Positions 1 to 64,000 of a stretch of 64,000 bases of DNA are shown here, in pieces. How positions within the stretch are numbered: position 1 is the stretch's first letter; each line of letters opens with the position of its first letter. The stretch covers positions 15,188 through 79,187 of the forward strand of contig JBEKBN010000004.1 of assembly GCA_050015375.1 (NCBI GenBank), given 5' to 3'. Below the pieces are notes generated by a model. That model was not told the DNA's origin. It ran no database searches and was given only the letters and a program-made list of their open reading frames with translations. This DNA comes from Minisyncoccia bacterium (GTDB taxonomy: Bacteria; Patescibacteriota; Minisyncoccia; 2-02-FULL-40-12; IGHO2-01-FULL-4-A). A program made the position numbers and the translations under genes.

Positions 1-669
1 AATTGATTGGGTTTTATCAAACCATTTTATACCCGAAAAACCCGTTTCAACAAGCCATTGCTCAAACTCTTTGCGTTCAGGTAATGGAGGAACATGCACG
101 CCTTCAAAACAAATTTTGGCTATTTCTTGTTCTTTTGGCGTGAGTGTGTTTTTGTCTTTGGCAAGATAGCCGTCAGCAATTGCCAACCTGCCGTTTGGCT
201 TTAAAATTCTGTAGTTTTCCTTTAAAACTTTAGATTCGTCAGATGCGTGACAAATGCTCTCAATGGCAATGGCGACATTAAAAGTCGCGTCTGGAAAATC
301 CGTTTTGTTAAAATCCATCACGCGAAAATCCGTGAGGTGGCTTACTTTATGAATTTCAGCGGCTTTTTTGGCTTCTTCAACCTGCTTTTCGCTAATTGTT
401 ATACCAACAACCCGGCAGCCGATATTTTTTGCGAGCCAAATAGCCGTAGTACCATAACCGCAACCAAGATCAATAACATAATCGTTTGAAGTCAAACTTG
501 CGATTTCCGCCAACGCCCTATTTTCATTTAAGAGGGCCTCTTTGTGATTATGGACATTTTCATCCCAAATCCCGAAATGCATTGAGATATTTGAAGAAGC
601 TAGATTATATATCTGATAATCCAGCTTGCTGAAATCGTAATAATCAACGATTTCTTTATTGGTCGGCAT
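1..669 (-). CDS. Class I SAM-dependent methyltransferase (C-terminus runs off the window start)
   Basis: The reverse-strand translation begins MPTNKEIVDYYDF... and contains motif I YVIDLGCGYGTTAIWLA, followed by a Rossmann-like beta strand pattern. The ATG sits at 667-669 on the minus strand. The frame stays open to position 1. Confidence 0.6.
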   Translation of the reverse strand, partial: MPTNKEIVDYYDFSKLDYQIYNLASSNISMHFGIWDENVHNHKEALLNENRALAEIASLTSNDYVIDLGCGYGTTAIWLAKNIGCRVVGITISEKQVEEAKKAAEIHKVSHLTDFRVMDFNKTDFPDATFNVAIAIESICHASDESKVLKENYRILKPNGRLAIADGYLAKDKNTLTPKEQEIAKICFEGVHVPPLPERKEFEQWLVETGFSGIKWFDKTQSI

Positions 670-792
670 AACAATAATATAATCCGTTATAAATAAAAAA
701 AGAAGATTACAAATGCGTAACTTTACAAATAGACATCGATGTAATATATTGTTTTCCAGCATCATTCACAATTAATCAACGAGGAAATACCC

Positions 793-1392
793 ATGAAACC
801 CGAAGAAATCAAGCGATTTCTTGAATTGCAAAAGCTTTTCGATAGGATGAAGACCATTCGGCGCAAGTCAATGGTCGCGGGCCGTGAAGAAATGGAAAAC
901 GATGCCGAGCACAGCTGGCACGCGGCGATGTGGTTTATGATATTGGCCGACCGATTCCCGAAAATTGACCGCGCAAAAGTTATCACCATGCTTTTAATTC
1001 ACGACCTTCCCGAACTCTTTTCCCCGGAAGTTGATAGTTATTCAAAGAATGAGGTTCAAAAGGCGCAAGAGTTTTTTGATGGTTCAAAGCTTTTTATGGA
1101 TGATGTTTCCGAGGCGATAGGCAACGAAGATTTTGATCATTACTTTCTTTGGATTGAATTCACTAGCGGATGGTCAGCGGAAGCGAAAATTGCCCGAGCC
1201 ATTGACGCTCTTCAGCCGATGCTTCAGAATATCAATACTGGTGGAAAAATGTGGAAAAAGCTAGGCGTAACTCTTGCCGACATTGATCGTATCAAGCGTC
1301 CGGTGATTTGTGTCAACGAAACCCTCACCGCCATCTATGAAGAATTGTTCAAACAAGCAACGGAAATTCTTGAATCGAAGAAAGGGGAATGA
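793..1392 (+). CDS. HD-domain phosphohydrolase, YfbR-like 5'-deoxynucleotidase family
   Basis: This is a 199-aa ORF. It carries the HD-superfamily metal-binding signatures HSWHAAMW and LIHDLPE. Confidence 0.7.
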   Translation: MKPEEIKRFLELQKLFDRMKTIRRKSMVAGREEMENDAEHSWHAAMWFMILADRFPKIDRAKVITMLLIHDLPELFSPEVDSYSKNEVQKAQEFFDGSKLFMDDVSEAIGNEDFDHYFLWIEFTSGWSAEAKIARAIDALQPMLQNINTGGKMWKKLGVTLADIDRIKRPVICVNETLTAIYEELFKQATEILESKKGE

Positions 1393-1397
1393 CCATA

Positions 1398-1628
1398 ATG
1401 AAGAAAAAAATAGAGGTCGGGGATTATATCAGGACCACACAGATAGCTCCCAATAGCGGAGAAACCGATACCGAAGCCCAGGTCAGAAAAATTGAGGGAA
1501 CTTCGGCCGAAGTGATTTATGGTGGGTATTCCGATAGATCTTGGGTGTCTCTCGATTCATGTAGATTTGTTAGGAAAGGGGTTCTTTCCGGGACTGATTT
1601 GATCGATCCAAATCCATGCAATTTCTAA
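1398..1628 (+). CDS. Small hypothetical protein
   Basis: The ORF starts MKKKIEVGDY... and is preceded by a GGGGA Shine-Dalgarno-like stretch. It overlaps the stop of the upstream HD gene, with an alternative ATG at 1389. There is no recognisable domain. Confidence 0.4.
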   Translation: MKKKIEVGDYIRTTQIAPNSGETDTEAQVRKIEGTSAEVIYGGYSDRSWVSLDSCRFVRKGVLSGTDLIDPNPCNF

Positions 1629-1660
1629 CCCCCCGACCCGTTAACTCGGGTCTTTTATTA
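1629..1660. terminator. Bidirectional hairpin terminator between convergent genes
   Basis: gacccg-ttaact-cgggtc is followed by ttttatt. Genes end on both sides of it. Confidence 0.5.
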
Positions 1661-2953
1661 TTACGATAAGGAAGAAGAGCGTTTCATGTACTCGAGCGCT
1701 ATGCCAAGATTGGCTTGAGTCCATGCTAACGGCACATGGTCGTTCGGAACATACATGCCCTGCAATTCATTTTCGATATAGTAAGCTTCAGGACATTGGC
1801 CGTCCCGCGTGAGTTGAGCCAAGGAACGGTTGAAATAGTTGATCTGCAATTGCCGGTCTGAATCTCGATGCAACGACAAGAAACGCTTTCCATGAATAAC
1901 CGAAATGATAGGATCAAAAATGCACCATTCTGCCTCAACCTTTCCACGCTTCTCTTTTGGAACCAACACATTACGAATTGCTATGTCTTGACTGAAATCC
2001 CTTGTTCGATCTTTTTCTGAAAATTTGTTTTTGTATCCCGGAGCCCAATAAGAATCACCAAGATATCGCTTGATGCCGAATTCGCCTTGTAATGTTTCCA
2101 AAACGTTTCTCAAAATGATGTCTTCTGTATTTCGATCGAGGATCCCCAAAGGATAAATTAAAAATAATTGGGCAGAATCAACTGTGCGACTCGAAGTTTC
2201 TCCGGGCAATGATTGTAATTGTGCTCGACCGAATCCGATCAGTCGGGAAACATCTCCGATGTCAATATCCTGGCCATCATAAGAAAAGGGCTTGAACTTT
2301 ACAACAGCCATATATTTTTCCATTTCTTCGAGGCCCGCGACTACCACACCAATACTAGAATTTCGAATTTCGCGATTCTCTTCCCAGTGGCCACTGTCCG
2401 GGTCTCTCCAATATTCTATGACATTAAAATAGGGCGGAAAGCACGAATATATTTTGCATTCATCAGCTGAGAGCTCGAACCCATATTGATTTGCCAAACG
2501 AAATCTAAGCCAGAGCACATATCCCAAGGCATCATTTTGAGCATTGGCCCAATGCCCGGGTAATTCTTCAAGTTTATTGTCGTTGAATCTGACATGAGGA
2601 CGCATCATCGGGTCTTGAATATTCACCTTACCCCGAATAATATCATCAAAACGACCTCTATATTTTATGAGAAACAAGGTAATGGATTGAATCGTTTTGA
2701 AAGCGACATCGGCTCGACCGGTTTCTATAAAATAATTTGCAACCATCACATTGTCGCGAAACCACACATGTTGATAACCCGAAACAGCGTCATATTTTTG
2801 TCCGGAAGAGGCAGGGAACAAACTATTTAGATTTGGTTTCAGTTCAAAAGTTCCATTCCGGGAGAGAATATTTACAATTGCATCAATTTTCTCGGAAGAA
2901 TATTCATCCTTGGAAACGAGGCCTTTTAATTTGTCGAATTGAAGAGTGAGCAT
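1661..2953 (-). CDS. Glycoside hydrolase family 15 (glucoamylase/glucodextranase-like, six-hairpin glycosidase)
   Basis: This is a 430-aa ORF. The motifs GHWANAQNDALGY, GHWEE and PLAWTQANLGIAL are typical of the GH15 (alpha/alpha)6 barrel. Confidence 0.65.
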   Translation of the reverse strand: MLTLQFDKLKGLVSKDEYSSEKIDAIVNILSRNGTFELKPNLNSLFPASSGQKYDAVSGYQHVWFRDNVMVANYFIETGRADVAFKTIQSITLFLIKYRGRFDDIIRGKVNIQDPMMRPHVRFNDNKLEELPGHWANAQNDALGYVLWLRFRLANQYGFELSADECKIYSCFPPYFNVIEYWRDPDSGHWEENREIRNSSIGVVVAGLEEMEKYMAVVKFKPFSYDGQDIDIGDVSRLIGFGRAQLQSLPGETSSRTVDSAQLFLIYPLGILDRNTEDIILRNVLETLQGEFGIKRYLGDSYWAPGYKNKFSEKDRTRDFSQDIAIRNVLVPKEKRGKVEAEWCIFDPIISVIHGKRFLSLHRDSDRQLQINYFNRSLAQLTRDGQCPEAYYIENELQGMYVPNDHVPLAWTQANLGIALEYMKRSSSLS

Positions 2954-3071
2954 ATCAATATTATGACCTTGAACGGAACAATACTCAAGTTAGCATGGGT
3001 TTTTATATCAAAAAAGAGACGGTGGGCGGGAGTTAATTGAGGAATCATGAAATAACTGGTATGCTGATAAT

Positions 3072-4157
3072 ATGGTTCTCACCGTCGTTGTTTTCATCGT
3101 TGTCTTGAGTGTTTTGATATTTGTCCATGAACTCGGGCATTTTATTACCGCCAAGCGGGCCGGGATGAGAGTGGAAGAGTTCGGTTTTGGTTTCCCGCCC
3201 CGGATTTGGGGCACAAAAAAAGGCGGGACGGACTATTCTATAAATTGGATTCCCTTTGGCGGATTTGTAAAAATATTGGGCGAAGATGGGGAAAAAAGAA
3301 ATGATTCCCGGAGCTTCAGCTCAAAGAGCGCTTGGAAACGAGTGATAGTTTTGGCCGCCGGCGTGGTCATGAATATTATTCTAGCTTTTATTCTTCTCGT
3401 TTTTGTAAACGCAGTCGGTTTGCGGGTTGGTTTTTCGGATAATGATATGCCAAACAACGCGAAAAATATAATGGTTCAAATTGTTGAAGTTGTCGATGGC
3501 AGCCCAGCCCAAAAAGCCGGTTTAAACGTCCTCGACCAGATAAAAGGAATAACCGTCAACGGAACCGAAACGGCTATCACACAAGTCGGCCAAGTTCAGA
3601 GTATCGTTAGTTCAAACGAAGGTAAAAATATCGTGGTTGATATCCAAAGAGGGAATCAGCAAGTCGCCGTTCAGATAACGCCGCGCGAAAATCCGCCGGC
3701 CGGACAAGGCGCCATCGGCATATCATTGGCCATGACCGGAGTCATAAAATATCCGTGGTATCGGGCAATCTATCAAGGTGGGTCGGATACTTGGGAAATT
3801 TTCAATGAAACCGCAATCGGCTATGCGACCATCATCAAAAATGTTTTCACTACTGGCCGGCCGGGAGTTCAACTATCGGGACCGGTGGGGATCGCCGTCA
3901 TTACCGGTCAAGCCGAGCGATTGGGCTTTGCCTATCTTTTGCAATTCATGGCCCTGATTTCAATTAACTTGGCCGTCTTGAATTTCATTCCGTTTCCGGC
4001 GCTGGATGGCGGGCGGGTATTATTTATCATCATCGAAAAACTCAAAGGCAGTCCGATCCCCAAGCGCATTGAAATGACGGTCAATACATTTGGATTTGCC
4101 TTGCTTATTCTTCTGATGATATATGTGACGACGAAAGATATTTTGAGATTTTTCTGA
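3072..4157 (+). CDS. rseP: RIP metalloprotease RseP (site-2 protease) with PDZ domain
   Basis: The N-terminal transmembrane segment carries an HELGH zinc motif. An internal PDZ-like segment and a C-terminal LDGG motif are present. The length is typical of RseP. Confidence 0.85.
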   Translation: MVLTVVVFIVVLSVLIFVHELGHFITAKRAGMRVEEFGFGFPPRIWGTKKGGTDYSINWIPFGGFVKILGEDGEKRNDSRSFSSKSAWKRVIVLAAGVVMNIILAFILLVFVNAVGLRVGFSDNDMPNNAKNIMVQIVEVVDGSPAQKAGLNVLDQIKGITVNGTETAITQVGQVQSIVSSNEGKNIVVDIQRGNQQVAVQITPRENPPAGQGAIGISLAMTGVIKYPWYRAIYQGGSDTWEIFNETAIGYATIIKNVFTTGRPGVQLSGPVGIAVITGQAERLGFAYLLQFMALISINLAVLNFIPFPALDGGRVLFIIIEKLKGSPIPKRIEMTVNTFGFALLILLMIYVTTKDILRFF

Positions 4158-4162
4158 TTTGA

Positions 4163-4195
4163 CTATTAGGTATTGGTCATGTATAATAGGAAGGT
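4163..4195 (+). promoter_or_regulatory. Sigma70-like promoter: TTGACT, 17-nt spacer, TATAAT
   Basis: ttgact attaggtattggtcatg tataat matches the consensus almost perfectly. A GGAGGTG Shine-Dalgarno sequence and an ATG at 4232 follow. Confidence 0.5.
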
Positions 4196-4231
4196 GAGTA
4201 ATTGTTCATTGTTTTCTAGTTGGAGGTGAAT

Positions 4232-4462
4232 ATGACATTCGATGGGGTTGCAAGAATGAGTGCAATTGGCGAATTCATTCCTGCTGAAAATGATGTCGTT
4301 GCCGAAGCGCGGATTGGCACATTGAGTCAGACCGTTCAGGCAAAGGAAGAATCCGATTGTTATATATGTCACACTCTGATTCATCGGTCTGATTGGATGG
4401 TTCGCGTTGGCATACGCGGTCTGAGGCGCCATCTTTCAGGTGAATGTCCTCGGGATTCCTAA
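4232..4462 (+). CDS. Small Cys/His-containing hypothetical protein (76 aa)
   Basis: The sequence MTFDGVARMSAIGEF...CYICHTLIH...SGECP has its own consensus promoter, a strong GGAGGTG SD 5 nt before the ATG, and a perfect downstream terminator. Confidence 0.45.
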   Translation: MTFDGVARMSAIGEFIPAENDVVAEARIGTLSQTVQAKEESDCYICHTLIHRSDWMVRVGIRGLRRHLSGECPRDS

Positions 4463-4477
4463 AAATCGCAGTCAATT

Positions 4478-4516
4478 AATCGAGGCAGCCGGCGCGCTTC
4501 GCGCGCCGGCTTTTTC
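4478..4516 (+). terminator. Rho-independent terminator
   Basis: gccggcgcgc-ttcg-cgcgccggc is followed by tttttctttt. Confidence 0.7.
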
Positions 4517-4545
4517 TTTTCTATAAATATTGCTACAATATCTTC

Positions 4546-5781
4546 ATGAGGTTATCCCAGCTTTTTACCCGAACTCTCCGGGAAAATCCCAAAGATGAAA
4601 CTAGCGCCAACGCCCAGCTTCTTGAGCGCGGCGGGTTTGTTTACAAAAATTCCGCCGGCATCTATTCGTATTTGCCGCTTGGCTGGCGGGTTTTCCAGAA
4701 AATTGCCGGCATTATCCGCGAGGAAATGAACGCTATTGGTGGCATGGAAATGCTGATGCAAGCGATGGTTGAAAAAAAATATCTTGACGCTACTGGCCGT
4801 TGGGATGTGCCGATCGGTTTTGAGGTCAAAGGTAAAAACGAAGACAAGGCCAACTTTACTCTCGGCTGGACTCACGAGGAGGTTTTGACCGAGATCGCTT
4901 CCAAATACGTCAACTCATACAAAGACCTGCCGTTTTACGCCTATCAGATCCAGACCAAATTCCGCAATGAGCCGCGAGCCAAATCGGGAATTTTGCGCGG
5001 CAAGGAATTCACGATGAAAGATTTGTACAGTTTTCATGTTTCGGAAGACGACCTATTCCGCTATTATGAGGAAGTCAAAGGTGCTTATCACAAAATATTC
5101 AATCGCTGTGGTTTGAAGGCGTTTTATACCATTGCCGGCGGCGGCGATTTCACCATCAGCAATACCCATGAATTTCAGGTCTTGTCGCCGGTCGGCGAGG
5201 ACACGATCTTTATCTGCCAAAAATGCGGCTATGCCGAGAACAAAGACATCTCAAAATTAAAAACCGGCGTCGGCTGTCCCAAGTGTGATGGCAAAATTGT
5301 GGAAGAAAAGGCGATCGAAGTCGGCAATATTTTTCCGCTGGGCACCAAATATTCAAAGGCCTTCAATTTGCAATTCGTTGACGAGAAAGGGGAGAAGAAA
5401 TTTGTGGTCATGGGTTCCTATGGCATCGGTATCGGCCGAGTGATGGGCGCGGTCGTTGAGGTTCATCATGACGGCGCCGGGATCATCTGGCCGGAGAATG
5501 TCGCCCCGTTCAAGATTCATCTGATCGCCCTCGAGGGCGGAGAGAAAGAAGCCGATAGGATTTATAAACAATTGAGCGAGGAAGGTATTGAAGTGTTGTA
5601 TGATGACCGAACCGAAAAAACTGCCGGTGAGAAATTTGCCGATGCCGATTTGATCGGCTGTCCGATCAGAATTCTTGTCAGCAAGAAAACTCTGGCCAAT
5701 AATTCCTTTGAACTCAAAAAACGCTCTGTTGATAAGTCGGAACTTATTAACTTGTCAAAATTAATGGAAGTGGTAGGCTAA
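4546..5781 (+). CDS. proS: Prolyl-tRNA synthetase, minimal bacterial type without the INS editing domain
   Basis: Class II motif 2 FRNEPRAKSGILRGKEFTMKDLYSFH and motif 3 GSYGIGIGRVMGAVVE are present, with an anticodon-binding C-terminus. It is only 411 aa. The Cys4 cluster CQKCGY...CPKCDG sits where the insertion domain normally is. The gene is preceded by TTGCTACAAT-N6-ATG. Confidence 0.9.
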   Translation: MRLSQLFTRTLRENPKDETSANAQLLERGGFVYKNSAGIYSYLPLGWRVFQKIAGIIREEMNAIGGMEMLMQAMVEKKYLDATGRWDVPIGFEVKGKNEDKANFTLGWTHEEVLTEIASKYVNSYKDLPFYAYQIQTKFRNEPRAKSGILRGKEFTMKDLYSFHVSEDDLFRYYEEVKGAYHKIFNRCGLKAFYTIAGGGDFTISNTHEFQVLSPVGEDTIFICQKCGYAENKDISKLKTGVGCPKCDGKIVEEKAIEVGNIFPLGTKYSKAFNLQFVDEKGEKKFVVMGSYGIGIGRVMGAVVEVHHDGAGIIWPENVAPFKIHLIALEGGEKEADRIYKQLSEEGIEVLYDDRTEKTAGEKFADADLIGCPIRILVSKKTLANNSFELKKRSVDKSELINLSKLMEVVG

Positions 5782-5918
5782 GTGATGTAGCACCTCCTTG
5801 TTTGGGTGTTGGAAAAGGGATTCCGGCGCCAGCTCCCGCAAGATGCTTGGCGAACCTTCCCGGAATCCCTCGCTCTTTTATCAGTTCGTTCATAGGACCC
5901 CCCCTCCTTTCATACCGC

Positions 5919-5953
5919 TCTCCGCCTACTCCGGAGAGCTCTTTTTATCTTGA
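5919..5953 (+). terminator. Rho-independent terminator for proS
   Basis: gctctccg-cctact-cggagagc is followed by tcttttt. Confidence 0.55.
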
Positions 5954-6023
5954 CATTATGAAGCCAACAGAGTTATTATCCCCGTAGTTCACGAACAACT
6001 AAATGAAGCAAAAGGAGGCAGAA

Positions 6024-6410
6024 ATGCCGAACGGGTACGATTATTCAAAGGAATACGGGCCGCATGATTATTCAGTGAGCCGTGATTGCAAATTTGGATG
6101 TGGATGTTTTGTGGCGTCTTCGAGCTCTCATGGACCGCTTGGATTAGATCCAATAGGCGGTGAATGCCCAGGCAACCCGAAAGATGGCATAAAAACCGGC
6201 TATGATTACGAAGTCGTAGCGGAGAGAAGAATTAGGAAGCTGGGATCAGATCTTTATAAAGCCGAAATGGAATTATCCAAGCTCCGGCACATCAAAACAA
6301 CTCCGAAAGCCAAACTCTTGGAAAGAGCCGAAACAGCCGAGGCGGATTTGAATCGATTTCATGATCTGATCGGCAAAGCAAAAGAATTCATGAATCAATT
6401 TCCCGAATAG
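6024..6410 (+). CDS. Hypothetical Cys-rich small protein
   Basis: The promoter is TTGACA-18-TATTAT at about 5951-5985, followed by an AAGGAGG SD and the start MPNGYDYSKEYGPHDY... An upstream in-frame ATG at 6003 lies inside the SD. The protein contains the motif CKFGCGC...GGECPGNP. Confidence 0.5.
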   Translation: MPNGYDYSKEYGPHDYSVSRDCKFGCGCFVASSSSHGPLGLDPIGGECPGNPKDGIKTGYDYEVVAERRIRKLGSDLYKAEMELSKLRHIKTTPKAKLLERAETAEADLNRFHDLIGKAKEFMNQFPE

Positions 6411-6426
6411 TTTCTTGATTGATACA

Positions 6427-6457
6427 AGCCAAAGCGAAAGCATTGGCTTTTTTGTTT
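6427..6457 (+). terminator. Rho-independent terminator
   Basis: agccaa-agcgaaagca-ttggct is followed by ttttttg. Confidence 0.6.
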
Positions 6458-6465
6458 CGAGAAAT

Positions 6466-6690
6466 CAGGGCACGCCAACCCCCCTCTAAGAAATCCGCGA
6501 TAAGCATTCTGGTAACAAATCGGGAGCGACCGAGCTGTAATCAGCAAGGGTAGCGCGGAGCGAATAGCGGGATACCCGACTCGGAAGGGTTAATACCCGC
6601 CCGCATGGTCGGGAGGGATTCCCGCGCACATGAGCGACCACGATTTGTCAGAATGCGTTCAGGATTTCGTGAGGAGGGGTTGGCGATATT
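6466..6690 (+). ncRNA. Candidate rod-like structured RNA (6S-like architecture), GC-rich, upstream of mreB
   Basis: The closing helix pairs 6473-6486 cgccaacccccctc with 6671-6685 gaggaggggttggcg. A second helix pairs 6507-6522 with 6641-6653. An internal bubble is flanked by direct gagcgacc repeats, followed by the helix gcgcgg/ccgcgc and the apical hairpin gggt-taat-accc. The element is markedly GC-rich compared with its surroundings. Strand and identity are uncertain. Confidence 0.3.
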
Positions 6691-6732
6691 AATCTTTGAT
6701 TGTGAATTGATATTCTGCTATCCTGAATAGTC

Positions 6733-7782
6733 ATGTTCGGCAAACTCTTCAATTTTTGGTTCAAGGACATCGGCATTGATCTTGGCACGGCCAATACTTT
6801 GGTTTATGTCCGCGGCAAAGGCATCATCATCAACGAACCCTCCATCGTCGCCGTCAATCAAAAAACCGGCCAGATCCTCGCCATTGGTCAAGAAGCCAGA
6901 AAAATGATCGGCCGGACACCCGGCTACATCACCGTTACCCGGCCGCTTGTCGCCGGCGTGGTTTCGGATTTCGAAGTCACCGAGCAAATGATAAAATATT
7001 TCATTGACCGTGCCCACGAGAAATCATTTTCATTTTTTCCAAGACCCAGGGTCGTGGTCGGCATACCAGCCGGAGTTACCGAAGTCGAAAAACGAGCCGT
7101 GGAAGATGCGACCTACAACGCCGGCGCCAGAGAGGTCTATCTTATCGAAGAACCAATGGCGGCGGCTTTGGGCGCTCGGCTACCGATCCAGGAAGCGGCG
7201 GCAAATCTCATTGCCGATATCGGCGGCGGCACGACCGATGTAGCCGTGATTTCCATGGGCGGCGTGGTGGCTTCGCGATCATTGCGGGTTGCCGGCGACA
7301 AAATGACCGAAGATATCAGCCAATATATAAGGGAAGAGCACAATATGCTCATTGGCGATTCAACCGCTGAAAATATCAAATTAACCGTCGGTTCGGCCTA
7401 TCCGCTCGAAGAAGAATTATTCATGCAAGTTCGGGGCCGAGATATGGTCACAGGTTTGCCCAAAGAAATTACCGTCGGTTCGGAAGAAATAAGAAAGGCG
7501 ATGCACCGCTCTATCCGAGCGATAATGATAGCTATCCGAAGCACCATCGAAGAAACGCCGCCCGAACTCATTGCCGATCTTTTGAACCGGAGCATTTTCA
7601 TAACTGGCGGCGGAAGTTTGCTCCGAGGCATGGATGAACTCATCAGCCACGAGACGAAATTACCGGTCAAGATCGTTGACGACCCGCTGACTTCGGTTGT
7701 TCGGGGTTGCGGCCTGGTTCTTGAGCACATTGACACCCTGAAGTCGGTTTTGGTCTGGACTCCGAAGGAAGCGTACATCTGA
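6733..7782 (+). CDS. mreB: Rod shape-determining protein MreB (actin-like ATPase)
   Basis: DIGIDLGTANT, phosphate-1 and phosphate-2 motifs, and the DIGGGTTD adenosine motif are present. The length is 349 aa. Confidence 0.9.
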   Translation: MFGKLFNFWFKDIGIDLGTANTLVYVRGKGIIINEPSIVAVNQKTGQILAIGQEARKMIGRTPGYITVTRPLVAGVVSDFEVTEQMIKYFIDRAHEKSFSFFPRPRVVVGIPAGVTEVEKRAVEDATYNAGAREVYLIEEPMAAALGARLPIQEAAANLIADIGGGTTDVAVISMGGVVASRSLRVAGDKMTEDISQYIREEHNMLIGDSTAENIKLTVGSAYPLEEELFMQVRGRDMVTGLPKEITVGSEEIRKAMHRSIRAIMIAIRSTIEETPPELIADLLNRSIFITGGGSLLRGMDELISHETKLPVKIVDDPLTSVVRGCGLVLEHIDTLKSVLVWTPKEAYI

Positions 7783-7834
7783 ATAAAATTTTCAATTTTT
7801 AATTTTCAATTTTCAAACTGGGGGCGGGAAATAT

Positions 7835-8632
7835 ATGGGGAGAAATAATTTTAAAAAATATTCCATCATTGTTTTTGTTATAGCGGTTGTTTATTTGGGC
7901 AATCGTTTTTTGTTTAAGAATTATTTGCAAGATCTTGTTTACACCATTGCCCGCGGACCGGGAACATTTTTTTCCCAAAAATTCGAAAAAGTATCTCAAT
8001 ACGGCAAAGCCCTGTTCGGGCGCTCGGCGATCATCAGCGAAGATGAAGAATTAAAAAAAGAAAATCTGGCATTATCGGGCCAACTGTCAACTCTTGGATC
8101 GGTGGAACGGGAAAATGACGCTCTGCGGAGCCAACTCGGCGTATCGGCCAGAAAAAACCAGCAATTCGTTTTGGCGAATATTTTCAGCGTTGATCGGAGC
8201 GGATTGTCCTCGACCATCATGATAGACAAAGGCGCCCGGGACGGCATTAAAAGATCAATGGCCGTCATCGCCGGAGGAAATGTTTTAGCCGGAATCGTCG
8301 GTGAGGTTTTTGACGATCACTCCAAAGTGATCCTTTTGGATGACCCGCGTTCATCGGTCAGCGTTCGGATCGGCGGCCAGGGGGTTATCGGCAATGCCAG
8401 AGGTATCGCATCCCAAAACGGCAAAGTCGTCCTCGATCTCGTTACCGATACCGATCAGGTTCGGGAGGGAGATCTGGTCGTGACCAGCGGTTTGGACAAT
8501 GTTTCCGAGTCGCTTCTTGTGGGCAGGGTTGATAAGGTCGAGCTCAAAGGCGGCAATCTGTTCAAAAATGTCGAGGCAAACATGTTGTTCGACCTGTCGT
8601 TGGGTTCAGATCTTTTTGTCATCTTGAATTAA
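7835..8632 (+). CDS. mreC: Rod shape-determining protein MreC
   Basis: An N-terminal TM segment and a coiled coil (LKKENLALSGQL...ENDALRSQL) precede a C-terminal beta-rich domain. The gene lies directly downstream of mreB. Confidence 0.7.
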   Translation: MGRNNFKKYSIIVFVIAVVYLGNRFLFKNYLQDLVYTIARGPGTFFSQKFEKVSQYGKALFGRSAIISEDEELKKENLALSGQLSTLGSVERENDALRSQLGVSARKNQQFVLANIFSVDRSGLSSTIMIDKGARDGIKRSMAVIAGGNVLAGIVGEVFDDHSKVILLDDPRSSVSVRIGGQGVIGNARGIASQNGKVVLDLVTDTDQVREGDLVVTSGLDNVSESLLVGRVDKVELKGGNLFKNVEANMLFDLSLGSDLFVILN

Positions 8633-8633
8633 A

Positions 8634-9098
8634 ATGCGGCTTTGGCGATTCATCATAATTGTCGGGATAATCTTTATTCTGGAACGGACGCTTCCGTTTT
8701 TTTGGTCCGGTTCGATTTTTATATTTCCGGTTTTTGCCATCCTTTATCTTGTCTCAAGCAAAAAATTCAGCCATGATATCCCAAGGATATTTTTTGCTTC
8801 GTTGTTGTTCGATGTTTTTTCGGGATTTTCTTTCGGGATATATACTTTAGCGATCTTGGCAACCGGTTTGTTGATCTATATCGGCAAGAAAAGATTTGTT
8901 TTGGGAGAACGCTCGGTCATTTTTGGGTTTATTTTCACTCTTTTATTCGTCATCATATTTTTCGGAATGTTTTCATTTGAATTGCCGTTGAAATATATTT
9001 TGTCGCGTCTGCCGGCGGCGATCATCGAAAGCTCGATTATCTACGCGATTTTATATATCATTATGAAAAGGGTCAGGCCCGCTAACTCGAAAAAATGA
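8634..9098 (+). CDS. mreD: Rod shape-determining protein MreD (polytopic membrane protein)
   Basis: This is a 154-aa multi-TM hydrophobic protein in the canonical position between mreC and PBP2. Confidence 0.55.
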   Translation: MRLWRFIIIVGIIFILERTLPFFWSGSIFIFPVFAILYLVSSKKFSHDIPRIFFASLLFDVFSGFSFGIYTLAILATGLLIYIGKKRFVLGERSVIFGFIFTLLFVIIFFGMFSFELPLKYILSRLPAAIIESSIIYAILYIIMKRVRPANSKK

Positions 9099-10993
9099 TA
9101 CCCGACAAATACAGAATAAAAAGGATCGAAAATGACGAACTCAAACCGGAAGAAACGCTGGCCGATTCTTTGAGCGACCTCTCACCGATCGAAACGCCCA
9201 TCAGCCGGAATATTTTCGGTTTGGTCTATATTTTGATCGTTCTGGGTTGTTCTTTTTTGATCTTCAAGGCCTTTCAATTGCAGATCATTAGAGGCGGTAA
9301 TTTTGTGGCCGCCATCGAAAAAAATACTTCTTCGGAGTATTCCGCGCCGGCTTTGCGGGGGATCATTTACGACGCCGATTCAAAACCGCTGGTGGAAAAT
9401 ATTCCGATCTTCGACTTGGTGGTGGTGAATGCGGAATTGCCGAAAGTTCAGGCGAACCTGGACAAAACCATATCCGACCTGAGTCCGGTGATAAGTGTTT
9501 TCAAAGACGACCTCGATAAAATATTGGACGAGAACAAAGAATCGGCTTTTTTCTTTTTGAAAAAAGGTCTTTCGAAAGAAGAAATGGCCAAAGTTAACCT
9601 GTTGGGTTTAAAAGGTATTTATGTCATCGCCGATTCGGAACGGCAGTATCTTGGCGGTAATTCGTTTTCCGACCTTTTAGGTTACACATCCAGAGTCAGT
9701 CAGGACAACATGGATCAGGACAATTATTATCTTCCGACCGATAAGATCGGCAAATTGGGCCTTGAACAATATTATGAGGATGATCTTCGGGGAGAACACC
9801 GAAATATAACATTGAACAGCACGGCCAGCGGAACCGCCAGTGATAATTCCGACCTTCAAACCCAGCCCGGCGATAATTTGTATCTGAACATTGACAGCGC
9901 CATGCAGAAACAACTTTATCAAACAATTCTAAATGTTATTGCCCCAGCCGGCTTGTCGCGGGCGGCGGCAATCGTTCAGGATCCGAAAACCGGCGCCGTG
10001 CTGGCCTTGGTCAGTTTACCCTCCTTCGATTCGAATATTTTTGAAAATCCGTCGGAAGGCGAGAACGGCTCGAAGATCACGGATATTTTGGGAGACAAAA
10101 ACCAACCGTTGTTCGACAGGGTGGTCAGCGGTCGTTACAGTTCGGGTTCGACCATCAAGCCATTATTGGCCATGGCCGGTCTCAAGGAAGGCGTGGTCAC
10201 GCCGGAAACGAAGGTTGACGCTGAAGGCAGTATTTCGGTCAGGAGTAAATACGATCCGAGCGTGGTCTATACATTCAAGGACTGGAAAGTTCACGGCATT
10301 GTCGATCTGCGACAGGCCATCGCCAATTCGGTGGATGTCTATTTTTACTCTTTGGGCGGCGGTTACGGCAATATCAGCGGTTTGGGCGACGAAAAAATTA
10401 TCAGCTATTTTCGCCAGATGCTCATGGACAAACAAATGGGGATAGACCTGCCGGGCGAAAATACCGGATTTGTGCCGGACGAGGCCTGGAAACTTAAGAC
10501 CACGGGCACCCCCTGGTATATCGGAGATACTTACAATATCTCTATCGGCCAAGGAGGCATGGGCGTGACGCCGTTGTGGTTGAATACCTATGTCGGCTCG
10601 ATCGCCAATGGCGGGACAATGATGAAACCGTTCGTGGTTAAAGAAATAAAAGACAACAATGGTAAAGTCATCCAGGAAAACCAGCCCCAGGTTCTGGAAC
10701 AAATTCCTTTCGACCCAAAAACCATCCAAGTCGTGAAAGAGGGGATGCGGCTGGCGGTTACCGACGGCACGGCACGACTGCTGAACGATCTACCCCAGCC
10801 GGTGGCGGCAAAGACCGGCACGGCCCAGATCACCGGCACCGGTTACAATTCTTTGTTTATCACCTACGGCCCCTATGATAATCCCCAGATTTCGATGACA
10901 ATTTTGGTTGAGAATGTTTTGAACGAGGGCTATGCCATAAGAATTGCCCATGATTTTTATCAGTGGTATTTCGCGAATTTGTCCAAGAACTAG
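9095..10993 (+). CDS. mrdA: Penicillin-binding protein 2 (peptidoglycan D,D-transpeptidase MrdA)
   Basis: The SxxK motif (SGSTIKP), an SVD motif and a KTGTA motif are present, with an N-terminal TM and a PBP dimerisation domain. It is operonic with mreBCD. Confidence 0.85.
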   Translation: MIPDKYRIKRIENDELKPEETLADSLSDLSPIETPISRNIFGLVYILIVLGCSFLIFKAFQLQIIRGGNFVAAIEKNTSSEYSAPALRGIIYDADSKPLVENIPIFDLVVVNAELPKVQANLDKTISDLSPVISVFKDDLDKILDENKESAFFFLKKGLSKEEMAKVNLLGLKGIYVIADSERQYLGGNSFSDLLGYTSRVSQDNMDQDNYYLPTDKIGKLGLEQYYEDDLRGEHRNITLNSTASGTASDNSDLQTQPGDNLYLNIDSAMQKQLYQTILNVIAPAGLSRAAAIVQDPKTGAVLALVSLPSFDSNIFENPSEGENGSKITDILGDKNQPLFDRVVSGRYSSGSTIKPLLAMAGLKEGVVTPETKVDAEGSISVRSKYDPSVVYTFKDWKVHGIVDLRQAIANSVDVYFYSLGGGYGNISGLGDEKIISYFRQMLMDKQMGIDLPGENTGFVPDEAWKLKTTGTPWYIGDTYNISIGQGGMGVTPLWLNTYVGSIANGGTMMKPFVVKEIKDNNGKVIQENQPQVLEQIPFDPKTIQVVKEGMRLAVTDGTARLLNDLPQPVAAKTGTAQITGTGYNSLFITYGPYDNPQISMTILVENVLNEGYAIRIAHDFYQWYFANLSKN

Positions 10994-11029
10994 CACGAAG
11001 TGCGCAGTGATTGGGTAACAAATTGAGCG

Positions 11030-11176
11030 TCCCTCACTTTCTGTGGAAATCACACATATTCTTTGAGATAACACTTATTTTTCTTCAAAGCGTAATTCTC
11101 ACAGAAAGTGAGGGATAAGCAACTGTTTCCAATCGAGCTTCATGATTACACTCGCTCTCTTGGACATTTGCTTATC
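11030..11176. repeat. Two interlocked inverted-repeat pairs in the mrdA-greA intergenic region
   Basis: IR1 pairs ccctcactttctgtg (11030-11044) with cacagaaagtgaggg (11099-11113). IR2 pairs ggataagcaa (11112-11121) with ttgcttatcc (11167-11176). Confidence 0.7.
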
Positions 11177-11242
11177 CACAGTTTGTTGAAACAAATTTTG
11201 CGGTTGTGATATAATCTTTACTTATTATTTAACTAATCTACC

Positions 11243-11698
11243 ATGGCACAGTATTTCAGCCCCGAGGGTTTGGAAAAATTGAAAAAAGAATTGGAAGACA
11301 GAAAAGGCGAGATTCGTAACGAAATAACCCGGAAAATTTTGACAGCCAAGGAACTAGGTGACTTATCGGAAAACGCCGAATACGCCGAGGCCAAAGAATC
11401 GCAGAGTTTTAATGAAGGCAGGATATCAGAGCTGGAGGAAACCATCAAAGAAGCTGTTGTTATCGGAGCCAACGGCCGGCATGACGCGGTCATAGTCGGC
11501 TCGACGGTAAAATTAAAATCTCCTCATGGAGATCATAAATTCACCATTGTCGGACCGGCGGAGTCCGATCCGGCGAGGGGTTTCATCTCGAACGAATCGC
11601 CGCTAGGTAGCGCCTTCATTGGGCATAAAAAAGGGGAAGAAGTTGAAGTCAAAACCCCGAGCGGGATTGTGAAATACAAGATCGTGGAAATATCATAG
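11243..11698 (+). CDS. greA: Transcription elongation factor GreA
   Basis: An N-terminal coiled coil with the acidic tip LGDLSENAEY is followed by a C-terminal FKBP-like domain. The promoter TTGAAA-18-TGnTATAAT lies upstream at about 11188-11220. Confidence 0.9.
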   Translation: MAQYFSPEGLEKLKKELEDRKGEIRNEITRKILTAKELGDLSENAEYAEAKESQSFNEGRISELEETIKEAVVIGANGRHDAVIVGSTVKLKSPHGDHKFTIVGPAESDPARGFISNESPLGSAFIGHKKGEEVEVKTPSGIVKYKIVEIS

Positions 11699-11700
11699 CC

Positions 11701-11907
11701 GCGAGTCCGGAAATCCCGGACCAGGCTCACCGGATTGCTTTCCGGGGACTTAGGAAATCTCAGCGAGATTTCCGTCATCCGGTTGTCGGTTGCCGTCGCT
11801 GATTGACGGCTTTTTGATTTCACAAAAAGCCGTCAATCAGACCCTGCCGACGGCACCGACAACGGCCCCTGAAAGCAATCCGGTTCGCAGGGATTTCCGA
11901 ACTCGCT
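11701..11907. repeat. Near-perfect palindrome of about 207 nt, arms about 95 nt, centred on a bidirectional terminator hairpin
   Basis: The centre is gattgacggcttttt-gatttcac-aaaaagccgtcaatc (11801-11838). Outer arms pair 11783-11798 with 11848-11862, 11729-11748 with 11866-11885, and 11707-11717 with 11891-11900. Confidence 0.7.
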
Positions 11908-12090
11908 CCAGTTCTTCGCGGACATTTTGAGAGGCAATCACCTCGCCTAATCGCCGGAATATTATTGAAGTTCGGAAATGACCAGCTTCGATATTTTTGG
12001 TCTGCGGCTCAAATGGTGGAAATGAGCCGCAGGAATTAAAAAGCCCACCGATATTCTGGTGGGCGCGGAATAGAAGGCGGGATATGTAAT

Positions 12091-12378
12091 CTAGTTGCTG
12101 GGAGGCGTAATAATTTGATTCCCGGTCTCAGAAATGAGCTTTTCGACCGTTGGGAGTATATCGTCCCACTCAAATGCTCTAGCGCGCTCAATACAAAACT
12201 TGTAGCGATCTACATAGATGTCCTGAACGCCAGGCACATTCAGGATTTGCTTCAGAAGTTGTTTCGTCATTTCCGCGACATCGGAACTCTTGGCACTCAT
12301 TGTGCCATCCGGTGAAAAAAGAACATTGGTGTGAAGGAACATCTTAAACGAGCCAAACGGATCTCTAATGATTTTCAT
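12091..12378 (-). CDS. Nfu/NifU N-terminal-domain-like small protein (Fe-S scaffold related)
   Basis: MKIIRDPFGSFKMF...LLKQILNVPGVQDIYVDRYKFCIERA resembles the Nfu_N domain pattern. An AGGAAAGGGA SD precedes the start. A terminator hairpin cccacc-agaatatc-ggtggg plus a U-tract lies downstream on the minus strand. The ORF track extends the frame to 12408. Confidence 0.45.
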   Translation of the reverse strand: MKIIRDPFGSFKMFLHTNVLFSPDGTMSAKSSDVAEMTKQLLKQILNVPGVQDIYVDRYKFCIERARAFEWDDILPTVEKLISETGNQIITPPSN

Positions 12379-12500
12379 ACTTTCCCTTTCCTTGTCTGCA
12401 GCGCTCACCCCTATTGGTAGCCTGCATATATAATGATAGCATAATGAGATTTGCTTGTCAAGTAGATGTGTTTTTGTCGGAATTTTGATATGATTTTACT

Positions 12501-12530
12501 AGTGGCTAGTCGTTAGTGGCTAGTCGCTTC
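12501..12530. repeat. Short tandem duplication tagtggctagtcg x2 immediately upstream of lysS
   Basis: The sequence reads actagtggctagtcg ttagtggctagtcg. A related gtggctagt motif also appears at 26484-26492, upstream of another gene. Confidence 0.5.
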
Positions 12531-12534
12531 ATTT

Positions 12535-13995
12535 ATGCCACTTGAGGATATAAGACAATCAAGAATCGATAAACTTTCCAAGCTTCGCAAAGCTGGAATA
12601 GATCCCTATCCTGCCCGGGTTTTTCGGACCCACGAAATTGCCGAAGTTCTGGCGGATTTTGACGGCTTCGCGAAATCTGGGAAGAATTTGGTTTTGGTCG
12701 GCCGGGTGATGGCCATGCGCGAACATGGCGGGTCTGCATTTTTGGATTTTGTAGATGGCACAGGAAAATTACAGGCGCTTTTCAAAAAAAACGATCTCGG
12801 CGAAAAAGATTACAAACTATTTCTCGAAACCGTAGACATCGGTGATTTCATTGAAATTACCGGTACGGCTTTCAGAACTAAAAAGAACGAACCGACCATC
12901 GAAGCCAAAAAATATCGGATACTGACAAAGACGCTTTTGCCATTGCCGGAGAAATTTCACGGTCTTCAGGATGTCGAGGAAAGATTCCGCAAGAGATATC
13001 TGGATTTGCTCTTGAATCCGGAACTTCGCGAGAAATTCAAAACCCGGACCTCGATAATTAGTGAACTTCGGCGATTTCTTGACAGGAATGGTTTCATGGA
13101 AGTCGAGACGCTGACTTTGCAGACATTAGCCGGAGGCGCCAACGCCCGGCCATTCAAAACCAAAATCAACGCCTTGGACATGGACGTCTATCTTCGCATC
13201 GCGCCAGAATTGTTTTTAAAGCGGCTTTTGGTTGCCGGTTTTGAGAAGGTCTACGAATTTTGCAAAAATTTCCGAAACGAAGGCATGGACAAGGACCACA
13301 ATCCTGAATTTTCAGAACTGGAATTCTATATTGCCTACAAAGATTACGAATGGCTGATGAAATTCACCGAAGAAATGCTCGAAACAATGGTGGCGAATAT
13401 TTTCGGCAATACCAAAATTAAATACAAAGACGAGGAAATTGATTTTGCCGGACCATACAAGCGGATTTCGTTCAATGAACTTTTGAAAAAATATGCCGAC
13501 ATTGATTACGATGAAGCCAGCGAAGAAGAATTGGCCAAAAAAGCCGAAGAACTGAAAATCACCATTGAGCGGGCGATGACAAAAGGAAATATCGCCGACG
13601 AAATTTACAAAAAAGTCGTTCGGTCAAATATTATTCAGCCGACGTTCATGATAAATCATCCGCTGGAACTGTCGCCTTTGTCAAAAAAAATTCCCGATGA
13701 CCCGGAGCACGTTGCCAGGTTTCAATTAATCGTCGGCGGAACGGAGATCGTCAACGCATTTTCGGAACTGAACGATCCACTTGACCAGCGCGAGCGGTTT
13801 GAAGCCCAGCAAAAATCTGCCAAAAAAGGAAACGAAGAAGCCCATCCTTTTGACGAGGATTTCGTGGAAGCGTTAGAATATGGTATGCCGCCGGCCGCCG
13901 GTTGGGGACTGGGCATCGACCGCCTGGTGGCGATTTTGACGAATTCGCACTCGATAAGAGAAATTATATTATTTCCATTGATGAAACCAAAATAG
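12535..13995 (+). CDS. lysS: Lysyl-tRNA synthetase (class II)
   Basis: An N-terminal OB-fold anticodon-binding domain is followed by class II motifs FRNEGMD and GGTEIVNAFSELNDP and a C-terminal GLGIDRLV. Confidence 0.9.
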   Translation: MPLEDIRQSRIDKLSKLRKAGIDPYPARVFRTHEIAEVLADFDGFAKSGKNLVLVGRVMAMREHGGSAFLDFVDGTGKLQALFKKNDLGEKDYKLFLETVDIGDFIEITGTAFRTKKNEPTIEAKKYRILTKTLLPLPEKFHGLQDVEERFRKRYLDLLLNPELREKFKTRTSIISELRRFLDRNGFMEVETLTLQTLAGGANARPFKTKINALDMDVYLRIAPELFLKRLLVAGFEKVYEFCKNFRNEGMDKDHNPEFSELEFYIAYKDYEWLMKFTEEMLETMVANIFGNTKIKYKDEEIDFAGPYKRISFNELLKKYADIDYDEASEEELAKKAEELKITIERAMTKGNIADEIYKKVVRSNIIQPTFMINHPLELSPLSKKIPDDPEHVARFQLIVGGTEIVNAFSELNDPLDQRERFEAQQKSAKKGNEEAHPFDEDFVEALEYGMPPAAGWGLGIDRLVAILTNSHSIREIILFPLMKPK

Positions 13996-14044
13996 CTCTC
14001 GGATATTGCCTCTCGGGACATCGATTTCCCCAGCGAGAGAATCG

Positions 14045-14095
14045 CCGTTCCGGATTTCGGGCTCACAGAAATGAGCGCCCTCGAGACAACATCCC
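14045..14095 (+). repeat. Dispersed intergenic repeat, about 50 bp (copy 1), immediately upstream of serS
   Basis: ttccggatttcgggctcacagaaatgagcgccctcgagacaac recurs in inverted orientation at 42268-42322 with about two mismatches. It contains the hairpin gctca-cagaaa-tgagc. Confidence 0.65.
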
Positions 14096-14112
14096 CTCGC
14101 TATTTCTTAATC

Positions 14113-15408
14113 ATGTTAGACATTAAATTTATCCGACAAAATCTAGAGCAAGTGAAAAAAGCCGCCAGAGACAAGGGGATCAATGTTGATGTTGATCAGC
14201 TTTTGGATGTGGATGAAAAACGGCGGCAATTAATCGCTAAAAGCGAATCGGTCAAAGCCGAGCAGAAAAAAACAGAAGACCGCGAAAAAGCCAGAAACCT
14301 GAAATTTGAATTCAAAAAGCTGGAGGACGAATTGGCGGAAATCGAAATTGAATTCAAAAAATTGATGGTCCAAATTCCAACCGTGCCGTCGCCGGACACG
14401 CCGATCGGAAAAGGCCCCGACGACAATGTTGAAATTTATCATTGGGGAGAAATTCCGAAGTTTTCCAGCAAAGACGGATTTGAACCCAAAAACCACATTG
14501 AACTAGCCGAATCACTGGATCTTATTGATTTTGACAGAGGAACCAAGGTCGGCGGCTTCAGGGGTTATTATTTAAAAAACGAGGGCGCAATGTTGGCCAT
14601 GGCTTTAATGATGTTCGCGATGGAGAAAATGATCTCCAAAGGATACAAATTAATAATTCCGCCGACACTGGTCAAGGGATTTGCTCTTTTTGGCAGTGGA
14701 TATTTCAAAGGGCTTGAATATGATCCCGAAGTTGATGAGATCTATGAAGTGGCTACCCGCGACAAAGAAAGTTCCGGAGAAAAAAGCAAGGAACGGAAAT
14801 TCTTGATCGGCACGGCCGAACCGGCGCTTCTGGCGTATTATGCCGACGAAATCATCAAGGAAGAGGACTTGCCGATAAAACTTGTCGGCTTCAGCCAGTG
14901 CTATCGGAGCGAGATCGGCAGTTATGGCAAAGATACGAAAGGTTTGTATCGGGTCCATGAATTCATGAAAGTTGAACAGGTTATCATCTCTAAGGCCGAT
15001 ATTGCAGAAAGCGACAAGCTCCAGCAAGAAATGGTGGAAATCGTCCGTGAGATGCATCAGGAACTTGGTTTGCCGTTCAGGCAAATTCAAATGTGTGCTG
15101 GAGAAATGAGTGCCGGTAAATACAAGGCCTTTGACACCGAGGCCTGGTTGCCTGCGTCAAACCGCTGGGCCGAGACCGGCTCAGCCAGCAATTTTCTTGA
15201 CTGGCAAGCCCGTCGGCTAAATGTCCGCTACGCCGACAAACACGGCGAAAAAAAATTTGCTTATCTTTTGAACAACACCGCTTTGCCGACGCCACGACCG
15301 CTCATGGCTATTTTGGAAAATTTCCAGACCAAAGAGGGAACGGTGAAAATCCCGAAGGTTTTACAAAAATACATGCTCGGGAAAAAAGAGATTCACCCTG
15401 TTAAATAA
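14113..15408 (+). CDS. serS: Seryl-tRNA synthetase
   Basis: An N-terminal coiled-coil arm (MLDIKFIRQNLE...) and a class II core are present. An upstream in-frame ATG at 14071 would add 14 aa that do not look like SerRS. Confidence 0.9.
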   Translation: MLDIKFIRQNLEQVKKAARDKGINVDVDQLLDVDEKRRQLIAKSESVKAEQKKTEDREKARNLKFEFKKLEDELAEIEIEFKKLMVQIPTVPSPDTPIGKGPDDNVEIYHWGEIPKFSSKDGFEPKNHIELAESLDLIDFDRGTKVGGFRGYYLKNEGAMLAMALMMFAMEKMISKGYKLIIPPTLVKGFALFGSGYFKGLEYDPEVDEIYEVATRDKESSGEKSKERKFLIGTAEPALLAYYADEIIKEEDLPIKLVGFSQCYRSEIGSYGKDTKGLYRVHEFMKVEQVIISKADIAESDKLQQEMVEIVREMHQELGLPFRQIQMCAGEMSAGKYKAFDTEAWLPASNRWAETGSASNFLDWQARRLNVRYADKHGEKKFAYLLNNTALPTPRPLMAILENFQTKEGTVKIPKVLQKYMLGKKEIHPVK

Positions 15409-15420
15409 CTTTAAATTCTG

Positions 15421-15678
15421 ATGGTATATTTTGTGTACGTTCTTCAATCTATTCGTGATAAAAAGTTTTATACGGGATATACAAAGAATTTAAAGTTAAG
15501 ATTTGAGCAACACCAAAAAGGATTGGTCAACTCAACAAAAAATAGGAGACCATTAAAATTGATATATTTTGAAGGGTGTCTAAATCAACAGGATGCTACC
15601 CACAGGGAAAAGTATTTAAAAACATATTTAGGTAAATTTTTTTTGAGAAATAGGCTCAAATCTTATTTAACAGGGTAA
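15421..15678 (+). CDS. GIY-YIG nuclease family small protein
   Basis: VYFVYVLQS...KFYTGYTKNLKLRFEQH is a GIY-YIG motif. The gene is markedly AT-rich and wedged between the serS stop and the ftsQ-like ATG. Its TAA stop directly abuts the next ATG. Confidence 0.7.
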   Translation: MVYFVYVLQSIRDKKFYTGYTKNLKLRFEQHQKGLVNSTKNRRPLKLIYFEGCLNQQDATHREKYLKTYLGKFFLRNRLKSYLTG

Positions 15679-16542
15679 ATGGCCGTCGATTACAATCAAC
15701 ATCTTAAAACCCTCCGGCGGAAACAATTCAAGAAAACCTCGCGCAAATTCTATCTGATCTCGGGAGGGTTTTTTTTGATTTTAGCCGGCCTGGTCTATGT
15801 TTTGTTCTTCGCGAAATTGTTTGATATCCGAGCGGTCAAGGTCAGCGCTACGGAAAATATTTCCGCCGACGAGATCCAAAAACTGGCCGAGGCCTGGCTG
15901 AATGGAAGGTATTTCGGTATCGAGCGTCGCAGGAATTATCTATTTTTCCAACCTCAAAAAATATCAGCCATCTTGACCGGCAATATTTTTGCGGTCAGCT
16001 CGGTGTCGGTCACAAGAACGAATCACGACCTTGAAATTAATGTCAGCGAGAGAAAACCGATCGGCGTCTGGTGTCTGACAAAGCAAAACCAGTGTTTCTT
16101 TTTCGACGATGATGGTATCGCGTTTCGGGAGACCAACCCGAGCGAGGGTTTCATTTATTTGAATGTCGCCGATGATCGCGACCGGACTGTTGATTTGGGA
16201 CAGCAAGTTGAATCAAAAGAATGGCTCGACCGGATAATTTCGGTCAAAGACCTTTTGAATCGAAACCAATTTGAGGCGGCGCAATTTGTTTTACCCGAAA
16301 AAACTTTTGACGAGTTTGATGTTGAAACGATTCCCCAAACCATTCCTCAAACGAACAATATCGCCAGCGGTCAAAATCCGGTGATTCCGAAAAGTTTCAA
16401 TATCATGTTAAGCACGACAACCGATTACGAACGCCAACTCACCGACTTCATTGACGTTTATAATAAAAAAATGACTCCCGATGAGAGGAGTAATTTGCAA
16501 TACGCGGATCTGCGAGTCGCCGACAGGATTTATTACAAATAA
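15679..16542 (+). CDS. ftsQ: Cell division protein FtsQ/DivIB-like (POTRA domain)
   Basis: A short cytoplasmic N-terminus is followed by a single TM, a POTRA-like segment and a beta domain. Confidence 0.5.
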   Translation: MAVDYNQHLKTLRRKQFKKTSRKFYLISGGFFLILAGLVYVLFFAKLFDIRAVKVSATENISADEIQKLAEAWLNGRYFGIERRRNYLFFQPQKISAILTGNIFAVSSVSVTRTNHDLEINVSERKPIGVWCLTKQNQCFFFDDDGIAFRETNPSEGFIYLNVADDRDRTVDLGQQVESKEWLDRIISVKDLLNRNQFEAAQFVLPEKTFDEFDVETIPQTIPQTNNIASGQNPVIPKSFNIMLSTTTDYERQLTDFIDVYNKKMTPDERSNLQYADLRVADRIYYK

Positions 16543-16552
16543 AAAAATTGAA

Positions 16553-16589
16553 GGGGTGACCATGGTGGTCACCCCTTTTTGCCCGTTAG
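16553..16589 (+). terminator. Rho-independent terminator
   Basis: aaggggtgacc-atg-gtggtcacccctt is followed by ttt. The stem is a perfect 12 bp. Confidence 0.75.
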
Positions 16590-16599
16590 GTTCCTTGAG

Positions 16600-17420
16600 G
16601 TTCCTTGGGCACCTTCATGAAAGGACAGATTTTCGGGAGAGAAACGGATAATGATCCGTTTCTCTCCCCGCGGTGGCTCGGCGTATTTAACACCGGGGGC
16701 ACCGAGCCCGAGTCGCAATTCCAAAACATTAAATACGTATGGCCCCGAGTCTTGGAACAGCGAGTCGGCGGTGATGCGGGACACTCGGGTGATTGTGATA
16801 GCGATCCTTTCTTTGAGGCGGCGCAATCACGATTTCAGCTTCTTGGTTCCCGTTACTGGGAATAATTTTTGCCACACCCGCAATCGCCTGCACGCGTGCT
16901 ACGCAGGGGATACGGTACTTTTGGCCGAAACCTGGTCCGCACTGAGAGTGTGCGAACAAGAATGTTTCGCCAAGTTTGAATACATAGATATCGGGCTCGG
17001 AATATCCAAACCCTATCTTACAAGGAAAGCACTTACCCGAACTCGTCTCGTTCATCGTGAGCTCCTAGCAACGTCCTGCGTAAAAGCAATGCGCCGTCGA
17101 GAGAGAGGTGAACGAGTCAGGGGGAGTGATTCACAGGTTACCTCCCATCAATAATTTCCGACAAGTCTCTAGACCCAAAGTGAATCCAATTTGAGATTGA
17201 AGCTTTGGCAGTAACCGTGGCCAAAATCCAGCCACATTTGTCTGCGCTTTTTTGGCTCTCCTTTTCTCAAAATTGGAGCCACCTCTGGATCGTTGAGGCG
17301 CGATCCTGTTTTTTTGTTTCGCGTGCCCTTTGCTTTCGCAGGTCGAAGACCGCTAATCACTCCAGACACTGATTTGTAAAGATCGCCGGTAACTTCCCGG
17401 TTTAAATCAATGCTACCTCA
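16600..17420. other. GC-rich non-coding region of about 820 bp, packed with hairpins, candidate structured RNA(s) or a decayed element
   Basis: No protein-like ORF is present. The only ORFs are Arg-rich with no domain. It contains the perfect hairpin gggagagaaacggat-aatg-atccgtttctctccc (16636-16670), a direct repeat ggttccttg x2, and many further stems. GC content is clearly above the neighbouring genes. Confidence 0.3.
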
Positions 17421-17451
17421 TTTCCAGATGAAATACAAGTGAGGTTGTTGA

Positions 17452-26521: not shown

Positions 26522-27604
26522 GTGACTTCTAACGGGATGAGTAACGGAGAAAAAATATATTCGGAGGTGATCAAACCCCATTTCAGCAAACGCCGTTTGA
26601 TTTTTTATTTGATAACGGCGGCGGCGCTGATACTCGTTTTTCTAAAATTCTCGGAATTGAAACTAGTCGGCCGGATCTTCTTGACGGCGAACTTGTTCTG
26701 GTTGGGCGGCATCATTATTACCCAGATCCTCAGCTACTATTCTCTGGCGCTGAATTACCGCGATGTTTTGATGATAAAAGACCTGAAGATAAAAGCCATC
26801 AGTTTGTATCCGGTAACTTTTATTGTTCAATTCTTGAATCAAGCTATTCCTTCGGCGACGATCTCCGGCCAGATATTTTTCATCCAATATCTGAAAAAAT
26901 ACGGTTTGTCGGTCATTGAAGGCATCGGCCGAGCGATACTCGAGATCCTGACCCTGATAATCGCTTTTGGCGTTTTATTTTTCATGGCGACAATTCTTTT
27001 GGCGTTTGATGGCCAATTGGCAAGCAATTGGGTCGTGGCTTATATCATGTATATTTTCCTGTTCATAAGCGTGGCGTTGATTTTGGCATTTTTCGCTTTT
27101 CAAAAAACAAAACAAGGCAGAATATCAAAGTGGCTCATTAATTTGTTCCACCGCTTTTTTGACAAGTACGACATAAAAAATAGGACCGATTATGTTTCCC
27201 TTATACTCGACCAAATGCGCCAGAATTTGAATCTGAAGGAGCTAACAAAGAAAAAGGGCTTGCTTTTCAAAGCGGCTTTCTGGCAAGGATTGATCTTGAT
27301 CCTCAATATTCTAACTCTGTTCTTCATTTCTTACGCCATCGGTTCGAAAATTTCTTTTTTGGTGGCGTTCATCGTTTTTACTTTAATAAAATTCATTTCC
27401 CTTATCGCGTTCGTTCCCGGCGCGCTGGGCATATTCGAAGGCGGGATGACTTTGCTTTTGATCTCGTTTGGCGTTGGTGCCGGTCCGGCTTTGACCATGA
27501 CTCTTCTTTTCCGTGCTTTTACCTTCTGGATTCCCATGCCCATCGGCTGGCTCTTGTATCGCTACTTCCTTCATCGCCAGGAATTAGAGAGTCCGGAACC
27601 ATAG
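26522..27604 (+). CDS. Flippase-like/UPF0104 (lysyl-PG synthase TM-region family) membrane protein
   Basis: This is a 360-aa polytopic protein with the architecture and sequence pattern of LPG_synthase_TM-type proteins. A second in-frame ATG lies at 26537. Confidence 0.55.
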   Translation: MTSNGMSNGEKIYSEVIKPHFSKRRLIFYLITAAALILVFLKFSELKLVGRIFLTANLFWLGGIIITQILSYYSLALNYRDVLMIKDLKIKAISLYPVTFIVQFLNQAIPSATISGQIFFIQYLKKYGLSVIEGIGRAILEILTLIIAFGVLFFMATILLAFDGQLASNWVVAYIMYIFLFISVALILAFFAFQKTKQGRISKWLINLFHRFFDKYDIKNRTDYVSLILDQMRQNLNLKELTKKKGLLFKAAFWQGLILILNILTLFFISYAIGSKISFLVAFIVFTLIKFISLIAFVPGALGIFEGGMTLLLISFGVGAGPALTMTLLFRAFTFWIPMPIGWLLYRYFLHRQELESPEP

Positions 27605-27714
27605 AGTTTATTAAATATTCAATTTTGAAATTATAGTTTATTAAAATATCAATTAATAAATAAAATTGGATTGTCAGGCGAAGTTGGGCGATATAGAGTC
27701 GCACGATTTCGGTG

Positions 27715-28056
27715 ATGATGATCAGTTTTGGAAATATGATGAATTATTGGGGTGGGCCGGGATATGTGGGTAGTGCCGGAGTGATCGGTTTTGTGGTAAG
27801 TATTTTGGTCACAATACTCGTGCTCTGTATAATCTTTGCGATAGTCCGGCGGGTTTTATGGGGTTGCGGTCGTTGTCATCAATGTCGGAAGATGTGGAGA
27901 CATGGAATGCACGGCATGCATGAACATGGCATGCACACGATGAACGGCGGACCTGGCTTGGGCGGTTCGGCGCTCGATATTCTCGACCAGCGCTACGCCA
28001 AAGGCGAAATAGACAAGAATGAATACGAATCAAAGAAAAAGGATCTGATGAGCTAA
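27715..28056 (+). CDS. SHOCT-domain small membrane protein with His/Met-rich segment
   Basis: One TM is followed by CGRCHQC and HGMHGMHEHGMHTM. The C-terminal SALDILDQRYAKGEIDKNEYESKKKDL is SHOCT-like. The terminator aaacccgcc-gaaa-ggcgggttt plus T lies at 28059-28085. Confidence 0.55.
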   Translation: MMISFGNMMNYWGGPGYVGSAGVIGFVVSILVTILVLCIIFAIVRRVLWGCGRCHQCRKMWRHGMHGMHEHGMHTMNGGPGLGGSALDILDQRYAKGEIDKNEYESKKKDLMS

Positions 28057-28160
28057 ATCCAAACCCGCCGAAAGGCGGGTTTTGAGTTGGGAGTTTATAA
28101 GTCAGTTGAACATATCGGACAAGGATGCTACGATAGAAATGCATATATACTACCATTAAC

Positions 28161-28910
28161 ATGATAAAAAAGGAGGAGGAAAAATTGGAAGCAATAAGAT
28201 TGAGAAAGCTGGGTTTATCTTATTCAGAGATATTGACAAAAGTACCAGTTGCAAAGTCGTCCCTAGGGTTATGGCTTAAATCGGTTGGTCTTTCAAAGAA
28301 AATAAAATATAATCTAACAGAAAAGAAAAGACTTGCAGGATTAAGAGGAGCCCAAAAAAGACACGAACAAAGAATTTCTTTAACAAAAAAGATACTTTAT
28401 AATGCTGAAAACGAAATCAAATATATTTCTAAGAGAGAGCTATGGCTTATCGGCGTATGCTTATATTGGGCCGAAGGTTCTAAGGAGAAAGAAAGACATC
28501 CAGGATCAAATGTTCAATTTTCAAATTCCGATCCAAAAATGATTCTTCTCTTTCTTAAATGGCTCGACGAAACGTGCAAAATCCCGCAAAACATGATATA
28601 TTTTGATATATACATTCACGAAAGCCATAGGAAAAGAGTTGATTTAGTCAAAGAATTCTGGCGCAATTGTACCGGCTACCCAAAAGAACAATTTGATCAC
28701 GTATATTACAAGAAGAATAAAATAAGGACAAAAAGAATAAATATTGGTGATTCTTATTATGGGGTTGTTAAGGTAAGAGTCAGGAGAAGTTCGGCTTTTC
28801 TTAGACGTATTGCTGGATGGATAGAAGGTGTTTGCGATGTAACTTTGCCGGGTGGTGTATTTGGTAACACGCCTGCCTTTGAAGCAGGAGACACTAGGTT
28901 CGAACCCTAG
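28161..28910 (+). CDS. AT-rich HTH-domain hypothetical protein whose 3' end reads into tRNA-Gln
   Basis: The N-terminal HTH-like segment LEAIRLRKLGLSYSEILTKV is followed by a basic region and a WLIGVCLYWAEGSKEK segment of uncertain LAGLIDADG-like character. The last 21 codons lie inside the tRNA (28846 onward). An alternative TTG start at 28186 follows an AGGAGGAGG SD. Confidence 0.4.
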   Translation: MIKKEEEKLEAIRLRKLGLSYSEILTKVPVAKSSLGLWLKSVGLSKKIKYNLTEKKRLAGLRGAQKRHEQRISLTKKILYNAENEIKYISKRELWLIGVCLYWAEGSKEKERHPGSNVQFSNSDPKMILLFLKWLDETCKIPQNMIYFDIYIHESHRKRVDLVKEFWRNCTGYPKEQFDHVYYKKNKIRTKRINIGDSYYGVVKVRVRRSSAFLRRIAGWIEGVCDVTLPGGVFGNTPAFEAGDTRFEP

Positions 28911-28921
28911 CCCGGCAGCCA
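28846..28921 (+). tRNA. tRNA-Gln (anticodon UUG), CCA encoded
   Basis: The cloverleaf was read directly. Acceptor arm tgccggg pairs with cccggca. The D-arm is gtgt-atttggta-acac. The anticodon arm is cctgc-cTTTGaa-gcagg. The variable loop is agaca. The T-arm is ctagg-ttcgaac-cctag. The discriminator is G, followed by CCA. The U1:A72 pair and G73 are Gln identity elements. Confidence 0.85.
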
Positions 28922-28929
28922 ATTAGTTT

Positions 28930-29325
28930 ATGAAAAACTCTACAGGCAAACTTTCATTTATTCTAAGACCATCAACTATCACTCATGGTGGGGTTGGAGT
29001 TTTTGCATTGCATGATATCGCAAAAGATACATACATGGAATTATTTTTGAAAGATTTTCAAGAAGAATTACTTGACGAGAAAAATGTGCCGAAGGAACTG
29101 CGGGGTTACTGTTTGCATCATGAAAGCGGGAAACTCCTATGTCCGAAACTTTTTAATCGGATGGATATAGGGAATTATCTAAATCATTCAGAAAATCCGA
29201 ATTTAAGATATGAGAAAGGAAAAGGTTATTTTGCTTTGCGTGATATAAAGGCCGGAGAAGAACTATTTGCAAATTATAGACAGCTTGGCGAGCCGGAGGA
29301 TAAAAGAAGAGATTATTATAAATAA
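28930..29325 (+). CDS. SET-domain protein (putative protein-lysine methyltransferase)
   Basis: GGVGVFALHDIAKDT, NHSENPN (compare NHSCxPN) and GEELFANY (compare GEELTFDY) are present. The 131-aa gene is AT-rich and begins 9 nt after the tRNA-Gln 3' end. Confidence 0.75.
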   Translation: MKNSTGKLSFILRPSTITHGGVGVFALHDIAKDTYMELFLKDFQEELLDEKNVPKELRGYCLHHESGKLLCPKLFNRMDIGNYLNHSENPNLRYEKGKGYFALRDIKAGEELFANYRQLGEPEDKRRDYYK

Positions 29326-29471
29326 TTTGTGGATAAAATAATTCCGACTTCCCGCCATAGGTGGGCAGGCAGTGCCAAGCGGTTGGCTTCATTGACTTGT
29401 TTCCAATAATATGCTAATCTGTATTTAGGTGTTTTACATCAAGCATACTAGACCAGAGAGGAGTAAGGGCA

Positions 29472-29927
29472 ATGAACAAAAGCAAAAAGAATGATGACTA
29501 TCCGCGAGCAGTGGTTCGTGAGATTGATGGCCAATTGGTATTGGATGATCCCGATGCCGTGGCGGTCATACATGCGGTAGGAAAGCACAACTGTCGCAAT
29601 ACACTGGGCTTGAATGCGGATCGCGTCCAACACTTTAAACAGCGACTGACAGATCGCGGTATGACGGCAAATCAAGCGGTAATCGTGATATTGAATGTTG
29701 ACGATGTTCACGGTGGCCCACTTGCCGATATGCTGATGCCTGGACACAACTGGCAGGAAATCCGCGATAAAGGTGAAGTTCCTTTTGCACGGGGACTTGC
29801 TATGCGTGATGGCATTCAAGAAGTACTTGGCACCTTTGACGAGAAAGCCGCCAAGAAATTGCTGGGTATGACCGGTGTGGCCGTCGTGGTTGTTGATCAC
29901 GGCGTTGCCGAAGTATTTGCAGCATAG
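29472..29927 (+). CDS. Hypothetical protein, conspicuously GC-rich relative to neighbours
   Basis: The promoter is TTGACT-17-TAATCT at about 29394-29424, with a GAGAGGAG SD. The 151-aa protein has no recognised domain. Its composition contrasts with the AT-rich genes on both sides. Confidence 0.5.
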   Translation: MNKSKKNDDYPRAVVREIDGQLVLDDPDAVAVIHAVGKHNCRNTLGLNADRVQHFKQRLTDRGMTANQAVIVILNVDDVHGGPLADMLMPGHNWQEIRDKGEVPFARGLAMRDGIQEVLGTFDEKAAKKLLGMTGVAVVVVDHGVAEVFAA

Positions 29928-30042
29928 TTGAAAGAACCCCGCGGTTATCACAACAGGCGCACGATCTACGGATACGGCGCCTTTTAATATACCAAAAATT
30001 GTTATAGACTAACTCTAATATCGTACCAAGCGGACAGCAACA

Positions 30043-30321
30043 ATGTATTTCGTCTATCTTTTAAAGTGCGGTGACGGGTCAATATATATCGGCATTACAA
30101 CCAGTGTTGAGCGGAGATTTCAGGAACATAAGTCCGGCAAAGGCGGGGCATACACCAGAGCAAAGAAAGCCGTTAAGATCTTATATTCTGAAAAATTCAG
30201 AACCAGAAGTAAAGCGTCAAAGCGGGAGGCGGAAATCAAAAATTGGCCGAGACGAGAAAAATTAGATTTAATCAAACATGGCAGATTTCAAACAACTACA
30301 AAAAATAATTTACAAAAATAA
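30043..30321 (+). CDS. GIY-YIG nuclease family protein (YhbQ/UPF0213-like)
   Basis: MYFVYLLKCGDGSIYIGITTSVERRFQEHKSGKG is a canonical GIY-YIG motif. Its 3' end overlaps the next gene by 44 nt. Confidence 0.75.
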   Translation: MYFVYLLKCGDGSIYIGITTSVERRFQEHKSGKGGAYTRAKKAVKILYSEKFRTRSKASKREAEIKNWPRREKLDLIKHGRFQTTTKNNLQK

Positions 30322-30580
30322 AGTCAAACACGGGTTTAATGTTACCGACGTTGATAGAGAATTCAATTTTATCTACGCCGAATTGGCCGAGGCGTTTCAC
30401 GCTTTCAGGAAAAAGTCACCGGAACTCGGGGAAGAAATAGCTGATGTCGTCATTTATCTTTTGGGTTTGGCAGAAATCCTCAAAATTGATTTAGGAAAAG
30501 AAATCGTGAAAAAGATGGATAAAAACAAAAAACGAGTTTACGAAAAAATTAATGGCGTGACGACGAGGGTTAAAGGTTAG
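30278..30580 (+). CDS. MazG-like nucleotide pyrophosphohydrolase domain protein
   Basis: EFNFIYAELAEAFHAFRK...LGEEIADVVIYLLGLAEI matches the all-alpha NTP-PPase (MazG/HisE-like) metal-binding EExxE/D pattern. Confidence 0.65.
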   Translation: MADFKQLQKIIYKNKVKHGFNVTDVDREFNFIYAELAEAFHAFRKKSPELGEEIADVVIYLLGLAEILKIDLGKEIVKKMDKNKKRVYEKINGVTTRVKG

Positions 30581-30602
30581 TTTTCAAATTATATTTCATG
30601 AA

Positions 30603-31115
30603 ATGGCCGGAGATGCTTACAAAATTTATAAAACTATGAACCAAGACACTTTTGAAAAAGTTTTAAAGATATCGGAGGAATATTTCAGTTCGAATACCGA
30701 TCCGAACCAGATGCCTATAAATAAAGATTCGGAGCAAAAACTTCTGTCAATTCATACGGATACGATAATTTATAAATTGGACGAAAAAGAGGAGCCAATA
30801 GCATGGGCAGTGGTAGTTCCGACAAGCACAGAGACCATGACTTCTTTTCTCGAAAAGAAGATCACCGAAAGAGAACTTCTGGACATTGCCGCAAAAGAGA
30901 AAAAATTCGATGCCTTGTATCTTTGCGCCGTTTTTGTTTTGCCCGAACATCGAAGAAAGGGATACGCAAAAGAATTATTATTGAACGCCATTGAAAAGAT
31001 TCCAAACAGTGACAAAGCGACTTTATATGCATGGATATATTCCGATGAAGGGAAAAAACTCGTTGAGGCGCTTACTAAAGAAACTGGCAGAAAAATTTTG
31101 ATAAAAAAGGGTTAG
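30603..31115 (+). CDS. GNAT-family N-acetyltransferase
   Basis: The acetyl-CoA binding motif LYLCAVFVLPEHRRKGYAKELL fits the Q/RxxGxG/A pattern. The length is 170 aa. Confidence 0.7.
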   Translation: MAGDAYKIYKTMNQDTFEKVLKISEEYFSSNTDPNQMPINKDSEQKLLSIHTDTIIYKLDEKEEPIAWAVVVPTSTETMTSFLEKKITERELLDIAAKEKKFDALYLCAVFVLPEHRRKGYAKELLLNAIEKIPNSDKATLYAWIYSDEGKKLVEALTKETGRKILIKKG

Positions 31116-31194
31116 AACCTCCCGTATTTGACATATACCACCATGTTGTGATATTATTATAGGTAGCAGTTATCTTAACAATTGGAGGTGAAAT

Positions 31195-31806
31195 TTGAGC
31201 GCGGAAACGATTGGTATGATATCAGGATTTCTGGTTGTTGTAAGTTGCATCCCGTATAGTATTAGAGTGCATCAGCGGAAAATCACACCCAATCTTGTTA
31301 CCTGGTCTCTCTGGACTCTTTTGGGATTCACACTCCTAATCACATATAAGAGTTCAGGTGCCGAAGCAAACATTTGGCCAGCCATATTCGGGTTCACAAA
31401 TCCGCTGATTATTACCATCCTTGCTTTTTGGAGGAATGGAATGAGGAAGAGATTAGATCGAGTGGAAATATTTTCACTCGTCTTTTGTTTGCTGGCGATC
31501 GGACTCTGGCTCGATGTCAGGCAAAAAAAAGAATTGGCTCAATTTTCGCTCTATCTGGCAATCATCGCCGATAGCTGTGCCGGGATTCCGACTCTTGAAC
31601 TTGCCTTGAAAACGCCCGAAAAAGACCGTCCGTTCGCCTGGACTTTGTTTGCGATTGGTTATGGTTTAGTTGTTTTCGCAATTACTGATCGGACATTTGC
31701 CAACTACTTTCTTCCGTCGTATATGTGTTCAAGCGGATTATTTGTTGCTTTTCTTTTTGCTCGATACAGATGGAGACAAAAATTACCGTGGATTGAATGG
31801 ATCTGA
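31195..31806 (+). CDS. Hypothetical polytopic membrane protein
   Basis: The promoter is TTGACA-18-TATTAT at 31126-31155, followed by a GGAGGTG SD and a TTG start. The 203-aa protein has 6 or more predicted TM segments. Confidence 0.5.
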   Translation: MSAETIGMISGFLVVVSCIPYSIRVHQRKITPNLVTWSLWTLLGFTLLITYKSSGAEANIWPAIFGFTNPLIITILAFWRNGMRKRLDRVEIFSLVFCLLAIGLWLDVRQKKELAQFSLYLAIIADSCAGIPTLELALKTPEKDRPFAWTLFAIGYGLVVFAITDRTFANYFLPSYMCSSGLFVAFLFARYRWRQKLPWIEWI

Positions 31807-31989
31807 CCCCGTCCGGATAAAGCCCTAAAAAGCTTTCATCCATCGGGGTTTTCTTTTGTTGACAAAATGCGGGCAATGGTGGTATATTTGATACATGCTA
31901 GTCGCATCTCATTTAGGTTTCGATTGCGTCATTTCTCTCATCGAAGGGTCATGTCTCCAGTGGAAACTTAGGAGACGAATAGTAATTAT

Positions 31990-33183
31990 ATGCAAAGAAG
32001 TTTCGGCCGAGCCTCGATGATTCGGGGCAAACGGCCAAGTCCGGGCAGAAGCCGTCCGCCGTTTCGAGGAGGCGGAAATCGCGGTTTTATTGACCCAAAA
32101 AAATTCATAAATAAAGCTGTCATCAACGAGCAGGTTGAAGATTTTATTCCCGAACATTCGTTCGCCGATTTTGATATTGACCCGAGATTGAAGAAAAATA
32201 TTTCCGACAAGGGTTACGCCACGCCGACGCCGATCCAAGACAAAGCCATCATCCCGGTTCTCAAAGACGCGGATGTTGTCGGTATTGCCAATACCGGCAC
32301 CGGTAAAACGGCCGTTTTTCTTGTTCCGCTTATAAACAAAGTTTTGCTCGACCAAAACCAGAAAATACTGATAATCGCGCCAACCCGCGAGCTGGGCATT
32401 CAGATCGACGAAGAGTTCCGTTGGTTCGCGAAAAATTTGCGGGTATTTTCAGCTTGTTGCGTCGGCGGAGCGAATATCAACCGCCAGATCGCCGACCTTT
32501 CGCGCAAACACAATTTTGTTATTGGCACTCCGGGTAGAATAAAAGACCTGATGGGTCGGGGATTGATAGACCTTTCGAAATTCAAAACATTGGTTCTCGA
32601 TGAGGCTGACCGGCTTTTGGATATGGGTTTTATCAATGACACCAGATACATGGCGCGCCTTTTGCCGAAACCGCACCAGACGCTTTTCTTTTCAGCAACA
32701 TTTTCTTGGGAGGTTCAGGCGTTGATCGCCGAATTTTTAAACAATCCGGTGATGATATCGGTAAAAAAACAGGATACCGCTAAAAATGTCGACCAGGATG
32801 TCATTAAACTCGAGAATGGCGATTTGAAAGTGGATGTTTTGAGTAGATTATTGAAGCATCCGGATTTCAACAAAGTATTGATTTTCGGCAGAACTAAACA
32901 TGGCGTGGAAAAACTTTCCAAAATTCTTTCAGCTCGGGGTTTCAGAGTGGAATCCATCCACGGCAACAAAAGCCATGGCCAAAGACAGCGGGCTCTCGGA
33001 CTTTTCAAGGAAAGCCGGGTTCAGGTACTGGTGGCGACCGATCTCGCGGCCCGAGGTTTGGATATTGATAATGTCAGCCATGTCATAAATTTCGACACGC
33101 CCAACACATACGAGGATTACATTCATCGCATCGGCAGAACCGGAAGAGCCGACAAAAAAGGCAAGGCCCTGACTTTTGTTTGA
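31990..33183 (+). CDS. DEAD-box ATP-dependent RNA helicase
   Basis: The Q-motif, Walker A TGTGKT, PTRELGIQ, DEAD, SAT and HRIGRTGRA are all present, with an Arg/Gly-rich N-terminal tail. The promoter is TTGACA-18-TATATT at about 31858-31888. The 5' UTR is about 100 nt and carries an AGGAGA SD. Confidence 0.9.
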   Translation: MQRSFGRASMIRGKRPSPGRSRPPFRGGGNRGFIDPKKFINKAVINEQVEDFIPEHSFADFDIDPRLKKNISDKGYATPTPIQDKAIIPVLKDADVVGIANTGTGKTAVFLVPLINKVLLDQNQKILIIAPTRELGIQIDEEFRWFAKNLRVFSACCVGGANINRQIADLSRKHNFVIGTPGRIKDLMGRGLIDLSKFKTLVLDEADRLLDMGFINDTRYMARLLPKPHQTLFFSATFSWEVQALIAEFLNNPVMISVKKQDTAKNVDQDVIKLENGDLKVDVLSRLLKHPDFNKVLIFGRTKHGVEKLSKILSARGFRVESIHGNKSHGQRQRALGLFKESRVQVLVATDLAARGLDIDNVSHVINFDTPNTYEDYIHRIGRTGRADKKGKALTFV

Positions 33184-33208
33184 GATGCAGATGGTGTATA
33201 ATCGAGCT

Positions 33209-33373
33209 ATGAGCAAAGGTTCATCCGGAGCCCTTTACGGACTGGGGTTTCTCGGGGCGGCGATCTATTATATCCGGCACGCCGATACATTTTGGGTAGG
33301 CGTACTGGGGATAATCAAGGCCATCATTTGGCCGGCCGTGCTCGTCTATAAGTTGTTCGCGTTTTTCAAATAA
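33209..33373 (+). CDS. Small membrane protein (55 aa)
   Basis: TGTATAAT-N6-ATG precedes MSKGSSGALYGLGFLGAAIYYI..., which has two predicted TM helices. The ORF track extends the frame to 33176. Confidence 0.45.
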   Translation: MSKGSSGALYGLGFLGAAIYYIRHADTFWVGVLGIIKAIIWPAVLVYKLFAFFK

Positions 33374-33380
33374 TTCCGCG

Positions 33381-33785
33381 ATGGAAACCCCGTCCGGCAA
33401 AACTAGAAAATTCATTAAATACGCTCTGATAATTTTGGCGGCGGTTCTTGTCGTCCTTTGCGCGGCGCTGATATTGCAATTCGTAAATTTGCAGAGATCG
33501 CCATTTTTGCGTTTTCACGGAATCCGGCCGCCTGATATTTTACGAAATCGCCAGCCACTGACCGTCAATGATGTTAATATGATCCAGCCCTGGATGACCT
33601 TTGATTATCTGAATCACATCTTTAACTTACCGCCGGATTATCTTAAAACCAAACTGGCTGTTTCCGATACGCGGTATCCGCGGCTTTCGCTCACCCATTT
33701 TATCCAAAACAATCATCTCGACTCGAACTCGGTCATGACTGAAGTTAAACGGGCGATAAGCGATTTCTTAAACGGCAAAAAATAG
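33381..33785 (+). CDS. Hypothetical membrane-anchored protein
   Basis: An N-terminal TM is followed by a soluble domain. No motif is recognised. Confidence 0.4.
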   Translation: METPSGKTRKFIKYALIILAAVLVVLCAALILQFVNLQRSPFLRFHGIRPPDILRNRQPLTVNDVNMIQPWMTFDYLNHIFNLPPDYLKTKLAVSDTRYPRLSLTHFIQNNHLDSNSVMTEVKRAISDFLNGKK

Positions 33786-33791
33786 AAGCCC

Positions 33792-34388
33792 ATGAGTTTA
33801 ATATTCAATTTTCTTCTTTCCTATCTTCTTCTTTATAAATACCTGACCCTGTTTGTAGTCGCCGTCGCCGCCGGCATTATTGTGCCCCTGCCTTTGAGCG
33901 CTCTGACTTTGGCTGTCGGCGCGTTTTCTAGCCAGGGATATTTCAGTTTTATTTTGTCTTTGATCGCGGTTGCCGGAGGCAATATTGTCGGCGACGCTTT
34001 TGATTATTATTTGGCAAAAAAATATGGCGAACTCGTCGTCCACAAATTCAAGATCGATCAATCCCGTTTTTTTATCCAGCTGGAAAAGTACACTCGCCAA
34101 AAAGCCGGCTGGACGATATTCATCACCCGATTCGCCGGTTCATTGGACCCGGTGGTGAATTTTTTGAGCGGTTTGGCCGGCGTGCCGTTCTTGAAATTCC
34201 TTTTTTTCGACTCTTTGGGCAATACCCTTGAAATATTTATTGTTCTTTACGCCGGCTATCTGGCGGGAAATTATTGGCAAAATATTTCCGGAGCCATTGA
34301 CATCATCGGCGGAATTATCATCGTTGCCATCATCATGTATTTTTTGTTCAAGATCTATGGCCGATATTCGCGGAAAAATCCGGCTTAG
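33792..34388 (+). CDS. DedA/VTT-domain family membrane protein
   Basis: GNIVGDAFDYYLAKKYG and FITRFAGSLDPVVNFLSGLAGVPFLKF are DedA (SNARE-associated) signatures. Confidence 0.7.
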   Translation: MSLIFNFLLSYLLLYKYLTLFVVAVAAGIIVPLPLSALTLAVGAFSSQGYFSFILSLIAVAGGNIVGDAFDYYLAKKYGELVVHKFKIDQSRFFIQLEKYTRQKAGWTIFITRFAGSLDPVVNFLSGLAGVPFLKFLFFDSLGNTLEIFIVLYAGYLAGNYWQNISGAIDIIGGIIIVAIIMYFLFKIYGRYSRKNPA

Positions 34389-34451
34389 CCCGTTTCAGGA
34401 ATTCTTAATGCTGGTATTGTATAGTGACGAATTATGGTTTAATATAAGCAT

Positions 34452-35948
34452 ATGAAACGAACATTTTTATCATTATTCGTAATAATTACAGTCGTTGCGG
34501 GTTTTTGGGGCGGAATATTTGCGGCCAACGCCATGGTTCCGACCTTATCGCTTTCGGCATCGGGCAATGGGGACATGGTCTCGGTGACGATCTACGGCGA
34601 CGCTTACGCTAACGCGATTTTGTATTATCAAAAAGCGGGTTACGGGATGCAATCCCAATATCTTGGCACGACGAATGCCAATGGCTATTTTTCGACCACG
34701 GTTAGCACATCCGGAGACGGCATTTCTACCGGCAGTTATGTTTATGTCGTTGTCAACAATCAGCAATCATCCCAGACATTATGGCCGTATAATTACAACA
34801 ACGGCTACAATAATTACGGTTCCCAACTTTCTTTGAGTCAAACCAGCATCTCTCTCAATGCAGGCGCCAGCGCCAATGTTACCGTCTACGGTTCCGGCAG
34901 TTATTATATCTCCTCCAACACCAATTCTAACATCGCCTCGGCCAATATTAGCGGCAACAACGTCTCAATTTACGGGATAGCTTACGGCAGCGACACCATT
35001 TCAATTTGCCAGTCAGGCGGCCAATGCGCCTCGCTTTATGTTACTGTCAATTACAACGGAACGAATTACAACAATTACGGTTATAACTACAACTACAGCA
35101 ACAATTATAGTTATAACTCGCCGACTCTCAGTCAGTCAAATATCACTGTGACCACCGGCCAGCCGACCTACATCACCATCAGCGGCGGCACCCAGCCCTA
35201 CACAATGTATCCCAGTTCGCCAAATATTTTCAATTCGGTCATCGGCGGCAACACGCTCACTATTTCGGGTTTGAATAACGGATCAGGCACACTCAGCGTT
35301 TGCTCGTCGGGCGGCAGCAGTTCCGGTTGCGCGACCTTGTATGTCACAGTTGGCTACCAGAATTATAATTACGGCTACAACACCAACTATAATTCTTGCT
35401 ATAGCGCCTACTGCAACCAACTTTCTTTGAGCCAGACCAGCATCTCTCTCAATGTCGGTTCCACTACCAATATCTCGGTCAATGGCGGTTCCGGCAGTTA
35501 TTATATCTCCTCCAATACCAATTCTAACATCGCCTCGGCCAATATTAGCGGCAACAACGTCTCAATTTATGGCGTTGCTTACGGCAGCGACACCATTTCA
35601 ATTTGCCAGTCAGGCGGCCAATGCGCCTCGCTTTATGTCACCGTCAATTACAACGGAACGAATTACAATAATTACGGCTATCAAACAGCGATAACATTCA
35701 GCCAAAATAATCCGACATTATCCATCGGTCAGAACACGTCGGTTTCTATTTTTGGCGGAACCGGCAGCGGTTATTATGTTGCCTATAACTCTAATTCAAG
35801 TGGGATCCAAGCAAATATCTCGGGCAATATTTTGAACATCACCGGCGAGACCAATAGCATTGACGCCATCACAGTATGCTCGGTTTCGACCAATTGTTCG
35901 GCGCTGACGGTCAACGTCGGCTACTACAATACACCTATTGTCTATTAA
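34452..35948 (+). CDS. Secreted/cell-surface protein with four bacterial Ig-like (Big_2-like) modules and Asn/Tyr-rich linkers
   Basis: A signal/TM N-terminus is followed by repeated modules of the form SISLN...VTVYGSGS...ISGNNVSIYG.AYGSDTISICQSGGQCASLYVTV, each with one Cys pair. The linkers read NYNNYGYNYNYSNNYSYN. Confidence 0.65.
   Translation: MKRTFLSLFVIITVVAGFWGGIFAANAMVPTLSLSASGNGDMVSVTIYGDAYANAILYYQKAGYGMQSQYLGTTNANGYFSTTVSTSGDGISTGSYVYVVVNNQQSSQTLWPYNYNNGYNNYGSQLSLSQTSISLNAGASANVTVYGSGSYYISSNTNSNIASANISGNNVSIYGIAYGSDTISICQSGGQCASLYVTVNYNGTNYNNYGYNYNYSNNYSYNSPTLSQSNITVTTGQPTYITISGGTQPYTMYPSSPNIFNSVIGGNTLTISGLNNGSGTLSVCSSGGSSSGCATLYVTVGYQNYNYGYNTNYNSCYSAYCNQLSLSQTSISLNVGSTTNISVNGGSGSYYISSNTNSNIASANISGNNVSIYGVAYGSDTISICQSGGQCASLYVTVNYNGTNYNNYGYQTAITFSQNNPTLSIGQNTSVSIFGGTGSGYYVAYNSNSSGIQANISGNILNITGETNSIDAITVCSVSTNCSALTVNVGYYNTPIVY
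34824..35683 (+). repeat. Two about 260-bp near-identical direct repeats inside the surface-protein gene (34824-35086 and 35421-35683)
   Basis: The DNA is almost identical over about 260 nt, for example caactttctttgagtcaaaccagcatctctctcaatg versus caactttctttgagccagaccagcatctctctcaatg. The repeats encode two Big_2-like modules. Confidence 0.8.
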
Positions 35949-36129
35949 AATTCATTGATCCGTGGGCAAGTTCATTACTGTCGGTTTGATCCTAGGGACA
36001 ACTTTGGGCGGGCTGATACCTTCGCTTTGGGGCGCGGACTATTTTTCTGTTTCGGGAATTATTTTTTCAACGCTCGGCGGCGCCGCCGGCATCTGGGTCG
36101 GTTACAAGTTAGCGCAATGAGAGAAAAAG

Positions 36130-37173
36130 TTATTTTTTAGATTTTCCAAGTTTCTTATTGAGTAAATCCATAATTTCTCTTTCGATCAATTTTACCCGGT
36201 TGATCTCGTAAGGATAACCGGTGAGTTCCATGAAGCCACGACCGGTGGCCTTTTTATTTTCAAAAATACCCTCAATTGCCAGCGGCCCTTCCCAATAATT
36301 TATGAATCCGTAAAGCATCTCTTGAGCCCGGATCATTGGCTTCAAATTCAGTTCGGCGTTAAATTTCGGAATTTTAATTGTCCAGGAAAGGGGATATCTG
36401 GTGAGGGTCTTGGGGCTGGTCCAATAATCATCGGCGTTGATGAATTCAACTCGATCGGTGCTTAAAGTCCGATTGTCGGGAAAAATAGCGCTAGCCAAAT
36501 GGGTTGACATGTCGCCCTCGACGCATCGCACGCAAATGAGATCGGCGTGGTTTTCAAGTTGGATGGAGAACCAGTCCCAATTGATCTTTTGATGTTTCGG
36601 ATCAGACCACTGATGATCAAACCAGGATTTTCCGGTAACTTTTTTAACTTTACCGTCAATAAAAATTTCGCCTTCGGTTTCCAGGTCGGTCAGCGAATAA
36701 TAATATGTCGTCTCGTCATTCACGATCAGAAAACCGGTTCCACCTTCAAGAAGCGGCTTCTTTTTGGATTTCAAATAAAGATCGAGATTTTCATTTTTGA
36801 TGTGATAATAATAAGGCCCAACCTCAGTTATCTCGGAAACCATTTTACTGAAAGGCGACGCAAAGCGGACATCCAAACGGCCGTCACGGAAACTGTCGTC
36901 GGTCACAAAACAGATCGGTTTGATGGCCGGATAACATTTTTGTTCTTTGATATCAGATAAAATATGATGGGAAAAATAGTTATTCTTTTTAGGAATGAAA
37001 ATTGAAGAAGGAAATTTCGATTTGCTTGGATTGACCCTGAACAAACAATTCATGAATGCGTACTCATTACCTGAAGCGTCAAAAAGATGGCCGTTAAAGT
37101 ACCACCATTCGAGGCCGGTGTTGTGGATCGTTTCGTCTTCGGGAAATTTTATCGGTTTAAAAATTTCGGTCAT
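36130..37173 (-). CDS. AttH/CrtC-like (hydroxyneurosporene synthase family, lipocalin-like) protein
   Basis: The N-terminal ...HNTGLEWWYFNGHL... hallmark is present, and the length is consistent with the family. The stop overlaps the rarA start. Confidence 0.55.
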   Translation of the reverse strand: MTEIFKPIKFPEDETIHNTGLEWWYFNGHLFDASGNEYAFMNCLFRVNPSKSKFPSSIFIPKKNNYFSHHILSDIKEQKCYPAIKPICFVTDDSFRDGRLDVRFASPFSKMVSEITEVGPYYYHIKNENLDLYLKSKKKPLLEGGTGFLIVNDETTYYYSLTDLETEGEIFIDGKVKKVTGKSWFDHQWSDPKHQKINWDWFSIQLENHADLICVRCVEGDMSTHLASAIFPDNRTLSTDRVEFINADDYWTSPKTLTRYPLSWTIKIPKFNAELNLKPMIRAQEMLYGFINYWEGPLAIEGIFENKKATGRGFMELTGYPYEINRVKLIEREIMDLLNKKLGKSKK

Positions 37174-38300
37174 TTCAAATATTTCTTTCCTTTTAATTTT
37201 TCCGGCAAAAGATCATCTTTGGTGTAGCGCTCGTAATTTTTGCCGTAACCGAGTTCTTTCATCAATTTTGTCGGAGCGTTTCGAATTTTCAACGGCACCG
37301 GTAGATTACCATATTTTTTGACGTCGGTCACCGCTTCCATGTAAGCATTGTAGGAACTCCGGTCTTTGTTGGCTTTGGCGAGATAAACCGTTCCACTGGC
37401 AAGGTTGATCTGGGCTTCGGGCAAACCGATGGTTTCCACCGCCCGGAAAACATCGTTTGCAACAACCAAAGCCGTCGGCTGGGCGTTGCCGATATCTTCG
37501 CTTGCAAATATCACCATCCGGCGGGCGATGAATTTCGGGTCTTCGCCGGCGTCAATCATCCGCGCCAGATAATAAAGCGCGGCATCGGGCTGGCTGGCCC
37601 GCAAACTTTTGATGAAAGCGCTGATGACGTTGTAATGTTCTTCGCCTTTTTTGTCGTATCTCAAAAATTTTGACTGCAAAGCATCGGTCAGTGTCTTGAC
37701 CGAAATTTTTCCGTAAAGTTTCTGGGCCGATTCCAGGGTTGAAATAGCTTGGCGGGCGTCGCCGTTGGCCATGCCGACCAGCCAGTCGAGGGATTTATCG
37801 TCGATTTTCAATTCGGTCCGGCGGATTATCTCTTTCATTTCGTCGGCTGAATAATCTTCCAGAACAAAAACCCGGCAGCGCGACAAAAGCGGAGAGATGA
37901 CCTCGAAACTAGGATTTTCGGTCGTGGCGCCGATGAGGGTTATCTCGCCGGTTTCAACAAAAGGCAAAAGATAATCCTGCTGGGCTTTGTTGAAACGATG
38001 GATCTCGTCGAGAAATAAAATTTTCGGTTCGAGTGTTCGTCGGCCGACAATTTTCCGGATATCATCCTTGCCGGCGGACACCGCCGAGAGCTCAAAAAGT
38101 TCACCGCCCAGAGAGCGGGAATATATTTTGGCCAAAGTGGTTTTGCCCGAACCCGGCGGTCCCCAGAGAACGAAAGAAAACCGGTGTTTTTTCTCGATCG
38201 CCAAACGCAATGGTTTTGCCGGTCCGACCAGATGTTTCTGGCCGATGAATTCGTCGAGAGTTCTGGGCCTGATTTTTGAAGCCAATGGTTCATTGCTCAT
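37170..38300 (-). CDS. rarA: Replication-associated recombination protein A (RarA/MgsA AAA+ ATPase)
   Basis: [12 protein letters not shown], Walker [22 protein letters not shown], the sensor SRC and a MgsA C-terminal domain are present. The start is leaderless-type: TAGAAT-N6-ATG on the minus strand. Confidence 0.9.
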
Positions 38301-38447
38301 GGCGTAATTCTAGTAAAGTTCAGACAAATAATCCAATATGGCCAACTTAAACTTATTGCTATATTAGGATTTATTTATTTCTATTTCTGTGCTAGAATCG
38401 CTTCGGATCACAATATCCATTTAAAGTTCTTTTTAGAAGGAGAAGCT

Positions 38448-38681
38448 ATGGTCGTTGTAGTTCAAAGGATGAAAAAAGAGCGGGAAACAGGAAAATTAAA
38501 ACCCGAAATATTTGTCGCACTTATTGATGAGAAATTATCCGTTGACGATTCTAGCGCAGAAGCCATCAAGCAGGCCATGGAGGCCGACAAAATTCGGACA
38601 GATTGTGCTTTTGTCACGGATAGCTATATCACAAATTTGGACGAACCGTTCATTTCCAAAGATGAATCCAAAGACGAATAA
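38448..38681 (+). CDS. Small acidic hypothetical protein (77 aa)
   Basis: A strong AAGGAG SD lies 5 nt before the ATG. A promoter with TGcTAGAAT lies at about 38380-38392. The terminator hairpin accggcc-gaaccat-ggctggt plus T6 lies at 38691-38722. Confidence 0.45.
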   Translation: MVVVVQRMKKERETGKLKPEIFVALIDEKLSVDDSSAEAIKQAMEADKIRTDCAFVTDSYITNLDEPFISKDESKDE

Positions 38682-38794
38682 AATCATTTCACCGGCCGAA
38701 CCATGGCTGGTTTTTTGTTAAAACCGATCTGGAAATATCCCACATAAGTTCTTAATCTTCGTATTTTATAATCGTTTGGTTACATGAAAAATCC

Positions 38795-39250
38795 ATGACA
38801 AAATTAGCAGTAGGCGATAGCGCCCCCAATTTTGTTCTATCTGACCAAAACGGCCAGACACACTCGCTCAGCGATTACCGCGGCAAGTGGTTTTTGATTT
38901 ATTTTTATCCCAAAGACGACACGGCCGGCTGTACCAAAGAGGCCTGCTCTTTCAGAGACAATCTGCTGAAATTCCAAAAGATCAGGATCACAGTGATCGG
39001 TATCAGTACGAACTCGGCTAAAAGCCATTCTAAATTCGCCACAAAATACGCCCTGCCGTTCACCCTGCTTGCCGACGACAAAAAAGAAGCCGTCAAGGCC
39101 TATGGCGTTCTTGCCTCCAAAACTGCCTCTCGAACCTCTTTTCTGATAGACGCCGATGGCCGGATCGTCAGGATCTATGAAAACGTTCAGCCCCAAAAGC
39201 ACGCTGACCAGGTTTTGGACGACATCAAGGCAATGACCAACGATCTGTGA
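38795..39250 (+). CDS. bcp: Peroxiredoxin Bcp (thioredoxin-dependent thiol peroxidase)
   Basis: The peroxidatic Cys sits in the YPKDDTAGCTKEACSFRD motif. The 151-aa length is typical of the Bcp/PrxQ family. Confidence 0.9.
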   Translation: MTKLAVGDSAPNFVLSDQNGQTHSLSDYRGKWFLIYFYPKDDTAGCTKEACSFRDNLLKFQKIRITVIGISTNSAKSHSKFATKYALPFTLLADDKKEAVKAYGVLASKTASRTSFLIDADGRIVRIYENVQPQKHADQVLDDIKAMTNDL

Positions 39251-39888
39251 ACCGGCAAATTATTATTATAACCGCTTTTTTGATGATCTTAATCGCCGGC
39301 GTTTTTTTGTTCCGGCAAAAAAATAATTCGAATTTGGTGAACGACCAAACGATCTCACCGGTTCAATCGTCATCCACCGCATCATCGGCGGTTTTTGCTT
39401 TGCCGATTTCCGCCGCCACTAGCCGGATAACCAAAAAGCCCTTTGGAATTTATGTCACGCCCCAGAACTCGCCGGTCAGTCCGGAAAGGTTTACCGGTTA
39501 TCACACTGGCGTTGATTTTGAAACCACGCCGGCCGAAGCGAATATTGATGTTCCTATTTTTGCCATTTGCGACGGAAAATTATCATTGAAAGAATCTGCC
39601 AGTGGTTATGGCGGAGTTGCCGTTGAAAGCTGTATGCTCGACGGCTCACCAATAACGGTAATCTATGGCCATATAAAAATTACCAGCGTAACTGCTTCCG
39701 TCGGCGACGATTTAAGAAAAGGCGAACAGATCGCGGTTCTTGGAAAGGGCTACAGTTCCGAAACCGACGGCGAAAGAAAACACTTGCATCTTGGCATCCA
39801 CAAAGGAACCGGCGTCAATATTCTTGGTTATGTCCAAAACAAGTCCCAGTTGGCGAATTGGCTGAATTTCGCCGATTATTTGAAATGA
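39247..39888 (+). CDS. M23-family metallopeptidase (LytM-like)
   Basis: The Zn ligand motifs HTGVDF (HxxxD) and HLHLGIH (HxH) are present, with an N-terminal TM. Confidence 0.8.
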   Translation: MNRQIIIITAFLMILIAGVFLFRQKNNSNLVNDQTISPVQSSSTASSAVFALPISAATSRITKKPFGIYVTPQNSPVSPERFTGYHTGVDFETTPAEANIDVPIFAICDGKLSLKESASGYGGVAVESCMLDGSPITVIYGHIKITSVTASVGDDLRKGEQIAVLGKGYSSETDGERKHLHLGIHKGTGVNILGYVQNKSQLANWLNFADYLK

Positions 39889-39985
39889 CCGGGTCGGCAT
39901 TTGTTTTTTAACCGGCGGTGTGATTTAATTAAATGGATGCTTTGATCAATCAATAATAACGATCAAGGTCGGTTTTTTAATCAAC

Positions 39986-40675
39986 ATGGAAAACGAAAAA
40001 AAGTTTGAGGAAGAGAAGAACGTGGGAATGACCGATATCGTGGAAAATGCCGGCGAGCCGGTAAAAGCAAAGTCGAAATTGAATTTCCTGAAAAAATTCA
40101 ACCGGAAGCTGACCTATATTATTATAGCCATTATCGTGATCCTGGCAGTCGGTTATCATTATAAGAGTATTTTTGTAGCGGCGTCGGTCAACGGCAGTTT
40201 GATCAGCCGGTTGAGCGTCGTCAGCGAGCTGGAAAAGGAATCGGGCAAGCAAGCGCTTGACTATGTCATTACCCAGAAATTGGTCAGTGATGCCATCAAA
40301 AAAAGCGGGGTCAGCGTGAGCCCCGCCGAATTAAACGCCAAGATCGACACCATCACCCAACAAGTTGAAAGCCAGGGAACCACTCTGGCGGCGACCCTAG
40401 AGTCCCAAGGCATGACCCAAAAAGATTTTACCGATCGGGTTACTACCCAGATCCAACTTGAAAAAATATTGGCCGACAAGATCACCGTCTCTGATGCCGA
40501 AGTGACCCAATACATGAAGGACAATAAAATTACCATTCCGAAAGGGACCGATCCCGCCGCACCAACGGCCCAGATCAAAGGCAGTATTCAGCAAACAAAA
40601 TTCAATTCAGCAGTAAATGATTGGGTGGCCGCTCTGAAAGCGAAAGCAATCATAAAATACTTCGTGAATTATTGA
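39986..40675 (+). CDS. SurA N-terminal-domain-like periplasmic chaperone (membrane-anchored)
   Basis: The TM anchor is followed by the pattern VASVNGSLISRLSV...LDYVITQKLVSDAIKK, typical of the SurA_N/PpiD N-terminal chaperone module. No PPIase domain is present. Confidence 0.5.
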   Translation: MENEKKFEEEKNVGMTDIVENAGEPVKAKSKLNFLKKFNRKLTYIIIAIIVILAVGYHYKSIFVAASVNGSLISRLSVVSELEKESGKQALDYVITQKLVSDAIKKSGVSVSPAELNAKIDTITQQVESQGTTLAATLESQGMTQKDFTDRVTTQIQLEKILADKITVSDAEVTQYMKDNKITIPKGTDPAAPTAQIKGSIQQTKFNSAVNDWVAALKAKAIIKYFVNY

Positions 40676-40685
40676 TTTTCCGCTC

Positions 40686-41429
40686 ATGGAGACCGAGCAA
40701 AATCAAGAAAATTTAAGCCGAAAAGAAAGGATCGAATTGCGGCGGCAGGAAAAACGGTCCGGCGAGAACGCCGGCGGGGGAAAAACCGGCCGGCGTGTTT
40801 TGATCTGGCTGGTTGTTTTAATATTAGTCGGCGGAGGAATTTATGGCGCAGTCAAATTGGCTCAAAAACCGAATCCACAAAATAACACCACTGGGGCATT
40901 GAGGGTGCCGGTTGGTGCTTCCGATTGGGTGGAAGGCAATAAAAACTCCAAGACAGTTCTCGTCGAATACAGCGATTACGAATGTCCGGCTTGCGGCCTT
41001 TTTTATCCGTACGTGAAAGCGATCGTCGGCGCTAATCAGGACAAGATCGAATTTGTTGCCCGGAATTTTCCATTGGCCCAGCATACGGACGCGGAAATCG
41101 CCGCCCAAGCCGCCGAAGCCGCCGGAAAACAAGGCAAGTTTTGGGAGATGCACGACAAATTGTTCGAAACCCAAGCCGACTGGTCTGAAAAATCGAACGC
41201 CCGTGATATCATCATCGGTTACGCCCAAGAGCTTGGCTTGAATGTCGCCCAATTCAAAAATGATATTGATTCCCAGGATATTAAAACTAAGATCGCCAAT
41301 GATTATCAAGGCGGAATTAATTCTGGCATCGATGCCACGCCGACATTTTTCCTGAACGGCCAAAAAATGAATCCAACCAGTTTCGATGATTTCACCAATA
41401 TTATCCAACAAGCCATCAATGGACAATGA
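40686..41429 (+). CDS. DsbA-family thiol:disulfide oxidoreductase (membrane-anchored)
   Basis: The CPAC active site sits in a thioredoxin fold (VLVEYSDYECPACGLFYP). An N-terminal TM is present. Confidence 0.8.
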   Translation: METEQNQENLSRKERIELRRQEKRSGENAGGGKTGRRVLIWLVVLILVGGGIYGAVKLAQKPNPQNNTTGALRVPVGASDWVEGNKNSKTVLVEYSDYECPACGLFYPYVKAIVGANQDKIEFVARNFPLAQHTDAEIAAQAAEAAGKQGKFWEMHDKLFETQADWSEKSNARDIIIGYAQELGLNVAQFKNDIDSQDIKTKIANDYQGGINSGIDATPTFFLNGQKMNPTSFDDFTNIIQQAINGQ

Positions 41430-41457
41430 TGAATCCAGCGCCGGGCGAGGCCCGACG

Positions 41458-41898
41458 ATGCCGTCGGGCCTCGCCCAGCTAACCTCCCTCTTTTTTTCAA
41501 TCTTTAGTTTTGTCGGCCTTTTAGATTCCGTATATCTGACCGCCAAACATTTCACCGGCGCGCCAGTGCCCTGCACGCTTTTTGGCAATTGCGACAAAGT
41601 TCTCACGAGTTCCTATTCTGTCATTTTCGGCGTTCCGGTCCCGCTTTGGGGAATTATTTATTATTTTATATTTCTCGTTGCGACTGTCGCGTATTACGAC
41701 TCGGGAAAAACGATATTTTTGAAATACCTTTCGTATTTATCCGTTATCGGCCTAGCCGCCTCAGCTTATTTTGTTTCTGTCCAGTTGTTTTTAATTAAAT
41801 CAATTTGCGAATATTGCCTCCTCTCCGCCGTCACTTCCACCTTGCTTTTTATCTCTGGAATGGTATATTTATCCAAGCACAAAAAACCAGCTGTTTAA
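41458..41898 (+). CDS. Vitamin K epoxide reductase (VKOR) family protein
   Basis: Loop cysteines PCTLFGNCDK and the CEYC (CxxC) active site lie within a 4-5 TM core. It is paired with DsbA as in DsbB-lacking bacteria. An alternative in-frame start at 41386 would overlap dsbA by 44 nt. Confidence 0.7.
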   Translation: MPSGLAQLTSLFFSIFSFVGLLDSVYLTAKHFTGAPVPCTLFGNCDKVLTSSYSVIFGVPVPLWGIIYYFIFLVATVAYYDSGKTIFLKYLSYLSVIGLAASAYFVSVQLFLIKSICEYCLLSAVTSTLLFISGMVYLSKHKKPAV

Positions 41899-41911
41899 CA
41901 AGGAGAATTCG

Positions 41912-42226
41912 ATGAAAAAAGAGATCGAAGTTAGAAATTTTTCCGACATGGCAAATGTTCTGCATAATTTGGTGGGCGTGAATGAACTTTATCTGATAGA
42001 AATGCACATGTTAAAAAAGGGATGTATCGAAAATTGCATTTCATGTTTGAAAAAATGGAGTAATTTAATTTATTCTGGCATGAAACTCGAAATAACTGTA
42101 AATGGCAAAAAACGGTTACTTCCCAAAGAACCGTTCATAACCGTTATCAGTATTCCGCCTGATTTGCATTTTGAATTGCAATCGGAAGAGAACGGGAAAT
42201 ATTACGTTCTAACGCATTATATTTAG
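41912..42226 (+). CDS. Hypothetical protein (104 aa)
   Basis: A CAAGGAGAA SD precedes it. The terminator accgc-gcaatat-gcggt plus T8 lies at 42228-42258. No domain is recognised. Confidence 0.4.
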   Translation: MKKEIEVRNFSDMANVLHNLVGVNELYLIEMHMLKKGCIENCISCLKKWSNLIYSGMKLEITVNGKKRLLPKEPFITVISIPPDLHFELQSEENGKYYVLTHYI

Positions 42227-42267
42227 CAAACCGCGCAATATGCGGTTTTTTTTGATTAATTTATTTG

Positions 42268-42322
42268 AGCGTACCGGCCGTTGTCTCGAGGGCGCTCATT
42301 TCTGTGAGCCCGATATCCGGAA
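42268..42322 (-). repeat. Dispersed intergenic repeat, about 50 bp (copy 2, inverted relative to copy 1)
   Basis: gttgtctcgagggcgctcatttctgtgagcccgatatccggaa is the reverse complement of 14048-14090. Confidence 0.65.
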
Positions 42323-42578
42323 TGGTGAGGATGAGGGCGTGATTGCATGGTCTGGGAACATCGGAAAGTTGTATAATGTTCTTCCTGACAACTTTCTGAT
42401 GTTCCCAGAATCCACAGAAATGAGCGAGTCAAAAAACTCGCTGGGTTTTTTGACGTCCCGAGAGGCAATGGGCGACACAGCAAATGTTTAAATATTTCAA
42501 GATTTAATAAATTGAGTGGCTCGCGCACTTGTGAATAACCCCATCGCTATTCACCAAGCGTATGCTATAATATACTTT

Positions 42579-44090
42579 ATGAGTTTTCTGTCTCTTGAAA
42601 CCGATTCAAAACCATTGAAGATCCTTTTTGTCGCCTCTGAAGCCGGTCCCTACGCCCAAGTCGGCGGTCTTGGCGAGGTCATGCGTTCATTGCCGACGGC
42701 TCTTCGCGAACTTGGCTACGATGCTCGGGTTTTTATTCCCAAATATGCTCTCATTGATACCGTCAAATACCCGCTGGAAATGGAATTGGCCAATCTCAAA
42801 ATGAGCGATTCCGAAAAAGATCCTTACGGGCTTATGGTTTGCAACGTTTTGAGCGCAAAAGATAAAGACGGCAATATCGTCGCTTATTTTCTTGAGAACA
42901 TGGAATATTACGAAAAGCGGGCGAACATCTATGGTTACAACGACGACACCACCCGCTGGCTATTATTGGCCAAGGGGTCGCTGGAATTCATCCGCCACTC
43001 GGATTGGAAACCGGATGTCATCGTTTGCTGCGATTGGCAAAGCGGGCTTGTCGCCGACCTCCAGCACAAAAATTACAAAGACGATCCTATTTTGTCGAAG
43101 ATCGCCTCGGTTTTTTCCATTCACAATCTCAAACATCAGGGCGCCTTCGATCCGCGCTCTGTCTCCGAAATTGACTACGATTCCGGCCAAGGCGAAATAC
43201 CGGATTTTTTTGACCCCAATATTTGGAAATTGAACGGCACCCGCCGAGGCATCCTTTACGCCGATGTCATCAACACGGTTTCGCCTACCTACGCCAAAGA
43301 AATATTATTGCCTGACAACGGCGAAACACTGGACAATGTTTTGAAAGAACGAAGCAATCGCCTTTTCGGAATTTTGAACGGCATTGATTACGATTATTTC
43401 GATCCTGAAACCGATAAACAGCTTGCCGCCAATTACTCTGCCGAAAATTTCAAAAAAAGGATAAGCAACAAAACCGCTCTTCAAAAAAGAGTCGGCTTGC
43501 CAGAGGACAAAGAGAAGTTCATAATTTCATTCGTTGGCCGGCTGGATAATCAAAAAGGTCTTGATCTGCTTCGGGAAATTTCCGATTCTTTGTTCGAGAA
43601 TTTGGATTTTCAGATGGTCATTACCGGTAATGGCGACAATGACCTGAAATATTATTTTCAGGACCTACAAAAAAAATATCCGACCAAGATCGGCTTGCAT
43701 CTCATTCACGATACTGAATTGAGAAAACTCATTTATGCCGGTTCTGATGTGGTGATGGTGCCGTCATTATTTGAACCTTGCGGTCTGGTTCAAATGGAAG
43801 CGATGCGTTATGGTTGTATTCCTGTAGTTCGTAAAGTAGGAGGGCTTGCCGACACGGTTATCGATTACAACCCCGACAAAGACGTCGGTACCGGTTTTGT
43901 TTTTGAAAAATACGACCGCTTCGCATTTCTCATCAGTATCGTCAGATCTTATGAGGCCTTTCGAAACAAAAAAGAATGGAACGGCATCATTAAACGGGCG
44001 ATGAGCGCCGATTTTTCCTGGCGCAATTCCGCCAAAGAATATCTCGAATTATTCCAAAACGCCATCAAATTCCACAGTGAACAGTCATGA
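42579..44090 (+). CDS. glgA: Glycogen synthase GlgA (GT5)
   Basis: KILFVASEAGPYAQVGGLGEV is the glycogen synthase N-terminal KxGG motif region. C-terminal GT-B motifs are present. The start is TGCTATAAT-N7-ATG. The ORF track extends the frame to a GTG at 42516. Confidence 0.85.
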   Translation: MSFLSLETDSKPLKILFVASEAGPYAQVGGLGEVMRSLPTALRELGYDARVFIPKYALIDTVKYPLEMELANLKMSDSEKDPYGLMVCNVLSAKDKDGNIVAYFLENMEYYEKRANIYGYNDDTTRWLLLAKGSLEFIRHSDWKPDVIVCCDWQSGLVADLQHKNYKDDPILSKIASVFSIHNLKHQGAFDPRSVSEIDYDSGQGEIPDFFDPNIWKLNGTRRGILYADVINTVSPTYAKEILLPDNGETLDNVLKERSNRLFGILNGIDYDYFDPETDKQLAANYSAENFKKRISNKTALQKRVGLPEDKEKFIISFVGRLDNQKGLDLLREISDSLFENLDFQMVITGNGDNDLKYYFQDLQKKYPTKIGLHLIHDTELRKLIYAGSDVVMVPSLFEPCGLVQMEAMRYGCIPVVRKVGGLADTVIDYNPDKDVGTGFVFEKYDRFAFLISIVRSYEAFRNKKEWNGIIKRAMSADFSWRNSAKEYLELFQNAIKFHSEQS

Positions 44091-45580
44091 TCTGGTCTAA
44101 TTTTCTTCATATCTATCAGCCGGCCGAACAACAGCCGGATATTTTGGAAGCGGTCGCGGTCCAATCCTATCGGCCGATATTAGGAGGCGTTCTCAAAGAC
44201 AAATCCATTCGTCTGACTTTTAATATCACCGGTTCGCTTCTTGAACTTTTTGATAAATACGGCTATCGCGACCTCTTAGATATATTAAGAGCGTTGAGCG
44301 TCGAAGGCCGGGTGGAATTCACCGGCTCGGCGAAATATCACGCCCTGCTTCCTTTTTTGAAAGAAGAAGAGATCGTCCGGCAGATCAACATCAACAACGA
44401 AGCCGGGAAATTTTATCTGGGCAATACTTTCAATCCCAAAGGTTTTTTTCCGCCGGAAATGGCATACAAGGAAGGTTTGGCGCCGATAATCGAAAGTTTA
44501 GGTTTTGAGTGGATGATCTTGGACGAGATCGCTTTTTGCGGCGAACCCGGAAAAGTCGACTTCACCAAAAAATACAAGATCAAGGATTCCAACTTGAATG
44601 TTTTTTTCCGTGATAGGCGTTTGAGCAATTTGATAATGAGCGCTATTGTCCGTTCGGGCGATTCACTGGCCGAAGTGATCAAAGACGATATTAATTCGGG
44701 CCGTTATGTGGTGACGGCCATGGACGGCGAGACCTTTGGCCATCACCGGCCGGGCTTGGACAAAGCGTTCTTTGAATTTTTCAAAGTCAAGGGAGTTGAC
44801 TGGTTAACGATCTCCGAATTGAGTGAAAAATTGACTGGCGCGGTTGAAATCGAACCGGTGACTTCGACCTGGGCCTCCAGCTCCGAAGACATAAAAAAAG
44901 GCATCCAGTTTTTGTCGTGGGACGACCCTGAAAACGAAATTCACCGCTGGCAATGGGAGCTCGTCAATCTGGCATTGAGGATCGTGGACAGCACCGACAA
45001 AAGAAGCGGAAATTATCCGGTTCTCCGGGCGAAGATGGATCGGGCTTTGGCCAGCGACCATTTCTGGTGGGCATCGGCCAAACCATGGTGGAGCTTGGAA
45101 ATGATCGAAAGCGGCGCTTATTGCAATTTGGACATCGTCCGATCGGCGGAAAATACTTCAGTCGATGATCTGGAGAAAGCCAGGACCCTTTATGAAAAAA
45201 TTGTTTCTACCGCTTTCCAGTGGAAAAGAAGCGGGAAGATCTACGAGATGATGAATGAACGAAAAAATATTTTGCGGATCCCGTTCAAAGAACGGACCTT
45301 TGAAAAGGGCGGGAAAGAGAGGGGGGTTTACGAAGCATTTCTGGCGATGTTCAAAGATCTTGAGAAAGAAGCCGCCCAAAACGGCGAGTATGAAAAAGCC
45401 ATTCTTTGGCGGGATGCAGTTTACAAATTGGAGAATAAGTCGGATATTTATGACACTATTCACGCCATTGAACTTCTCCGGCTCCACATTCCCCACGATG
45501 TCGTGGAAAAAACCCTGGATAAATATACGGCGAAATATGATGAGATCCGAGGTGGTCAACCCGAGCAAAGGGGTGCCTGA
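44087..45580 (+). CDS. Glycoside hydrolase family 57 protein (GH57-type branching enzyme or amylase/glucanotransferase)
   Basis: HIYQP (the HQP motif), DGETFGHH (the DGE nucleophile region) and downstream GH57 helices are present. Its ATG overlaps the glgA stop (ATGA). Confidence 0.75.
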   Translation: MIWSNFLHIYQPAEQQPDILEAVAVQSYRPILGGVLKDKSIRLTFNITGSLLELFDKYGYRDLLDILRALSVEGRVEFTGSAKYHALLPFLKEEEIVRQININNEAGKFYLGNTFNPKGFFPPEMAYKEGLAPIIESLGFEWMILDEIAFCGEPGKVDFTKKYKIKDSNLNVFFRDRRLSNLIMSAIVRSGDSLAEVIKDDINSGRYVVTAMDGETFGHHRPGLDKAFFEFFKVKGVDWLTISELSEKLTGAVEIEPVTSTWASSSEDIKKGIQFLSWDDPENEIHRWQWELVNLALRIVDSTDKRSGNYPVLRAKMDRALASDHFWWASAKPWWSLEMIESGAYCNLDIVRSAENTSVDDLEKARTLYEKIVSTAFQWKRSGKIYEMMNERKNILRIPFKERTFEKGGKERGVYEAFLAMFKDLEKEAAQNGEYEKAILWRDAVYKLENKSDIYDTIHAIELLRLHIPHDVVEKTLDKYTAKYDEIRGGQPEQRGA

Positions 45581-45605
45581 CACTTTTATTATTTTGTAGT
45601 ATAGT

Positions 45606-46568
45606 ATGAATATGGAAAACAATTTGAACCAAAAAAGTTCGGCCCGAGATATTTTTCTGCATCTTTTGCACACGGTCATGCTCATCGTCAGCGTCATCGG
45701 CTTGCTGACGCTCCTCTTTGGTTATTTTGACGTTTTATTTCCGGATCAATTGAACTTTTATCTCTCTGATTATCTCGACCAGATCCGTTTGGCGACTTCA
45801 GTACTGGTTATCGTTTTTCCGGTTTACATTCTTATCTCATGGATTTTAGGGCGTGATTACAAAAAAGACCCGGCAAAAAGAGGCATCCGCGCCCGGCGGG
45901 TCTTTGGTTATATTACACTTTTCGCAGCAGCCATAACGGTCATCGTCGACCTGGTAACACTGATCTACAGATTTTATAGCGGTGATTATTCAGTCCAGTT
46001 TTTAATGAAAATATTGTCGGTGCTCATTGTGGCTGCGGTTGTATTCGGCTATTATCTCTGGGATATTCGCCGGGAATATGTTCAGTCGAAAAAACCGAAG
46101 CTTTATGCGTGGATCAGCTCGGCCATAATACTGACCGTAGTCATTGGTGGATTTTTTGTCGTCGGTTCGCCGGCAACCCAGCGCGACCGGAGGTTTGATG
46201 AGACCCGTATCAACGATCTTCAAACAATTCAGAACCAAGTCATCAGTTATTGGCAAAGTAAAAATAAATTGCCAGCAACACTTGACGATTTGAAAAATAG
46301 CATTAGCGGATTTGTGGCGCCGACCGATCCGCAAACTGGCGCTAGCTATGAATATATCATTTCAGGACCATTGGTGTTTCAGCTTTGCGCTGATTTCAAA
46401 ACGGATAGCAAATATGATAGCAAAAATCCGCCCGTGGCCGTGCCGATGAGCTATCCTTATAATGGCAACTGGGATCATGGCATTGGCAGGATTTGCTTTT
46501 CACGGACTATTGACCCGCAACTTTATAAAAATTCTACAAACGGCGCTCCTAAATTAATTACGCCATAA
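45606..46568 (+). CDS. Hypothetical membrane protein (DUF5671-like N-terminal 4-TM region plus extracytoplasmic domain)
   Basis: This is a 320-aa protein with an N-terminal multi-TM block followed by a soluble domain. Confidence 0.45.
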   Translation: MNMENNLNQKSSARDIFLHLLHTVMLIVSVIGLLTLLFGYFDVLFPDQLNFYLSDYLDQIRLATSVLVIVFPVYILISWILGRDYKKDPAKRGIRARRVFGYITLFAAAITVIVDLVTLIYRFYSGDYSVQFLMKILSVLIVAAVVFGYYLWDIRREYVQSKKPKLYAWISSAIILTVVIGGFFVVGSPATQRDRRFDETRINDLQTIQNQVISYWQSKNKLPATLDDLKNSISGFVAPTDPQTGASYEYIISGPLVFQLCADFKTDSKYDSKNPPVAVPMSYPYNGNWDHGIGRICFSRTIDPQLYKNSTNGAPKLITP

Positions 46569-46570
46569 TA

Positions 46571-47269
46571 ATGTCCAAACTCGTTTTTGATATTGAAACT
46601 ATCGGCGAAGATTTTGATTCCCTCGATGAAACCACTCAAGAAGTTTTAACGCGCTGGCTTAAAAAAGAATCTTCAAGCGAAGAAGAATACAAGGTTGAAT
46701 TGCAGGAAATAAAAGAAGGTCTTGGTTTTTCGCCCTACACCGGTTGTATCGTGGCTATCGGAGTTTTGGATGTTGAGAAAAATGTCGGCTGTGTTTATTT
46801 CCAAGATGGAAGCAAGAAATTAAAAGAAACCGAGGAAGAAGGAATTAAATTCAAGCCGATGCCGGAAAAAGAAATGCTGGCGAAATTTTGGGAAGGCGCC
46901 CAAAAATACCAACAATTCATTACCTACAATGGCCGGGCGTTTGATGTCCCGTTCATGATGGTCCGCTCGGCGGTTCATGGCGTCAGGCCGACGGTCAATC
47001 TGATGGGTTATCGCTACGACAAATTCACCAACCACATTGACCTGATGGATCAATTGACCTTTCAAGGCGCGGTCAGGAAAAAACCGAATTTGCATCTGGC
47101 TTCGCGGGCGTTTGGCATCAAAAGCCCGAAGGAAGGCGGGATTACTGGCGAAGATGTCGGACGGTTGTTTAAAGAAGGAAAATATTTTGACATCGCCAAA
47201 TACAATGTCGGCGATCTGCGGGCCACGCGCGAGCTCTATCTCATTTGGGAAAATTATTTCCGGATTTAA
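46571..47269 (+). CDS. RNase H-like 3'-5' exonuclease (DnaQ/PolB-exo-like)
   Basis: The ExoI motif VFDIETIG (DxE) is present, with downstream FDVPF and Y-x3-D-like motifs. Confidence 0.6.
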   Translation: MSKLVFDIETIGEDFDSLDETTQEVLTRWLKKESSSEEEYKVELQEIKEGLGFSPYTGCIVAIGVLDVEKNVGCVYFQDGSKKLKETEEEGIKFKPMPEKEMLAKFWEGAQKYQQFITYNGRAFDVPFMMVRSAVHGVRPTVNLMGYRYDKFTNHIDLMDQLTFQGAVRKKPNLHLASRAFGIKSPKEGGITGEDVGRLFKEGKYFDIAKYNVGDLRATRELYLIWENYFRI

Positions 47270-47278
47270 CGTTTAGCG

Positions 47279-47477
47279 CCAGCCCTTGCCTCTTCTCGCT
47301 TAGTGCTCGGCTTCGCCTCGGAACTCATTTCGGCTGGGTTTGTTACCTTGGGTTCTAAGTGACCCTCACCGTCGCGGGCTATTCAGCGACGGGTATTGAC
47401 CTAGAACCCAAGACAAATCCGCCTCAATTTCGTCCCTCGGCTCGCCTGCGCGGCCACTCGAAGAGGCAAGGGCTGGC
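47279..47477. repeat. GC-rich rod-like structured intergenic element (about 200 nt), candidate ncRNA or MITE/REP-like repeat
   Basis: The perfect 18-bp closing helix pairs gccagcccttgcctcttc (47279-47296) with gaagaggcaagggctggc (47460-47477). An internal long helix pairs ggtttgttaccttgggttctag with ctagaacccaagacaaatcc. The apical hairpin is ccgtcgc-gggctattcag-gcgacgg. Confidence 0.35.
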
Positions 47478-47659
47478 TCGGACTATTATTGAAGGTCTAC
47501 AATCTTAAGGGTGCTCAGAGAGACCGGGACTCGCAGGGATTTTGCGGAAAATCAAACCTTTCAAAGATGGTATTTAAATGTAAACGCCCCCGAGACAACA
47601 CCCGCCACATTAAATCCGATTGACGCAATGGAGAAAGTGAATAAATTTCTAAGGGATAA

Positions 47660-47917
47660 ATGACGAGGAAATTTTCTGAAAAAGTACTGAGCATCGTAGA
47701 AAATATCCCCCGCGGGAAAGTTTTGACGTATAAACAAGTCGCTCGTCTTACCGGTAATCCGAAGGCATATCAGGCGGTCGGAAATATTTTGAACAAAAAT
47801 TACGATAAAAAAATCCCGTGTCATCGGGTTGTCAGATCTGATGGAAAAGTCGGGGGATATAATCGCGGAGCAAAACTGAAATCCGCGCTTCTGAAAAAAG
47901 AGAAAGGGGACCACTGA
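47660..47917 (+). CDS. MGMT-family DNA-binding domain protein (methylated-DNA-protein-cysteine methyltransferase C-terminal domain only)
   Basis: The PCHRVV active-site motif is present with its Cys. A helix-turn-helix precedes it. There is an AAGGGA SD. The 85-aa protein has no N-terminal domain. Confidence 0.7.
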   Translation: MTRKFSEKVLSIVENIPRGKVLTYKQVARLTGNPKAYQAVGNILNKNYDKKIPCHRVVRSDGKVGGYNRGAKLKSALLKKEKGDH

Positions 47918-47942
47918 ATGGTCCCCGTAGGAAAACGACGTA

Positions 47943-48266
47943 TTAAGTATGATACCTCATCCATCGATACTTTGAATCGTCCAAATCGAGAGGAGGTACC
48001 CCTCCCGATTTGGCCGGTTTATGACTCACGGATGCGAGTGCTTGATCCGGTCCGACCGCATGCACGGGAGATTTCTGAACCTCTGGTTCTGTCATCGAAA
48101 TGCAATGAATGCGGCGAAGTTCAAGAAATAATTCCTGTCTGTCTTCAGGCGACATTTCGTGATTTTGAAGAATGTTCCTGATAGCCAGAGAAGGTTCTTT
48201 GCCTTCTTGTATTTCGTTACTAACTTCCGTACAAATCCTAAGGTCCAACTGGCCCGAAATTGGCAT
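47943..48266 (-). CDS. Hypothetical protein (107 aa)
   Basis: A GGAGGAG SD lies 4 nt before the minus-strand ATG. It is convergent with the MGMT gene across the hairpin gggacc-actgaat-ggtccc. Confidence 0.5.
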   Translation of the reverse strand: MPISGQLDLRICTEVSNEIQEGKEPSLAIRNILQNHEMSPEDRQELFLELRRIHCISMTEPEVQKSPVHAVGPDQALASVSHKPAKSGGVPPLDLDDSKYRWMRYHT

Positions 48267-48332
48267 AACTCCTCCAAGGCAATGAAAAGAACTGCTATTT
48301 GACGATAAAAGTATTATACCACGGGGCAGATA

Positions 48333-49682
48333 TTAATGCAAGCCCCGCGATTTGAGTTGTAAAAGACCATATAAAACAATGGTTTTAATGATACTGCCGA
48401 CAAAAAAACCGAGGGCGAGACCTCGAACACCCATGGTTCGGGAAAAGTAATAACCGAAAACGACAGCCAGCGCCAAACCGGCCAAACTGACAAGAACCGG
48501 CGTCAAACTATCCTTCAAAGCGTAAAAACCTCGGGCAATGGATTGGACGATACATTCGGTCGGGATAGAAGCCGCGAAAATTCCCAGAGTCGCTCCGGTC
48601 AAACCGACCGCAGTGATATTGAAAGCGCCGCCGCCTAGAAATATGGAAATCAAAAAATTACGGAGCAAATAAATAACCACCGCTGCCGGAATAGCAATGG
48701 TCAAGTTGGTCAATAAAGCGAAATTCATTTCCTTTCTGAATTCACCCTGATTTTCTACCGCTGAAAGCCGGGCCAATATCGGGAACGAAGTCAACGCCAC
48801 AGTAGCGCCGATGACATTGATGGGCATACTCTCAAAATTATGAGCGAAACCAAGAATCGCGATAGAACCGGCTCCGATAGTCGAAGCGATTATTGTGAAA
48901 CCAAGAAATGTGAATTGCTCGACCGGCTGGCCGATGACTTTTGGCAGCATCAACCGGAAAAAATTCCGGTAATCGCGAGATATTTTTATTTTCGGATGAT
49001 ATCGGAAAGGATAACTAAGTCCGATAATACGCGAGACCAAATGTAACAATGCGCCGAACAATGTCCCGATAGCAGCGCCGTAAATGCCGTAATACGGAAC
49101 CAAAAAAATTATTCCGAGAATCGTGCCCAGATTGAAAAGCGCCGCCGAAATACCATACCAAAAAAATCTCTCATGGGTGACGTTGATATTGCCAAGAGTA
49201 TTGCTGATGGAAAAGATTATCGGCGAGAGAAGAAGGAGGCGCATCAGGTTGATAAAAGTATGCCTGGCTTGATCGCCGAATCCGGGCACGACCAATCGGC
49301 TAAGAAATGGCGCGAATATGAAAACCAAAATATCGCTGACCAAAACGATCAGAAGCGAGCCGTTCAAAACTGAATTGATGAATTCTTTGGCTTCGTCGTG
49401 TTTTTTGCCGGTGGTTAGGTCGGAAAATATCGGCACAAAAGCGGCCGTTAAAGCGCCGGCGACAAAAATATTCAGGATCAGATCGGGAACGGTGAAAGCG
49501 GCATTATAGGCGTCGAGAACGCTGGAAGCGCCGAAAGTGGTTGAAAACAAATGGTCTCTCAATAAACCGAACGCGTAACTCAAAGCCGTTGTAACTGACA
49601 AAATTGCCGACCCAAAAAAGAAAGTTTTTTTTGTCAGGAATCTGTCGAATATTCGGCGGAACATATACTTTGAGAATAGCAT
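48333..49682 (-). CDS. murJ: Lipid II flippase MurJ (MviN)
   Basis: This is a 449-aa polytopic MOP-superfamily protein with MurJ-typical N-terminal conserved Arg/Asp residues and overall pattern. Confidence 0.8.
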   Translation of the reverse strand: MLFSKYMFRRIFDRFLTKKTFFFGSAILSVTTALSYAFGLLRDHLFSTTFGASSVLDAYNAAFTVPDLILNIFVAGALTAAFVPIFSDLTTGKKHDEAKEFINSVLNGSLLIVLVSDILVFIFAPFLSRLVVPGFGDQARHTFINLMRLLLLSPIIFSISNTLGNINVTHERFFWYGISAALFNLGTILGIIFLVPYYGIYGAAIGTLFGALLHLVSRIIGLSYPFRYHPKIKISRDYRNFFRLMLPKVIGQPVEQFTFLGFTIIASTIGAGSIAILGFAHNFESMPINVIGATVALTSFPILARLSAVENQGEFRKEMNFALLTNLTIAIPAAVVIYLLRNFLISIFLGGGAFNITAVGLTGATLGIFAASIPTECIVQSIARGFYALKDSLTPVLVSLAGLALAVVFGYYFSRTMGVRGLALGFFVGSIIKTIVLYGLLQLKSRGLH

Positions 49683-49733
49683 AAATTGTGGATTTATGGC
49701 TAGGATAATTTTTTCGTCTGTGATATAGTTAAA

Positions 49734-51050
49734 ATGAAAGTGAAAGTAAAATCAGGTAAAAATATTTTTATAGTCGCGGTGTTCTCGATAGCGCTGGTTT
49801 TTGCGCCGTTTTTTAGTACCCGAGCTACGAATCAGGACCAGATCGATGCGCTGAATCAGCAGATCCAACAGATACAGACCCAGATCGACGCTTATCAACA
49901 ACAGATCGACACCAACAGTGGTAAAGCGAAAACATTGTCAGCCGATATCAGCCAATTGAATACCCGGATTAGCCAGCTTCAATTGGAAATAAAAAGTTTG
50001 GGCCTTTCTATTGATCAGACCGCGGCCGAGATCGCGGCGACGTTATCGCAAATTGATATTGCCAACAAACAATTGAGCATCCAAAAAGCCGCCTTGGCCA
50101 GTTACATTCAGATCTTGAACCAGGACGATCGTGAAAATCTGGCCACTATACTTTTGAAAAACGACTCATTATCCGGATTTTTCGACAGCTTGAAAGGCGT
50201 TCAGGACATTCAGAACAAAGCTGGCGCGTCCATTGTGACCATCAAGGGTCTGGAAAATGATCTGGAAAGCAACGAGGCCGACCTTGAGGGCAAAAAAAGT
50301 GATCTGGAAGACATGCGATCCATTCAAGTGGCCCAAAACAAAAGTTTGAGTTCGGATAAATCATACGAAGACCAGCTTTTAAAAACGACCAAAGGCGAAG
50401 AAGCCAGATATCAGAAATTGGTCACGGATTCACAAACCCAGATCAACGCTATCAAACAACAGATCTATTATTTACAACAAAACGGCGTTACCGCCGAAGA
50501 AGCCATCCAATATGGCGAGGAAGCGGCTAACCGCGTCGGCATCCGGCCGGCGTTCTTGATCGGAATTCTTGAAGTCGAGTCGGGTCTGGGTAAGAATGTC
50601 GGCACCGGGAATTGGGAAGACGACATGTACAATTGTTTCAAAAAACTCGGCAAAGTCAGCCAAGCCGAAGCCCAAAAAGACGCCCTTCTGCAAATAGTCG
50701 CCCAGCTCGGCTTGAACATAGACACGGTCAAAGTTTCGGCTGAACCGAATTACGGTTGCGGCGGCGCGTTGGGACCTGCTCAATTTTTGCCGACGACCTG
50801 GCTGGGTTATGAGGACCAGGTTGCTCAGATCAGCGGCCACAATCCACCTAACCCCTGGAACATAGAGGATGCGTTCATCGCGGCGGCGGCGAAACTGTTC
50901 AATGGTGGCGCCGCCACCAGAACCACTGCCGCCGAAACCGCCGCCGCCAAAACATATTTCAGCGGCAAATCGAACTGTGCCACCGCTGCCTGCAATTCAT
51001 ACGCTCGAGCCGTACTTAACAAAGCCGCGGCTATCGAGCCCAACCTTTAA
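49734..51050 (+). CDS. Secreted coiled-coil protein with C-terminal lytic-transglycosylase (SLT/lysozyme-like) domain
   Basis: A signal/TM is followed by about 230 aa of Gln-rich coiled coil. The C-terminal ...LIGILEVESGLG... segment holds the catalytic Glu, and GPAQFLPTTW is an SLT motif. Confidence 0.6.
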   Translation: MKVKVKSGKNIFIVAVFSIALVFAPFFSTRATNQDQIDALNQQIQQIQTQIDAYQQQIDTNSGKAKTLSADISQLNTRISQLQLEIKSLGLSIDQTAAEIAATLSQIDIANKQLSIQKAALASYIQILNQDDRENLATILLKNDSLSGFFDSLKGVQDIQNKAGASIVTIKGLENDLESNEADLEGKKSDLEDMRSIQVAQNKSLSSDKSYEDQLLKTTKGEEARYQKLVTDSQTQINAIKQQIYYLQQNGVTAEEAIQYGEEAANRVGIRPAFLIGILEVESGLGKNVGTGNWEDDMYNCFKKLGKVSQAEAQKDALLQIVAQLGLNIDTVKVSAEPNYGCGGALGPAQFLPTTWLGYEDQVAQISGHNPPNPWNIEDAFIAAAAKLFNGGAATRTTAAETAAAKTYFSGKSNCATAACNSYARAVLNKAAAIEPNL

Positions 51051-51053
51051 TAC

Positions 51054-52328
51054 TTGAAAAAAAATTCGCTCAAAAATCCATTGGTTAATTTTATTTTTGT
51101 CTTGGCGGCCGGATTGCTGGTTGTCGTTGTTGGTTTTGTCCTAGCCGACAAAGCGACAAAGAGCGTGACGATAAAAATTTCGGTGTCGCCATCAACCACG
51201 GCCGCGACTCCGAAAGCAAGCCAAAGCGCCACGCCCAAACCGGTGATAAGCGTTTCTGAAAAGATCCAGGAAGGATTGGCTATGCTGAAAAAATCGGCTC
51301 CTCTGGGGTATGTATTGCAAAAAAGTTCTTCAAGCGCTTTGGTCAAAAAACAAATCGCTCTAGCTGTATTGAACATGAATACCGGCGGTGTTTTTGAAAA
51401 AAGGATTTGGGTGAACGAGGCCGACATCAAAAATTACAGCGTCAGCGGAAGTATCACGGTCACACCCGATCTAGCCGACGAATATTTGGACATCCAACCC
51501 AAGGAGTGGAACAGCTTCAACAGTTATTTTGAAATAATCGGTCATCCGGAAATGATGATCGTTGCCAATAAATATTTGTTGTTGAGCTCCAGCTTGCAAA
51601 GTTTGCCGGAAAGAACGGGCAAAACATTCACGGATATTGTCTATGTTCCCTTTTCACCGGCGCTGGAAAACAACGAAATAATTTCAGCTGGCAAGAATTA
51701 TTTGAATAAAATAGTTGACGAGGCCTTTCAAAAGTTAAGCGCTAAAAATATTGAAGCCCTGTCGAGTCCTGGAGGTTTCGTGACTTCGGTGGTGAATGAG
51801 AAATTTTTGAAAAATGTTCTATTGATCGAGCATATTGACCCGGATTCATATTCGGTAGCGGGCGATAACGGCAAGGCGCTGGCCGAAAAAACCCTGACCA
51901 TCATCGGCACAAATCAGACCCACGCCTATCGTTATACTGGCTCGCCGGCCGGCGCCAACGGCTTGGCCCAATTCATCAAATCTACCTATGATAAGATATC
52001 GTCCAATTATCCGACCGCCGGACTCAACGGCGATTATTATCTTGGCATGGCCGATCATGTCAACGCCGTTGAAGCGATGATATTGTTCTTTGATTATTAC
52101 AAGTCCGACATCCAGAAAAAAATAAATATCCCGCTTATCATCAGCGACGAAATGCTGGTGGCATCATATAACGGTGGCACGACGCCGGTCATCAAATCCA
52201 TAAACAAATACGGCGCAAATTGGCTAAGCGCCCAGGTGAATTTGCCCGATGATCAGAGAATTCTCCAACCTGAAACTATCAATTACCTCCAAAAATATAG
52301 ATCCATGACGGCGCTGAAAATATTTTAA
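51054..52328 (+). CDS. Hypothetical secreted protein, possible transglycosylase-like C-terminal region
   Basis: An N-terminal TM and a Thr/Pro/Ser linker are present. GLAQFIKSTYD resembles the SLT-domain GLMQ(I/V)MPxT motif. Confidence 0.45.
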   Translation: MKKNSLKNPLVNFIFVLAAGLLVVVVGFVLADKATKSVTIKISVSPSTTAATPKASQSATPKPVISVSEKIQEGLAMLKKSAPLGYVLQKSSSSALVKKQIALAVLNMNTGGVFEKRIWVNEADIKNYSVSGSITVTPDLADEYLDIQPKEWNSFNSYFEIIGHPEMMIVANKYLLLSSSLQSLPERTGKTFTDIVYVPFSPALENNEIISAGKNYLNKIVDEAFQKLSAKNIEALSSPGGFVTSVVNEKFLKNVLLIEHIDPDSYSVAGDNGKALAEKTLTIIGTNQTHAYRYTGSPAGANGLAQFIKSTYDKISSNYPTAGLNGDYYLGMADHVNAVEAMILFFDYYKSDIQKKINIPLIISDEMLVASYNGGTTPVIKSINKYGANWLSAQVNLPDDQRILQPETINYLQKYRSMTALKIF

Positions 52329-52351
52329 CCGGCACGCGAACGCGGGACTGA

Positions 52352-53014
52352 TCATTTGAGAGCGACCCGCAATATCAAGGCGAAAGCAATGATGAAACCG
52401 ATAATGGCAAAAGAGAGGTAAATGATCGGCCATAATCTGATGCGGGTTTTGGAAACGAGAGTGAAACGATGTTCGAAATCGTCGATGAAAGTATCGACTT
52501 TTTTGTCCAAACGCTCGGACGGAGTAACAACCGCGTTTTTGTCCGATCTTTGATCGGCAAATAATCTGATGAGATCATAGCGGCTGACGATGCCGACCAA
52601 TCTTTTGTCTTTGTCAATGACCGGGATCGGATTGACGCGGTGGTGATGGGCGAAAAGATCGGCCACTTCTTGGATCCAGGCGTCTTCCTCGACGGACAAA
52701 GGATCGGTGTTCATGATGTCGCTGACTTTCAGTGTCAATAAATTGCGAAGGTCGTCCTTGATCAAACTTTTATCTTTTTTGTAAAACCCGATATTACCCA
52801 AGATATTTATCAGTGTCGGCAAATGAACCGCGTTGCCTTGAGAGATAAGATCATATTCGGTAACGATGCCGATCAAGACGTTTTCTTTATTGACGACCGG
52901 CAGGCCGTTGAAGTTATGATCGGACAAAACCTTGGCGGCATAAACAACCGCGTCCTCTGGTTCGACGACTACAAGATTTTTGGTCATTATATCTTTGACC
53001 TTGAGATTTTCCAT
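52352..53014 (-). CDS. CBS-domain pair protein with C-terminal membrane segment
   Basis: Two tandem CBS motifs (VKDIMTKNLVVV...; VSDIMNTDPLSV...) are followed by one TM. Confidence 0.75.
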   Translation of the reverse strand: MENLKVKDIMTKNLVVVEPEDAVVYAAKVLSDHNFNGLPVVNKENVLIGIVTEYDLISQGNAVHLPTLINILGNIGFYKKDKSLIKDDLRNLLTLKVSDIMNTDPLSVEEDAWIQEVADLFAHHHRVNPIPVIDKDKRLVGIVSRYDLIRLFADQRSDKNAVVTPSERLDKKVDTFIDDFEHRFTLVSKTRIRLWPIIYLSFAIIGFIIAFALILRVALK

Positions 53015-53096
53015 CTATTACTATTTTACTTTGTATTTGTTAGTTCAACAAACAAATTGTCAACAACCGGGAAATTTTGTAGAATGTGAAATCAAG

Positions 53097-54182
53097 ATGA
53101 CCAGATCAAACATAAAAAAAACAGTCTATGTTGCTATGTCCGGAGGAGTTGACTCGTCTGTGGCAGTGGCAATTTTAAAAAAACAGAACTACAATGTAGT
53201 CGGCGTTTTCTTTAAGCCCTGGTCGCCGTCGGCGGATGTTAGTTATTGCAATTGGAAAGAGGACAGGGAGATGGCGATGCGGGTGGCATCGGTCTTGGGC
53301 ATAAAATTCAAAACCTGGGATTTCTCGAAAGAATATGGCGAAAAGGTTGTGAAATACATGATCGAATCCTACCGTGTCGGTTCAACCCCAAATCCCGACG
53401 TCATGTGTAACAAAGAAATAAAATTCGGCCTGTTTTTGAAAAAAGCGCTTTCTGAAGGGGCCGATATGATTGCTACCGGGCATTATGTACGAAAGGCAGA
53501 AATTAAAAAGCCATCAGCTATAAGCTATCGGCTATTAGCTGGTTTAGACGAAAACAAGGACCAGTCATATTTTCTCTGGGCGCTGACCCAGGAGCGATTG
53601 AAATATTGTCTATTTCCGGTGGGGGATTTAACGAAACCGGAAGTCAGAAAACTTGCAAAGAAGTTCGGTTTGCCGAATTACGACAAAAAAGACAGTCAGG
53701 GAGTTTGTTTTGTCGGTCAGCTTGATGTAAAAGAATTTTTGAAAAAATATATCAAACCGAAAACGGGGGATGTTATTTTACTTGAAACCGGAAAAGTTAT
53801 AGGCAAACACGATGGCGTCTATTATTACACCATCGGCCAAAGGCACGGACTTGATATCAAAACCGGCGGCGGCCCGTATTTTGTGGCGAAAAAGGATATT
53901 AAGAAAAATATTATTTTCGTAACCTGCGATCTGAAAAGCCAGGAATTGGCGAAAAAATATGCCGAGGTTACAAACACGAATTGGTTGAGAAATGATTTAA
54001 AAATTCCGCTTAATTGCCAAGTCAAAATCCGCTATCGAAATGTGTCCAATCCGGCAAAAATAAAAAAAGTCGGCAACAGATATTCAATTGAATTCAAAAA
54101 ACCGGTCAAGGCCATCACCCCCGGCCAGTCGGCAGTTTTCTACAAAGCCGCCGAACTCCTCGGCGGCGGGGTCATTTTATAG
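53097..54182 (+). CDS. mnmA: tRNA 2-thiouridine(34) synthase MnmA
   Basis: The PP-loop VAMSGGVDSSV is present, with catalytic Cys and a C-terminal beta barrel. The promoter is TTGTCA-17-TAGAAT at 53058-53086. The ORF track starts it earlier, at 52980. Confidence 0.9.
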   Translation: MTRSNIKKTVYVAMSGGVDSSVAVAILKKQNYNVVGVFFKPWSPSADVSYCNWKEDREMAMRVASVLGIKFKTWDFSKEYGEKVVKYMIESYRVGSTPNPDVMCNKEIKFGLFLKKALSEGADMIATGHYVRKAEIKKPSAISYRLLAGLDENKDQSYFLWALTQERLKYCLFPVGDLTKPEVRKLAKKFGLPNYDKKDSQGVCFVGQLDVKEFLKKYIKPKTGDVILLETGKVIGKHDGVYYYTIGQRHGLDIKTGGGPYFVAKKDIKKNIIFVTCDLKSQELAKKYAEVTNTNWLRNDLKIPLNCQVKIRYRNVSNPAKIKKVGNRYSIEFKKPVKAITPGQSAVFYKAAELLGGGVIL

Positions 54183-54440
54183 CTCGCCCCTCGCTTCCAA
54201 CCAGGCTCACCCTTGCCTGTTTTCCGGGACGCTCCGACTCTATGCGGCCGGCGGCCGCCTCATTGTCCCTTCACATGTTACGGGACAATCATTGAAGTCT
54301 CCGCTCATCGTCTCGCCTCGCTCGTTGTGGCATAATTTCCCACCCGCTTCGCTCTGCGGAAATTACGCCACAACCCCTTGCCCGCTCGGCTTCGATGGTG
54401 CCCTCAAAACAGGCAGGGGTTCGCAGAAAGCGAGGGGCTC
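54183..54440. repeat. GC-rich structured intergenic element (about 258 nt) directly after mnmA
   Basis: The closing helix pairs gcccctcgcttc (54186-54197) with gaagcgaggggc (54427-54438), continuing with cccttgcctgtttt paired to aaaacaggcagggg. The internal hairpins are gtccc-ttcacatgttac-gggac and gttgtggcataatttcc...ggaaattacgccacaac. It shares the short motifs cccttgcct and gctcggcttcg with element 47279-47477, and accaggctcacc with 11716-11727. Confidence 0.35.
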
Positions 54441-54449
54441 AAAAAAAGA

Positions 54450-54482
54450 AAAACCCCGCTTAAAATAACGGGGTTAAAATAG
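54450..54482 (-). terminator. Rho-independent terminator (strong on minus strand)
   Basis: On the minus strand: aaccccgttattttaagcggggttttt ctttttttg. Confidence 0.65.
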
Positions 54483-54503
54483 AAACGGATGGGTTGGTAT
54501 CAT

Positions 54504-54977
54504 TTACCTTTTACCCAGACTCGGTAACCCGGCATTTATTAATCCAGGAATAGATTCACTCGAGAAATCATTGAACAAAATCGCATGGAATCTTTCTGGA
54601 TCATTTTTCACCAGTTCCAATACTTGTTTAAAACCAGACTCATATATTTCCATAAGCTTACTGCCACTCTTGATTTGTCGTCTCATTTCCCAAAGTGGCA
54701 GGAGAATTTCAGCAGGATTTTCATCTTTTGAACATCTTGAACCCACAAATCTATCTATCTCGATTTCCCTTGTGGGATCGACGACCAGCCACCACTCTGT
54801 GAGCCCGCCTCGAGGACCCCTCTCAAGAAAACAGGCAATTCTGAACTGGCGATACTGGAAAAAAAACCATATCGAACCCAATCCCTTCTTTGAAGGAAGT
54901 ACTCGTTCTTTGGGTGAATTTTGCCAATATCTATTTAGTTTTTCAAGGAGCGTAAACACTCTATGGACGTCGGGCAT
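54504..54977 (-). CDS. Hypothetical protein (157 aa)
   Basis: A canonical TTGACA-17-TATATA promoter and an AGGAGG SD lie on the minus strand at 54985-55025. No motif is recognised. Confidence 0.5.
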   Translation of the reverse strand: MPDVHRVFTLLEKLNRYWQNSPKERVLPSKKGLGSIWFFFQYRQFRIACFLERGPRGGLTEWWLVVDPTREIEIDRFVGSRCSKDENPAEILLPLWEMRRQIKSGSKLMEIYESGFKQVLELVKNDPERFHAILFNDFSSESIPGLINAGLPSLGKR

Positions 54978-55059
54978 AATATCCCTCCTGCGTATACTAT
55001 ATATAATATGATAGTATATGTCAATTTTTGCTAACCCAGGAGTGATTAAGCGTCCCCTC

Positions 55060-55260
55060 GGCTTTTTCGAGAGTACCGTCGAATCCGCAGTGAAAAATCT
55101 TTGTAATCAAAGTTTTTCACGTCCGAGCAAGGTGTCCCTCCGCAGGCCTGCGGAGGGACGAGGACGGATTCGACGATAAGCGAGAGATATCATATATAGA
55201 GCCGAACATGTGAGGCGAGATGAAGCGCCCGCTGGGCGCGTAGAGTCGAAGCGTCTCGAG
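55060..55260. repeat. GC-rich multi-hairpin intergenic element
   Basis: cgtcgaatccg (55077-55087) pairs with cggattcgacg (55164-55174). There is a perfect 24-bp palindrome tccctccgcaggcctgcggaggga (55135-55158). Further hairpins are gtgaaaaatctttg-taat-caaagtttttcac (55090-55120) and gcgcccgctgggcgcg (55224-55239). Confidence 0.4.
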
Positions 55261-55369
55261 AAAAGATCAAGAGCGAGCGTTCTTCATGAAGTGTTCATTC
55301 CCCATTGTTTTTCTTGTAATATCATCATTTTAACTTTGCAATTTTGAAAAAAATTGCTACAATACATTC

Positions 55370-56044
55370 ATGAGAATTTTAGTTGTTGAGGACGAGGAAA
55401 AGCTGGCCAATTCTTTAAAAACCGGCCTTGAAAAAGAAGGTTTCGCCGTAGACGTGCTTTACGACGGTGAGTCGGCCCAGCGACGCATTGAGATGAATTA
55501 TATGGATTACGACCTGATTGTCTTGGACTTGATGTTGCCCAAGAAAGACGGTTTTGAAGTTTGCCGAAATGTCCGAAGCGTGGATATCGTGACGCCGATT
55601 CTGGTTTTGACAGCGAGAGACGCCGTTGACGACAAGGTTCACGCCCTTGATAGCGGCGCTGACGATTACATTGTCAAGCCGTTCTCTTTTCAGGAACTTT
55701 TAGCGCGGATAAGGGCTCTTCTGCGGAGGCCGGAACAAATATTGCCGCTGGAACTCCAGATCAAAGACCTGCAATTGAATTCCAGCACCCGGAAAGTTTA
55801 CCGCCGAGAAAAAGAAATTCCGTTGACCTTGAAAGAATACGGCCTTCTTGAATATCTGATGCGTCATCCGAATCAAGTCATGACCCGAGAACAAATCTTG
55901 GATCACCTGTGGGATTTCGCGTTTGATTCGTTCAGCAACGTGGTTGATGTCCACATAAAAAATCTGCGAAAGAAAATTGACGGCGAAAGCCATGACAAAC
56001 TACTTGAGACAATTCGAGGGGTGGGTTACCGGATTAAAGGATGA
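55370..56044 (+). CDS. OmpR/PhoB-family response regulator
   Basis: The receiver domain has the DD...D...K residues (LVVEDEE...VLDLMLP...). A winged-helix C-terminus is present. The start is TTGCTACAAT-N6-ATG. Confidence 0.9.
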   Translation: MRILVVEDEEKLANSLKTGLEKEGFAVDVLYDGESAQRRIEMNYMDYDLIVLDLMLPKKDGFEVCRNVRSVDIVTPILVLTARDAVDDKVHALDSGADDYIVKPFSFQELLARIRALLRRPEQILPLELQIKDLQLNSSTRKVYRREKEIPLTLKEYGLLEYLMRHPNQVMTREQILDHLWDFAFDSFSNVVDVHIKNLRKKIDGESHDKLLETIRGVGYRIKG

Positions 56045-57077
56045 CCCGTTCTTCCGAGCTCGGATAAGATTAACTTTCGAAAAATTCGCCATTGTCTTGG
56101 TTCTGTTTTTGATCGCCGGTTTTATCATTGACAAGGCCTATGACTACCGTTTGCGCCTGCATTTAACCGGCCAATTGCCGAACAAAGCCGTGGAGACCCA
56201 GATCATCAGTGAAACCGGCGATGATCTTCAGGGCGATGCCATTGTTATGCTTTCTATTTTAGGCGGCGCCGTTGTCGTCGTCGGATATTTTTTGGCCGGG
56301 GCAACTTTACGACCGATAAAACAAATCGTCCAAGCCCAAAAAAGATTCATAGCCGACGCTTCCCATGAATTACGGACCCCCCTTTCAATAATGAAAACCA
56401 ACGCCGAAGTCGTTTTAATGGATGGCGAGAAAATGTCCGCCAACGAGGCCGCTGTTGTCCTGAAAAGCAACATTGAAGAAATCGACCGGATGTCCAAGTT
56501 GATCGAGAATCTTCTCCGCCTTTCCTACTACGACAACACGGCTCCCGAAATTCCGTTCACCCGGGTCGATCTCGCCGAGGTCGTTCAATCAATTGTTGCC
56601 AAAGCCAAAACGCTTGCCTACCAGAAATCCATCCGTCTAAATATTTCCGAGATCGCCCGCGCTCCAGTCCTGGGTAATCCCATCGCCCTGGAACAGTTGG
56701 CGATGAATCTCATCAAGAATGCCATTCTGTACACGCCTGAAGGCGGAACCGTGGCCGTGACTGTGATTCGAAGCAGCAACGGCGTGGTTGGATTCAGGGT
56801 TCGCGACACGGGTATCGGCATTCACCCGGACGAGATCCAAAATATTTTCAAGCCGTTCTATAAAAGCGACACTACAAAACTTTTGTACGCCGGAGGTTCA
56901 GGTCTGGGTTTGGCCATCGTGAAAAAGATCGTTGATCGCCATCAGGCGTCTATTCGAGTTGAAAGTGATATCGGTAAAGGGACGTCGGTCACGGTAACCT
57001 TCCCAAATCCGGATAAATTGGTCATTAAAGGGCCGATCGTCCAACCGGTCAGATCGTCCAGTGTCGTTGAGTCGTGA
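55992..57077 (+). CDS. Sensor histidine kinase (HisKA plus HATPase_c)
   Basis: Two TMs are followed by the H-box SHELRTPL and the N, G1 and G2 boxes (GGSGLGLAIVKK). It overlaps the regulator gene 3' end. An alternative start lies at 55977. Confidence 0.85.
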   Translation: MTNYLRQFEGWVTGLKDDPFFRARIRLTFEKFAIVLVLFLIAGFIIDKAYDYRLRLHLTGQLPNKAVETQIISETGDDLQGDAIVMLSILGGAVVVVGYFLAGATLRPIKQIVQAQKRFIADASHELRTPLSIMKTNAEVVLMDGEKMSANEAAVVLKSNIEEIDRMSKLIENLLRLSYYDNTAPEIPFTRVDLAEVVQSIVAKAKTLAYQKSIRLNISEIARAPVLGNPIALEQLAMNLIKNAILYTPEGGTVAVTVIRSSNGVVGFRVRDTGIGIHPDEIQNIFKPFYKSDTTKLLYAGGSGLGLAIVKKIVDRHQASIRVESDIGKGTSVTVTFPNPDKLVIKGPIVQPVRSSSVVES

Positions 57078-57113
57078 TTATTTGATAAATTATCTTGATT
57101 TTTTCGTCATCAA

Positions 57114-58235
57114 ATGGCCAAATCTGCTAAATTCAAAAACGATGTTATTGGTTTCTGTTATAAAAAGATCCTGAGACCGATCTTTTTTAGAATGGATCCG
57201 GAACGGGTTCATGACCAAATGGTCGCTTTTGGAGTATTTCTCGGAAAATACCCATTTACCAGAAAATTAACTTCCGGTTTTTTTGGATACTCGGATCCAA
57301 CATTGAAGCAAAATATTCTGGGGATCAATTTCGAAAATCCTGTCGGGCTCGCGGCCGGCTTTGATAAGAACGGCGTATTAAGCGACATTTTGCCTTCAGT
57401 CGGTTTTGGTTTTACCGAGATAGGTTCGATCACCGGAGAGAAATGCGACGGCAATTCCAAGCCACGTCTTTGGCGATTGCAAAAATCTCGGGGGCTACTT
57501 GTCAATTATGGTTTGAAAAATGACGGTTGTGAAACTCTCTCAAAACGGCTTGAAGATAAAATATTCAAGATCCCCGTCGGCGTCAGCATCGCCAAGACCA
57601 ATAGCTCCGAAACGGTTGAAATAAAAAACGGCATTGCCGATTATGTTAAGGCGTATCGTGAAATGTCGGGTATCGGCAGTTTTCATGTTATAAATATCAG
57701 TTGCCCGAACGCTTTTGGCGGGGAACCATTCACCGAACCGGCTAGATTGAAAATGCTTTTGGCCGAACTGGAAAAAGTTCGGGTGGCGGCTCCTGTTTTA
57801 TTGAAACTTTCTCCCGATCTGGATCATCAGCAAATTGATGCCATTCTTGAAATCGCGGTCCATGGCGGTATAAACGGGATAATTTGTTCGAATCTGACCA
57901 AGACCCAAAATAATCACAAAATAATTGACCCGAGCATTCCCGACCGTGGCGGATTCAGCGGAAAGATCGTTGAAGAGAAAAGCAACGAACAAATCAAATA
58001 TGTTTATAAAAAAACAGCCGGCCAGATGCTCATCATCGGTTGCGGCGGAATTTTTTCGGCTGAAGACGCTTACAAAAAAATTCGTCTTGGCGCATCGCTT
58101 GTTCAACTCATCACCGGCATGATCTATGAAGGTCCGCAACTCATCGGTGAGATCAATTTTGGCTTGTCTCGACTTCTTAAACGAGACGGCTTCAGCAATA
58201 TTGCTGAAGCCGTCGGAATTGATAATAGGATGTGA
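57114..58235 (+). CDS. pyrD: Dihydroorotate dehydrogenase (quinone), class 2
   Basis: The N-terminal membrane-association extension, GLAAGFDKNG, NxGxKNDG and the catalytic Ser region are present, with a C-terminal FMN-binding GGI. Confidence 0.9.
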   Translation: MAKSAKFKNDVIGFCYKKILRPIFFRMDPERVHDQMVAFGVFLGKYPFTRKLTSGFFGYSDPTLKQNILGINFENPVGLAAGFDKNGVLSDILPSVGFGFTEIGSITGEKCDGNSKPRLWRLQKSRGLLVNYGLKNDGCETLSKRLEDKIFKIPVGVSIAKTNSSETVEIKNGIADYVKAYREMSGIGSFHVINISCPNAFGGEPFTEPARLKMLLAELEKVRVAAPVLLKLSPDLDHQQIDAILEIAVHGGINGIICSNLTKTQNNHKIIDPSIPDRGGFSGKIVEEKSNEQIKYVYKKTAGQMLIIGCGGIFSAEDAYKKIRLGASLVQLITGMIYEGPQLIGEINFGLSRLLKRDGFSNIAEAVGIDNRM

Positions 58236-58238
58236 CTC

Positions 58239-58658
58239 CTACTTAGTCGGACTCGGACTAGGCGAAGGGATGTTCGGCCTGATTTGGATCGTTTGAGCGG
58301 TTACGCTTCCGTCAGTGTTTGTCGTACCGATAACCGAGACCTCGTTGCCTATTTTGACATCGCCAATCGCTCCGGATGCCTGTTTGGATACGCCGGTTGA
58401 TGACGATAATATAACTACTTTTGAACTGCCGTCGCGCATTTGGACGGTCATACTTTGATTATCTATAGAAAGCACCTGACCCATTATTGCCCCAGCTCCA
58501 GCGGCTTGACCGGTCCTGGCATTTACTCCAGCTCCGTTTCTAAATTGCCCAAAACTTACCGCTGACGGTTTCTTCGACGCTTGATATTTCATCCCGCCAT
58601 AGAACGAACCTCCTGCCACAACTATCAACACAACTATCCATATAATTATCTTCTTCAT
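58239..58658 (-). CDS. Hypothetical secreted/membrane-anchored beta-rich protein (paralog of 62423-62929)
   Basis: The start MKKIIIWIVVLIVVAGG follows a GGAGA SD. The C-terminus has an SPSPSPT tail. The central pattern I.xD..S.TV...D...KVV..S..T...KQ....IGD.KIG..V.VIG is shared with the ORF at 62423-62929. Confidence 0.5.
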   Translation of the reverse strand: MKKIIIWIVVLIVVAGGSFYGGMKYQASKKPSAVSFGQFRNGAGVNARTGQAAGAGAIMGQVLSIDNQSMTVQMRDGSSKVVILSSSTGVSKQASGAIGDVKIGNEVSVIGTTNTDGSVTAQTIQIRPNIPSPSPSPTK

Positions 58659-58688
58659 ATTTTTTAATTCTCCATTTTCAATTCTCAA

Positions 58689-58776
58689 TTTTCAGTGAAT
58701 TTTCAATGTTTTAATTTTTAAACATTGAGTCATTGGAAATTGATTGGAAATTGGAAATTAGTAATTGGAAATTATT
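58689..58776. repeat. A/T-rich short tandem repeats in inverted arrangement (ttttcaat x4 ... attggaaatt x4)
   Basis: ccattttcaattctcaattttcagtgaattttcaatg is followed by attggaaattgattggaaattggaaattagtaattggaaatt. The same aattttcaat motif repeats at 7786-7815, upstream of mreC. Confidence 0.6.
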
Positions 58777-59997
58777 TTACTCGTATCTTAACGCTTCGAT
58801 AGGATTCAAACTTGCCGCCCGTCGGGCCGGATAATATCCAAATATTATTCCTATGGCCGCTGAAACACCAAAAGCCAATAAAATTGATGACGGAGAAACG
58901 CTCGTTTTAATGCCCGCGAATTTCGTGATGGCAAGCGAAGCGACAAACCCGAATACTACGCCAATAATTCCGCCGATCAGAGTTAACATCACGGCTTCTG
59001 CTAAAAATTGCAGGTTAATGTCGCGTTTTTTTGCACCGATGGCTTTCCGTAAACCAATTTCCCTGATTCTCTCGGTAACGGTCGTCAGCATCATGTTCAT
59101 AATTCCAATTCCGCCGACAAGAAGCGAAATACCGGCAATTGACGCTAGTAGCATGGTGAATGTGCCAGTTACCGACGAAGCAGCGGCGGCAATATCGGCT
59201 TGGTTCTGAACTTGGAAATCGGCCGCGGTTGGGTCAGAAATGTTGTGCCTTTGCATCAAAAGGTCTGTGACTTGCTGCTGGATGGCACTCATTGATTTCG
59301 TGTCCGGCGCCTCGATACTGATCGAGGTCACATTGGTATTGCCGGCCAGTAAATGTTGAGCGGTAGAGATGGGAATGATTATCATGTCGTCCAAATTATT
59401 GAAACCGCTTGTACCGCGAGAAACCGTTACGCCGATAACTTTGAAAACAAGACCATTTATCCTGATCTCCTGGCCGACAGCTTCACCTCCCGTGCCAAAA
59501 AGATCATCGCGAGTAGTCGGTCCCAAAACGGCGACCCGAGCCATGCTTGTCACATTGTCATCAGAAATGAACGAACCTTCGTCGATAGAAATATTCCGGG
59601 CCGAGGCGTAACTCGGTACGGTCCCGGTGATCGTTGTGTTGGTGTTCATTCCCGGCGCCACAACCTGATAACGCCGAGAATTTTCCGGCGCCACGGCGAC
59701 AGCATTTGTCACTTGGGCCGCAATGGCATCGGCATCCGCCTGGGTCAAACTGGTGGCGCTTCCCCGGCCGGCATTTACCGGTCCGGCAGTTCTTGAAAAA
59801 CCAGGCGAAACCAAAATCAAGTTCGAGCCCAATGACGCGATGCTTGATTGGATCGAATTTTGGGCGCCTTGACCGACGGAAACCATGGCGATCACCGAAC
59901 CGATGCCGATGACAATGCCCAAAACGGTCAGGAATGATCTGGCCTTGTTAACTAAAAGGGCAAGATATGTTTCTTCAAAAATATCAGATACTATCAT
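58777..59997 (-). CDS. ABC transporter permease, FtsX/MacB-like
   Basis: An N-terminal TM is followed by a large periplasmic domain and a C-terminal FtsX 3-TM bundle. The length is 406 aa. Confidence 0.85.
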   Translation of the reverse strand: MIVSDIFEETYLALLVNKARSFLTVLGIVIGIGSVIAMVSVGQGAQNSIQSSIASLGSNLILVSPGFSRTAGPVNAGRGSATSLTQADADAIAAQVTNAVAVAPENSRRYQVVAPGMNTNTTITGTVPSYASARNISIDEGSFISDDNVTSMARVAVLGPTTRDDLFGTGGEAVGQEIRINGLVFKVIGVTVSRGTSGFNNLDDMIIIPISTAQHLLAGNTNVTSISIEAPDTKSMSAIQQQVTDLLMQRHNISDPTAADFQVQNQADIAAAASSVTGTFTMLLASIAGISLLVGGIGIMNMMLTTVTERIREIGLRKAIGAKKRDINLQFLAEAVMLTLIGGIIGVVFGFVASLAITKFAGIKTSVSPSSILLAFGVSAAIGIIFGYYPARRAASLNPIEALRYE

Positions 59998-60700
59998 AAT
60001 GATTTTTTAATTTTTTCTGATTGATATTCTTTTTGTCTTCAACGATCTCGCCGTCAATTAGATGTATGATCCTTCGGGCATGTTCAGCGACATAAAGTTC
60101 ATGAGTGATGATGACAATGGTCTTTCCCTCGTCGTTCAAATGCTGGAAAGTCGCCAAAACGACATCGCCGGTTTTTGAATCCAAATTTCCGGTCGGCTCA
60201 TCGGCAAGGATCAGTGACGGATCGTTGACCAACGCTCGGGCAATCGCGATCCTCTGCATCTGGCCGCCGGAGATCTGGTTGGATAAATGGTAGAATCTTT
60301 CCTCATCATAACCGGCGCTTAGCAACGCTTTTTTTGCTCGGTCTACTCTTTCGGATTTAGGCACACCTTCATAGACCAAGGGCAGACAAACATTCCTGAT
60401 AGCCGTGGCTCGCGGTAAAAGATTGAAGGCCTGAAAAACAAAACCGATCTTTTCCCTTCGGATGTCGGCCAGCTCGTCTTCGGACATTTTTGAAACGTCT
60501 TTGTCGTCGAGAATATATTCCCCTTCCGTCGGAATATCCAAAGCGCCGATGATGTGCATAAGAGTGGATTTGCCAGAACCCGACGGTCCCATAATGGCTA
60601 CGAACTCGCCGTCCGTGATATTGAATGAGATATTTTTGAGAGCCAGGGTTTCGACATTGGCGCCTTTATAAATTTTGCTTATACCTTTAAGTTCGATCAT
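59984..60700 (-). CDS. ABC transporter ATP-binding protein (MacB/LolD-like)
   Basis: Walker A GPSGSGKST, the Q-loop, the LSGGQMQR signature, Walker B ILADEPTGNLD and the H-loop are present. Confidence 0.9.
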   Translation of the reverse strand: MIELKGISKIYKGANVETLALKNISFNITDGEFVAIMGPSGSGKSTLMHIIGALDIPTEGEYILDDKDVSKMSEDELADIRREKIGFVFQAFNLLPRATAIRNVCLPLVYEGVPKSERVDRAKKALLSAGYDEERFYHLSNQISGGQMQRIAIARALVNDPSLILADEPTGNLDSKTGDVVLATFQHLNDEGKTIVIITHELYVAEHARRIIHLIDGEIVEDKKNINQKKLKNHYDSI

Positions 60701-60705
60701 TTTGG

Positions 60706-62421
60706 TTACAAACCGAACACCCTGACTCCGCCGCCACCACCTCTTGCGCCGGCGGCCGCACCGGTTCCGGTGGTGGTTCCGGTCGAGGTTGTCGTGGTCG
60801 AGGATATAGTTCGGGAGACAACGCTGTCGCCTTCATTCAAACCGCTGGTGATCTCGGATTGGGTGTCGTTGGTGGCGCCGACGGTGACTGGAACATTGAT
60901 TGGCGTTGACGATGAGGTGGATGTGCCGGACGTCGCTGAAGTCACCGCGTTCGGCAGGGTTTCGACATATTTTTGAGTGCCTTGGGTTTTAACAGCCGAA
61001 CTTGGCAATATCAAGACATCGCTGGCGACATTAGTGATTATAGATGCTGTCACGCTCATGCCGGGTTTGATGCGATCATCCTGGGTTAGCTGAGCGATCT
61101 TAATGTTATATGAGGCAACCCCTTGAGAAACTGTTCCAATGGCGTCAACTTCGGAGACCTGACCGGCAATGCTTAAGTCAGGCAAGGCATCATAGGTCAG
61201 AGTTGCTTTTTGACCTATCACAATTTTTGTCGCATCAAGTTCGTTTAAAGTAATGGAGGCCAGATGCTGGTTGGTTATCATTGTGACAATAGCCGTACTG
61301 CCGGAGACGACGTCTCCATTATTTACACTCACTTTCGCGACAACTCCGTCAAACGGTGCGCGAATATAACAGTCAGCCAAATTCGTTTGAGCATCTGTCA
61401 GGGCGGCTTCTTTTTGCGAAACTGTATTTTCTTGATCGCTCAGATCAACCGGATCACCCAGGGTTCCGCTCGCTATGGCTTCTTCTTGCGAATTAATTGA
61501 ATCGATCGATCCGGATAAGCCCGAGATCCGGCTGTTCAAGGTGGCTGTGTAAGCTGCTAAATTATTTTGGTAAGTAGTGATCTGAGATGGAACGGCTGAT
61601 GAGCTTGAATTATATTTTTGGTTCAAATATGAGATAAGATAATTTAGCATATTCTGTTCACTTTTGACTGCCTGGGCGACCAGACGAGTTGTAAGCAGGG
61701 TGTCGTCCATCATCGGTTTCAAGGTATCCGGGGTCGTCTCAAGAGGTCTCATTTGGCGAAATTTTTCCAAAGAAACATCATAGGCGTTTTTCGCCGTATT
61801 ATAATCACTCACCGCGACACTGGACAAACTATTAAACGCTCTCAAACTATCGGCATCGGAAAAATAGTTATCATATTGGCATAAATTAGGCGAACAACTT
61901 CCCTTCAAAACATCGTCATATAGCACGCCGTTGGCTCCTGTGACAATACTTACAAGGTCTGAGTAAGCTCCGGCCATTTGATTGAAACCGTCATTATAGT
62001 CGTTCTTCAACGTTTCGCTTCGACTTTGTTGAGTGGTTCCCTGATCAATTTTAAATTTTTCAAGTGATATTTTAGCGCTATCCAGAGCCAATTGAGCGTC
62101 TCTGACGGCTTTTGCCGCATCGGTTGAATCAAGCTGCGCGATCAGAGCCCCCGCGTTAATTTGCTGGCCCTCTTTCACGACTATATTCGAAATATCGCCA
62201 GAAATCTTCGGCTTTACATCCACTTGGCTTGAAGCCAAAACCTGGCCGCTGCCGGAAACGGTCGAGATGAGCGTGCCTTTCTGAACCGTTGTTAAAACAT
62301 AGCTAGTCGTTGAACCACTGGTGAATGAACGATAGCTGAAATAAATAATGATAATTAAAACAATAGCGGCAATTCCGGACAATATTTTATGGGCACGCAT
62401 TTTTGCAATGATATTTGACAT
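60706..62421 (-). CDS. Efflux periplasmic adaptor (HlyD/MacA-like membrane fusion protein) with Thr/Gly-rich C-terminal tail
   Basis: The TM anchor is followed by a biotinyl/lipoyl-like domain, a long coiled-coil hairpin, a beta-barrel and a MP domain. The low-complexity tail reads TTTTSTGTTTGTGAAAGARGGGGG. Confidence 0.75.
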   Translation of the reverse strand: MSNIIAKMRAHKILSGIAAIVLIIIIYFSYRSFTSGSTTSYVLTTVQKGTLISTVSGSGQVLASSQVDVKPKISGDISNIVVKEGQQINAGALIAQLDSTDAAKAVRDAQLALDSAKISLEKFKIDQGTTQQSRSETLKNDYNDGFNQMAGAYSDLVSIVTGANGVLYDDVLKGSCSPNLCQYDNYFSDADSLRAFNSLSSVAVSDYNTAKNAYDVSLEKFRQMRPLETTPDTLKPMMDDTLLTTRLVAQAVKSEQNMLNYLISYLNQKYNSSSSAVPSQITTYQNNLAAYTATLNSRISGLSGSIDSINSQEEAIASGTLGDPVDLSDQENTVSQKEAALTDAQTNLADCYIRAPFDGVVAKVSVNNGDVVSGSTAIVTMITNQHLASITLNELDATKIVIGQKATLTYDALPDLSIAGQVSEVDAIGTVSQGVASYNIKIAQLTQDDRIKPGMSVTASIITNVASDVLILPSSAVKTQGTQKYVETLPNAVTSATSGTSTSSSTPINVPVTVGATNDTQSEITSGLNEGDSVVSRTISSTTTTSTGTTTGTGAAAGARGGGGGVRVFGL

Positions 62422-62422
62422 G

Positions 62423-62929
62423 TTAATTTTGTATCGGCGGCTGACCGGGCAAAACGCGGATGAATTTTGCCGTAATTCTCCCCTGATTATCCGGCGAACC
62501 GATTATTACCACTTGATCATCTATTTTCAAATCGGTGATCTTTATTGAATTGTTTTGTTTTTCAATGCTGGTGTCATCTGATACTAAAACAACCTTTTCT
62601 TTATTGTCCGCGCCCTTAACGGTCGCGGAATCGTCGTCTAATGAAATTATAGTGCCGAAAATCCCATGGCCTCCCATCATGCCGGGATCGCGGAATAATC
62701 CCTGGCTCCCGCTGGCCATGGGTCCGCCGCCGCCAAAAACCCCCAGAACTCCTCTTTGGGGTCCGCCGAAATTTCTGTCATAATTTTCGGCCCAGGAATA
62801 TGAAAACTGAGCTTTGCGATAACCGATATAAACGCCGGCGGCAAAAACCGACAATAACGCCGCCGCTAACACAACGGCTATGGCGATTTTAACGGCCAAC
62901 TTTGATTGAAAAAATTTATTTAACTCCAT
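62423..62929 (-). CDS. Hypothetical membrane-anchored beta-rich protein (paralog of 58239-58658)
   Basis: It has a shared pattern with the ORF at 58239-58658 and a Gly-rich segment GGPQRGVLGVFGGGGPMASG. Confidence 0.45.
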   Translation of the reverse strand: MELNKFFQSKLAVKIAIAVVLAAALLSVFAAGVYIGYRKAQFSYSWAENYDRNFGGPQRGVLGVFGGGGPMASGSQGLFRDPGMMGGHGIFGTIISLDDDSATVKGADNKEKVVLVSDDTSIEKQNNSIKITDLKIDDQVVIIGSPDNQGRITAKFIRVLPGQPPIQN

Positions 62930-63326
62930 GATGCAATTTTTTTACGGAATGGGACAAAAAAACTCGGTTGTCGATGAAACTGAAAAACATTCTCAAAGCC
63001 AAAAGCGCAAGCGATAGCGAAACCAAAATTATAACTATCGAAAAAACCGGAATTGACTCCAGAATGGACGCCGCGAAATCTTTACCGTACAAGATAACGA
63101 TCCGGGGATCACTGAATATCAATTGGAAAAAATGCCAAAAATCCGATTTGGCGATCTCCCGCCCCATGGTGATGAATGCAAACCCAAAAAAGCCGACTAT
63201 GACAACGGCGATGATCGAAGATGAGACAATGTTTTTCCTGACGATCTCGAGTTTTTTCTCAAGTCCGATACGTTCAAAGATCTCCTTGAAAAGGCGGGTT
63301 TTCTGGTTTTTATTTAGTATTGCCAC
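62916..63326 (-). CDS. Small membrane protein, possible anti-sigma factor
   Basis: It has a cytoplasmic N-terminus and two TMs, and sits immediately downstream of the ECF sigma gene, overlapping its neighbour. No zf-HC2 motif is seen, so the call rests on position only. Confidence 0.35.
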   Translation of the reverse strand: MAILNKNQKTRLFKEIFERIGLEKKLEIVRKNIVSSSIIAVVIVGFFGFAFITMGREIAKSDFWHFFQLIFSDPRIVILYGKDFAASILESIPVFSIVIILVSLSLALLALRMFFSFIDNRVFLSHSVKKLHHGVK

Positions 63327-63372
63327 CAGTCATAAATACGCTTAAAACAAGGGTTTTGGTGCAGGCGAAAAT

Positions 63373-63930
63373 TTATTCGAAATCGTCTCCCAGAGCTTTT
63401 TTCAGGATGATCACGCCCCGGCGGTAACGGCTCTTGACCGTATTGAGCGGTTCCTTCAAATGATCGGCGATTCCACGGAACGAAAGCGCATCGTGGTGGC
63501 GAAGCTTGACAACCTTCCGATAATGGGTCGGCAGGTCGTTGATGGCATATTCAAGTTCTTTGCTGGATTGTTTCAATTCCAGCATTTTCAGAAACGACGG
63601 CGCTTCATCGGCGACATCGAATATTTCGTCCTCACTTTCCAATGCTGAAAATGGCAAGGCGTGATTTTTCCGCAACCAATCAAAAGCCGTGTTTTTGGCA
63701 ATTGTGAACAACCAAGATTTGAATTTTTTGGAAATATCAAATCTTTTCAGGTTTTTCCAGGCCTTGACAAACGACTCCTGAGTGACATCGGAAGCCACAT
63801 CAACATTGCCGACATAGCGCCGCGAAAAATTAAAAATCGGCGTAAGATACCGTTGGAAAAGCGTTTCCAAAGCTGTTTCGTCGCCTTTCAAATATTGGCT
63901 AACCAATTGTTCGTCCGTGATCTTTAGCAT
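63373..63930 (-). CDS. ECF-type RNA polymerase sigma factor (sigma-70 family, regions 2 and 4)
   Basis: Region 2.1-2.2 is LFQRYLTPIFNFSRRYVG, region 2.3-2.4 is ESFVKAWKNLKRF, and region 4 HTH is ALSFRGIADHLKEPLNTVKSRYRRG. The start is leaderless-type: TGGTATACT-N6-ATG on the minus strand. Confidence 0.85.
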   Translation of the reverse strand: MLKITDEQLVSQYLKGDETALETLFQRYLTPIFNFSRRYVGNVDVASDVTQESFVKAWKNLKRFDISKKFKSWLFTIAKNTAFDWLRKNHALPFSALESEDEIFDVADEAPSFLKMLELKQSSKELEYAINDLPTHYRKVVKLRHHDALSFRGIADHLKEPLNTVKSRYRRGVIILKKALGDDFE

Positions 63931-64000
63931 GTGTAGAGTATACCATAAAACCTTTAAATATTTAACAATTGTCAGATTTAGATTGTATTAAGTTTAGAAA

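Follow-up and report, generated by a model that had tools for sequence, protein, structure and literature searches.

A stand-alone SET-domain methyltransferase gene directly behind tRNA-Gln in a probable Paceibacteria-type CPR genome

The gene at 28930..29325 (forward strand) of the 64,000-nucleotide stretch of DNA analysed here (the window) is real and intact, running from ATG to TAA and encoding 131 amino acids, and it can be annotated with confidence as a SET methyltransferase. The reading tentatively preferred for it is that of an accessory, cytoplasmic, stand-alone SET (class V) SAM-dependent methyltransferase, likely acting on the bacterium's own proteins and co-transcribed with the tRNA in front of it. 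The evidence comes from its motifs and predicted fold, from the family to which it belongs, and from the arrangement of the DNA around the same tRNA gene in related lineages.

Identity, motifs and predicted fold

The Pfam SET profile (PF00856) matches the protein with E = 9.3e-12, scoring 45.7 bits where 22.4 is the gathering threshold, and the match, which spans profile positions 1-104 of 105 and protein residues 21-116, is far beyond chance. SET is the sole Pfam domain in the 131 residues. Similarly, all 24 aligned family members match SET and no other Pfam model; NCBIfam has no model for the gene or its neighbours. The three signature motifs named in the original prediction are present on the forward strand. 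GGVG (residues 20-23, 28987..28998), which sits within HGGVGVFA (residues 19-26; GGVGVF is 20-25), corresponds by conservation and Pfam match to the GxG cofactor-binding motif of SET-N. NHSENPN (residues 85-91, 29182..29202) is the NH(S/C)xxPN motif, by conservation and by alignment to solved SET proteins, and GEELFANY (residues 109-116, 29254..29277) is likewise the ELxF/YxY motif with its conserved tyrosine.

All 24 family members have G23, and at least 90% of them G21; N85, H86 and N91 are invariant in NHSENPN, and G109, E111 and Y116 are invariant in GEELFANY. In residue-level alignments the NHS of the protein stands opposite the NHD, NHS or NHC of Schizosaccharomyces pombe Set7, Set2 and NSD1, and Y116 stands opposite the tyrosine of EELCISY in S. 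pombe Set7 and of ELTFNY in NSD1. The catalytic core therefore reads as intact at the level of sequence, with all cofactor and catalytic motifs conserved. As such, profile, motifs and fold all bear out the claim of a SET-domain methyltransferase, and the NHS and the tyrosine of ELxxxY both align with those of Set7, Set2 and NSD1.

An AlphaFold2 model built from the 24 family members has a mean pLDDT of 82.8 and falls below 50 only in the last 12 residues. The highest mean (96) is found in the block 101-110, and the block 111-120, which holds the remainder of GEELFANY, averages 73. With this model as query, a Foldseek search of the PDB returned vSET as the top match (E = 1.1e-6), followed by PRC2/EZH2, S. 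pombe Set7 and SET7/9, with several PR domains among the fold matches. These matches support the SET beta-fold, and they would imply the pseudoknot in which the C-terminal segment passes through the NHS loop. The N-terminus, MKNxTDxFSFILKPS, is conserved in the family and modelled as the first strand. The C-terminal tail is poorly modelled yet conserved at L119, E121 and P122, followed by D/E-Y-Y; speculatively, it may close over cofactor or substrate in the manner of post-SET segments.

Family and host lineage

The nearest named relatives of the window's DnaX (DNA polymerase III gamma/tau, 25307-26416) come from Candidatus Paceibacterota, Yanofskybacteria, the Parcubacteria group and the Patescibacteria group, which points to a Paceibacteria-type CPR bacterium and upholds the earlier description of a reduced bacterial genome. 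In a collection of 5.8 billion proteins, 231 clusters homologous to the SET protein were found. The 120 of these that were listed are nearly all 125-160 residues long, at least 63% identical and annotated with PF00856 only, and the named sources among them are Nomurabacteria, Kaiserbacteria and Paceibacterota. Furthermore, the GTDB genome set contributed 13 SET loci from MAGs labelled as Nomurabacteria, Adlerbacteria, Kaiserbacteria, Moraniibacteriota, Parcubacteria and Saccharibacteria. Identity across the fetched loci is 55-100%, mostly 58-83%. The 24-sequence alignment has 34 invariant columns, including G23, H28, C61, C71, N85, H86, N91, E111 and Y116, and a mean column identity of 73%.

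A profile search with the family covered 1.84 billion representatives clustered at 50% identity and returned 10 proteins at E < 1e-30, 243 at E < 1e-10 and 1154 at E < 1e-3. Most of the 150 matches listed are small proteins of about 110-180 residues, and the closest family is barely represented in this library, with three listed matches at E < 1e-50. A PDB profile search with the family alignment gave, beyond S. pombe Set7, just a spurious match to a designed repeat protein. As far as these searches show, the SET subfamily is uncharacterised and appears confined to Paceibacteria-type CPR bacteria, and no paper linking SET domains with CPR or Patescibacteria was found in the searchable literature.

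The original prediction had called the protein eukaryote-like and SET proteins rare in bacteria, and neither description is supported. The close relatives are all CPR proteins, eukaryotic SET proteins are just ~20-30% identical, and a eukaryotic origin was rejected as unsupported on the same grounds. As for rarity, this CPR family alone comprises the 231 clusters, with the 1154 representative relatives (E <= 0.001) besides; SET proteins are not rare in bacteria, and stand-alone ones are common in prokaryotes. A phage or defence origin was likewise rejected: a search of viral contigs found no relatives of the SET protein, PADLOC gave no match for it or for the products of neighbouring genes, and its PHROG match is weak and of unassigned function. 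With a median pI of 5.0 and a net charge of about -7.6 the family is acidic, whereas the window's member is near neutral (pI 7.8).

The tRNA-Gln anchor, the variable DNA behind it and expression

The tRNA in front of the SET gene is a tRNA-Gln(UUG) at 28846..28921 on the forward strand (ARAGORN; Rfam tRNA, 66 bits), and only 8 nt separate its 3' end from the SET ATG. Upstream lies a gene with HTH and LAGLIDADG folds (28161..28910, forward strand, a 249-aa ORF), which shares its last 65 nt with the 5' part of the tRNA-Gln gene. The tail LPGGVFGNTPAFEAGDTRFEP, common to several members of this LAGLIDADG/HTH family, is translated tRNA; the family comprises 2120 clusters, in Paceibacteria. Further upstream are dnaX (25307..26416, forward strand, identified by Pfam) and a gene for a VirD4/TrwB-like coupling ATPase (T4CP) at 22251-24683, 4 kb upstream of SET.

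The order DnaX, zero to two genes, LAGLIDADG/HTH gene and tRNA-Gln(UUG) was found in all six lineages inspected, namely those of the window and of loci L049, L052, L055, L056 and L057, with the LAGLIDADG/HTH gene and the tRNA overlapping or at most 5 nt apart. GtrA usually precedes the DnaX array, and before that a T4CP/DUF87 ATPase gene is present in the window and L049. Because this order is common to all six lineages, the place of tRNA-Gln is syntenic and ancestral, not one that was targeted recently. What follows the tRNA differs in every one of them. In the window it is SET, an unknown gene (151 aa), and genes for GIY-YIG, MazG-like and GNAT proteins by Pfam, the last four forming a putative variable stretch at 29472..31115 on the forward strand. 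In L049 it is a 3-dmu-9_3-mt-like protein and OmdA, in L052 an unknown gene and a tRNA_bind protein, in L055 DUF6879, in L056 an SDR, an HD protein and a GNAT protein, and in L057 a large serine recombinase with a restriction-modification methylase. The window's set was not found behind tRNA-Gln in the other five lineages; the HD and GNAT proteins of L056 may or may not be related to its members. DNA that differs from lineage to lineage 3' of the same tRNA-Gln bears the mark of an accessory-DNA hot spot.

A classical tRNA island was rejected for the window. No integrase or recombinase was found among the ORFs scanned with Pfam at 17.4-36 kb, the 25-nt 3' end of tRNA-Gln occurs once in the window at up to three mismatches, so that no att repeat is seen, and no relevant direct repeats were found in 26-36 kb. 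The tRNA integration site originally proposed thus survives in part: variable DNA of deviant composition does lie behind the tRNA, but integrase and att repeat are missing and the tRNA itself is ancestral.

Comparison of 31 non-redundant SET loci showed no conserved general synteny and no conserved functional partner beside SET. The flanks are chromosomal, with DnaX, Obg, LexA, CTP synthase, RuvA, UvrB and DnaJ as well as aminoacyl-tRNA synthetases of Trp/Tyr type (class Ib) and class IIb, and the gene is chromosomal, not viral. A tRNA on the same strand precedes SET by 8-65 nt in 6 of the 28 loci with enough upstream sequence to judge; its identity is Gln twice, and Ile, Arg, Glu and His once each. 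Against the background tRNA density of the same loci this adjacency has P ~1e-4 to 5e-3, values that are optimistic as the loci are not fully independent. The nearest upstream tRNA is tRNA-Gln in 7 of the 13 loci having one (chance P ~5e-7). Some blocks recur: the window, L005 and L041 all have dnaX ahead of tRNA-Gln and SET, DnaJ and two aminoacyl-tRNA synthetase genes are common to L006 and L020, and the order LAGLIDADG/HTH gene, tRNA, SET is found in the window and L002, with different tRNAs (tRNA-Gln and tRNA-Ile). A LAGLIDADG-type gene is present in just two of the six tRNA-SET loci. In L009 a VirD4/TrwB-like coupling ATPase gene lies 4.4 kb upstream of SET, and a weak Peptidase_C39-like gene stands beside SET in just two loci, L043 and L048. 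The surroundings of SET in the window and in the gene-annotated loci showed no integrase or transposase gene and no att repeat, with the exception of L047, where a Phage_integrase-family gene begins ~4.3 kb downstream.

Composition sets the gene apart. Among the 60 ORFs tabulated for the window, SET has both the lowest GC3 (0.273, z = -3.5) and the lowest GC (0.354), and the GIY-YIG, MazG-like and GNAT genes rank third to fifth lowest in GC. In 17 of 21 loci the GC3 of SET is below that of its flanks (mean difference 0.106), and over the 21 loci the two are correlated (r = 0.65, P = 0.0015). The family is also patchy, numbering 231 clusters where the LAGLIDADG gene has 2120 and DnaX 8000 or more, and SET is therefore not a housekeeping function. 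Whenever two loci have another gene in common, their SET proteins are more alike (57-72% identity) than the products of that gene (23-56%), which could reflect strong constraint, a more recent common ancestry via transfer, or both. Three taxa share DnaX, and the distance ranking among them is not decisive. The evidence on descent points both ways: synteny remnants and the GC3 correlation indicate long vertical residence, whereas patchiness, variable context and low GC3 point to an exchangeable gene pool. Overall, SET looks like an accessory gene, the first in a lineage-variable stretch behind a conserved anchor.

With regard to expression, many SET homologues lack a Shine-Dalgarno sequence and have an extended -10 element (TGnTATAAT) that lies 6-7 nt ahead of the start codon. 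However, most window genes also lack a Shine-Dalgarno sequence and many first genes share the -10-to-ATG spacing. Leaderless starts seem to be the rule in this genome and were rejected as a SET-specific feature. Between tRNA-Gln and the SET ATG there is neither a Shine-Dalgarno-like motif nor a convincing -10-like box; a consensus scan found no promoter-like site in the 8-nt gap, and a promoter and terminator scan around the tRNA and SET gave counts at or below shuffle expectation. From this spacing and the lack of detectable signals, tRNA-Gln and SET are probably co-transcribed. The two would then form one precursor, from which tRNA 3' processing would release a SET mRNA with an 8-nt leader, nearly leaderless.

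Function, rival readings and known systems

The anchor before SET consists of the T4CP-like ATPase, GtrA, DnaX, the LAGLIDADG/HTH gene and tRNA-Gln, and in the preferred reading the enzyme made from the tRNA transcript would stay in the cytoplasm. The cytoplasmic location is inferred because hydrophobicity scoring found no hydrophobic N-terminal segment or Sec-type signal (maximum 19-residue Kyte-Doolittle score 0.99) and because the conserved N-terminus is modelled as the first strand. By analogy, the substrate would be a protein lysine, most likely in a conserved protein of the bacterium itself, either nucleoid-associated or of the translation apparatus. There are precedents for such endogenous substrates: Go1-SET of Methanosarcina mazei acts on MC1-alpha and cpnSET of Chlamydophila pneumoniae on Hc1 (PMC3980110). 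The acidic family (median pI 5.0) would suit basic nucleic-acid-binding substrates, but the window's member, at pI 7.8, is near neutral. Further points run against the preferred reading: the family is patchy, interaction and conflict factors too are typically encoded by AT-rich accessory genes close to tRNAs, and no conserved partner gene accompanies SET across loci.

The original prediction had suggested a candidate host-interaction factor, should the genome be that of an epibiont or symbiont. The SET protein would then be delivered into the host cell and methylate proteins there, much as the secreted effectors RomA/LegAS4 of Legionella and NUE of Chlamydia methylate histones. This is now considered unlikely. 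The gene is accessory, compositionally deviant and tRNA-proximal, as such a factor might be, but hydrophobicity scoring found no Sec-type signal, the N-terminus is part of the fold, and a bare 131-residue domain leaves no room for an NLS, ankyrin-type or other targeting module, none of which was found. LegAS4 shows no sequence-level similarity in the PDB search at E <= 1 and matches in fold alone. Furthermore, SET is better conserved than neighbouring housekeeping genes, which is unusual for effectors under host-driven diversification, and known CPR hosts are mostly bacteria, without the eukaryotic histone tails that RomA and NUE target. On the other side, the characterised members of the CPR group are epibionts on host cells (bioRxiv 10.1101/2025.01.22.634366), and a VirD4/TrwB-like ATPase gene lies 4 kb upstream in the window and 4.4 kb upstream in L009. 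However, a type IV secretion link was rejected as coincidental: the VirD4-like gene is one member of the T4CP-GtrA-DnaX array, which is conserved also in L049, whose tRNA-Gln is not followed by SET. In a CPR survey, moreover, only 148 of 5713 T4CP homologues from 2918 genomes were near virB4, and exaptation of the majority that lie away from it is possible (bioRxiv 10.1101/2025.01.22.634366). Lifestyle and accessory status are thus all that speaks for the effector reading. An only slightly better prospect is that SET is cargo of tRNA-linked mobile DNA, hitch-hiking at recombination or homing hot spots near tRNAs, for instance inside small islets or through co-conversion with the LAGLIDADG-type gene beside it, with a cellular role that is secondary or conflict-related (anti-phage or anti-defence). 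The close tRNA in 6 of 28 loci, with five tRNA identities, the shared gene order of the window and L002 around different tRNAs, the AT-richness relative to flanks in 17 of 21 loci, and the serine recombinase and restriction-modification system at the equivalent tRNA-Gln site of L057 would all fit. Nevertheless, mobility genes and att repeats are missing near SET apart from the integrase-family gene of L047, four of the six tRNA-SET loci have no LAGLIDADG-type gene, and neither viral contigs nor PADLOC gave a match. GC3 tracking (r = 0.65) and synteny blocks between divergent lineages speak for long vertical residence, and phylogenetic non-independence of the loci makes the adjacency P values optimistic.

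A role as a small-molecule methyltransferase is less probable again. BurB, a stand-alone bacterial SET protein of ~160 residues, S-methylates methionine in its free form (PMC12542666). The present enzyme thus need not act on a protein, and its neighbours in the window include enzymes of small molecules (the MazG-like pyrophosphatase and GNAT). Yet BurI/D/E-type pathway genes are absent beside SET in every annotated locus, BurB was not detected in the sequence search at E <= 1, and in most loci the gene context is unrelated to metabolism. Of comparably low probability is a broader proposal, in which SET is one cargo of an undescribed tRNA-anchored exchange system in Paceibacteria. Here free-standing LAGLIDADG/HTH genes overlapping tRNAs (tRNA-Gln, or tRNA-Ile in L002) would mark hot spots or give rise to them, at which short accessory genes would be swapped between CPR lineages directly 3' of the tRNA and expressed from its transcript as leaderless mRNAs; the SET enzyme would then modify a protein of a partner cell or invader instead of a housekeeping target. 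Finally, it is most improbable that the protein is a pseudo-enzyme, a SET-like module that binds without catalysing. Inactive PR/SET domains do exist and several PR domains are among the fold matches, but G21, G23, N85, H86 and Y116, in the motifs needed for SAM binding and catalysis, vary little or not at all within the family.

Far less work has been done on protein lysine methylation by SET enzymes in bacteria than in eukaryotes. Since stand-alone SET proteins are common in prokaryotes, finding one is unsurprising in itself. However, a SET protein of 131 residues with 58-83% identity across several Paceibacteria lineages, patchy in distribution and deviant in composition, makes a tractable target, as expression is easy and the assay clear-cut. 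Its substrate would show whether these ultra-small bacteria place methyl-lysine marks on their own nucleoid or translation proteins, or on their hosts.

Among known systems, the closest in fold is vSET (PBCV-1 A612L; PDB 3kma/1n3j), which is likewise a bare SET core of ~120-130 residues without pre-SET or post-SET zinc clusters and which, besides being the top Foldseek match, gives a weak sequence match over the half from NHS to ELxxxY. The identity is ~25-34% over partial alignments only, and vSET is a giant-virus protein methylating host H3K27, whereas the SET gene here is chromosomal in a CPR bacterium. The best PDB sequence match is S. pombe Set7 (PDB 5h6z; E = 0.0034, residues 20-117), another small stand-alone SET protein, which its PDB title calls a novel histone methyltransferase. 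It differs in being eukaryotic with a histone substrate, and at ~25-30% identity nothing suggests a specific evolutionary link. RomA/LegAS4 (PDB 8swi) and NUE are larger, with targeting modules, secretion signals and eukaryotic histone targets (PMC3980110 and general knowledge); in the SET protein no such module and no Sec-type signal was found, and LegAS4 is not detectably related to it by sequence. BurB of Burkholderia thailandensis (PDB 9l4t) works within a biosynthetic gene cluster (PMC12542666), unlike the CPR SET, which has no such cluster beside it. For the preferred reading of an enzyme acting on the cell's own proteins, the most apt comparison, by analogy only, is with Go1-SET and cpnSET, prokaryotic SET proteins that modify their own chromatin proteins.

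tRNA genes and the conserved array ahead of SET

A same-strand tRNA gene lies 8-65 nt upstream of a SET homologue in 6 of 28 non-redundant loci. These are the window itself, where tRNA-Gln(UUG) occupies 28846-28921 ahead of the stand-alone SET-domain methyltransferase gene (28930-29325), and the homologue loci L002 (tRNA at 5318-5391), L003 (5861-5935), L005 (5908-5981), L012 (5920-5992) and L013 (5232-5305), with five different tRNA identities represented among the six. The adjacency exceeds the expectation from background tRNA density, with P of about 1e-4 to 5e-3, values that are optimistic because the loci are partly related. Co-transcription and hot-spot insertion are both possible origins of this arrangement.

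The stretch upstream of SET (22251-28921) holds a gene array with the general order T4CP/DUF87 ATPase, GtrA, DnaX, zero to two further genes, LAGLIDADG/HTH gene and tRNA-Gln, which the window shares, wholly or partly, with the examined loci from Wolfebacteria, Staskawiczbacteria and other Paceibacteria. In the window, the genes inserted 3' of DnaX are those for an LPG-synthase-TM protein (26522-27604) and a SHOCT protein (27712-28056). In L057, a relative that shares DnaX, the LAGLIDADG gene and the tRNA-Gln anchor and has different genes downstream, the region 3' of the equivalent tRNA encodes, at 3418-5708, a large serine recombinase (Resolvase/Recombinase/Zn_ribbon_recom) together with an HsdM/Eco57I-type methylase, apparently as an integrated element at a tRNA-Gln hot spot.

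Invariant cysteines and distant relatives of the SET protein

Two cysteines, C61 and C71 (nt 29110-29112 and 29140-29142), are invariant in all 24 aligned family members. Both sit in the SET-I insert (YCL...LLCPK) of a family that is without pre-SET and post-SET zinc clusters, and channel lining, disulfide formation or metal binding are candidate roles. Among the matches listed, more distant mini-SET relatives form the C-terminal domain of some very large proteins, such as P0152, a 2321-aa protein of the gammaproteobacterium Lamprobacter sp. that is annotated as 'GNAT family N-acetyltransferase'. Another such relative is found in P0121, a 325-aa CPR protein with two matching stretches, the best at residues 37-161.

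Other genes and translation starts in the window

Immediately 3' of SET, a 151-aa ORF (29472-29927) gave no match in Pfam, NCBIfam, PHROG or PADLOC. Its GC content of 0.50 contrasts sharply with that of its AT-rich flanking genes (SET, 0.354; GIY-YIG, 0.380), and its Shine-Dalgarno-like GAGGAG is one of the few clear ones in the window. Further downstream, a 498-aa ORF (34452-35948) with a weak T2SS-T3SS_pil_N match probably encodes a surface or pilus-associated protein that contains repeats. Within this ORF, a segment of ~200 nt is directly repeated with 95% identity (34889-35084 and 35486-35681) and is flanked by 69-nt copies with a period of ~597 nt, the repeat region as a whole lying at 34823-35684. 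Elsewhere, two large glycosyltransferase genes of the PMT_2/PMT family, encoding 596 and 519 aa, lie side by side on the minus strand (17452-20861), next to a Bestrophin-like gene (20905-21693).

Across the 60 ORF starts of the whole window, few Shine-Dalgarno motifs were found, and many of the first-in-line genes have their ATG 6-8 nt after a TAnnnT or extended -10 box (for example, at 4546, 37170(-), 49734, 55370 and 63373(-)). These features suggest that mRNAs in this genome are as a rule leaderless. In many other lineages, SET too is preceded by this TGnTATAAT-6/7-ATG arrangement.
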